A DNA stretch of 64,000 nt. Source: Eledone cirrhosa. Taxonomy: Eukaryota. Positions 1 through 64,000 of this stretch are shown piece by piece. Below the pieces are notes generated by a model, which saw only the letters and a list, made by a program, of their open reading frames with translations, was not told the origin of the DNA and did not search any database. Positions within the stretch are counted from its first letter, which is position 1, and every line of letters begins with the position of its first letter. The stretch is taken from positions 40,734,001 to 40,798,000 of the forward strand of contig OZ024746.1 of NCBI GenBank assembly GCA_964016885.1, in the 5' to 3' direction. The position numbers and the translations under genes were made by a program.

Positions 1-479
1 CTCTCTCTCTCTTACTCTTTATCCTTCTTTATAAGAAACCTGCTGTGTTCAGACCTGGAGAAGATATGGGCTCCTCCAAGTTTAAAAATACCCTATAAAC
101 GCCATAGAGTTATGGGGCCATACATACATATAATGATAGAATGGTATAGAGTAATGGTAGACTTATCTATTGAAGCAGAGCAAACGTGTTTAAATAACTT
201 AATATAGTATATATATACACTTGATGTAGTCGTCGGCATGCCCTGGACATTTTACACCTGGCAGAGAACATCCTCTCTCCAAGTCCGAACTCATAGAAGG
301 ATAGAGAGAAAGGTTTTATGAACTTATTAGTGATTAATCAGGCCAATCGTAGCGTAGAAAGACATGCATGCATGTATGTATGTCCACAGACCTCAAAAAT
401 GGCACCATTAAGGTCAAAAGATGGAAATGTCCTCATCCAGCAGATATTATGAGTTGGTGGACTGAACACTTTAAATATA

Positions 480-1060
480 TGTTTGACAACCCTTCTGTAG
501 TTTATGAGGAAATTATTTATGGACTGCTGCAAAGGGAGACTAACAGAGATGATGAATGCTCCAACTTTTAATGAGATAAGGTTTACTATCAAAGAGATAA
601 ACATGGAGAAAGCCCCAGGTTTGGATGGAATTCCTGTTGGACTAATTCGCTTTGGAGGAGACAAAGGTGAGCCTGTCTCGCAAGTCTGGGTAGATGCAAT
701 TTTGCTCTCGATTTACAAGGGCTTCAAGTTGGAATGTGGTAGGGAAAGTCTTATCCAAGTTTTTTTAATGGATCTGCCCTGGTGCCATCCCTGAGACACA
801 GTGTGGACTCAGAGCTGGTCGGTGTGCTATGGACATGATCTTCTCAGCCCATCAGCTTATGGAGAAGTGTGTTGAGCAGCAACTGCCACTTTACCAAGTG
901 TTTGCGGACCTTACCACAACCTTTGATTCTGTTAATCGTAGTGCATTGTGGAAACTCGGATGCCCTCATGAGTTTATTGGAATATTCAGAAAACTCCATC
1001 AAAATATGAAAGCAATGGGACACTTTCAGAGCCAAACGGTTATAAACAAGGCGTCACACC
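480..1060 (+). mobile_element. Degenerate non-LTR retrotransposon RT fragment, RTE-clade-like
   Basis: ORFs 504-794 (PTFNEIRFTIKEINMEKAPGLDGIP) and 829-1080 (DMIFSAHQLMEKCVEQQLPLYQVFADLTTTFDSVNRSALW..LGCP..F) match the KAPGxDGIP and FxDxxKAFDSV regions of RTE-type RTs; broken by frameshifts and deletions. Confidence 0.8.
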
Positions 1061-1184
1061 AGTCGGTTATTGTTGTTTAATCCAAAGTTATGCCTAATCA
1101 AGTAGATCCATGATCAAAAGCATTCAAACCACCTAGGACCCATTATCTAATGTGCCCTTCCCTAATATAAAAAGACGATAAAAA

Positions 1185-1497
1185 AAAACAGAAGGAAAAG
1201 CAGGGGAAGGATGAGGGTGATGGGGAAGGAAGAGAAAGAAGGAAATGGGTGGTGGAAAGGAAGAGAAAGAGAAAGAAAAGGGCGAGGGAAAGGAAGAGAA
1301 AGCAGGGAGAGGGAGATAAAAAGAAAAAGGGTGAGGGAGGGAGAGGGAGAGAAAGAGCGCGGGAAAGGAAGAGAAAGAGAAGGGAGATGGAAAGGAAGAG
1401 CGCGGGAAAGGGAAAGCGCGGGAAAGGGAAAGCGCGGGAAAGGAAGAGGAAGAGAAGGGCAAGGAAAAGGAAGCGAAAGAAGATGAAGGAAAGAAAT
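1185..1497. repeat. Purine-rich (GGAAA/GAGA) low-complexity tract in the intron next to the GTPase exon
   Basis: Almost pure A/G with recurrent agcgcgggaaagg units; accounts for the spurious ORFs at 1133-1545. Confidence 0.85.
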
Positions 1498-1515
1498 CGG
1501 GGCCGTTTGTCCTAC

Positions 1516-1716
1516 CTTAATGTCGGTTCCACCCATCGGAAATAATCTAGAACATTGGTCCAAACCAACCGTAGACATACGGTTGTCCATATTCTCCTCG
1601 ATCGAATCGTCTCGAAATCTTCGAAAAATCGAACTTTTCCCAACACCATATTCCCCACAAAGAATGATTTTATAGTGAGGCGGTCCGGTTGCCATAGTTA
1701 CTGGAGGTAGTTGGAA
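1516..1716 (-). CDS. Coding exon of a Rab-like small GTPase (G1 and G2 motifs); rest of the gene lies outside the window or was not recognised
   Basis: MATGPPHYKIILCGEYGVGKSSIFRRF...STVGLD...DIK has a P-loop GxxxxGKS and a TxGxD effector motif. Donor AAG|GTAGGA at 1516/1515 is phase 0, where LQxWDTAG should follow. Polypyrimidine acceptor ttttag| ends at 1717. ATG at 1695. Confidence 0.85.
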
Positions 1717-2176
1717 CTAAAAGAAAAGAAAAAAAAAGAAAATGAAATAAAATGAAATAAAATGAAATGAAAGAAATTGTTTAAAATGTTAATTTAGCCA
1801 GTATTGTAATTAATCACAACACATCAGTTGTGACTAAAATTCTCATTGATCTTCTAATTATTTGTAGTTATTTATTTATTTTTTTTTTTTACTATTTGGT
1901 TGAAAGATATTATGTATTGTGAAGCGAGGTAGAGGACCGTAACATCTGACAGGAAGAATGGATTTTCATAAACAGAATATTGTTTAAATTCCTTAAATAT
2001 TCTCTCTGTGCCTCACTCAATCACTCATACACACACACACACACGCGTGTGTATATATATATATATATAAGATATTTACATATATATATATATATATAAT
2101 ATATATGGGATGTACTCAACCCCAGTTTAGGTATCGCGTTGAAACGGAATTGGTCCGCTGTTTGGGTTTTTACTAA

Positions 2177-2211
<35 letters not shown>

Positions 2212-2213
<2 letters not shown>

Positions 2214-2453
2214 GTTGTTCCTCGGTATTCGCGGGGATTACGTTTCTACAGCATCCGCGAAGAGTGAAAAACCGTGAATATTGTACGTGGACCATAAAAA
2301 TGCCTATAAACGTCAAAATATACGGAAGATATTTACGATTCCGCAAATATGCGGTGGTTTCCACGAACAATTATTAGTTAGGTTCTAAGGAAAACCCCGC
2401 GAATAACTAGGACCACGAATGCCGGGGTGGGGGGGGTGGGGGGGGTTACACTG
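2212..2453. mobile_element. Tc1/mariner (pogo/Tigger-like) MITE; longer relative at 19166-19564
   Basis: Imperfect terminal inverted repeats (cagt..cc.cggtattcgcgg / ccacgaatgccgggg...actg), set in TA/CA repeats; internal sequence shared with the 19166 copy. Confidence 0.6.
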
Positions 2454-2610
2454 TATATATATATATTTCTTTTTTAAAGATATTAATGCGAGATTTGAGG
2501 TAGATTTCGGTTGCTATTTCTAGCAGGTCGATTGACGACATAGATGCTTCTTAATTGGTTCATGACTAAACATGTTTAAAATTGACCAATATGAGGGTCA
2601 TTATTTCATT

Positions 2611-2791
2611 GGTGGATTGGCAGTATCGGTAGAGGGTCGGACGCCATGCTTTCCAGCATAGTTACGTCCCTTTACGATCTGAGTTCAAATTCCGCCGAGG
2701 TTGACTTTGCCTTTCATCCTTAAGGGGTCGATAAAATAAAGTACCAGTAATGCACTGGGTAATTGCTGGCCTTGTGCCTAAAGTAGAAACA
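2611..2791 (+). mobile_element. Full-length tRNA-derived SINE (dominant family in the window) with 11-bp TSD
   Basis: A-box-like tggcagtatcggtag, B-box gagttcaaatt, conserved core gcctttcatcct..ggggtcgataaaataaagtacc, tail gcctaaagtagaaaca; attatttcatt duplicated at 2600-2610 and 2792-2802. Confidence 0.85.
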
Positions 2792-4079
2792 ATTATTTCA
2801 TTGCAGATGGCAGAAACAACAGTCACCAATATGGCATAGGACACGCACACATTTCTAGTTCTCGAGTGAGCTGTTCCATTGATCGTATCAACTAAGTCAT
2901 TCGTCGTCGGAACCGACAGTGTTCCAAATAACATACACACGTGTGTGTGTGTGTGTGTTGCAAATTATACTTATACTAAATGTCAAATGTATGCAAAGCT
3001 GAAGAGTACAACTCAACATCATCAACTGAGGCATGATATCTACACAATTTTAAACCCTCATAACTTAATCTTTGGTGAATTTACGTCAAATAAATGTTAA
3101 AATAAGAGCAGTAAACTTTTCAGTTCAATTTTTCTGAATCAAGGGATAGAAAAAGAAAAATAGGGCAAAATCATATATTCGTCTAACCCAAATAGTTCTT
3201 AGTTTGACAACATCTTCCCTACACACATATAATATAAACATACCTGGATATACATTATTGACATTTTTTCACTATAGTTTTCTAGACAACCTTCGTATTA
3301 TGAACTGATTTCCACCTGTTTTTACGCTAACACATTCCAAACAATCTTCTATTGTTAGTCTGGGATTGGTGACACAGTTTTATTTCAAGAAACATTTGCA
3401 GTTACACAGGTTTCTTCATATTATTATTATTATTATTATTATTATTACTAATATTAATCAGTGTAAAGAAATCTTCATGCTTTATTTATTAAGTGTATGG
3501 GAAGACAATCTCAAGTTCAGTGAAGGTTACCAACTTTATTGATAAATGTGTTGTATATTGAGAAATTTTACCTGTACTATATATGAATTGTATGAAACCA
3601 AATTCAGCTAATTCAAATATATTGACACTAAAATCTATTTTCTAGTCACGATGGTCATTGAACGTAGTGGTTATAATATTGAGTGAACAGCAACGTGGTA
3701 GTAACATTATAGAAATATTTTTCTATCATCAGTCCCAATTGAAACTTACACACAGATGTTAAATAAAGTGAACTAATATTAATTATCGGCTTGAATGCAA
3801 ATTAAGAATAACATTTTAAGAATCTTGCCTTATTTATATGCTTATTATCTGTATACATAGTAGATTTAGTTGTTGCACAAGGGCAGCCTTGATCAAGCAA
3901 AGCTATGACCCATCGGTGACTTTCCTTTCATGTTTTCCCTCACAGACACCATACATTTTGGACTACATTATCCAACATGCCCTTCCTTTTTAAAACAGTA
4001 GGGTGTGATTTGAGAGAGATTATAGTTGCTATTTCTAGTTGGTCGAAAAACTGTTGCCACGTAGTAGATTATATTATTA

Positions 4080-4290
4080 GTGGTCGTGGCAGAGCGGTGG
4101 ATTGTCAAAACCATTATCGAGCCGGTATTCATTCCAATTGTACGTTCTGATTTCCAATCCCCACGAAGTCAACTTTGCCTTTCATCCTTCTGAGGTCGAT
4201 AAAATAAAGTACCACTCAAGTACTGAGGTCGATTACATCAAATTACCTTGCCGCTTAAAATTTCTGGTGACGTGCCAATATTAGAAAAAA
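4080..4290 (+). mobile_element. Diverged SINE copy
   Basis: Core aactttgcctttcatccttctgaggtcgataaaataaagtacc plus head and tail similarity. Confidence 0.7.
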
Positions 4291-5319
4291 ATTATACAAT
4301 GGTCACGCTGCTTACGACGATTAGTCGTATCTTGTCATGGTTTCGAAAATATTATCTAGATGATTTGGGGAAGCAAGATTGAAAGGTCATTGCATTACTA
4401 TGACTGTTCAAGAAGGGTAATGACGTCACCAGTGAGTAAAACTGTGACATCTATGATAAAAGAAATGATACTTAAAAAGTTATTTTCATTACAGGAAGCT
4501 GATGTGAGAATTGTGTGCCACTTAAAAAAATGAAAATTAATGGTTAACGGAACGACATTTGTCAATAAATTTAGCATTATGAAGTGTTTAAACTTCTCCA
4601 TTGTCTTCAAAGAATATGAGTTTATAAACGTATTCTCTTTTATTTTGTTCATTGAAGACATTGAAAAAGAATTGTTATACAAGTGATAATTATTTCTAAT
4701 TCTAACTTATGCAATGGCTAATTGACAGCATCAAAGTCAGTCGTTCAAAAATATGATCAAATTGAATCTTAAATTATGAAAAATGTTTTTTTTTTTTAAA
4801 GAAAGTTTCCGCAGCTTTAAAATTAACCAAAGAAATTTACAGTTCGATTAGAAAACAAAATAAAACAAAACATCTCAATCTTCTGTCTTTTGAACCAAAA
4901 TAAAATCACCAACTGACATTATTCTAATAATAAGATAGCAGCTAGGAAAAGCTGACAGCTAACAAAAACAAATATAAAGAACATGAAGAATATCAGATAA
5001 GAAATTTGGTAGCAAGCTGTCAGTTGGAGTAAATTATCACATGTTATGTTGGCTTTTATGATTTGACAAAAGAAATCATAAATGGTGTCATATTTTGATG
5101 TTCTTTAAAACAGAGACACCAACAAAGTGATTACAAAAGAATCAAGTCAGTAGCATATCATATATTCTTGTATGTACGGTTCCGTAACTCCTGGTGAAGT
5201 CTTATGGGCGTCGTCGTGATTTACAGCGTGTTTTGAGCGCTTTGAACCTGGCAACATCATCCAAAGGGGAGGTTGATAGATGGGAAGTTAGAAAGCGGTA
5301 TAGAGACACCCCCCTCCCC

Positions 5320-5460
5320 AGTACTGGTATTTTATCGACCTCGAAAGAATGAAAATCAAAGTTGACCTCGATGGGATTTGAACTCGGAGAATGTAGAGAA
5401 CTGGATTGAATACCGCAAAACATTTCACCAGACTTTTTGGCGACTCTGTTAATTGGTCGC
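5320..5460 (-). mobile_element. Diverged SINE copy
   Basis: Reverse complement of the core and B-box (ttttatcgacctcgaaagaatgaaa...gggatttgaactc). Confidence 0.7.
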
Positions 5461-5817
5461 CTGAGTACATAGAATACCATTATACAATGATTGATGGACT
5501 GACTTACTTATTAACAGGTAAGTCTGTCCTAGCAAATATTGTATAATTTAAGTTACTTTGAATTCGATAGGGTTCAACTTCGAGGCAGTAAAGCACTCAA
5601 CGACGAGGAATAACCAGCTAAGGACTTTCTACACCTACGAGAAATAGCAGTAAAATCTCCCTAAAAATAACAATATACTGTCTTCACGTGAGATAACGTG
5701 GTCTTAAGTTCACCGTGGCAAGGAAAAAGATGTGATCGTCACGACTGGAATGCTATTGATCGTTGGTCGACCGATTTGGGGCTAAACAACAACTCAGCAA
5801 CTTATTAATCTTTAGTC

Positions 5818-5959
5818 CAGTGGTTCCCAAAGTGGGTTCCGTGAAAAAAGGTAGAGGAGTATATTTATATTACGACCATAACAGTATTAGACTTTGGGGT
5901 TTCCCAAAAGTTTCTGAACCAAGAAGGGTTCCGCGTTTCAAAAAGTTTGCTAAACCCTG
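5818..5959. mobile_element. hAT-type MITE
   Basis: Ends cagtggttcccaaa / tttgctaaaccctg; near-identical 8-bp flanks ctttagtc (5810-5817) and ctctagtc (5960-5967). Confidence 0.7.
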
Positions 5960-6809
5960 CTCTAGTCAGTAAAAATAAAGACGAGGTGGTGTATGACGAT
6001 TAGTGTATTGCAAGACCAGTGACTCTTTAGTCAGTTTGGTAGTCTCTCAGATCTTATTTGGTCCTATGATAGCCATACTAAATAAATATTTAAACGCGAC
6101 TTCGGTATTGAGTACCTTTTCTCACGTTCGTCAATAATACACGGATATATAATTATATGAGAGGGGGGGGGAGAAGAAATCCCAAATAGCTGGAAATAAT
6201 TCGGTTTAAAATAAAAAGTTTCTCTCTCGGTACGTAAATGTCAAAATGAACAGTTAATCAGAATACCATACGTACATACCTACCTACATACATACCTACC
6301 TACATACATACGATCGATGGTTACCAGAGTCAAACAGAGGATCAACAATATTTTACAGTAACGAATCGTTGGAATGTTTTCCATTTCTCAAACCCATGCT
6401 ATCCCAAGTATCGATAAAGCAGACTATATAAATCTTATGATTTGTTGTTGGATGGTGGTGGGGATATAGATTATATTAAACCAAATCAATCATTCTACTT
6501 TATTCTTAGTTATTTCGGTCGAAGAAAATATCACTTGTGTCTACTGAGTGGAAGATGTGGTTTAAAATTAGCTTCATTAGAAATATGTAGAAAATCATAG
6601 CCCGCACAATTCTACAAGGTACAACTCTCTCTTCTCTATCACACACATTATATATATATACATATATACATACATATATATATACACATACACACAAACA
6701 CTGGAATGAATAGTAATCAACCTTAATCCACTGAAACTGTAGTGATTTCAAGAGGTGGTGGGTCTGTCAGTGTTTCCGTTGTTCTTTCCTTTGCCTTTGT
6801 CCTGTGCGC

Positions 6810-6825
6810 GCACACACACACACAC

Positions 6826-6879
<54 letters not shown>

Positions 6880-7100
6880 AACACACACACACATATATAT
6901 ATATATAAACACACACACACATATATATATATATAAACACACACACACATATATATATATATAAACACACACACATATATATATATATAAACACACACAC
7001 ACATATATATATATATAAACACACACACATACATATATATATATATAAACACACACACATACATATATATATACACACACACACACATACATATATATAT

Positions 7101-7131
<31 letters not shown>

Positions 7132-7571
7132 CATACACATATATATATATACATACACACACATATATATACATACACACACATACATATATATACATAC
7201 ACACACACATACATATATACACACACACATACATATATACACACACACACACATATATACACACACACATACATATATACACACACACATACATATATAC
7301 ACACACACATATATATATACACACACACATACATATATACACACACACATACATATATATATACACACACATACATATATATATACACACACACATACAT
7401 ATATATACACACACACACATGCATATATATACACACACACACATGCATATATATACACACACACACACATGCATATATATACACACACACACACATGCAT
7501 ATATATACACACACACACACATGCATATATATACACACACACACACACATGCATATATATACACACACACA

Positions 7572-7628
<57 letters not shown>
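6810..7628. repeat. Compound (CA)n/(TA)n/(GA)n microsatellite with higher-order units
   Basis: Directly visible; source of the YIYI/VCVC ORFs. Confidence 0.95.
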
Positions 7629-7903
7629 GCAGAAAACTGGAGCCGTTAGAACGTCGAATAGAATACTTTGCGGTATTCGTTTCGGCCCCTTGTTCTCTGT
7701 GTTCAAATCCTGCTGAAATCATCTTTGCCTTTCATTCATTTGAAGTCGATAAAAAAAAGTAGCAGTCTAGAACTGTGGTCGTTTCTTCCTCTATATCCCT
7801 TTTCACTCCCATTATCTCAATCTCTATTCTTCTGTGGAAGAAAATGCTATATGTCAAAACAGTGCCTTTACGACTCCCTCGGGAGTTACGAGACCCCGCC
7901 TCC

Positions 7904-7935
<32 letters not shown>

Positions 7936-8247
7936 GGGTATTTTCCCGATCGGTGTCAGAAGGTGATCACAGTTAAAAAAGATACAATACGTTGGTAAAG
8001 TTTATGCATCGTTATTTGATATAGAAATGACTTGTACACACGCTCGCGCTTGCTTCTATGACTTCCATTTTCACGAAGGATTATTAACGCAACAAACTAA
8101 AACTTATGTGTCTGCAAGCCGGAAATTGAACCTTTCCTTTCTCCAAAGCATTTATACAGCTGTGGAAAAACCTTGTTTCGATATGCTGGGATGTGTTTTA
8201 ACAAGAACAGTGTAAAAAACGCCATTACGCATGGGATGAGAGAGAGA

Positions 8248-8290
<43 letters not shown>

Positions 8291-10984
8291 CAGTGGCGTC
8301 TTCCGACCTGGAGCTCAACACGAGTACCTCAACCTTTAGGTCTATTTCAAACCAACAAGAAAACAACAATTAATACTTTTAACACATGTTCAAACATAAA
8401 GCCGCGACTCGAGTTGATAATTTTCCGTCTGAACTATCAAGAATAATATTCGATATCACAAATTGTTTTGATTTACTACTTTCAAGGAATATAACTTCAC
8501 ACCATAAAACGTTGGCTTAATAAATGTTGCTGTTCAGAATGCTGTTTATATGAAGAAAATCTAATAAAGTAAGTCAGGGTGATATAATTTTGGTAACGTC
8601 CACTTTGAGAACCTCTAGTTTTAAATCCATCAATAAAATTTGTTACCTCATAAACTATTTTTTTGTTTTTTTTTGTCCGCTATATTTGAAACTGTTAGAC
8701 TAATTCGAGCAACCATGGTTACATACGAAAGGTACTTCTGAATTTGGGGCCAAATTCGATCATTCTTTATAATGAAGAATGACTCGAAGAGGGTTATCTT
8801 CGCTGGCACGTATTTTCAGAATAACACTCGGTTATTGAATTAGTAAGACTAATATTTAAAAAAAAAACAAAGGGAAAAAACTAAGGGATAAATATCACTT
8901 TTCATCCCGTATATAAATCGGCGCATAACGAAATACACAGTAGTTAATTTCTAGGCGTGAATTACTGGAATAGTGAATGAGTTTCATGAATATCATTATC
9001 TATGACGCCAGAGTTTACAATGAGCCACGATCTAGGTAAGTGATTCTCAGCTGTGTTTGCTCAGGCGTCTCCTTTTGATCTGGTAAAATTCTCAACGCCT
9101 TCAACACCCTCCACACATTATACTACACTTAGAATTTGCGATGTGGTTCACAATACTGTTCACAATTTCCTTTCAGTAAACAATAATGATCGATATTTAC
9201 CAATCTATATTATAAAAGAGAAGCTGTTTCTCCCACTGTCAGTCTGTCACAACATATATGTAGGAGGAGAAAAGGGGAGGAGTGAAAATTTGTTAAGAGA
9301 GAAACAGCGAGAGAAAGATCAACTTTGCCTTTCACCCTTTCGAGGTTGATAAAAAAAAAGTACCAATTCATCCCCTGTATCTCTCTCTCTCTTCTTTGTC
9401 TTTGAATGAAATTAGCCGAGTTCCGACCTGAAAAGATGGGCTCCGCTACATTTAAAGATCCCAAGATGCCGTATATCACGACGGTGCCCCTATCACTCCA
9501 TCAAGAGTTACGAGCCCACACATACATACATCTTTGACCCAGAACTGAACGTTGCTAACTAAATTTAATATTGCACAAATCCCAAACTTCGATTATCAAT
9601 CAATCATTATTTCTTCGAACCTAGAGGGCAGTGTATTGACAATATAGTTAGAGCGTCGAACAAAATGCTTTGTAGCATTTAGTTCCGACCCTTTACATTC
9701 TGAGTTCAAATCCCATCGAGGTCAAAATTGCATTTCATCCTTCCGGGATAGATTTAACAGACCTCCCTTCCCTCATAAAAATGTGTGGCCTTGTGTCTAT
9801 ATTATAAACAATTATCTCTTCTAATCCAGTAAACATTTAGTCTTCAGTATTGTATTTACGAAAAGGCATTTTTCTATCTCACCGTCTATAGCAATCTTCG
9901 AGCCTAGTTAAAATTAAGTATTCCATTCTATTCTGCCAACGGAATATATGGTTAACAAAATAAGCTGTACTGACAAAATATATAGATATACTTTTCTGAG
10001 TACTCTTCCATCATGTCTTTATGTAACACCGCCCGCTAACGTTCCCGCTGATATTCACTCACCCAAGTTTTCAATAACGCCCCGGAGCCGTTGCTACCCC
10101 CTTTTGGAAACATTAATCTAGAAAAAAAAGGAACATAAAATTTGACGACGCACCCGAAATCCACATTTTTCGTGTGAAAATTTTATATAAGGAATTTCTG
10201 CCATACGGTTAAGCTCTTGCCGTTTCGGTAAAACATTTTTGGTATCTACCTACACTCTACTTTTCTTAAGTATAGAGTACTAAGTAACATCTTACATATC
10301 TCTCTCAATATATATATATATAATTTAATATAGAAATGGCTTCTACAGGACTAGAACTGTTTCATTGTATTGAGTATCTTACTGTGGTTACCCTTGATTG
10401 AACCCGAGACTCATATATATATATAATAACAATAATGATTTTTTTTTCATTGGACAGTGTATGCAAGATAGACTGTATTTTTCAAATATTGTACATTACT
10501 GCTACTCAGTTCACGATGGGTGACTGGTGGCAATATAGACATAACAGGCAAACAGCTGATCTCACTTATGTTTAACCACTTTACTATACCAGTCGATGAG
10601 ACGCCTGACCTAGATATATGGAAGGGGGGCAATGGAAGAAATTCTATTTTTAAAAAGCAACAAACAAAACAAAAAAAAACATCTAACGTAAGGAAGTCTT
10701 CCCATTTATTCGCTCCCGCCTTTGATCTTGACTCAGATGACACTATTTTTCAGAAGTGTGTTTATTCATTCGTCAAGGAGGAATTACTACCACAGCAAAC
10801 CTTCCAGGAAAATACTGAAATCTCAATTAACAATAATGAGCACAAGTTGCCAATTCCGGTCCTGTATTATACTAAGTTATGAGTACACGTTAGTTCATGC
10901 TGGCATAATTAAGGAGACTGAATAGTTCGTTAGTGGGGAGAATGACAAACAACAAGATAGAGAGACATATAGAAAGAGAAAGAT

Positions 10985-11160
10985 ACAAAGAAAGAGGGAG
11001 AGACATAAAGAGATAGATAGAAACAAAGAGAGGGAGAGACATAAAGAGATAGATAGAAACAAAGAGAGGGAGAGACATAAAGAGATAGATAGAAACAAAG
11101 AGAGGGAGAGACATAAAGAGATAGATAGAAACAAAGAGAGGGAGAGACATAAAGGGACAG
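10985..11160. repeat. 36-bp minisatellite, about 4.5 copies
   Basis: Unit agagggagagacataaagagatagatagaaacaaag. Confidence 0.9.
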
Positions 11161-11720
11161 ATAGATATAGAATGAAAACATCAACTATTTATAAACCATA
11201 ATAAATAAAGGCAACCCGAACACAGCGTTTATGAAAAACACATGGTTGCATCCATTTACCAATACATTTTGACATCGTACCCAGAACTACTAAAGTGTCA
11301 AGAAATCGGAACAAAGAACTATTTGAATGATGGTTTCTTATAATGGCACAAGGCCATCAATTTTGGGGGGAGGGGAAAGACGGTAACGGGCCGTAACTGT
11401 GCCACAGAGCATATTATCCAACACTCTGCCAATCCACCAATAATGATAATGATGACAATTCGTTTCTAAACGTCTTGGACGTTCATCAATAATGTAACAA
11501 TGGCGAGACAAGAACTAAGTATAATCTCTACTGGTGTTGCTGGCTGAAGAATGAGGAAACCAAGCGAAAAATAATGACTTTAGTGGCGACACGGTTAATA
11601 GTAAGTACGTATAGCTGTAGCTTCCAACGCCAGTCTGAAGCAGCATTATTGGTGGATTCAACCATTAGACCGCGGTCGTGTTGGAGCACAACCTTTATTA
11701 AGTCGATCACACCAGCTTTA

Positions 11721-11771
<51 letters not shown>

Positions 11772-11775
<4 letters not shown>

Positions 11776-11935
11776 GACGGGTTTCTGCTGTTTTCACCTA
11801 CCAAATTCTACTCAGAAATCATTGGTCAAACTGACACTATAGTGGAAGGCATTGCCCAAGGTACCACGCAGTGGGACTGAACCCTGAACAACATGGTTGG
11901 AAAGCAAACTCCTTAACGACGCAGTCATTCGTGCG
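11772..11935 (-). mobile_element. Second tRNA-derived SINE family; further copies at about 21320-21470 (+), 23175-23260 (-) and 24283-24430 (+)
   Basis: Head of the type ggctgtgtggttaagaa..gcttcgcaac..ggttcaatccc and shared body ending gtagaagcccgtcg. Confidence 0.65.
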
Positions 11936-13457
11936 GCTACTGATTGGTTAAGATCTTATTGGATTCTTTTGTTTCAGTTATGTTGAGACACTACCTTGAA
12001 AATCTTTTAGTCGATCATATCAACACCAATGCTTTCTCATCAAGTCCGGTATTTCTTTTACCGATCTGTTTTTTGTCGAACCCCTAAGTTACAGGACATA
12101 AACATACGACCAGCCCCCACAGTTTCCGCACACCAAATTTCACTTACAAAGCATTGGTCAACTCGAGACTAGAGTAGAATGTGTTTGCTCGTGGGGCCAC
12201 GCAGTGAGTTAAAGTTAAAGTCTGTTCTAAACCGAAGGCTCAACAAACCGGTGCTTATTCCTGGTTTCCTTGGCGTTAAGCGACTGAGAGTACAACTATC
12301 TCAGAATTAACTTCCCAGCTACTGCTGGTACTCACTCTCAGCTGAGTGTACAGGAGCAAAGTAAAATAAAGTGTTTTGCTCAAGAACACAACACAGCTCA
12401 GCAGCCTGTCCAGGGTTTGAACCGATGATGTTACGATTGTACAGCAAGCATCCTAAAACTGAACTGAAAATCTAGTGGTTGCGAAGCGAACACCTTAAAC
12501 ATACAGCTATATCTGCGTTTGATAAATAATTGAAGTTGAATTTTAGCTAGCTCGAAAAGTTCGGCCGGACTGAGGTCACAGAGGTTATTAACAAAAGGAA
12601 GTCAACCAATAAGGCGGATGCAGATTAACATTCCTGTTGCTGAAATATTATTTGAACCAACATTGTTTGAGTCTTTAAGTCTTTAAGAAGTAGATGTCTA
12701 ATCCACTGACTGGCACACCATTATTTATTCATGTGTCAGGACGGTAGGTTGGCAGTATCGCGAGAGCATTGAAGAAAATACTTTGCTGTATTTAGTCATG
12801 ATCCTTTACGTTCTGATTTCAACTTTACTTTTCATCCTTCTGGGGTGAATAAGATAAAGTATCAGTCAAATAATTGGGTCGATATAATCGACTTTCCCTT
12901 TCCCAAAATTTACCAGGGTGTGTGTAGGGTGGCGTATTGGCAGAATCGTTAGAGCTGTTAACGGCTACTCACATGAGTGAGCCCCGCGAGTTGAAGTAGC
13001 TATTCCAGTAGTCTCCCTCGCCATCCTCTGGGGCAACATCTTCTCCATTCTGTCCGCTAGGACCACGAGGCGGACTAACCATCAAACAGTGAGATGTTAA
13101 GCATGTTTAAAAAAAGATTTATGCTATATGATACATAAACAGAACTGGCAAGTTGCCAACAAAAGTTGATGTGAGTGATGTTGAGTTACAGAAAATTTGA
13201 AGGCTATGGAGATTTTTCCGATGGCTGGATCTGAGATTATTTTTCCAACTGAAAATTTTGAAGCTTTATCATTAAGATAACTGTTGATACCGATCCTCTG
13301 TTTCAATAAGACATTACGGTGTATTTATAATAAATAAAACACTGCAGACCTCATAGAAAGCCAATGACATTTTCTTCCTCACAAGTCGACGAACTAATCA
13401 TAGAGGAAGGGCAAGTTCAATCCCATTTCTAAGTCAACTCTGATCACTTATTATTAT

Positions 13458-14023
13458 GTGGATTGGCAGTATCGGTAGAGAGTCGGACGCCATGCTTTGA
13501 CGCATAGAGTTACGGCCCTTGCCATTCTGAGTTCAAATCCCGCCGAGGTTAACTTTATTTTATCGACCCCGTAAGGATGAAAGGCAAAGTACCAGTAATG
13601 CACTGGGTAATTGCTGTACTTGTGCCAAAAAGTAGAAAATTATTTAAAGTACCGGTGGATTGGCAGTATCGGTAGCGGGTCGAACGCCATGCTTTGACTC
13701 ATAGAGTTACGACCCTTGCCATTCTGAGTTCAAATCCCGCCAAGGTTAACTTTGCCTTTCATCCTTACGGGGTCGATAAAATAAAGTACCAGTAATGCAC
13801 TGGATAATTGCTGGCCTTGTCCCCAAAGTAGAAACAATTATTTTTATCTGTGGGCGGTGGATTGGCAGTATCGGTAGAGGGTCGGACGCCATGCTTTGCA
13901 TCATAGAGTTATGTCCCTTTACGATCTGAACTTTGCCTTTCATCCTTACGGGGTCGATAAAATAAAGTACCAGTAATGCACTAGGATGATTGATGGCCTT
14001 GTGCCAAAAGTAGAAACAATTAT
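13458..14023 (+). mobile_element. Three head-to-tail copies of the dominant SINE
   Basis: gtggattggcagtatcggtag starts at about 13458, 13656 and 13857, each copy ending aaagtagaaa. Confidence 0.85.
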
Positions 14024-14926
14024 TTTTATCTGTTAATGAGAAATTGTTAAAACAATGCTCCTACTTAAAAAAAACAAAAACACTCAGCCACTTAAATAAT
14101 TTCTCACCAAAATATTATCTACAATTATCCCCCCCCCCCCTCCATACCTATCCTCGCTCAGTGTCAATAATTGTAAGATGTGTTAAATAACACATTGTCA
14201 AGCAACTGCTATATTTTATAAATGCTTAGAAACTTGATTCTGCAGGAAAATCAGTACCATAGTATGGGAAAATGAACGCAAACACACTTAAAATGTTGAA
14301 GTAGATCTTTGCAGCTAAACAGGATCAAACTATGATAAAACAACTTAAATAACAAATCCAAGGTTTATTTCAATTATCAATTAAAATTCAGTTTTATTGA
14401 GGATGCTCGTAGAAGGGAGTGACATTGTTGAAATGATAGTAAAAAGGTAGAGATGAAGGGCTCTTCACTCCTAATGGAGTCGTAGGGAAGCTGTCTTGAC
14501 ATACAGCACAACATGAGTATTTTAAAATAAGGCGCAGCCCATCATTCTCCAGCTCAGAACACAGTCGGTTTGAGAGAGATTTTGACAAGAAATATATTAA
14601 ATTTACTTTACAATTATCATATATGAGTCCCAGGCACAGCTGGCTTCGCTGTCACTAGCCGGGCCTTTATTCTGAATAGAAAAGAATTTTCTGGTTAATC
14701 AATTGCATCCTAACTTGTTGAACCCCCACTTCCACCTTGACCACCCCACCTTCATAGAGAACATATATTATAAGCAGAGATTTTAAGAGAATGTGAAAAC
14801 AAACTTTTTAAATATTTCATAAGATCGAAACCGGTAATATTTGATAAAACTTAAAACGATTTAATGTAATAACTATAAAAATATTTATTCTGTCGGCTTA
14901 AAGAAAAAAAAAATCTTTAAATATAC

Positions 14927-15021
<95 letters not shown>

Positions 15022-15380
15022 TATAGAGAGAGAGATGGGAGGAGTAAAATTCCGACCGCGGCGCCAAGAGGTTTCGACTTGTGTGTTCAGCAACCCTATA
15101 TATTTATTTATTTATGTTTGTTGGTTCACCACCGGATAGAATAGTTATCATTCAGTTAAATTATTGATGTATTGTTTTATTGATTTTTTTATCTGTTTGT
15201 CCCGAATCTTCTATTATCGATTTTTTATCGTATGGTTGATTTTAGACTTGTTCTATGTGTGACGGTATTTTAACGATAGTTATAGCTCTGATTCATCTGA
15301 ATTATTGAGCCCTCTGCCGCTCATTTCGAATATTGTTTATCGTGAACTCGTGCGCCGATTTTTCGATACTCGATCTTTCT

Positions 15381-15411
<31 letters not shown>

Positions 15412-15424
15412 TATTTAAAGTATC

Positions 15425-15885
15425 GGTGGATTGGCAGTATCGGTAGAGGGTCGGACATGCTTTCCAGCGTAGTTACGTCCCTTTACGATCTGAGTTCAAA
15501 TCCCGTCGAGGTTAACTTTGCCTTTCATCCTTACGAGGTCGATAAAATAAAGTACCAGTAATGCACTGGGGTAATAACTGGTCTTGTGCCAAAAGTAGAG
15601 GGTTATATATATATATATATATATATTATGTATGTGCGTGCAAAAAGAAATAACAAAGCAAACGACACTACAATGGCAGTATCAGTAGAGGGTCGGACGC
15701 CATGCTTTGCAGCATAGAGTTACGGCCCTTTGTGATCTGAGTTCAAATCCCACCGAGGTTTACTTTGCCTTTCATCCTTATGGGGTCGATAAATTTAAAG
15801 TACGAGTCACGCACTGGGGTCGTTTTAATCAACTTTCCCCTCCCCCAAAATTGCTGGCGTTGTGTCTATATAAGAAACCAATATT
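15425..15885 (+). mobile_element. Two SINE copies
   Basis: Head, core and tail as in the 2611 copy, at about 15425-15598 and 15675-15885. Confidence 0.8.
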
Positions 15886-16731
15886 AGTTTAACGCTTGAT
15901 TGGTGAAGAGGAAGTTGGGGAGATGCAAGGAGGATTTAAATGGGGGGGGGGGGGTTGTTAAGCAGTGATGGTGATGGTGATATTAGTTTGGAGAGTAGCA
16001 AAGAAGGTGCGCTGAAATAGCTCCTTCTTGGGTGGGGCCAACTAGGTCACGATCGCTGTAAGTAGGGAGGGATCCAGAACACCAGAAGTTTCCATTGCTA
16101 TAGGTTCGATGATAAACCTATCAGAAAACGGCTGGTTCTTCAACACCTTGCAGTCTAGAACTTGCACAACAAAACCTGGTTCTGCCACCTAAGCTGACTA
16201 AAAAGCCGGTAAAATGGAGGAAGGAGAAGAGGGGGCAATACAGTAAACACTTAAAGATCAAAATACAAACGACTGTTAACCTCTCGTGACCTTTTATGTT
16301 AAGTTGACCCTACCAAATCCCTAGAGAAAATCAGGCAAACACATGTTGCTATTACTGTGTGTGTTTAGAGGTTTCTTAAAGTGGTATTAAGAAATGAAAA
16401 TATTTCAAGCCTCCACGACCCTCTCAAGAAGAAAAAGAAAAAAAAAGAAAAGAAAAAGAAGAATTTCAAGAACCATAGTCCAGTCGTATAACAACAACCA
16501 CAATCACCACCAACATTGCCAACACTACTATCTTAACATCACGGTCGTTCCCTCTCTGCTTAAAATACCCCACCCCAACCTAAGACACACTGGACACAAT
16601 TCTAGAAATAAAATACGAAATGATAAAAAAATGTCTTTGATCATATGTCTGCTCCAAAAGAGCTGACCTAGGGCTAAACACTATCACTATCACTGCTTAA
16701 CTGCTACCATTAACTATTACTACTACCTACC

Positions 16732-16898
16732 GGTAGAGGGTCGGACGCCATGCTTTGACGAATAGAGTTACGGCCCTTGCCATTCTGAGTTCAAATCTCG
16801 TCGAGGTTAACTTTGCCTTTCATCCTAACGGGGTCGATAAAATAAAGTACCAGTAATACTCTGGGATAATTGCTGGCCTTGTGCCTATGGTAGAAACA
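16732..16898 (+). mobile_element. 5'-truncated SINE with 23-bp TSD
   Basis: attaactattactactacctacc at 16709-16731 and 16899-16921 flanks the SINE body. Confidence 0.85.
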
Positions 16899-17285
16899 AT
16901 TAACTATTACTACTACCTACCTATATACAGCTCCGATTAACACTATCACCATTACGACCTAAACTACTATTCAAGTCAACGAGAGAGCCATAACGACATG
17001 TTGGAAATAACAGTTAAATCGCCCTCAAAACCACACACTACTATTTCTAAAAAGGTTGTAGTGGATAATGTAGTCCGCTGGTACACAATATCTGGGGCAA
17101 AGGAAAAAAACAAAACAAAACAGACACGATGGCCTTTGATCATAGGTCTGCTCGAACAGAATTGACTTGGGGTTAAAAAAACAGCAACAAGTATGAGCAC
17201 CACCTCCACCACCACCTCCATTATAATCACAATCAACGAATCATTAACAGTGTTCTGTTTCAATGCTATTATATGCTAAAGAATA

Positions 17286-17737
17286 TGGCGGTGGACTGGC
17301 AGTATTGGCAGAACGTATGACAACATGCTTTGCAGCATAGAGTTATGGCCCTTTACATTCTGAGTTCAATTCCTGCTTAGGTTAGCTTTGACTTTCATCC
17401 TTACAGGGTCGATAAAATAAAGTACCTATAACGCATTGGGGGTCGATTTAATCTATTTCCCCCTTCCTCTTCAAATTGCTGGCCTTGTGCCAAATATAGA
17501 AATATATATACTATAGAATGGCGGCGGATTGGGAGAATCGTTAAAGCGTCGGACAAAATACTTTGCGGCATTTAGTCACGACCATTTACATTCTAAATTC
17601 AAATCCCACCAATGTCAACTTTGCTTTTCATCCTTCTGGGCTTGATTAAATAAAGTACTAGTAACGTACTGGGGCCGATTTAAATCGACCCCTCCCTCCA
17701 ACAAATTGCTGGCTTTTTACCTAAATTAGAAATCATT
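17286..17737 (+). mobile_element. Two adjacent SINE copies
   Basis: Heads ggcggtggactggcag and ggcggcggattgggag, each followed by the core and tail. Confidence 0.75.
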
Positions 17738-18407
17738 ATATTCTGTAGAGTATTCAGGGTCGAATCAAAACGTTCAGAGATCCTAAGCATTGACTCTATT
17801 GTATTTGAAACAAAAAAACAATACCCTAAGCACGTACTTATCTTACTTAATGGTTACCAAGGCTTAGAGCATAGTTTTAGCCAAAACTCTATGAAATAAA
17901 AAGAGGATAATATTTACTGTCCACGAAGATATTCTATATGAAAACAATAAATCTGTTTATTACTGTAGTTCCGGAGCCTCATGCGGCTCTATGCTATCTT
18001 GTGAGAATTCTAAGCACTCTGAATTTTTTTTTTTTTTAAATTATTAAATCTGAAATCCCGTATTAAAATTACAGCCAGGACTTATGACCTAGACGTCGAA
18101 ATAATGTCAGATAAGATTTAAAGCCATACAGAATAGTGACATCTTATTTAAAGCAGTGATTCGAGGAAGATTTGACTGTTGTTTTTAGTACTTCGAGTAA
18201 ACACAGAGGTTGCATCGTTTTTGTTATATAATAGTTCTAGGCCAGTCATGATGAAATAGGACCGCACTGTAGGAGTGACTCTCCCATTTTGTTTTAATCT
18301 TAGTATACGTAGGACTAGAAATAGCAATGTGTCCTTCCTTCTTTCGGTTTTTAATATAACAGGGTGTGGTTTGAAGGTCGAGCGATACATTTGTTAGCGC
18401 TTAGAGC

Positions 18408-18525
18408 AGGCATGGGCAACCTAGGTTGTGGCTCATCATAAGGCGAGTCGCACCACTAAAAAATTCAAGACAATTTTGAAATTAGGCGTGCATTTCAGAA
18501 AGCCAAACGGGCCGCAGTGAGCCTG
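18408..18525. mobile_element. hAT-type MITE remnant; related sequence at about 28710-28875
   Basis: Begins caggcatgggcaacc and ends gcctg; cttagag on both flanks. Confidence 0.5.
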
Positions 18526-18612
18526 TCTTAGAGGATGTCTTCGTTTTCTTTTTCACGTTTCAAATCGATAAGGAAAATTTTTTCGAACCACATTAGATCA
18601 AGCTACATTATC

Positions 18613-18805
18613 CAATTGTTTCTACTTTTGGCACAAGGCCAGCAATTATCTCAGTGTATTACTTACTGGTGCTTTATTTTATCGACTCCCTAAGGATGAA
18701 AGGCAAAGTTAACCTCCGCGAGATTTGAACTCAGACCGTAAAGGGCCGTAACTATGCTGCAAAGCATGGCATCGGACCCTCTACCAATACTGACAATCCA
18801 CCGCC
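18613..18805 (-). mobile_element. SINE copy; other minus-strand copies at about 24047-24262, 30880-31030, 34238-34395, 40323-40508, 41915-42125 and 48830-48990
   Basis: Reverse complement of the full SINE (aattgtttctactttt...ccaatccacc). Confidence 0.8.
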
Positions 18806-19377
18806 CTATTAGACGTTAATATAATATAATCCACACAACTCCAGGAACAAACTAAGAAACGAGAACTGGCATTTAACATTCATTAAAATAATAACTAACA
18901 TCATTTATTATAATGGTGATTAGTGAGTAAATACCATTACAAACATTGGTGGACTAAATCATCACAAACACGTGTGTGTGTGTAGGTCTGTGTGTGCGCA
19001 TCTCTGTTGTTATAACGGATATGGAGTGACCTATAAACATACGCTGTGGATTAGTATAACACGTCTCAATTACCTCCATCATCTGACATAAACTGTTATC
19101 AATACCCCCCCCCCCCCCCCTAATATATATATATATACATATACATACATACATACATACATACACAGTTGCCCCCGATATTCGCGGGGGTCACATTCCT
19201 AGAGCACCCACGAAGAATGAAAAAAACCCGCGAATATTGGACGTGGTCAATAAAAATCACTATAAATGTCAAAATATAACGTAAAAATGATTAAAAAAAA
19301 AAAAAGAGGGGACGTCTTATGCAAATGGGAACCAAATAGACCGGCGAACACGGTATATTGGTATTAATAATTTAACG

Positions 19378-19427
<50 letters not shown>

Positions 19428-19600
19428 CCACGAACAAAGCCATAAAAAATCGCGGAAGATATTTACGATTCCGCGAATATGCGGTGGCTCCACAAACAAT
19501 TTTTAGTTAGGTTCTAAGGAAAATTCCGCGAATAACCGGGAACGCGAATGCCGGGGGTACACTTTATGTGTGCGAGTGTGTATGTGTGTGTATATATATA

Positions 19601-20652
19601 TCATAATCTATAAAGCTCAGTGTGTGGTCATGCTCCTTTCTTATAGAAATCTACGATATAAAATTTCTTCAATTGAAATTTACAATTCAGTATTCGAAAT
19701 AGCTTCGATTGCGTCTTGGCACAGATAATTTTTTCAATTTCACCCACAATTACGCAAAAAATAGATAAAACTCAATATTTTACGATTTTTCTCTGTCATT
19801 TAAACTGCTAAACTCTTTCCACTACCATTCAAAATCTATACAACTTCATACTTTCTGTTACTTTCTCTTTCCAAGCTTGATGGTGATACTGTCCGTTTTA
19901 CTCTCTCATATCATGTTTCTCCTCTAACTACAACCCACACATTTTGCTACTTTCTCTTTTATACAGATACATTTATTCAACAACAAGCGATAAATCTTTT
20001 TTAAAACCTCTTTTCCAAACGCATACAAACACACACTCACTTCAACAACAACAACAACAATCTGCCTTTTATAGATAATGATAAACAATAATATCCTCTA
20101 TGAGGTCACTAAACCTGCTAGAAACAGCAGCTAACTCTCCCCCATACCACACCTCTCCCTAATGTCTTAAATTTAGAAAACATATCTTCTATGAGGTCAC
20201 TAAACCTGCTAGAAACAGCAGCTAACTCTCCCCCATACCACACCCCTCCCTAATGTCTTAAATTTAGAAAACATATCTTCTATGAGGTCACTAAACCTGC
20301 TAGAAACAGCAGCTAACTCTCCCCCATATCACACCACTCCCTACTGTCTTAAATTTAGAAAACACACTGACAACCATGCAGAACAACTCCATCGCAGCTC
20401 TGTTGTTCGGCTGGCATCGTCTACGCGCGTGTTGCGCAAGTACTGTGAAACAATAAATTTCAACACTTTTTTGCACAGAGATAATATCCATAGGCGAAAC
20501 TACAATTGTCACTGCTGGCGCAGCTCCTGCTTCCAGGTCTGCAATTCATTCACCCAGTGCCTGACAGACAAAAAAGTGCTGCCATAAAATGGGTGGTGCA
20601 ACCTAACTTTGGTAACTTAATGACCCCGAGCAACGCCGGGCTTTAATGCTAG
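19601..20652 (+). mobile_element. Non-autonomous Helitron
   Basis: 5' A|TC start, 3' GC-rich hairpin cccgagcaacgccggg followed by CTAG|T, no TSD; contains a 91-bp tandem triplication at about 20093-20365. Confidence 0.65.
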
Positions 20653-21499
20653 TATATATATAGTTGAAAGTGAGCAAACAAAATACGGAAGGTTGATATT
20701 GGTCAATAAGAACGGACATCACCGACAACACTATTAGTGACGTAACCAGCCATACGCCAAATGAAAAGGCGCGCAACACTTAGATTGATGAAAGGTCAAC
20801 TAGGAATTGAAACCATACTGTGGTGTTAGATTGACGAAAGCTTACTTCTTTCTCTATAACAGTTCGTTACTACTGAGTCGCAGAATATATTGATTTACGA
20901 TTGACAATAGCTGTAAATATTTTGTTGAGGTGTGACAAACAACGTAGAGCCAGAGAATTATAGCCATCACTCGATATTGATTCCTGATTGCAAACACTTC
21001 TCTTAATTCCATGGCTTAAATGCTCTTGAGAAAGTCATGAATATCACCCAATCTTGTTCCACCACTCCGTTTATAAATCTGGAATGTCGTGCCGCATATG
21101 CAATTAATCAATATTCTGCTTTATCTTAAATAATCTACGGTCAGAATTCTCACAACCAATTGGATATTAATGAAAAGAAAATCATCGAACCGCGAAATCT
21201 GTATTAGCAATTTCTCACAATGTAAGAGAGAAACTTTATACAAAAATAGAAAATAAAAGACGACCGACAGTTTAGTAGTGGGGTTAGCTGTTAGAATGGC
21301 ATGCTTGCAACACCCCGGCTTAGGCGTGGCTGTGTGGTTAAGAATTCGGCCTCGCAACTGTGAGGTTTAAGGTTCAATTCACGGGGAATTTGTCTTCTAC
21401 CATAGACTCGAGTCAACCAAAACCTCTTCAGTGAAATTCGGTGGATCGAAAATGTGTAGAAGCCCGTCGGAATGTCCGTTCTTGTTCTTGGGTGGTAAC

Positions 21500-21642
21500 T
21501 TAATCCGTTACCAGAGTTAACACTTCCACCTAGCCCTTCAGTGAAATACTTAATCTGCTACCTGGGTTAACACAGCCACCTGGCCTTTCGGTTGTGTATT
21601 TCATCCGTTACCCGAGTTAATACTACCACCAGGCCCTTCGGT
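21500..21642. repeat. Degenerate ~51-bp tandem repeat, 3 copies
   Basis: Recurrent atccgttacc.gagttaa.act.ccacc.ggcccttcgg. Confidence 0.7.
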
Positions 21643-24620
21643 GCCTTTTGTGGAGTTCACTCTGCTACGAACATTCAGACTAAACCTCCTGTCTGAGGAT
21701 AACTTCTCCTCTTCCATATAGAAACTTTGACGTCATGTAAAGGGTCACAGGCGCTCTAAGTCACACACACCAAAAAGAGAAGAAGAAAAAACAAAACGAG
21801 AGGAAATAACGGATTATTCGTCGAAATAGTATATAATTGTTACAGAAAAGACTACGATGAAGATGAACTTTTTCAGATCATGTCAACACACAGCATTTGA
21901 TGGTTACATGTAGGAAGCGAAGGAAGGTGATAAATTAGCACCCTTCAGCATGATCTAGCGATTTGTTTTTAAATAGAAATTCGGAAACACTAAAGGATGT
22001 CATGTGCGACCTAGTTAAGGTCACAGACTAGAAAATAAGCTTAATACAACTTGTTGCTATGGAAACTGTAATAGCAGTCAATTCCAGCAATTAAGAAGTC
22101 TTCAAATGAACTCAGTGGCCTGCCGATGGTTTCTTTCTAAAAGAAATTATCCCCATCTTCCCCGAAGTTCAATTTCATAAGTTCGAGGTGGAATCTTTCT
22201 TCCTATTTAGTGTAAAATATAACAAGTGAATTTCAAAATATGAATTGTTCAGTGGAGATGGAAATTATTAAATAGAGCAAGTTCCCACTCGAATGAAGAA
22301 ATAAACTTAATTTGAACGTCATATCCTTGTTTGATTATATCGATAGATGGTAGGTCAAGAACAATGCTACAGTGTATCAACCCTAAGGTCATTTATTGAT
22401 TTCTCGCCTTTACGCATATAGCAGGAACAATTATTTTAAAATCTGTTTCATATAGTAAATTATGATATACTAAACGTTGGAAGAGAAAGGGAGGGGGTTG
22501 CGTTGGAATTCGTGTTGTCCTCATTAGTAAAGGTAAAACACAAATTACAAAGCTGCGTTTCATCAAAACAGTTTTTTTTTAGTCTTACATCTCTTTTACC
22601 GCCACAAGGAAGATCTGCTTTGAATAAGCCCGTGGACAATTTTTTATAGTTAGTTTGTTTTCAGTTATTAATTCGCTATCTATATTCCAGTAATGGAGAA
22701 TTCTAAACGAAAATTCAGTTCGCTACGTTTTTTTTTATTACTTACAACACACCAATAAACTACAGGGCAAATGTTATAGGGAGTCAATTTATTCCATATC
22801 TCGTATATTGGGGAAAAAAATTAACTAAAAATTGAAATAGAAAGTATACAGATATCTTCATAAAACAATCATTTAAGGTCGTCTAACAAAATTACATATA
22901 AATGCCTTGAGCTAACGAAACGGACTGCTAGAAATAGCAGCTCAATTTCCATTATATTACACTGTATTATCTTAAAAAAGAAGCCACACATTATTTTATT
23001 GCTTAGTGAGGGGAAGAATAGCAGCGCCTGTGAGTTTGCAGGGTCCCCGAGATTACACGATTTACTGATCATCCTTAGACTGCATATCTAGCCAAAATGT
23101 TTTAACTATCTGCACTTCACCAGCCAATCAGCCAGCCATGGGCTAGGTGTGGTTTTAAACCGGGTGACAGACAGCCTTCTATACAGTTTCCGCCTATCCA
23201 ATTTTACCCACTAAGTTTTAGTTGACTCGAGACTGTGGTAGAAGACACTTGCCTAAGGTATCTCCTGATGTCAACGAATACATTGCAACAGAATTGAGAG
23301 AGGATGTGTGTAATACTCGGGTTATAAATTCAATTGCGAGTGGCACCGATTGAAGGAACAACTCCTATTCGGATAGATGGGATTTAAACATTTTACTTAA
23401 ACAGAATAACTTTATTTTAGTATATTGAATACCAATGCGCTTACACCATATTATCAGTACTCTCGACCTCGGCATGGTTTGAACCCCGAGAGCAAGGAGC
23501 TGGAACCAATACCGCAAAGTATTCCATCCGATGTTTTAACGACTCTGCCAATTTGCTATCTTATGCTGCAATCAAATATCAATCTAGTTTGACTAATTTG
23601 ACTCAGTGATGTTTACAAATCCAAGATATATTCATCAGAATATTGTCCGCTGTTTTCTAAAACAATAACAATAGTCATAAGTTTAACGACAATTCTTCAT
23701 TGTATATATTGTACAACAAAAATATAATTAATTGGTAAGAATCATTATGATAATGATGATGATAACGATGACGACGTATTGCGGTTTGGAAGTGAAAACA
23801 AACTCCAACCACAGATGAGTATGCATATTGATAAATAGGTTAAGTTTTAAGATAAACCTTAAGAATAACACGAGAGACATTTAGAGAATAGGTCATTCGT
23901 TTCTTTTATAAGAAATACACCACTTTCGTTAATAGGACATTGTTTTCGGCGAGATCTACCTTCTTCGTTAACAACCGAAATATTTACCTGCGTTATTCCA
24001 ACAAGTATGGCAAAAAAAATTATAAATAACAAAAGTCACATCTCTAATAATTGTTTCTACTTTAGGCCCAAGACCAGTAATAATTTTGGGAGTGGGGAAA
24101 TCGATTAAATCGACTCCAGTGCATTACTGGTGCTTTAATTTATCGACCCCGTAAGGATGAAAAGCAAACTTAACCTCGACGGGATTTGAACTCAGAACGC
24201 AAAGGGCCATAACTCTATACCGCAAAGCCTGGTGTCTGACGCTCTATCGATACTGCCAACCCAATAATGATTATACACAAAGATGGCCGAATGGTTAAGG
24301 AGTTCGCTTCGCAATCATTAGGTCATGTTCAATCCCATTGCGTGATATTTTGGGTACGTGTTATCTACCATGGGGTCGACATATGCCTCGTGAGTGAAAT
24401 TGGGTTGACGGAAACTGCCTAGAAGCCTGTATACATTTTTGGGGACACCATATATATATATATATATAAATTTTGAGTATATGTTGGTTGTTTACCGACA
24501 CCTCAGTATGCAGATTGGAGCACTCGACGAGTGCGCAGGTTGGTTTGGTTACTACGGAGTAATGTAAAATAAAATAATTAAGTCAAATATTTAAAATTTG
24601 GCTTCGTTTATTAAAGGTGT

Positions 24621-24675
24621 ACTGCTATATATATTTCGGTGACAGCCATCCTTGGCTGTGACCTCTTCAGGCAGT
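24621..24675 (-). ncRNA. Type I hammerhead ribozyme motif (family A, mirror copy)
   Basis: Reverse complement of 24915-24969. Confidence 0.8.
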
Positions 24676-24914
24676 CCGAATTGGTGTGGTAGAGACGGGT
24701 ACACATGTTGTTGAAGTGTTTAACTCCGTCAATACTCCGATATGCCCAGTTCCTGGTTGGGTTGTTATTTCTCTGAGGAACTGGAATCATATATATGATA
24801 TGATTCCAGTTCCTCAGAGAAATAACAACCCAACCAGGAACTGGGCATATCGGAGTATTGACGGAGTTAAACACTTCAACAACATGTGTACCCGTCTCTA
24901 CCACACCAATTCGG

Positions 24915-24969
24915 ACTGCCTGAAGAGGTCACAGCCAAGGATGGCTGTCACCGAAATATATATAGCAGT
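24915..24969 (+). ncRNA. Type I hammerhead ribozyme motif (family A)
   Basis: actgc-CTGAAGA-ggt c acagcca agga tggctgt c acc-GAAA-tatata-TA^gcagt: stem I actgc/gcagt, paired stem II, palindromic stem III. Confidence 0.8.
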
Positions 24970-25460
24970 ACACCTTTAATAAACGAAGCTAAATTTTAAA
25001 TATTTGACTTAATTATTTTATATATATATATATATAGTAATAATAATAAATTTGAAGACTAAAATTCAAAGAGGGCTCGATAAGGATAAATATATATCAA
25101 ATATATAAGAACCGTAGAGCAAATATTTATTAAAATAACAGATTAAAGTTTAAGCAAAGAATCGCTGCTTTCACCCTTAACGGGATCTTCTGAAACTAAC
25201 ATAGTCAATCTGTAAACGCAGAAGTGGATATTTCAAAAAACGTTGCAACCGGAGGAAGATAGGAAGACGATACTTTGGTTAAACTTTAATCTGTTATTTT
25301 AATAAATATATATATATATATATATTGGAATAAATGCTCTGAAATAGCGATATATATGTGAATATAGACATAGAATATTCGAAAATATTCTGTATGTTTA
25401 TAATAAACATTTTGAAGACCTAATCGCTATAGAATAGAATACGTCACGTATTACAATTAG

Positions 25461-25550
25461 ATTCTCGATAAAAGCAAGGGAAGTAAATCTACGCGTTTCA
25501 TTCTCGTTAGAAATCGTCAGGACTACATATCCAGTGCTTTTATCGAGAAT
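25461..25550 (-). ncRNA. Type I HHR (family B), first of 7 minus-strand copies spaced 311 bp apart (last at 27327-27416)
   Basis: Minus strand: attctcgataaaagca ct ggatat gtagtc-CTGACGA-t ttct aacg agaa t-GAAA-cgcg-TA^gatttac ttccct tgcttttatcgagaat. Stem I is extended by a perfect 16-bp helix. Confidence 0.8.
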
Positions 25551-27702
25551 GACACAGCTAGAGACTTATAGAATACTTAGCTGTGTACAGGAACTGGTTT
25601 GAAAGAGCGGTTGCCGGTCCGGCAGAAATTAGAAATTGGAATAAATGCTCTGAAATAGCGATATATATGTGAATATAGACATAGAATATTCGAAAATATT
25701 CTGTATGTTTATAATAAACATTTTGAAGACCTAATCGCTATAGAATAGAATACGTCACGTATTACAATTAGATTCTCGATAAAAGCAAGGGAAGTAAATC
25801 TACGCGTTTCATTCTCGTTAGAAATCGTCAGGACTACATATCCAGTGCTTTTATCGAGAATGACACAGCTAGAGACTTATAGAATACTTAGCTGTGTACA
25901 GGAACTGGTTTGAAAGAGCGGTTGCCGGTCCGGCAGAAATTAGAAATTGGAATAAATGCTCTGAAATAGCGATATATATGTGAATATAGACATAGAATAT
26001 TCGAAAATATTCTGTATGTTTATAATAAACATTTTGAAGACCTAATCGCTATAGAATAGAATACGTCACGTATTACAATTAGATTCTCGATAAAAGCAAG
26101 GGAAGTAAATCTACGCGTTTCATTCTCGTTAGAAATCGTCAGGACTACATATCCAGTGCTTTTATCGAGAATGACACAGCTAGAGACTTATAGAATACTT
26201 AGCTGTGTACAGGAACTGGTTTGAAAGAGCGGTTGCCGGTCCGGCAGAAATTAGAAATTGGAATAAATGCTCTGAAATAGCGATATATATGTGAATATAG
26301 ACATAGAATATTCGAAAATATTCTGTATGTTTATAATAAACATTTTGAAGACCTAATCGCTATAGAATAGAATACGTCACGTATTACAATTAGATTCTCG
26401 ATAAAAGCAAGGGAAGTAAATCTACGCGTTTCATTCTCGTTAGAAATCGTCAGGACTACATATCCAGTGCTTTTATCGAGAATGACACAGCTAGAGACTT
26501 ATAGAATACTTAGCTGTGTACAGGAACTGGTTTGAAAGAGCGGTTGCCGGTCCGGCAGAAATTAGAAATTGGAATAAATGCTCTGAAATAGCGATATATA
26601 TGTGAATATAGACATAGAATATTCGAAAATATTCTGTATGTTTATAATAAACATTTTGAAGACCTAATCGCTATAGAATAGAATACGTCACGTATTACAA
26701 TTAGATTCTCGATAAAAGCAAGGGAAGTAAATCTACGCGTTTCATTCTCGTTAGAAATCGTCAGGACTACATATCCAGTGCTTTTATCGAGAATGACACA
26801 GCTAGAGACTTATAGAATACTTAGCTGTGTACAGGAACTGGTTTGAAAGAGCGGTTGCCGGTCCGGCAGAAATTAGAAATTGGAATAAATGCTCTGAAAT
26901 AGCGATATATATGTGAATATAGACATAGAATATTCGAAAATATTCTGTATGTTTATAATAAACATTTTGAAGACCTAATCGCTATAGAATAGAATACGTC
27001 ACGTATTACAATTAGATTCTCGATAAAAGCAAGGGAAGTAAATCTACGCGTTTCATTCTCGTTAGAAATCGTCAGGACTACATATCCAGTGCTTTTATCG
27101 AGAATGACACAGCTAGAGACTTATAGAATACTTAGCTGTGTACAGGAACTGGTTTGAAAGAGCGGTTGCCGGTCCGGCAGAAATTAGAAATTGGAATAAA
27201 TGCTCTGAAATAGCGATATATATGTGAATATAGACATAGAATATTCGAAAATATTCTGTATGTTTATAATAAACATTTTGAAGACCTAATCGCTATAGAA
27301 TAGAATACGTCACGTATTACAATTAGATTCTCGATAAAAGCAAGGGAAGTAAATCTACGCGTTTCATTCTCGTTAGAAATCGTCAGGACTACATATCCAG
27401 TGCTTTTATCGAGAATGACACAGCTCGATTTCTAACGAGAATGAAACGCGTAGATTTACTTCCCTTGCTTTTATCGAGAATCTAATTGTAATACGTGACG
27501 TATTCTATTCTATAGCGATTAGGTCTTCAAAATGTTTATTATAAACATACAGAATATTTTCGAATATTCTATGTCTATATTCACATATATATCGCTATTT
27601 CAGAGCATTTATTCCAATTTCTAATTTCTGCCGGACCGGCAACCGCTCTTTCAAACCAGTTCCTGTACACAGCTAAGTATTCTATAAGTCTCTAGCTGTG
27701 TC

Positions 27703-27792
27703 ATTCTCGATAAAAGCACTGGATATGTAGTCCTGACGATTTCTAACGAGAATGAAACGCGTAGATTTACTTCCCTTGCTTTTATCGAGAAT
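27703..27792 (+). ncRNA. Type I HHR (family B) in the inverted arm; second copy at 28014-28103
   Basis: CTGACGA at 27733-27739 and GAAACGCGTA at 27754-27763; predicted cleavage after 27763. Confidence 0.8.
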
Positions 27793-30700
27793 CTAATTGT
27801 AATACGTGACGTATTCTATTCTATAGCGATTAGGTCTTCAAAATGTTTATTATAAACATACAGAATATTTTCGAATATTCTATGTCTATATTCACATATA
27901 TATCGCTATTTCAGAGCATTTATTCCAATTTCTAATTTCTGCCGGACCGGCAACCGCTCTTTCAAACCAGTTCCTGTACACAGCTAAGTATTCTATAAGT
28001 CTCTAGCTGTGTCATTCTCGATAAAAGCACTGGATATGTAGTCCTGACGATTTCTAACGAGAATGAAACGCGTAGATTTACTTCCCTTGCTTTTATCGAG
28101 AATCTAATTGTAATACGTGACGTATTCTATTCTATAGCGATTAGGTCTTCAAAATGTTTATTATAAACATACAGAATATTTTCGAATATTCTATGTCTAT
28201 ATTCATATATATATATATATATATATATACAGACATACAGACACAATTATGGAGGCATGTTAGACAAATTAATCAATAATCTCAAATGGATCTTCCTAGC
28301 CGGTTTATCAACAATGAAGAAGGCTCCTTCCTTGCATTTAGCTTTGGTGACGACCTTTTATTAAGCACCAAACTTGAGTGCTATAGCAGTGGTAATAACA
28401 ACCAACAGACATTCCACCCAGTTGATTTATTATATTGATTTCAGTGCACAATACCTGCTAGATATAGCAGTCAAATCATTCACAAATACATCCAGTCATC
28501 TTAATAAAGGAAGGGCACGTTGGATAATTCTGGATATGCTAAATCAGAAAGTAAAGATACAGGGTGGTCACATCTGGAATGCCGTTTATCATCGAACTCA
28601 CCTTGTGAGGGCTGATATGGAAGTTAAACAATAACGACAAGAAATACTCTTTAGTAGCATGGTTCTTTAGAAATTGTAGTCAAATTTCCCTCAAAGAACC
28701 CCCTGGAACATAGTCATAGGTAAATTGCGGACTTAGAGCCACCTGCGGCCCATTTGGCTTTCTGAATGGCACGCCTAAGTTAAAAAATGTCTTGAATCTT
28801 TTAGTAGCGTTGCCCACCTTATGATGAACCACATTCTATAGGGCCCAATACTCAAGAAAGGTTGGCCATGTCTGTCCTAACATCTCAAAAGAAAAAGACA
28901 TTACATAATGTAGTCCTAGACAACCATAAAAAGATGGGATATTCATGGCAGGTATGCTCTATCAGGACTGACATAGGGGTAAACAACAACAACAACTAGA
29001 CAGGTTCTGTCTAACAAGGGAGTCTCTACGTGGCCATTCGACCTGCAATCAAATCTCCCTTATATTACAAATTACCTTCTTCAAAGGATGAGATTCTCAT
29101 GGATGGAACACCATTCATCATAAGTTAACTGAATCAGGGTTAAGCAGGGACTACAGCAACTAATGTATAAGCTAGAAGTAGTTTATATAATTGGCGATTT
29201 TAATATGGTTTAGACTCAGGTCAATCCTCTACCGGGCATACAACCTACGATAAAAGTCTTCTAGTCATGACTATCCCATCTTTTTCAGAGAACACACCAC
29301 CACATTATACTACATTGCACCAGATGTGATTTGAGGGGGATTTATTAACTCTTTCTAGCAAGTCGAGCGAAGGTGTAGAGATTTCCCCGTTGAATTGTAT
29401 GTATATTAATAGAACTAACTAATAGGAACAGAGGTGTATGTCTAGTAACTGCGTTCAACTGACATCCGAGAGAGAGGAGAGTTGCTATTGAGTCATCTGA
29501 AATATCCTCTCACTAGTGATGCTAAGACGGAACAGAGAACAGGGCGAAGAGTAAGAACGAAAAGTAAACTTCTTAGGAACGGAGGCGTAATAAAAATCGA
29601 TAAAAGTTTTATAGTGTATCCGGCTGGCTGTCAAAATGACATCATATGCTGTGTGATATCATCATTTTTCAACAGCCGTCCGTCCGCTTCGGCATCGATA
29701 TCTGTACATACATGTGCGCGCGCACACACACACAATGCCTAAAATATACAGGTAAATGCACACGTGTGTTGTGTTGTACATAACATACCTACATATTTTA
29801 ACAATGCATGATTTCAGCCTGTTTTATGGAGGAAAGTTTGTTACTAAGCAGGACGGCAATACAGCAGTGAGATCATTTGAAGGAATGGTTGAATTACATG
29901 TACGGGAGAAAGGGAGGGAGGGAAACGGGTAGAGATAGAGAGGGAGGTGTGAGAGAAAGAGAAAGAGAAAATATAAAAGCACACCTTTTATAATATCTAT
30001 TAATGAACCAGGATTCTTCAAAGACTCAACTCCCTCTCATGTGTGTGTGCGCGCGCGCATGTATACACACACACGCGCGCACGCAAAATAAACGGAAAAT
30101 AACAAAGCAAACAACATAGTAGAATGAAGATATATATTAATTTAACGCTTGGTATAGTAGGAAAAGAGTTTTAACGTTTTGGACGTTAACCCTTCACCAG
30201 AATATAAAAATAGGAAATAAAAGAACAAATAGAGGAAAGTGAGAGGCGGAAGAAATGGAAAAAATTTGGAGAAAAAGCACGTGTGTGTTCAGTTCACCAG
30301 AGAGAGAGAGAGATTGTGTGTGTGGGCGCGCGCGCGCGTGTGTGTGTGAATACATTCTGAAGGCACACATTCATTAAATCAGCCTCATCTTACAGGAGTG
30401 TCGACTGCACACACAAACCATGTCTTTGTTTCTAATCATGTAACCCAGGTCGTTGACCGTCCCTTGGTTAAAAAGTGACTAAGTGGAATTAAATGGGCCT
30501 GCGTCAGTTTCGGCGTTGAGAATTCCAGTTGTTCGATTAACGGGACAGTCTGCCCATGAAAGTCACGTGTAAAATGGCTGAGCATTTCACAGTTACGTGT
30601 TCTCTTAATGTAATTCTCAGGGAGATTCAGTGTGACAGTGTGTTTCAAGGCTGATCCTTTGAATTACAAGTATAGTTCATTCGACGAGCTTCCAAACAGT

Positions 30701-31757
30701 TTCCATCTGCCCAAATTCACTAAAAAAACATGGGCTAACCCGAGATTATGGTAAGTTTTCTTACTTTTCTTTTTGTCCCGTAATTCCTGATAGAGTCGTA
30801 GGGGTGCCGTATTAACATCCGGTGTTTCTTGGGCATTTTAAGCCTGGTGGAGCCCATCCCTCTCCAAAGAAAGGAAGAATCGACCCCAGTACTAGACAGG
30901 TACTTGTATTTTTATCGACCTCGAAAGGATGAAAGGCAAAGTTGACCTCGGCGGGATTTGAACTCAGAGAGCCAGAACGAATACCATAAAGCATTCTATC
31001 TGACGTTCTAACAACTCTGCCAATTCGCTGCCTATAATGGTAAATTACACTCGCCAAAGATGTCATGAATTGTAACCGAACCCGGGACCCAATGATTGTG
31101 CTGAATTCCTCTGAGAATTACATTAAGGGTACACGTGTCTGTGTAATGGTCAACAAAGTATACGTTACTTTCATGAGCGGGCTGTTCCGTTGATCGAACA
31201 ACTGGAATACTTATCACCGACAGAGACCCATGCCATCCATCTCTTGAGTGTGAATGCAGCATTCGTCGCGTGTCATACAACAGCTGTAAAGCAGAAGCTT
31301 CAAACATATGGTTTGAACGTGTTAAACTTGAAATAACAAGGGATAAGACGGGGTGGTGGGTCACAGGATAACGTCAGGCGGGTGTCATCACGTGACAGAT
31401 CCAGTGGGTATTTTCAATCAACACATTTTTCCTTTGAATTTAAAATCGTCATAACTAAGGATGTGCGCGTGTGCTCAAGATATAGAAATGTTGACTGAGG
31501 AAAAGAAATCGAAATCGTTATCTAGCTCCCTGCATTCATAGATAAATAAATAGATATATGACTCCCGGGTTCAATACATTAGTAAAGTAAATACAAAATT
31601 TAATATAGAAATGACTTCTACAGGACTAGAACTATTTCATTCGAAGCAAATCATCACTCTCTCTCTCTCTCGCGCGCGCGATATGACTAGGAAACTTATT
31701 GCAATTTATTTCTGTCGCATCTCTACCAAAACACACACACACACACACACACACACA

Positions 31758-32796
31758 TCTATATATATAAAGTTGTAGTTCCTATCAGTTTGTTTGTTCA
31801 CGAACTCCTCCTATGGTTTTGGAGATAGACCCCCATAGCCGTATATATTCTGAAACTACATTACCCAGGGTACTTGGATAAGTATATTTCATTTTAATCA
31901 ATGGGTTCCCTGGGGGCACAAACCCCCGCTGAAAATTTTTTCCCTTCGATTTATATGAAATGTAAACCATAGGTAAAGGACAAGATATGCCTATTCACAA
32001 AATTTCAGCAAATTTCAATAATATTAAGACAGCCTAATGGAGGTTAAACCCCCTATGGTGAAAATTTTGGCCAATAAATGGAACAAGATGTATATCACAA
32101 CTTGACTGAAGCAACCATTATATTTGGGGCTTACAAAGGTCAAGCTCTTCTCGTTCCGGGGATTCCTCTTATACCAAGTGATAGCGAGTTGCCTTTTACA
32201 TTTAAGAGGCTGCAGTTCCCAGTGAGGCCATGCATTGCCATCAGCATCAAGAAGAGTCAAGGTCAAACTTTCAAAACTATTGGTATAGATCTGACAAGCC
32301 CATGTTTCAGTCATGGCATGTTTTATGTGGCTGTTTCAAGGACTAGAACTTCAAAAATCTCTCCATTTTAGCCAATCAAAGAAAGACAAGAAATGTTTAC
32401 CTTGAAGTTCATTAGGACAAAGTATGAAATATATTTTCATGTATTTATTATGTTAAAAAATAAACAATTAAACTTTGAATTTCTAATTTGAAAATAATGC
32501 TTTACACAAAAATGAAATGATCAAGTTTTGAATTGATATTTAAAAAAAAATTATTTACAAGAAACAAAATAAGAATAAGATTTAATAATGTAATTTTCAT
32601 TTGATATATTACAAAAAATAATGTTTTCCAATTTTTCATGCATTACATTTTACATTGAGTAATATTGAAATGCAGAGTTTTTCTCCGTAAATTATATCAC
32701 TGATTTAAAATCAATCATCATTATGTTACAAAAAAAAAAAAAAAAAAAAAAAAAAAGAATGTGTGAAACGCAGCAAGGCGCGGGTAATTCGGCTAG
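31758..32796 (+). mobile_element. Internally deleted Helitron retaining the C-terminus of the PIF1-family helicase
   Basis: A|TCTATATATATAAAG start, 3' imperfect hairpin cgcagcaaggcgcggg then CTAG|T; ORF 32078-32371 has LPFTFKRLQFPVR..AISIKKSQGQT...FSHGMFYVAVSR (PIF1 motifs V and VI). Confidence 0.85.
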
Positions 32797-32810
32797 TATA
32801 TATATATATA

Positions 32811-33426
32811 TAAGAAAAATGGATTGCTGCGTGGTTGCACATGGGTTACATATGAATAAAATTAGTCCTTCATCAGTGATCTTCCAACCTTTATTGGTAT
32901 TTCATCGCTTTAAAAATCATATACCACTGGTTAGTGCGAACAATAACTAAATAAAGTTATTGAGACAAGTAAACAAACAAAGATGGTATTGCAACGGAAA
33001 GATAGGAAGAGACAAGTGCATGATATCTATAAGCTTAAGCTTGGTGAATTCATGGACGAGAGATACAGACCATCCGACATGGGTGAGATGTGAGCGAGAA
33101 AAGGATTTCACACAGGTCAAACGGGAGGAAGTGAGAGAGGAGGAGAAGAAGAGAGTGAGGGAGTGGAAGTGTGAGGAAGAGGCCAGCCGAGAGAGAGTGT
33201 GACTGGCAGAGGGGGTAAAAAGAAGGTGAGAGATACAGAGAGAGGGGAAGCAGTAAGAAAGAAACAGACAATCGCAGCTGAGGAAAAAATATAAATATAA
33301 GGAAAATTGAGTGCTGCGTGGTTGCACATGGGTTACATATGAATAAATTTAGTCCTTCATCAGTGATCTTCCAACCTTCATTGGTATTTCATCGCTTTAA
33401 AAATCATATACCTCTGGTTGGTGCGA
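32811..33426. repeat. ~129-bp direct repeat pair (32811-32939 and 33298-33426) around a purine-rich spacer
   Basis: tgctgcgtggttgcacatgggttacatatgaataaa.ttagtccttcatcagtgatcttccaacc... occurs twice, offset 487. Confidence 0.85.
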
Positions 33427-34701
33427 TATACGAATAGCAATTTCTAAGAGAGGGTGCAGCCAAAACAGTTAAGTGTAACAGCTAAAGAGATGACAAGCAA
33501 ATGAAGGGAAGGACTAGGGTGGCATTTACAAAGCTGAAGAGAAAAAAAGAGAGATGCTGTTGTTTAGCCCAAAGCCAACCCAGGTCAAAACAGATCTATT
33601 ATCAAAGATGTCCTATCCGTGACCACCTCGTCTTTTTCCAATGTGCAAGGACCCATGATCACATTATTCAACTTGCCTCCTTTTTTAGACGGTAGGGCGT
33701 AATTTAAGGGAGATTTTGTTGCAATTTCTAGCTGTTCGAATGACCATGACCACACGCGGAACAAATGCGCAAGGTCGTAAGCATGCATAAGTGGTTGAAA
33801 TCTAATACGGTTTTTGTATAAATAATAAATATCATCACATGTCTAAAGATATGTCCAGGCTAAACTGGACTACGAATGTTCGTTTTATCAATAGTGTCTT
33901 TGTGTGTAAATATTTTGGTTGTAATACCAAATCTTAAAGTAAGAGAAGAGATAGGCGTAATTGCAAGACCCCCCCCCCCCCCCCATAAAACCACCTGTCT
34001 CTGCGAAAATGTTAATGAAAACACACATGTGTGTATATATGTGTGTTAAATAGATATTTCAAGTATATATTTTTAAACCTTAGTCGTTTCATGTATATCA
34101 ACAATCGTCAGCAAGTATTCGAATGTTGAGCATTTATTATTATTATTTTTTTATGTAACACACATCACATACAGATACTCATAGAGAAATTGAGGGATAT
34201 GCAGCGGGTGAGGGAGAAAAGGGAAACTAAAGATAAAGAACAATTGTTTCTACATTTTGGCACAAGGCCAGCAATTATCCCAGTGCATTACTGGTACTTT
34301 ATTTTATCAACCCCGTTAGGCAAAGTTAACCTTGGCGGGATAGACCGTAAAGGACCGTAACACAATGCTGCAAAGCATGGCGTTCGACCCTCTAAAGAGG
34401 TATATAGGAATATAGTAAGTTTCGAGAAGTAAAATAAACTTCTTCTTAGCCCTTAACTTCCAATGGCGAAGGGGGGGGGGGGGGTCGACTCGATTATTGA
34501 ACTTGTACTTAAAATAGGCTACTTCATGGCTAATAAGCACACACCGGGAATTATCGGCAAACTATTTTTTCCAGCTTGTGACGTTTGAGACGTTTTGGGG
34601 AGCTGGGCCGCTACCAACGAAGTTCTTGTCATTGTTGGCAGTTCACTTTCCCAAGGTATTAGGTGGTGCCCGTAAGGATGCTTGGTTGTCCCTGCACCTT
34701 A

Positions 34702-34895
34702 CAGACCTGCCAACCTCTAAAAACCCAAACGGAGAGTACCATGAAAAAAAATGCCCCAAACGGGGAGAAATGAGGCAAAGTGGGGAAATTTTACATAATG
34801 AAAGCTATATCCATTTTCACAAGAGAAGACATCTGTCACCCACCTCAAAGTGTGTGGGAGATCTCCCAGTCAGACGGAGAGAGTTGACAGGTCTG
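34702..34895. mobile_element. MITE family with CAGACCTGCCAAC-type TIRs; copies at 39275-39515 and 41438-41633
   Basis: cagacctgccaacctct / gagagttgacaggtctg ends and shared internal sequence in three copies. Confidence 0.8.
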
Positions 34896-37166
34896 ACCGT
34901 TGCCTCGCTATCACCCGCGGTAATACTGCGAGCGCGTTGGCTTGCCTCAAAAATATTAGGGGGAAACTCCGGCGCCCTTGTAGTGTGTGACCGATTGACA
35001 AATTACTTAGTGTTGAATTAATATTTTTATGTGAAATATTTCTGTAATTAAGTATTGTATATATTATTTGCAGAGGCCGTATGCCCATCCTCCCAATCAT
35101 TATATTTTTCTCCCCAAACTACCAAAACACACATCTATTTGTATATGCGCTACAATTTATGTACATGTTATGTTTATCGCACATCAAAGTTTTTTATATC
35201 CTGGTTGATATTAGACAATAACACCTAAACCTAACACTACAACTAAATTGACCAAATTCCCCTCCCCCACCCACCAGAAATGCTTCCACCGCCCCTGATT
35301 TGTGTGTGTATTTTCATTCTGTAAGCATCTACAGTCATTTTCATTAAACCTTTTGCTATGTACCGATTGTGAATTGAAATTGGTGATTAGCATGCAATAC
35401 CTAGTAATAACATAATACACGATAGAAGAGCAACAAGTGGAATATGATAGCCACTTGATAATCTCATAGAAATCTATATATAAATTTGAGCGACATCCGT
35501 TCGTCCGTCCATCCATCAGACAATGTGTGTGTAAAAAGGAAGGGGATGGCGAAAAAACTACAGCAAAGCAGCGAATGGCGTTTTATTTGCTACGCTGTGT
35601 GCGAGTGTATGATGTATGTCTGTGAGTGTGTCTGTTTGTAAGTGTGTCTGTGTTTGCGCGTTTATATTTATATACTCATACATATAAATGTATACACATA
35701 CACACACATATACAAATACGTGTCAGCGTGTTGGAAAAAAATCCCACTATAGACGCACACTACTTTTTAAAAAGGACTGTTCGGATATTCTTGTATTCTT
35801 GCTGGTTTCAGTCGTTAAACTGCACGCATGTATGTGTGTGTGTGTGTGTGTGTATGCATGTGTCCGTACGTGCGCTCGAAACAAGTACTATGTGTGAGTA
35901 TGTATATGTCTGTGTGTATGCATGTGTGTGTTTGTATGTGTGGGCGCGAAACAAGTGCTATGTGTTAGTGTATATGTGTATGAAACAGGTGGTGTGTGTG
36001 TGTGAGTATCTATGTGAAACAAGTGCTATGTGTTAGTGTATATGTGTATGAAACAGGTGGTGTCCGTATGCCTGCATGTATGTGTATGCCTGTGAGTGTG
36101 CCTGTGTATGTATGTATGAAACAAGTACTAATACATTCAATTGATTTCTCTACTGGGGATTGCGGACCGTGACGACTGACCGACTGACATTCCTCTACCA
36201 CTACAGTACATTGTAGAATTTCAACTAGCTAAACAGAAACAGTACCAGATTCCAACCAGTCGATAAATAAAGTACCAGTTCAATACTGGGGAAGGCTCTC
36301 TCTCTCTAAGAAATCGGCTGTGTTCCGACCTGGAGAGAAATGAGCTCTGTCAGGTTTAAAATGCCGTGTGTTAAGTAAGAGCCCATTACTTTTTACCTGT
36401 GCTGAGTCGGATTAAGCCAGCAGCAAGATTAACATTTGCAAAGGGCTCCGTGCTTCTTACTTTATACTATAGTATATTATACTGCCTGTATATAACCTTT
36501 ATGTCACAATAAAAGAGAGTGGAGGGATTAGGGTATCTGTATATATGCTACGTGCTCCGCGTTAATCTAGTGTCGTTTTGACTGAGTCTTTCTAGAACCA
36601 TGCATGCATATACATAGACACAGATATACACGCGCACGCGCACGCACACACACACATTATATAGACATGTGCATACACATACAATCATATATAGACATAT
36701 GCACATACATAAATGTACGTACATAGATAAGTATATACACATATATATCAGATACATAGATGTATGCACAGACAGACACACATTCGTACGTATACACACA
36801 CATATATACACATACATACATAAATCATATATAGACGTATGCACATAACTAGACATATATTCGTACGTATACATGCACACATACAAACGAGCCAACAGCG
36901 AAGCCTTTACGCAGATGCTCGACCTGCTAGAAACAGCAGCAAAATCTCCGTCAAATTACACCCTACTGTCATTACAAGTAAAAGGCTATTTAAATATTGT
37001 AGTCTTTCCTACACATAACTATGCTGAAGGAAAGACGGGATGGTCTTTTAATGGCTGAGCATTATATTAATATATAATTGCGGTAGAAACTAGATGACAT
37101 GTGAATGAACGACAGTATATAGAATGTTTATAAATAGTAGATAGTGGAATAGTGGAGAAATGTATT

Positions 37167-37197
<31 letters not shown>

Positions 37198-37441
37198 CAG
37201 ACGCATACACATGAATAAGATCACGCGTGTATGTTTATATATACATGTGTGTGTGTGTGAAACCGTTTGAATGTTATATTTACAATGGAAACTGTATTAA
37301 GATTTTTTAAAAAGTTGAATAATAAACAGCGAAAGTATATTTCTCTTCGATACTATAATAAAACTAAACTTCAAAGAAAGAGAGAGAAAGAGAGAAGGGG
37401 AGGGAGATAAGGATTCAGATAATAGACAAATATATATATAT

Positions 37442-37593
37442 ACAAAATTCCGTTATAACGAATACCATTATAACAAAAAATTTTCAATCTCCTGCCACAC
37501 GCTCGATGTGTTAGGTCGATCTCGTTATAAAGAATTTTTCGTTACAACGAATTTTTTATACCTCGTGAATTTCATTATAACGGAATTTCACTG
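37442..37593. mobile_element. Tigger/pogo-like MITE
   Basis: aaattccgttataacgaa / ttcattataacggaatttcactg inverted ends, TA flanks, internal ttataacg repeats. Confidence 0.6.
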
Positions 37594-40500
37594 TATATAT
37601 AAATAGATAGACATAGAGATGAGATAAAATAAACATAGATAAATAGATAGATAGAAAGAGAAGTGTTTACATATGTGGTGGCACAGAAAAGGTTGTGTAT
37701 ATAATCAAGCTTTTGTCACATGGCCACACCTGCACGAGAATTTCGAGTACCCATGTAATTTACATATTTTATTTATTGTGTATTCACACACACACACACA
37801 CACAAACCCAAGTAATGTATGATCAAGAATCCTACCAGGTTGTATGTCGGTGCTACCGGCTTTGATGAAGGCTTCGGCAATTTTTTTGTCTTAGTGTGTT
37901 TCCTTTTCTGTTCCATTTCGTTGTCCTCTGTGGAATTATGTTTCTCCGTTTTTCGACTTTTACAGTCCGTCCAAATTAACCAACACGGCTTTAACGAATC
38001 CAGGGTGATTTTTTTGTTTGTTTCTATTAGTGGGACAGCTTCCGTGAGATAGTAAATATAATGAAGTATCTGTTTATATGAGAGCGACTGTAATGTGATT
38101 GTCTTTCTGACAGTTTGTATACTGTAATACTGTTGATAGTCCGACGCTATTTTTCTGTGACTCGACCGACTATTATAATATATATTGTATATATATATGT
38201 ATACAGGTTTATTAAATGTCAATACTTATGTGTATGTTTGACATCAAATCAGCTCGAGCTAACACTTGAGTATGTATGTATGTTGTATTCTCAAGGTGCC
38301 TGGTCGAGAGAGAGAGAGAGAGCGAGCGAGCGAGGGTGGGGGTTGGGGGCCGATGGACCAGAGCATCTTTCTATCTATCTATCCTACCTCTCTCTCTCTC
38401 TACCTATAAAGCATCCCGGAATTAAAAGCAGTGATGCCATGACCACATTTATTGGCTAAGTTATGAGAAACGCTGCCGTTGGAGGAACTGGTTGATTCTT
38501 TATTTTGTTTATAAACACAACCTTCGCTTTACTTCACCAGTTATTGGCATGATTCGGAAGGCGACCCCCCCCCCCCATAAATAAATAAATAAAAACACTT
38601 TAATAATTAAAATGTGCACATCCCAACGCAAATGACCATAACAACAGTCGATTACTATACGAAATAGTTGAGAAAACCGAGTAAAGTATCCCTGGAGAGT
38701 AAAAAAGTGGGCTGGGAAGCCTTCTCGCAGGGTTAGGGTTATTTGCCTTTCATCCTTTCGAGGTCGATAAAAAAAAGTACCAGTCTAGTACTGGGTTGAT
38801 TCTTCCTCTATATCTCTGGAAGAAATCTGCTGTACTCAAGCCTGGAGAGGGATGGGCTCCGCCAGGCTTAAAATGGCGAAGAAATGCCTTATGTCAATAC
38901 GGCGCCCCTACCACTCTAGCAGGAGTTACGGGACCATACCGTACCATACCATACCATTAAATAAAGGAAGAGATAGAATTGTCGTGGGATAAACCTCGGT
39001 TGGTGTCGGCAGTTGTTCGATCAACAAAACCTGCTCATGAAATTCTCGTGCACGTGACTAAGCATTTCACAGACACGTGTACCGTTCATGCAATTCTCAG
39101 AGAGAAACTCAGCTTAACACAGTGTGTGACAAGGCTTCCCCTTTGAATTACAGGTACAGTCTATGCCACAGGTTTCCAAAAAGTTTGCGTCTACCCAATT
39201 TCAATTTCACTTACAAGACATGGGCCGAACCGAAGCTATGGTAAATGGCACTTGCCCGCGATGTCAAGCAGTAGCAGACCTGCCGACCTCTAAAAACCCA
39301 AACGGGGAGTACCATGAAAAAAAGTTCCCCCAAACGGAGAGAAATGAGGCAAAATGGGGAAATTTTACACAATGAAGCTCTACCCATTTTCACAAGAGAA
39401 GACATTTGTCACCCACCCCAAAGTGTGTGTGTGGGAGGTCTCCCAGTCGGACGGGGAGACACCCCCAAATTGTGTGGGAGGTTTCCTGGTCGGACGGGGA
39501 GAGTTGGCAGGTCTGAAGTGGGATCGAACTCGAAACCTAATGATTGCGAAGCGAACTTCTTAACGATTCGAACATGCTACGTACACTCTACATGCTACAA
39601 ATAACAGTTAAGTATCATCTTCCTTATACCAACATCCAAGCCATTATAGTGATATGGCCGAAAGTATATAATGATATCTTTATTAACCACAAGGCAGTAA
39701 AATCTCTAATCTGAGACGCCACGTACTGCGACATGTTCTTCGTCGGTAACACGGAGGAGAGGAAGATATTTAAATACCAGGACTTAAAAGCCCGCTTCCT
39801 TTCCGTGCCGGCCACCATCGAGACTGGGGTGTAGCGGCTGCCACCCTTCTCTTACTTTCGCTATTTCACTTTTTTCTCTTTGCTTTAAATATGCAAACGT
39901 CGATGAATCGTAGATTTCTTTCTTTGTATTTAACAATAAATTTGTAAGTTGTTTTACATGATGCGGTTTCACCATTGGTAAATCTATCTTTGCCCTTAAT
40001 GCCCCGAGGTAGATAATACATTTATCAGCGATATTCCCCAGTGTCGATTCAGTGGATTATCTCCCTTCACTTCTCACACCCATAACAAACTAGCTAGTAC
40101 CCAGTCAAAAGAAACTAAGATAAAGCAACTTCAGACTGTTGTTATCTATAAGTAGAAGCGAGTAAAAGAAATTTGAATTATTGAGAGTTATTAATAGTCT
40201 GATTTTCTTACTCCAGTTTTCTTATCCGAGCAAAAATACCCGCCTCCTCCAACTCACACGTGCCTCTCCAACCTACAACGATGTCATCTCATGTCGTCTT
40301 TCCAAACGAATGAATAGATAAAATAATTGTTTCTACTTTAGGCACAAGGCCAGCAATTACACAGTGCATTACTGGTACTTTATTTTATCGACCCCGTAAG
40401 GATGAAAGGCAAAGTAAACCTCGGCGGGATTTGAACTCAGACCGTAAAGGGACGTAACTATGCTGGAAAGCATGGCGTCCGACTCTCTACCGATACTGCC

Positions 40501-42249
40501 AATCCACCAAAATAATGAGTCATGATTTTTCAGATGATGATTGTTCTTTTTCTTTATCTGCTATAAGGACCTACACAAATCGGTTACAAAATGTGTGGTA
40601 ATGTACACACATACACATACGTGTAAACGAGGAGAGGGAGCGTAATAGAATACATTAAAATATTGGAAATTGAAACAAAAATAATACTTCAAAGCAAGAC
40701 ATTCTTTCACAGATCTTGGTCTCCCCAACACAAAGGAAAGTGCCGTCTCTCGGTTGTTATTTTACACACTAAACTTGAGAGTTGACCCGTCCACCACTGA
40801 TACTCCTTCACTTTCATTCAAATTTTATGAAAGTCAGATCACTGGTCTCCAATCACACTTTCCAATGAAAGTTGTGCTGGAAGAAAACGACGAGAGATTC
40901 GTTGGAAAGATCTCAGACTTTTCAGTCTCTCCCATCACTTTACAGAAAAATACCACCTGATCTTGTTAAAAAAGGTAGCGACATGAATCTAACTATTGAC
41001 TTGGTGGATAACTGGATTCGTTCCTCTCGAAGTAGCGACTTCTCGATGTAAGCATATTAATAAGCGAACCACTAACAGTTTCATTTGCCCTCACTGTATC
41101 CTGGAGATATTCTGCTATTAGCACAGCTGTGTAGAGTTTGTCATGAATAGCTAGTAGCACTCGGTAGCTCTGTCAGTTCAAACATTCACAAAAGTCTTCC
41201 CAAATGATTTATTTAACTCTTTTAATACGAAACTGCTCCTGGCTCTATGATACAAACTGTTTGTTTTTATCTACAAAATATTATGATCTTATTTAAGAAC
41301 TTTTGTTTGGTTGTGTTCCAAACACTAGCTTAATAATGAGAAAGTTAGCTATATTATTAAATCCCTTCAAATTCTTAAGTAATTGAACATCAAAGGCAGC
41401 ATACTTCATAAGAAATATGGTAACGAGAGGTTTAATGCAGACTTGCTAACCTCTAAAAACCCAAACTGGGAGTATCGTGAAAAGAAGCGCCCCAAAACGG
41501 GGAGAAATGAGGCAAAAATGGGGAGATTTTACTTAATGAAAGCTATACCCATTTTCACAAGGGAAGACATCTCTCCCCCACCACAAAGTGTGTGGTAGAT
41601 CTCCCTGTCGGATGGGGAGAGTTGACAGGTCTGTTTGTGTTTTTCTAGACGCCCAGAGTGAACGACAGGACATTATGGTTCATGCTCTCCACTAACTCTC
41701 TATAGAATGCCAGTGTTATTTGTCCTCTGGCTGCATTGTTGAATCGGCGGAGCACTGTGAGCACCCGGCAATACTCCAGCTGCCAAACTCTCATCATCGG
41801 TGTATGCTTTATTTATAACTGCAGCTCTGTCAAGAATACGAGGTAAAGAAAAACCTTCATTATAAATGTATGGCAATATGGTGACTCGAGCGCATGCCTC
41901 TGCATGAACAAATCAATAATAATTGTTTCTAATATAAACATGTGGCTAGAAGCTAAGAGATTGTAAATTAGTCGACTATATCGATCTCAGTTTTGAATGG
42001 TACTTTATTTTATCGACCATGGAAGAATAAAAACTAAGTTGACCTCGGTGGGATTTGAACTTAGAATGTAAAGAGGCAGGGCAAATACTGCATAATATTT
42101 TGTTTGACGCTCTAACGATTTAGCCAATAATAATTTATTTTATTTGCTACAAGATGACAAATGAAGAGAAAATTACAAAAATGGTAATAGTTTATGCAGA
42201 ATCTATACTAAAAAACATGCATGGACGGTAAAAGTATCGAAATAACAAG

Positions 42250-42860
42250 AAACGAGATATCCAAAAGAGAGAAGTGTCAGCTTTGATAAATTAAGGCATT
42301 CCACAGATTTTTAATTACCCTGACTACCAAGGGAAAGCCACCTGTTTCAGTTGTCTTCTCCTGTCTACAGTAGTATGCCCAGTTTAGTCTCATTCATACA
42401 CCATTCTTCATATTCTCACCTACAATTCAGCAAACACACTAGAGGATAATTTCTCCCAACGCCCTCGGCACCATTGGAATTTGAAAGAGTTAATAAGAGC
42501 CTGATCGAAGAGAAAGGTGCCCGTCCACTACAATTTCCATGATGTCTGTTATCATCATGACGCCGTCAACCTATGCTGACACGACCCACTGAGTCCAGCG
42601 AGATGCCTCACAACACCTAACTTCCGCGGAATGGTTCAAAAACCAAAACGTACAGAAGCAATGTGAGAGGAATCGCTTAACTTTGCATACCTAGTGTATG
42701 GTTAGAAACGTTCCCACGCGCAAACACTGATATATGCTGAGGTGATTGAGCCTTTTAAAACAAGACCAAAACCCGCTGCATTAAGGACCGCCACCAAGTA
42801 CTGGTGGTCAAGGCTTTGTATTGATCCAAATGGATTATAGCCCCGCCGAACCCAGATTTA
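42250..42860 (-). mobile_element. Degenerate L1/Tx1-like LINE RT remnant
   Basis: Minus strand reads GAIIHLDQYKA, then frameshifts to DHQYLVAVLNAAGFG (compare LDQxKAFDRVDHxYLxxVLxxFGFG); a decayed SA*VDGV (YADD-like) lies near 42570. Confidence 0.6.
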
Positions 42861-43348
42861 TTATGCCCCCCCCCTCTCTCACTGCGGTGTATCGCAGCTG
42901 TTGTTATCGGTTTTTCCCAACGAACATACACAAGAAGAAGGCAAGAAGAAGAAGAAGAAGAAGAAGGCAAGAAGAAGAAGAAGGCAAGAAGAAGAAGGGT
43001 TTAGAAATATTTGTGGGATGCTCAGAGCAAAATATGTGCTGCAGTACTAGTAGTAGTTTCTTTAAAATACTTAAAACTTGAGTATCTATTTCACAAGATT
43101 GCTGTTGTTTTACATTAAAGTTCATTTCTGCAGCTATCCCGTTGATATTTGCATACAAATGTGTTTGATGTATCTTAATTGTTTCAAGAATCAAATATAG
43201 AAATACGAGGTAGGCCCAACTTCAAATTACAAGGGCTTTTGAAACAGATTTCAATCGATATAACTCATTATGCAGTCGAACACCTTTTCTCTTTCTCCCT
43301 TTTATGTATACACACATGCAAACACATATAATGTATGTATTATATCTA

Positions 43349-43912
<564 letters not shown>

Positions 43913-45852
43913 CAAACATATTTTGCATTAAGCAGAGGTAATCAGAGGCACTAAATGGCGATTTGGGAAACGTTCCGCAGTACTCCAATTCACAAACAAT
44001 ACTGATATATAATAGTTAGAGTGTTGTCTTCACGTTAACAATTGATCTGTGTAATAGGATAGTATGAAATTAATAGAATAACTGCAGCAGTCAGATGAAA
44101 TAATCGGAAGGTTTCTAAGTATCAGTTTTCCACATAATACACAAACACCGAACAAGCCATCGTAAAACTCTTCCGATCTTCGTCCCTATTTTCAAATCTC
44201 CTTCTTTGTTATTTATTTATTTATTATAAATAGATATCATTTAAGGGCCACAGAAAAGATATGCTGGCTTAAAGAGAAGGTTGTCAAGTTAAAACTCCAG
44301 TTTCAGACGTAATCATGTTCAGTGCTGATTGGATCTAGTTTCATGATCAGCATCACGAACAGGAAGTAATATTTAAATTGATGATGTCGGCGGCGGCGAT
44401 GGTGTGGAGGATAAAGGCTAAGTTGATGATGATGACCATGATGCTTGAGGCTAAAACGTAACTAAGTAAAACAGTCGTTGAATGACTTGACGGCAGATTG
44501 CCAAACTGGTCCTTCACAGTAGAAATGATCACGTGAAAATTATATAATGATTTTCTAATGAGGTACGCAGCCTTAGGCAATTAGAATGACGTCTCTAGTT
44601 TAGGAGATACATATAATTTATATGATGATAAACCTTTACAAACATACTACATAACTGGTGATGGCCTGAGCGAAATAGTATAGAATTTTAAGAAAAGCTT
44701 TACAACATTTACGTTGTTGTTATATATTGCTACGTTCAATTCCAGCCTGAATCGATTTGGCCTTTCGTTCATCAAAGACCATGCATTATACGTATTTTGT
44801 CCACACGTGAAAACACTTGATCCCAGCTCAATGCATTACAATGTTGAGACGTATCTTTTTTCTTCGTATTTATCAGTCGACGGAATTAGTAAAAACATGA
44901 CATGGAGAGGAACAAATGATTCTCTAGTCAAGAGATTGACATCTCGCTGTTGTAACTTCCAGAAGAACAAAGGAAAAAGAACTAATCCAAACTTGTTTCT
45001 GATCTTATGCATCTCAACTGAAGTATTGCTTTAAAACATGTTAAGATCAAAGTGTAATTGCTCTTTATCATTGAGAAATTTATGTTCTCGAGATCTAACA
45101 AGAGTTAAAATGTTAAACTTGAGGGAAGAGTAAAGTTGATCAAATCAACCATCCCCGTACTTGACTGATACTTTATTTTATCAACCCCGGAAGGCAGAAA
45201 AGCAAAGTTGATCTCTACAAAATCGGGAAGAGTGCACCTCGCCTAAGAAAGGAGTCTCTTGAAGTACAGTTGCGACGTATGTCGCTGGCTGTTCCTCGCG
45301 ACAATGCCTTCGTCATTTCGTTCACGGGACCGGGGTGTAAAGTCTGACATTCTTTCACTATTGAATTCTTTCTGTTTTTTTATTTTTATTGCAAACATTA
45401 TCTTGACGAATGAGCTACAAACTAAAGTATTCAATCTATGGTTACAACGATAATCACACATAAGACAAAATTGTATAATGGAATAAATGACGTCTTAATC
45501 TCATGTACTAAGACATTAAGAAAGATTGGAGTGGATAAACGAAAAAGAGAAACGTGAAAGGATTTCTGTCACTGTTGACTGTGAGTATATGAATATAGTT
45601 ACATCAGTCGGTTTACAGTTATGGAATAATAGAGCAATAAATAACTAGAGTGGTATTATACATTCTTAAGAAAAAGATGGATTAGAGTTTTGAATTAATC
45701 AAGCCATCTGTCGACTAAAGAAAATCAGGAATTAGCCCATATTGCTGACCAAGATTTTAACCAAAATCTTTCTAGAGGATTTCAATAATTTATCAACAAT
45801 TTCAGTGAAAGAATTCTACAATCGAAACAAAATCAAAAGTCATTATCTATTA

Positions 45853-46036
45853 GGCGGTAGATTGGCAGTATCGGTGGAGGGTCGGACGCCATGCTTTCCA
45901 GCATAGTTACGTCCTTTTACGATCTGAGTTCAAATCCCGCCGAGGTTGACTTTGCCTTTCATCCTTACGAGGTCGATAAAATAAAGTACCAGTAATGCAC
46001 TGGGTAATTGCTGGCCTTGTGCCTAAAGTAGAAACA
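45853..46036 (+). mobile_element. Young full-length SINE with 11-bp TSD
   Basis: attatctatta at 45842-45852 and 46037-46047; very similar to the 2611 and 40323 copies. Confidence 0.85.
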
Positions 46037-46851
46037 ATTATCTATTAAAGAGGATGTTCGCCATAATATTTATCAGAGGGTCCAGAGTCCCCCACTATTA
46101 AAAAAAAAACCCATATATTCAGAAAACATTTTTTGTTAAAAAAAAAAAATACTCCTCTGGAAATGTACCAGTATCATATTTACATATTTCGCGAAGAGGG
46201 GGGACAGGGATAGCCGTGGATGGTGGTAGAATACTCGCGCGCGCACGCACACACACACACACACGCGCACACGCGCACACACACACACTTTTTAGAGGGA
46301 TTCAACAATGTAAAGAGGGCTTTAAATGTTAAAAATAGCGATAAAGTTGTTGAACTGATACCTTGGAGGTGCAGATTCAGAAATGCCAGCATAAGAGCAA
46401 CACAGGGTCTCTTGCTCCGACTTAGTTTCCTTAACTCATCTTTTGGTAAAAAGATTTTATTTTTATCCCGAAATATTAAGAACTAATTAAAAACATCCAC
46501 AGTAATATTCCAACAACTTTGTTATCGTTTATTTTCTTGTTCACATTTATGAATTTTCTTTACTCTATATTAACATTATCGGAATCCTGTTATTACGAGA
46601 TTTGAAAACATTAAGAGAGACTTTAATTTATTATCACACCTCAACTGAACACCAGTGGTAAATGAAACAAAAATACTACTTGTTCGGCTCTTATAACCAT
46701 TTCATTGCATCCAAGGCTGTAATAAAAACGAACATATCGGACTTTTTAATATAATATTATATATTCTTTTAAAAATCGTTAATCTTTGAGTAATTAGCTC
46801 GTTATAGAAGTAAATGGTTATGTGAATACTCAATTGCACTGTTTCGTTATA

Positions 46852-47074
46852 CATGGGGGGGGGGGGGGCGCTAAAGTAATTTCCTATTACAAAAAAAATT
46901 CGTAATTTTTTAAATTATTATTAAAATATTATTATTTTTTTCTTTCAGATTAAAGTTGAATAAAAACAAAATCCAATTATGGAAAAATACACCCTCCAAG
47001 AAAAATTAGTTTCGAGTTAAATTGTAATGTTTTATTAATAAAAATAGGTAAGAAGTGACTTTCGGCCCACCCTG
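46852..47074. mobile_element. Tc1/mariner-type MITE
   Basis: Right end aagtgactttcggcccaccctg|ta with a degenerate left match ta|catgggg..cgctaaagtaattt. Confidence 0.5.
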
Positions 47075-50000
47075 TATTTCAGGACAGGACACTAAATTAC
47101 ATATTCTTCACAGTTAGATTATCCGAAGCAGTAAGTGTAAGTTTTTTGGGTTTTTTTAATCTTCTGGGAAATCCATTCGCAACATTTATCATTCACTTAC
47201 TTAACACGAACCAGAGTTGAGTACTACTTGGATGGATTCTAAAGATTCGCGAATGAGGCAGATTTTCTAAGGAAACTGATGTAACGAATCTACGACTTCG
47301 CCGCCTTACAAAAATGTAAGAGAAGTGAAATGGTTCAACCAAGAATCGAAACCAAGACACAAAGATTGCCTGCTGACAGTTTACTTCTTGCTAAACGACG
47401 CTCGCCACATTTTGGATTTGTATCGATTGATGACTTATTAATAACTAGGAATGATGACTTGTAATTAGATTATGGTTAGTTATAGTAACTATATTACCGC
47501 TTTCTATAATAACTAGTTGATGCTGCGCAGTCTATCCAGTAATATTGAGCTAATATTATGTGGTGGTAGTAGTTAGTTGTAGTATCCTGTGCCTTGCAAG
47601 GTGTTTGTCTCGAAGCTGCCAGAAACAAATCTATTGATTTCTTCATCTTGCCTTCCCCTTAAGTACTGTATCTGTTCCCAAACTAATTGCATTCAGCAAC
47701 GGGACAGGTTAGCGTGACCAATGGGAACAAAATAGAATAGAAAAAAGATGATATAAAGAATTACAAAGAGCAATTATATTGATTTCTTAACTAGGTACCT
47801 GGCATCAGGTTTATGAGGGAGTGATGTAAACGAGATTATGTGACAATCATGCTTCTCTCTGGGCGTATAAGAAACATAAGTGAAATGAAATAGCTACAGT
47901 CTATCTTTTATAAAACGCGCCACAAATTTAAAAAAAAACAACAACAACTTTTGTGTGAGAAACATTCATAGATAATTCACCAGGTTTTTAAGCTGGCTCA
48001 TTTAACATCCATATTGAATGATAAAAAAAAAGATACAGCAAACAATTTAGCAGATTCGATTAAAAGAACTGCCATTCATTCATCTAACGGTATCGATCAG
48101 TTGATCGGATAAATAGAGATTTAGAATTTAGTGTAAATTGAACATGAAGGTATACAAAAGGTATATCTGGGATTTGTTTAGAAAGGAAAAACACGAAGCT
48201 TTCAATATCCTTATATTCGTCAATTGGCGTGCTTTAACGGCTCTGTTTAAGAAGTGACTTTATAAACTCTGTATCACCAAAAGAACAATATCAAGGAGAC
48301 AACCCCATCAAAGGTCAAATAGAGAAATCCAACAAAGAATCCTTTTAATTTTGTTTGTATATCTTCACATTTCTTTTTATATTAGGCTGGGCATACAACA
48401 AAGGCGACGAAATATACCGTTCAAGTGTGTATACACACGTGTGTGTATATGTGTGAGAATTAGTGACAGAGAAAGAGAGAGAATAGTCGTTAGGTATTGA
48501 ATATATCGATCTAAAGGAATATTAGAATGGTTAATATAATGAAAGTATGAGAATAACAATACCTTCGTTGTTGTTGTCGATACATCAACAATTTTACAGG
48601 GAGAATATCTAACAGTTGGTAGATCAGGAATCTAATAGTAATAATGCTGTCAATAAATACAATGGGCGATATATCGATAGTTTCTATGTATGGACCGCTA
48701 ACTCGTGATGGAATCGTAGGAGCACCGTTGATATACAGCGTGGCTTCGACATTTTCAACCTGCCGAATCCCATCCCCTATCCAAGTTTGAACACAGCCAA
48801 TTTTTTTGAGAGACAGAAAGAGGCGGGGTGGATGAATCGACCCCCAGTACTGGATTGGTACTCCCTTTTATCGACCTCTAAAAGATGAAAGGCAAAGTTG
48901 ACCTCGGCGGGATTCGAACTTAAAGTGCAGAGAGCCAGAACGAATATCGCAAATCATTCTATGATAATTATTCTAATAATTTGCCGCCATATCGATAGTG
49001 TTACAAAGCAGCTTTGTTCAATATCGTAGTCAACACACTGGTAGTGTTATAGTGTACGGATTATTTCATAATCTATATTTAGGGGTACAAAAGCCCCTTT
49101 TCGGTCATGACTGACCATACGTTTTCCATATGTTAAGTTCATTGCAAGGTGTAAGTTTGGTCAAGATGTCTATGGAAGACAAGCAGTCACTCATGCATAC
49201 CAGTTTCCCCTCTCCACGCCACTGATGTGGTCCAAGATACAGCTTGGCAACAGTATCGTTGCAACTCATTCCAGCTGAGTAGAGAAGAACAACAAGAAAA
49301 ATATCTTGCTCGAAAACCCTAACCACTAAGCTACGCATATTCACATAAAGAGCACTAGAGTTACCATAAATATGGTTATGGTCGTCAGTAAACTGACTGA
49401 TGAAGATTAGTAGTTTAATTCGTCTAAGGCATATAACACAAAATCCAAGAGCTAACAAACGAATGTCTATGCAGTTGTTTTACCTGCTAGAAATAGCAGT
49501 CAAAATTTCATTAAAATCACACTATATCATTTTAGGACACAAGGATTATATAGTGATGGGGGAGGGGAGAAAGAATGAGTTTGTGTATGATATTTAAATA
49601 AAATAGCTCTTTGTTTTAAAGTAGATCAATGAACTTTAAATTTTCTTATAAATCTTAATTTCAAAAGAGGTTTTGAAGCTCGTATAACTAATTTCACCTA
49701 TCTGATAATACGTAACAGACATACAGCGTACGAATTCTGCACTTAGGTGATGTTTCTCAATGGAATGGTTCTTGGTAGAGATTTTCCAAAAGGTATTTTA
49801 AGTTTCAGACATTCCTCGAGTCGGACTAAATCAAGATATTAAGAAATAAATAGAACGTTACACCTCACTTTGGAATTCCAACATTCTTCTCTAAACAATA
49901 CATTTAATATAACGGGTGTGGTGTGTTTTCATGCCCATTAACGATGTAAATATTAGTATAAAGGAAGATTCAGAAAAGTAGAGATGGTTCAAGTCTTACA

Positions 50001-50388
50001 GCAGAGCTTGGACACATGGAAAGAGACTGTCACCCTCTCCCCTTCGCTTTCTAATAATCTTGCCCTTTCCCTCTCATTTATAATGCTTTCCAATACTACT
50101 TTCTTTTTCTATGTTTGACTAAATATTAAATTCTTTATTATGTTTCTGTAATTTTAAGCTAGAAATATATTTGAATATTTTGAAATAAAAGATTATTCTA
50201 ACCATTAAAATAAATTAATATAATATAGTACACACACACACACATATATATATATAAAATTAGAATTGGTGCTCTGAAATAGCGATATATATATGAATGT
50301 ATATATAGTGTATTTTGCAATACATTGTATGCTTAATTAAAAGCATTTCGAAGACCTTCGTGATTTTCAACGAACAGGTGGAGTACTT

Positions 50389-50433
50389 AGCTCTGATAAG
50401 TACCAAAAAGTACGAAACAGAGCTCTGTCAGCT
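50389..50433 (+). ncRNA. Type I HHR motif (family G) with a C3-A8 mismatch, probably impaired
   Basis: agct-CTGATAA-gtac caaaaa gtac-GAAA-cagagctctg-TC^agct. Confidence 0.65.
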
Positions 50434-50568
50434 TTATCTCCCCTTGTTTGCTGAAAATGTAAAGTAAGTGAGACTGTCACTACTCTAAAACAATAGCGTA
50501 AGGTCTTTCAAATGCTTTTAATTAAGCATACAGTGTATTGCAAAATACACTATATATACATTCATATA

Positions 50569-50621
<53 letters not shown>

Positions 50622-50768
50622 GTGTATATATATATATATGAATGTATATATAGTGTATTTTGCAATACACTGTATGCTTAATTAAAAGCATTTCGAAGAC
50701 CTTACGCTATTGTTTTAGAGTAGTGACTGTTTCACTTACTTTAAATTTTCAGCAAACAGGGGAGATAA

Positions 50769-50813
50769 AGCTGACAGAGCTCTGTTTCGTACTTTTTGGT
50801 ACTTATCAAAGCT
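50769..50813 (-). ncRNA. Type I HHR motif (family G) with a U3-A8 core
   Basis: Minus strand: agct-TTGATAA-gtac caaaaa gtac-GAAA-cagagctctg-TC^agct; GUC cleavage triplet. Confidence 0.7.
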
Positions 50814-50957
50814 AACTACTCCACCTTCGAAATGCTTTTTATTAAGCATAAAATTAAATTCTTTATTATGTGTCTGTAATTTTAAGCTAGAAATATATTT
50901 GAATATTTTGAAATAAAAGATTATTTTACCCATTAAAGAAAATTAATATAATATAGT

Positions 50958-51083
<126 letters not shown>

Positions 51084-51283
51084 CGAGTCGTTTGAGCGTT
51101 TTATGGTATTCGTTCCGGCTCTCTAAGTTCAAATCCCGCTGAGGTCGATAAAAAAGCACCAGTACTGGGATAGATTCTATATTTATATATATATATATAA
51201 ATATATATATATAAATATATATAAATATATATAAATATAAATATATATAAATATATATATATCAATATATATAAATATATATA

Positions 51284-51597
51284 CAGAGTGTTCGGGATAA
51301 ATTTGACAGAATAATATTTGGTTGTTTTTTCAGATGTTTTAAATTCATTCATGCCCACTAGGCTTTATTTGAAAGTTTAAACCCCCCTTCATTCATATAG
51401 GTGATGACAACGAGAATGGATGACTGGGAGCCACCTGAATCATGGAAGAGAATAACTTGTATCATGATGATTCGCGCCGGCCATCAAAATAAGGAGATTA
51501 TGGTCGCTGCTCAATGTTCCCTGAACACTGTAAAAACAATCCGCATGAACTGGAGAATTGCAATGGAGACTACGAGGCTGTGGCTAGAAGAAAGAAA
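51284..51597 (+). mobile_element. 5' fragment of a Tc1/mariner-like DNA transposon
   Basis: ta|cagagtgttcgggataaatt TIR-like start, then an ORF with HTH-like [28 protein letters not shown], truncated by (TA)n. Confidence 0.5.
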
Positions 51598-51599
51598 CA

Positions 51600-52188
<589 letters not shown>

Positions 52189-52802
52189 TCTTTAAGTCGT
52201 TTGGAAGCCTCGACAATGCAAATGGGTAAATCTCCGGGTAACAAGGTCCGGTGGTGGAGAGAGAAATGTAAGTGGGTGTACGTTGAGATGCGTGGTGTGA
52301 TGTGTGAGATGTGTAGAATGAAGGGAAGAGTATAAAGGATAAAATAAAAATAACACCACAAGAGAGAGTTACCTTGGGAGAGATTTAATAGTTCCTATAT
52401 ATTTCGGATTCACATCCATCAACTGGGGTATTTTTCCGGGGTGGGGGAAAAGGTTGTCTGTCGGACAAGTGCGGGACGCGTCCTTCGCTGTTTGTTGTTT
52501 TGAATATCTGAAGTATTCGGCAGAGGGCGCGTGTGCGTGAAATGGGGTCGGTCGTACAGAGGTCAGCGGCCGAATGAGGGAGTGGGATGGCGCTAGCTGT
52601 CAGTCCATTCTCTGCCTGTTTGTTAAATGTTACTGTGTGTGTGTGTGCGTGTGTTGTTGCCTTGTTCCTCTGTATTGGCAGTGTAGTATGTTCGTATGGT
52701 GGAATGCTACTGTGTGTGTGTGCGGGTGTGTGCGTAGTTGTCTCGTTTGCGTGTGTGTGTGTGTGTGTGCGTGTGTTGTGTGTTGTTGCATCGCTTGTTA
52801 AC

Positions 52803-53376
52803 TTAAACCAGCCATCTCATGATCGGTTGTTCTGATCGGTTCTTTATTTGCGGTTGCAGTCGTTTGATAAAAAGCGCTTCCTTGATACGTAACGTGCCGA
52901 CATTTCTTTCAGTCGCTAGAATTGTGACAATGGGCCTTCCGTCTTTGTTTCCGCATTTGTCTATGTGTTTCCGGAAAGACGAGGCCCTGGTTTTAGTGTT
53001 TTCCTTGATCCGGATGTGCAAAGCTCGAATTGTGCTACCTATGTAGTATTGGTTGCACCTGTCACATTCTATCTTATACACGACGTATGTGCGTAGGCAA
53101 CAGTTCGCATGGCGTATCGGGCAGTCTCTGAGGGAGCATGCGTCAGTAGATTTTTCGGGTTTCCTGGAGAGGCATCTTCGCAGGGAGGGGCCCGAGTGGG
53201 CCAGGTGGATGTCGAGGCCCTCCCTCCGTATAGCCTTGCGGATAGCGTTGGTGGTTTTCTCGCCCAGGTGTGGCATTTTAAGGAAGCACTTGCCTTGGGT
53301 GCTTCTCTGTCTCTTGCGTCTGGTGTCTCCTATTCTGTCTGTGATCGAGGTAGGGTACCCGTTCGTCTCCAGCACC
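52803..53376 (-). mobile_element. Penelope-like element, 3' ORF fragment (RT C-terminus plus GIY-YIG endonuclease)
   Basis: LETNGYP..., Cys-rich CSLRDCPI..CC linker, VVYKIECDRCNQYYIGSTIRALHIRIKE, and LRIKEALFIKRLQPQI: GIY-YIG of PLE type. Confidence 0.85.
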
Positions 53377-53765
53377 ACCACGAACGAGATCGCGCGAATC
53401 AAAAACAGATGCAGCGATCCCGCGAGTGGTGTCACTCATACCAAGCGATTCCTCGAGGTGCTGGAGACGAACGGGTACCCTACCTCGATCACAGATTTTG
53501 TTAGAAAATGGCGTAGGACAGAAGAAAGGAAAGGCACAGAAACAAAGAAAGGAATCCCCAGTCACTGAAGAGGTCACAGAGTGTGTGACGAAAGGACTAT
53601 GACTATATATAAACAACTATCTGGTTGTGGAACCAACCAACCAACCAGAAATTTATAAATTTGTAGATTTGTAAATTTATAAATTTATAAGTATATAATA
53701 AATTGAAGTGAAAGCAACTGGTGCGTGTGTTTCTTATTGGCAACATGACCCTCCCAAAGTATAAC
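53377..53765 (+). mobile_element. Inverted 5' part of the same PLE insertion, ending in an HHR-bearing terminus
   Basis: 39-bp inverted duplication (53338-53376 / 53457-53495); plus strand encodes NEIARIKNRCSD...FLEVLETNGYP; followed by the HHR and (TA)n. Confidence 0.7.
53560..53604 (+). ncRNA. Type I HHR motif (family C), slightly degenerate
   Basis: agtca-CTGAAGA-g gtcaca gagtg tgtgac-GAAA-ggac-TA^tgact; stem I agtca/tgact. Confidence 0.65.
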
Positions 53766-57560
<3,795 letters not shown>

Positions 57561-57745
57561 GATAAATCTACCAAGAGTTTACGGTAGTGTCCAATCCGTA
57601 TGAAGAACTCAATGTATTCCGGATATCATGGAAAGAAGAGATGTAATGAAAAATCACTTTCGGTGAAAGATAAACGGTATACAGAGTCAAGATAAAATAT
57701 TAAACAAATAATGAATAAACAATTCCTTATATTAAACAAAAAAAG

Positions 57746-57899
57746 TTCATTATTTAACGATCGTTTCTAGGATATATATGTGTTAGAATTGGTATGCATA
57801 TTCAACAGATCTATGTACAAAATTATACAAAATTATACAAATTATCAAGATTAAATATACATACCAACACATATATACGCCGTCTTCAGAAATAATGAA
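57746..57899 (-). ncRNA. Type I HHR motif (family D) with a very long stem II
   Basis: Minus strand: ttcattattt-CTGAAGA-[long imperfect hairpin]-GAAA-cgatcg-TT^aaataatgaa; perfect 10-bp stem I. Confidence 0.65.
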
Positions 57900-58287
57900 G
57901 TATATTTATTGATAATAACAACAATTCAAAATTTCAGGTCCGTTTGGGAACAAAATTGACCAATGAAAACACAAAGGGTTAAATGCAGTTCGGTGTGTGT
58001 ATATACATGTAAAACCCTTACACATATTTTACAAAAATGTATGTATAATTTGTATACGCATACTAAAAGGATGGATGCAAATACAAAATTTCAAGGTTAA
58101 TGTCTCTGTAAGTTTATAATGCATAGATAAGATGCGTATTGACACAAGTATGAAATATAAATATATTTTTTCATACTCACACTTATCCGTACAATCACAC
58201 ATACACGCGCGTATATGCATAAATATACACATAACCACGAACATACAAACACACACACACCCCCACTCACATTTATATATGTGGATA

Positions 58288-58487
58288 NNNNNNNNNNNNN
58301 NNNNNNNNNNNNNNNNNNNNNNNNNNNNNNNNNNNNNNNNNNNNNNNNNNNNNNNNNNNNNNNNNNNNNNNNNNNNNNNNNNNNNNNNNNNNNNNNNNNN
58401 NNNNNNNNNNNNNNNNNNNNNNNNNNNNNNNNNNNNNNNNNNNNNNNNNNNNNNNNNNNNNNNNNNNNNNNNNNNNNNNNNNNNNNN
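58288..58487. other. Assembly gap (200 N)
   Basis: Run of n. Confidence 1.
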
Positions 58488-59519
58488 AATTTCCTAGATA
58501 TAACATTAAATCTCAACACATGTCTTCACTATCCTTTTCACAAGTTGAATGAAAACTTAAACTATGTAAACTTTAACTCTAACCACCCCAGATCTGTCAA
58601 AAACACTATAGTAAACTCTGTCCAAAAACGTATCTCTAGGATCTCGTCGAATAGAAAGATTTTCGACGAAAAAGCCCAATACTACAATGAAGCATTAGCT
58701 AGAGCAGGATATGCTGATAAGATTGTGTACATAGATAATGATAGACAAACTAAACAAAGTAACAACTTTTTTAATTACGGCAACATCCTTAACAACTATA
58801 ATAGAAAGCATTACAATAATTCCAAAGGCCAAAAAAGAAATAGAACTAGGAACATAATTTGGTTTGCCCCCCCTTTCTCACTAAACATTAAAACCCACAT
58901 CGCTAAACTATTTTTTAAAGCTCTTGATAATCGCTTCCCTAGAACACATAGATATCACTCAATTTTCAATAGACATACAATTAAATTAACCTACTCATCC
59001 ACCAAAAATTTAGCACAAAATATCAATAGAATAAATAATAGGAACTTAAAACCTAGTGATAACAGCATAAATAATATACAAGTTAACAAATGTAACTGTA
59101 GAGATAGATCTAAATGTCCGTTAAATAACAACTGCTTAGTTAAAAATATAGTATACAATTGTAATGTTAATACTGACTCTAATTCTTTTAACTACGTCGG
59201 TTCCACATCGACGGAATTTAAACTTCGCTATAATAACCACAAGAATTCTTTCACAGATCCAAGTAAAAAATCTTCAACGGCACTATCAGGCGTACTATGG
59301 CAACTTAAGCTAGATAACGTTAGATATTCGACTGCTTGGAATATAGTCTCAAGAGGGATTCCTTTTAATTCATCCTCTGAGACATGTGACCTCTGCGCAG
59401 AGGAGATATTCTTTATACTAAAATCTAAAAATTCCCTTAATCTACGGACAAATTTATTCAGCTGTTGCAAACATAGATTAAACTCAACGTTTAAGTATAA
59501 ATTTAAATTTAAAATGTAG
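58488..59519 (+). mobile_element. Penelope-like element ORF, uninterrupted C-terminal ~343 aa (RT thumb plus GIY-YIG endonuclease); 5' part lost in the gap
   Basis: NFLDITL...YVNFNSNHP...ALARAGY (PLE RT C-terminus), WFAPPF, CNCRDRSKCPLNNNC linker, IVY..YVGSTSTEFKLRYNNH, and CDLCAEE..LN.R...CCKH. Confidence 0.85.
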
Positions 59520-60872
59520 TATATTTAGTTTGATTTATAATTATATGGGAAACTAGCCGATAAATCTTTGATTCTCTTTTTACTCTTTTTATTTTTATTT
59601 TATTTATTTATTTAAACATTCTTCATGGTAAATTAAGCTATCCTAAAAGATGATGCTCCAAATATTTCGAATAAACGTTACACTAGATAAACTTCTATAT
59701 TAAATATAAGAACACATGTAGACCAAATTGGGCTGCGATTTGATAGATAATTTTTGGCTTTATCTGTTTTTCGACTCTGATGTTTATAATGAACTTGGCA
59801 ATATATTGTCAATTAATTTTGAAGGGTTGATCTTTGTGGTTTATTTTATTTTTATTACTGTAGTATTTCCTAATTTTTATTTTTTAATATTTTTAATATG
59901 TAAATTTTTAATATGTAATATTTTTAATATGTAATATTCTTTCGTAATATTTCTTAGTTTTCTATTTTATTATTACTTATTATTATTATTATTGTTATTT
60001 TTAGTTTAGTTTTGTTTCCGATATATTTTTATTTTTATTAGTATGTTGAAATCTGCTCTATCTTTGCTTGATAGATAATCTTGTAGAGTAGAGACGGAAA
60101 TAGTAATTTTGACTCTATATACACATATATGTATACTTAAATTTTTATACCGCATTGAGAATACTTTCCGTGAACTTAGGGTTTGCAGAATTGATCATGT
60201 ACATTCACATAGATGTTTGTAATTATCACATAAACATATGAATTATTTTAAAAAACTAAACATAAGATCATTAATTTTCACACATTGTGGATACATATCT
60301 CATTCAGGAATACTGATATTTGCAATGCAGAGGCTGGTTTTGTAAATACTAGTACCTCTACATTAAAACAGAGGTTTGTACGCCTCGCCTGTGTCTGGAT
60401 ATTTTTGAATTTTCTCTCTCTCTTTTTTTCTCTCTCTATATTTTTTCTCTCCCTATATAACAGCTGGTTTTCCATCCATATATCTCCCTTACATTAATAC
60501 TAGAGCTAAATAAATAAATAAATAAATAAATGTATCATTGATACGTTATTCAACAGTTTTTATATATGTATCTATCTCTATTTCCTCTCTCTCTATATAT
60601 ATATCTCTCTCTGTTTCTTTACATGAAGTTTCTTCTCTTTATCTATCTTTCCATCTCTCTATTTTGTTCCATGCATTTCTTCTTTTTCTTTTTCTTTTTC
60701 TTTTTCTTTTTCTTCGTTTTCTGTCTTTCTTTCCTTTTTTCTATCTTTTTCTCTCTTTCTCTCTCTCTCTTTCTTTCTCTCTGTGTACAATTTTGTCACA
60801 ACCAAATCACCTTCCCAAGTAGATGTTGTTACGGTATGTCGAATCTATTTATCTATAAAACTGTTTATATTG

Positions 60873-60938
60873 TATTTTGTCTGAGGAAGGCATAGCATAT
60901 TGTTAATATGTTATCCCTGAAATATATATAATGAAATA
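60873..60938 (+). ncRNA. Type I HHR motif (family E) at the 3' end of the 58488 PLE
   Basis: tattttgt-CTGAGGA-agg c atagcatatt gtt aatatgttat c cct-GAAA-tatata-TA^atgaaata; same strand as the ORF and about 130 bp before (TA)n. Confidence 0.8.

Positions 60939-64000: not shown

Follow-up and report, generated by a model that had tools for sequence, protein, structure and literature searches.

Metazoan non-LTR retrozymes, as described in the main texts of two studies (PMC7229834; bioRxiv 10.64898/2026.07.22.740005), are tandem repeats of a low-GC unit of ~300 bp which carries one type I hammerhead and no ORF, and they occur alongside Penelope-like elements; a short palindromic stem III and, in axolotl HHR_Amex2, a U-U at the base of stem II are also on record (PMC7229834). 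Both studies proposed that such tandem cDNA is made on a circle (Cervera and de la Pena 2020, PMC7229834; Li et al., bioRxiv 10.64898/2026.07.22.740005), and in the same main texts the link to Penelope-like elements was inferred from ribozyme type, co-occurrence and pLTR phylogeny. Neither main text describes targeting of (TA)n, arms that meet head-to-head or ends that are both fixed and asymmetric, although the supplements may show them. The array of Eledone cirrhosa described here resembles the retrozymes in unit, ribozyme and co-occurrence with Penelope-like elements; unlike in their case, the insertion footprint in the DNA is itself Penelope-like.

EN+ Penelope-like elements (Neptune, Naiad and Poseidon) show an inverted 5'-truncated copy, a one-sided tail of 30-40 bp, (TA)n or AT-rich targets, internal starts at two adjacent sites and a type I hammerhead (PMC8557442, PMC11167929, PMC3846280), all of which have their likeness in the array. 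In contrast to these elements, the array has no RT or endonuclease ORF and consists of complete, identical units, many per arm. The origin of the Penelope-like tail and of the inverted copies has been named as unresolved (PMC8557442, PMC11167929). The purified Poseidon protein of the anole, a dimer by prediction, cuts and extends both strands and initiates within the RNA, at two adjacent sites which bound the 30-40-bp tail; in vitro, no difference in start sites was seen between top and bottom strands, and insertion did not require ribozyme cleavage (PMC11167929).

In the open-access literature, two-armed retrozyme arrays or twin priming by Penelope-like elements were not found described. In LINE-1 twin priming, two primers on one RNA yield outward-pointing arms which are joined centrally by microhomology. 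The E. cirrhosa arrays are alike in their two-primer outward arms and central microhomology joining, but they have no poly(A) start, both start sites are fixed and internal, the arms are many times the template length, and inversion is the rule rather than the minority.

Structure of the array

The window, i.e., the whole 64,000-nucleotide stretch of E. cirrhosa DNA that was analysed, contains an array of 6.76 + 2.51 identical 311-bp units, arranged head-to-head with (TA)n on both sides; along both arms the unit sequence is matched at every base. Positions in the monomer are counted from the first base 3' of the predicted cleavage site. The left arm (25324..27425; 6.76 units, ribozyme sense on the minus strand) extends from an outer long end, termed B, at position 166 to an inner end at position 242, and the right arm (27426..28205; 2.51 units, ribozyme sense on the plus strand) from an inner end at position 285, within CUGANGA, to an outer short end, termed A, at position 131. 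The arms are flanked by remnants of the (TA)n target at 25306..25325, where an AT is common to remnant and array end, and at 28205..28229, and they meet at a blunt joint (27425..27426) without microhomology and with a 43-nt offset. One predicted monomer of 311 nt, from cleavage site to cleavage site according to sequence and folds, occupies 27764..28074 on the plus strand. Within the same unit lie site A (27894..27903, plus strand; positions 131-140, ACAUAUAUAU), the putative start site of the short end with an 8-nt (TA)n match, and site B (27929..27931, plus strand; positions 166-168), that of the long end, where the match to (TA)n is only 2 nt. A search of the assembly for a second haplotype or an empty allele of the locus found none.

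The unit has ~34% GC and no ORF, the longest stop-free stretch in any frame being 59 codons. It has the features of a non-LTR retrozyme (a tandem unit of ~170-400 bp, low in GC, without ORF, LTR, PBS or PPT) and lacks the RT and GIY-YIG ORF of an autonomous Penelope-like element. The sequence-only reading of this DNA had described about 6.75 units followed by about 2.5 inverted ones, without a long ORF, as a retrozyme-like, recent and ready-made concatemer in (TA)n. The measured unit numbers, the identity of the units, the 59-codon limit and the (TA)n at both ends bear this out, as do unit size, GC content, the single type I hammerhead per unit and the dispersed copies described below.

The hammerhead ribozyme

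A representative type I hammerhead, predicted from sequence, folds and conservation across loci, lies at 27703..27792 on the plus strand. Its stem I is lengthened by a perfect 16-bp helix (27703-27718/27777-27792), followed by the core CUGACGA (27733-27739), stem II (27740-27753), GAAA (27754-27757) and the palindrome ACGCGU (27757-27762), with which a single A-U pair constitutes stem III; the base of stem II is a U-U. Cleavage is predicted after 27763, such that the ends of the linear monomer would fall directly 3' of GAAACGCGUA. The left arm contains seven complete copies (minus strand), and the right arm two complete copies and one cut in CUGANGA at 27426 (plus strand). The motif, with intact core and the 16-bp extension of stem I that had been noted earlier, is thus found once in every complete unit.

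The monomer folds better than 100 of 100 shuffled sequences (z -4.3); in its minimum-energy folds stems I and II are formed, and the active core is not. At the gathering threshold, Rfam searches of the window returned no hammerhead; with the limit at E<=10, the stretch 24400-28400 again gave none, its sub-threshold matches being hairpin-driven miRNA only. The ribozyme call therefore rests on the motif and on its family-wide conservation. All core positions are invariant across 56-57 loci. Recurrent variation is found at N7, in loop II, in a stem I bulge and in two changes within pairs, U288>A, which restores a pair, and A>G opposite U, which leaves a wobble. The variable sites are the tolerant ones, a pattern that speaks for ribozyme constraint. 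A-to-I editing was considered as the origin of the fixed variants and is unsupported (4 A>G versus 3 T>C alleles). The concern, raised from the sequence, that the U-U at the base of stem II might inactivate the ribozyme is eased, since most loci have U-U there (51 of 56) and self-cleavage is reported for an axolotl retrozyme that shares this feature (PMC7229834). The common haplotype is 310 nt long; that of the window, at 311 nt, has an extra base in stem I, seen in 2 of 57 loci on contig C1, and is 3.4 kcal/mol weaker. Among Xenopus retrozyme dimers, eight of nine are reported without cleavage in vitro in the main text of bioRxiv 2026.07.22.740005.

A young family of paired insertions

Genome-wide, the ribozyme core has 17,761 matches (control, 0), and the junctions with (TA)n number 1,191 of type A and 1,180 of type B (controls, 0). 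The dispersed arrays that the sequence-only reading had proposed to look for are therefore present, at ~1,190 ends per type and from dimers to multimers as in retrozymes, and the window array belongs to a young family with a unit of 310-311 bases and more than 1,000 head-to-head insertions. As in Penelope-like elements, the target is AT-rich or (TA)n, within which a target-site duplication (>4 bp in retrozymes, when present) is not discernible.

Head-to-head polarity was seen in 17 of 20 arrays of a first sample and in all 60 fetched end pairs. The inversion had been ascribed to a template switch; this is not supported, head-to-head arms being the rule in the family and each arm having a fixed outer start site of its own. 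Off-site ends occur in 3 of the 17 two-armed arrays (81, 115, or 199 and 229), and one further array has an end at 161.

The two ends are strictly paired. Among facing ends no more than 16 kb apart in the first 222 Mb of contig C1, 62 of 62 pairs combine A with B, with neither A+A nor B+B. The A ends lie at positions 131/140 and the B ends at 166/168, such that B is 26-40 nt longer in every facing pair. The first 20 of 67 unpaired ends comprised 7 more A+B pairs, 5 one-armed cases and 8 that were unresolved. By analogy with the one-sided 30-40-bp tail, this asymmetry is the "tail" signature of Penelope-like elements.

An independent sequencing run yielded 521 contigs on the unit, 10 of them with (TA)n after position 140; these assembled contigs show neither strand, ends nor expression. 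In three of four runs one self-closing contig of 340 nt was observed; tandem DNA closes likewise, and the kind of run is unrecorded.

Penelope-like elements in the same genome

In the neighbouring (TA)n insertion at 24469..25021 of the window, a Neptune-like Penelope-like element is represented by its 3' end in head-to-head arrangement, with its long end on the left, its short end on the right and a putative minimal hammerhead at ~24920-24965 (plus strand). Its insertion layout is that of the array, and its family is different. Intact Neptune-like ORFs of 893-894 aa combine RT, a CxC-type linker and GIY-YIG, and in a sample of 25 loci all 14 readable two-armed ones show the layout of a head-to-head insertion into (TA)n, the one end being long and the other short. 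The tail of this family, the only intact one that was examined, is ~95 nt; its 3' region, pLTR included, is not significantly similar to the unit, as 255 of 300 shuffles scored no worse. Searches of Pfam, NCBIfam and PDB sequences gave no name for the Penelope-like protein.

A second short element, which has the core and stem II in common with the unit, was considered as a partner; its similarity is that of the ribozyme (3 of 300 shuffles as good, and 47 of 300 when the ribozyme is left out), and no linked ORF was found in six extended loci.

Haplotypes, arms and joints

Sixty loci (120 arms) among the more than 1,000 were typed. In every one of the 43 callable loci the two arms had their haplotype in common, compared to an identity between loci of 13% (240 of 1,804 cross-locus pairs), and all 10 callable locus-private variants were present in both arms and fixed in all units. 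Taken with the A+B pairing, the identical arms point to a single RNA circle as the likely template of a Penelope-like enzyme working from either side of a DNA break. The window array is one of more than 1,000 retrozyme insertions into (TA)n, each probably made by a Penelope-like protein rolling from both DNA ends on one monomer, likely circular. The rolling copying envisaged by the sequence-only reading gains support from these arm and family data, with a single monomer as source. The shared haplotype may also fit two monomers from one source locus, as one molecule and one source locus are indistinguishable with 60 of more than 1,000 loci typed.

It is rather unlikely that the same enzyme with the same two-site start used a linear template, either an uncleaved multimer transcript of a source arm or a single linear monomer whose 5' and 3' ends are kept close by stem I, so that the RT could jump from the former to the latter. 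Unprocessed RNA was the main substrate used by the anole protein in vitro (PMC11167929), and young source arrays are near-homogeneous (zero periodic mismatch in 21 of 52 loci), so that a multimer template would also yield like units. At locus L093, one minority variant occurs as a true mirror pair in the first laps of the two arms, and copying of a single circle would not account for it. On the other hand, copying from truncated multimers would shorten the arms in each round, yet 111 of 120 arms are longer than one unit, with a median of 3-4 and a maximum of 27.2 units. Variants within arms are fixed or singleton (264 singleton, 4 multi-copy), the private ones being fixed throughout, whereas minority substitutions are almost never mirrored (2 of 59 testable). 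The 527 passes over the cleavage joint show no scars, only inherited position-3 alleles and ~6 other events within 6 nt, and inner ends are not in excess at the cleavage site (2 versus 3.9 expected; both unit lengths were allowed in the mapping owing to the 1-base indel at position 3). Jumps among different monomers would moreover mix haplotypes, and such mixing is not seen.

The lengths and joints of the arms make it improbable that one rolling cDNA folded back or switched template and copied itself into the inverted arm, akin to the self-priming on antisense template proposed for Penelope inversions (PMC3846280). Identical haplotypes would follow directly from such an event, the 8-nt (TA)n match of site A could capture a DNA end, and at 3 of 60 joints the hairpin is near-perfect, to within 3 nt, against an expected 1.4. 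However, either arm may be the longer by many units (A in 26 loci, B in 34), which speaks for independent arms and is impossible for a one-arm copy that keeps A+B; site B is precise despite its 2-nt match; and hairpin-like joints are not in excess (6 of 60 within 15 nt, 6.0 expected), the window joint itself being blunt and offset by 43 nt. Joints that abut show microhomology of at least 2 nt in 26 of 43 cases (18% expected), and inserts are found at 17 of the 60 central joints. Inner ends are spread near-evenly round the unit, with 2 of 120 in CUGANGA (2.7 expected). The break within CTGA|CGA at 27426, previously singled out as a switch inside the ribozyme core, is thus correct in position, and its meaning is chance.

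Local amplification of single inserted units in the manner of a satellite, by unequal crossover or slippage with gene conversion between the arms, is discussed for vertebrate retrozymes in the main text of bioRxiv 2026.07.22.740005. Conversion can make tandem arrays as large as these uniform, and it can also act between inverted repeats, but this origin is very improbable for more than 1,000 small dispersed arrays with fixed outer phases, one polarity, A+B pairing, partial units, random inner ends and haplotypes that vary between loci and not within them. Palindromes are difficult for assembly, yet an assembly or library artefact from fold-back chimeras is scarcely credible given sequence-specific, asymmetric ends, flanks that are no mirror images of each other outside the TA run (59 of 60 loci), and the unit and its (TA)n junction in the independent run.

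Proposed mechanism and significance

Insertion by a Penelope-like protein rolling on one monomer would proceed as follows. An arm would be transcribed into multimer RNA, in which neighbouring cores may form a double hammerhead by pairing at ACGCGU and release monomers; each monomer, kept closed by the long stem I, would then be ligated to a circle. A dimeric RT/GIY-YIG protein would bind the circle and cut (TA)n on both strands. One cDNA would begin at site B, where the protein sets the position and the match is 2 nt; the other would begin at site A, 26-40 nt upstream, with the 8-nt AU match as an aid. The number of laps that each RT makes on the circle would vary, and further laps would displace its earlier product, until the two free cDNA 3' ends are united by microhomology-mediated end joining and fill-in.

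The balance of evidence leans slightly towards a wider reading, in which the arrays record Penelope-like integration itself: a dimeric enzyme would use two fixed sites of a single RNA, one per strand, to prime both ends of a double-strand cut, and thereby make the tail and the inverted copy in one step. On a ribozyme-made circle this would amount to double rolling-circle reverse transcription, so that each insertion would be a clone of one viroid-like circle. Held with the same slight preference, this reading entails a single-molecule bottleneck and selection acting on the ribozyme. The family is most likely a selfish element without host function.

The enzyme that moves animal retrozymes has so far been argued from co-occurrence and phylogeny only. 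More than 1,000 young, near-identical insertions with strict pairing of long and short ends and clonal arms supply footprint evidence on this mover and on the Penelope-like tail and inversion. One genome offers a compact test system: a predicted RNA of 310 nt, start sites mapped at two positions, (TA)n as the target, and candidate enzymes that are intact. If true, the proposed mechanism would be a natural case in which a small circular RNA is reverse-transcribed in rolling-circle fashion straight into chromosomes.

The retrozyme array and its hammerhead

The array consists of two head-to-head arms of opposite orientation, 6.76 units of 311 bp on the left (25324-27425) and 2.51 inverted units on the right (27426-28205), with perfect repeats in both and (TA)n on either side. 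The two arms meet in a blunt central joint, where unit positions 242 and 285 abut (numbered from the first base 3' of the predicted cleavage site). By ORF scan, the longest open stretch in the unit is 59 codons. Each complete unit, read outwards from the array centre, contains one type I hammerhead motif. Its core segments CUGACGA and GAAA enclose a stem II that has U-U at the base, the palindrome ACGCGU and an A come next, and stem I is prolonged beyond an internal loop by a perfect helix of 16 bp. The sequence-only reading, which had described two arrays of one unit, the second inverted, with no long ORF and a single hammerhead of extended stem I per unit, is borne out on all of these points. 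The array is a real and very young insertion of a non-LTR retrozyme. Very long (TA)n-rich tracts also occupy positions 53767-57557 (~3.8 kb) and 61068-64000 (~2.9 kb) of the window.

The monomer folds at -70.5 kcal/mol (z -4.3 versus 100 shuffles); an Rfam search returned no hammerhead match. Core positions are invariant across 56-57 loci. Recurrent alleles occur at N7 (C, U or A), in loop II, in the stem I bulge and as U288>A, which re-forms the first stem II pair, together with A>G changes facing U in helices; the 42-nt ribozyme holds 8 of the 10 recurrent alleles (p 4e-6). According to PMC4209133, a short palindromic stem III predicts cleavage that requires a dimer, and by analogy the unit, having such a stem, may be expected to behave likewise. 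Monomers of an axolotl motif that shares the U-U of stem II were cleaved to 22%, and dimers further (PMC7229834). In bioRxiv 10.64898/2026.07.22.740005, 8 of 9 Xenopus retrozyme dimers were without cleavage, which counts against activity here.

Distribution in the genome

Across the genome (3.0 Gb, 1,796 contigs), we found 17,761 matches to a degenerate 34-base core pattern (control 0) and 154 to the window's exact 41-base core. A SINE motif suggests that the genome may be that of an octopus-like cephalopod. Dispersed arrays, for which the sequence-only reading had proposed a search, are indeed present: the 19 stretches surveyed around the best core matches hold 20 arrays, and junctions with (TA)n number 1,191 at site A and 1,180 at site B genome-wide (controls 0; sites described below). 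Two arms of at least 45 bp are present in 17 of the 20 arrays, in all cases with the ribozyme sense outward; one other has a short inverted stub and two are one-armed. The opposite polarity occurs in none of the 20. A period of 310 predominates (40 of 46), and the 311-nt form of the window is a minority haplotype, yet has identical copies at 11 loci.

Several related sequences were observed in other loci fetched from this genome. L057 (1055-1449) holds a sequence 70-80% identical to the 311-bp unit, an older relative whose hammerhead has decayed and which stops in (TA)n at the position equivalent to site A. L136 (1-2150) represents a second retrozyme family with a 476-bp tandem unit, whose type I hammerhead has U-U at the stem II base and the palindrome ACUAGU; related motifs occur in L052, L081, L133 and L134. 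Sequencing runs X4, X5 and X6 (organisms B, C and D; run kind not on record) each gave one 340-nt contig closing into a 310-nt loop of a single haplotype (depth 12-365), unlike run X1 with its 521 contigs.

Pairing of the outer ends

The outer ends of the surveyed arrays adjoin (TA)n at two unit sites. Site A (131 or 140), the short end, is an AU-repeat that matches the target over 8 nt; site B (166 or 168), the long end, matches it over 2 nt. The 17 two-armed arrays comprise 11 with A+B ends, one with 140+161, two with unreadable ends and three with an off-site end (81, 115 and 199+229). At L040 (3494-4788), neither end is on site: they lie at 199 and 229, still separated by 30 nt, as though the start sites had moved jointly.

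Pairing was assessed on 100 A ends among the matches listed and 91 of 100 listed B ends from the same range of contig C1. Among these listed ends, all 62 facing pairs up to 16 kb apart are A+B (34 B-A, 28 A-B). The first 20 of the 67 unpaired C1 ends were fetched for inspection, and yielded 7 further A+B pairs (the B arm of one being a stub of 11 nt), 5 one-armed arrays and 8 ends that extend past the fetched sequence or into a gap; none of the 20 is A+A or B+B.

Template of the two arms

For 60 of the 62 pairs (120 arms) the sequence was fetched, and 43 loci were callable, with at least 150 positions covered twice in each arm. Each of the 43 callable loci has two identical arms, whereas identity is seen in 240 of 1,804 cross-locus comparisons, and locus-private variants are shared by both arms in 10 of 10 callable cases (one more could not be called). 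Within-arm differences from the window unit comprise 311 fixed, 264 singleton and 4 multi-copy variants. Arms exceed one unit in 111 of 120 cases, reaching 27.2 units, and the longer arm is A in 26 loci and B in 34. In 527 passes over the cleavage joint, the sole common deviation is an inherited position-3 allele. The variant pattern fits a bottleneck of a single monomer followed by rolling copying, and our confidence in the mechanism as a whole is fairly high; the element class and the rolling-circle idea of the sequence-only reading both hold. A linear multimer template, or an intramolecular jump of copying, is less likely. Of 110 minority substitutions, 59 were comparable at the same lap of the opposite arm and 2 of them, one event at L093, are mirrored: both arms have the variant, at position 205, in their first lap and lack it in the second, for which a single circle offers no explanation.

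The central joint

The switch within the ribozyme core that had been proposed from the sequence is not borne out, as the 120 inner ends are near-uniform round the unit (chi-square p 0.16; Rayleigh p 0.03) and 2 of them fall inside CUGANGA, versus 2.7 expected. Likewise, the cleavage site has 2 inner ends at a distance of 5 nt or less (3.9 expected), and hairpin joints, counted up to 15 nt, are no more frequent than expected (6 of 60 versus 6.0). Microhomology of at least 2 nt occurs in 26 of 43 abutting joints, versus 18% expected under random joining, and 17 of 60 joints carry inserts, several copied from nearby. Short microhomology with inserts is the mark of microhomology-mediated end joining. 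From established repair biology, we infer that two independently ended cDNAs were joined in this manner, with no switch at a special site. Self-priming on the antisense template, proposed in PMC3846280 as the source of inversions of Penelope-like elements, is disfavoured in this family by arm lengths and joint phases.

Penelope-like elements in the same genome

A second insertion of head-to-head form lies in (TA)n 300 bp left of the array, at 24469-25021. It is the 3' end of a Penelope-like element of Neptune-like type and includes a minimal hammerhead. Candidate copies number ~1,900 genome-wide, and the family includes intact 893-894-aa ORFs in which RT motifs, a GIY-YIG domain and a linker of the form CxCx5Cx4C are recognisable. 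The label Neptune-like follows the linker type described in PMC8557442, rather than a tree. Full-length elements, each with an inverted copy alongside and an intact ORF of 893-894 aa, were found at L131 (1095-8780) and L132 (709-6488); their RT has 34,736 first-look genome candidates. Among the Atlas clusters nearest to the ORF, some members have HTH_animal, GIY-YIG and RVT_1; searches of Pfam, NCBIfam and PDB with it were blank. In a survey of 25 Neptune-like loci, all 14 two-armed loci with readable ends combine a long and a short end, ~95 nt apart (three of the long arms are stubs and one is interrupted). Since these loci pair long with short ends, the autonomous elements and the retrozyme have one common footprint. 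No sequence similarity was found between the Neptune-like family and the 311-bp unit.

A fragment of a different Penelope-like element (linker and GIY-YIG region, ~42% identical to the L131 protein) follows an N gap at window positions 58488-59480. A short element with a ribozyme core and stem II close to those of the retrozyme occurs at L133 (1257-1385), L059 (~3270-3470) and L139-L168; it lies head-to-head in (TA)n with a ~70-nt tail, and most copies start just before CUGA. It has 197 candidates, and no ORF is linked to it.

Comparison with published systems

Compared with known retrozymes, the element class is not new: non-LTR retrozymes are described, with Penelope-like elements proposed as their mobilisers, in PMC7229834 and bioRxiv 10.64898/2026.07.22.740005. 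Inverted copies, one-sided tails of 30-40 bp and a (TA)n bias are likewise known for Penelope-like elements (PMC8557442). For the anole Poseidon protein, cutting and extension of both strands are reported, as are two internal start sites that flank the tail; in vitro, its start sites show no strand difference (PMC11167929). A search of the open-access literature gave no description of retrozyme arrays with two arms, of strict pairing between long and short ends or of clonal arms. What is new and testable here is a Penelope-type footprint that is two-ended and derives from one template. The mechanism as a whole is probably two-ended, single-template copying by a Penelope-like protein.
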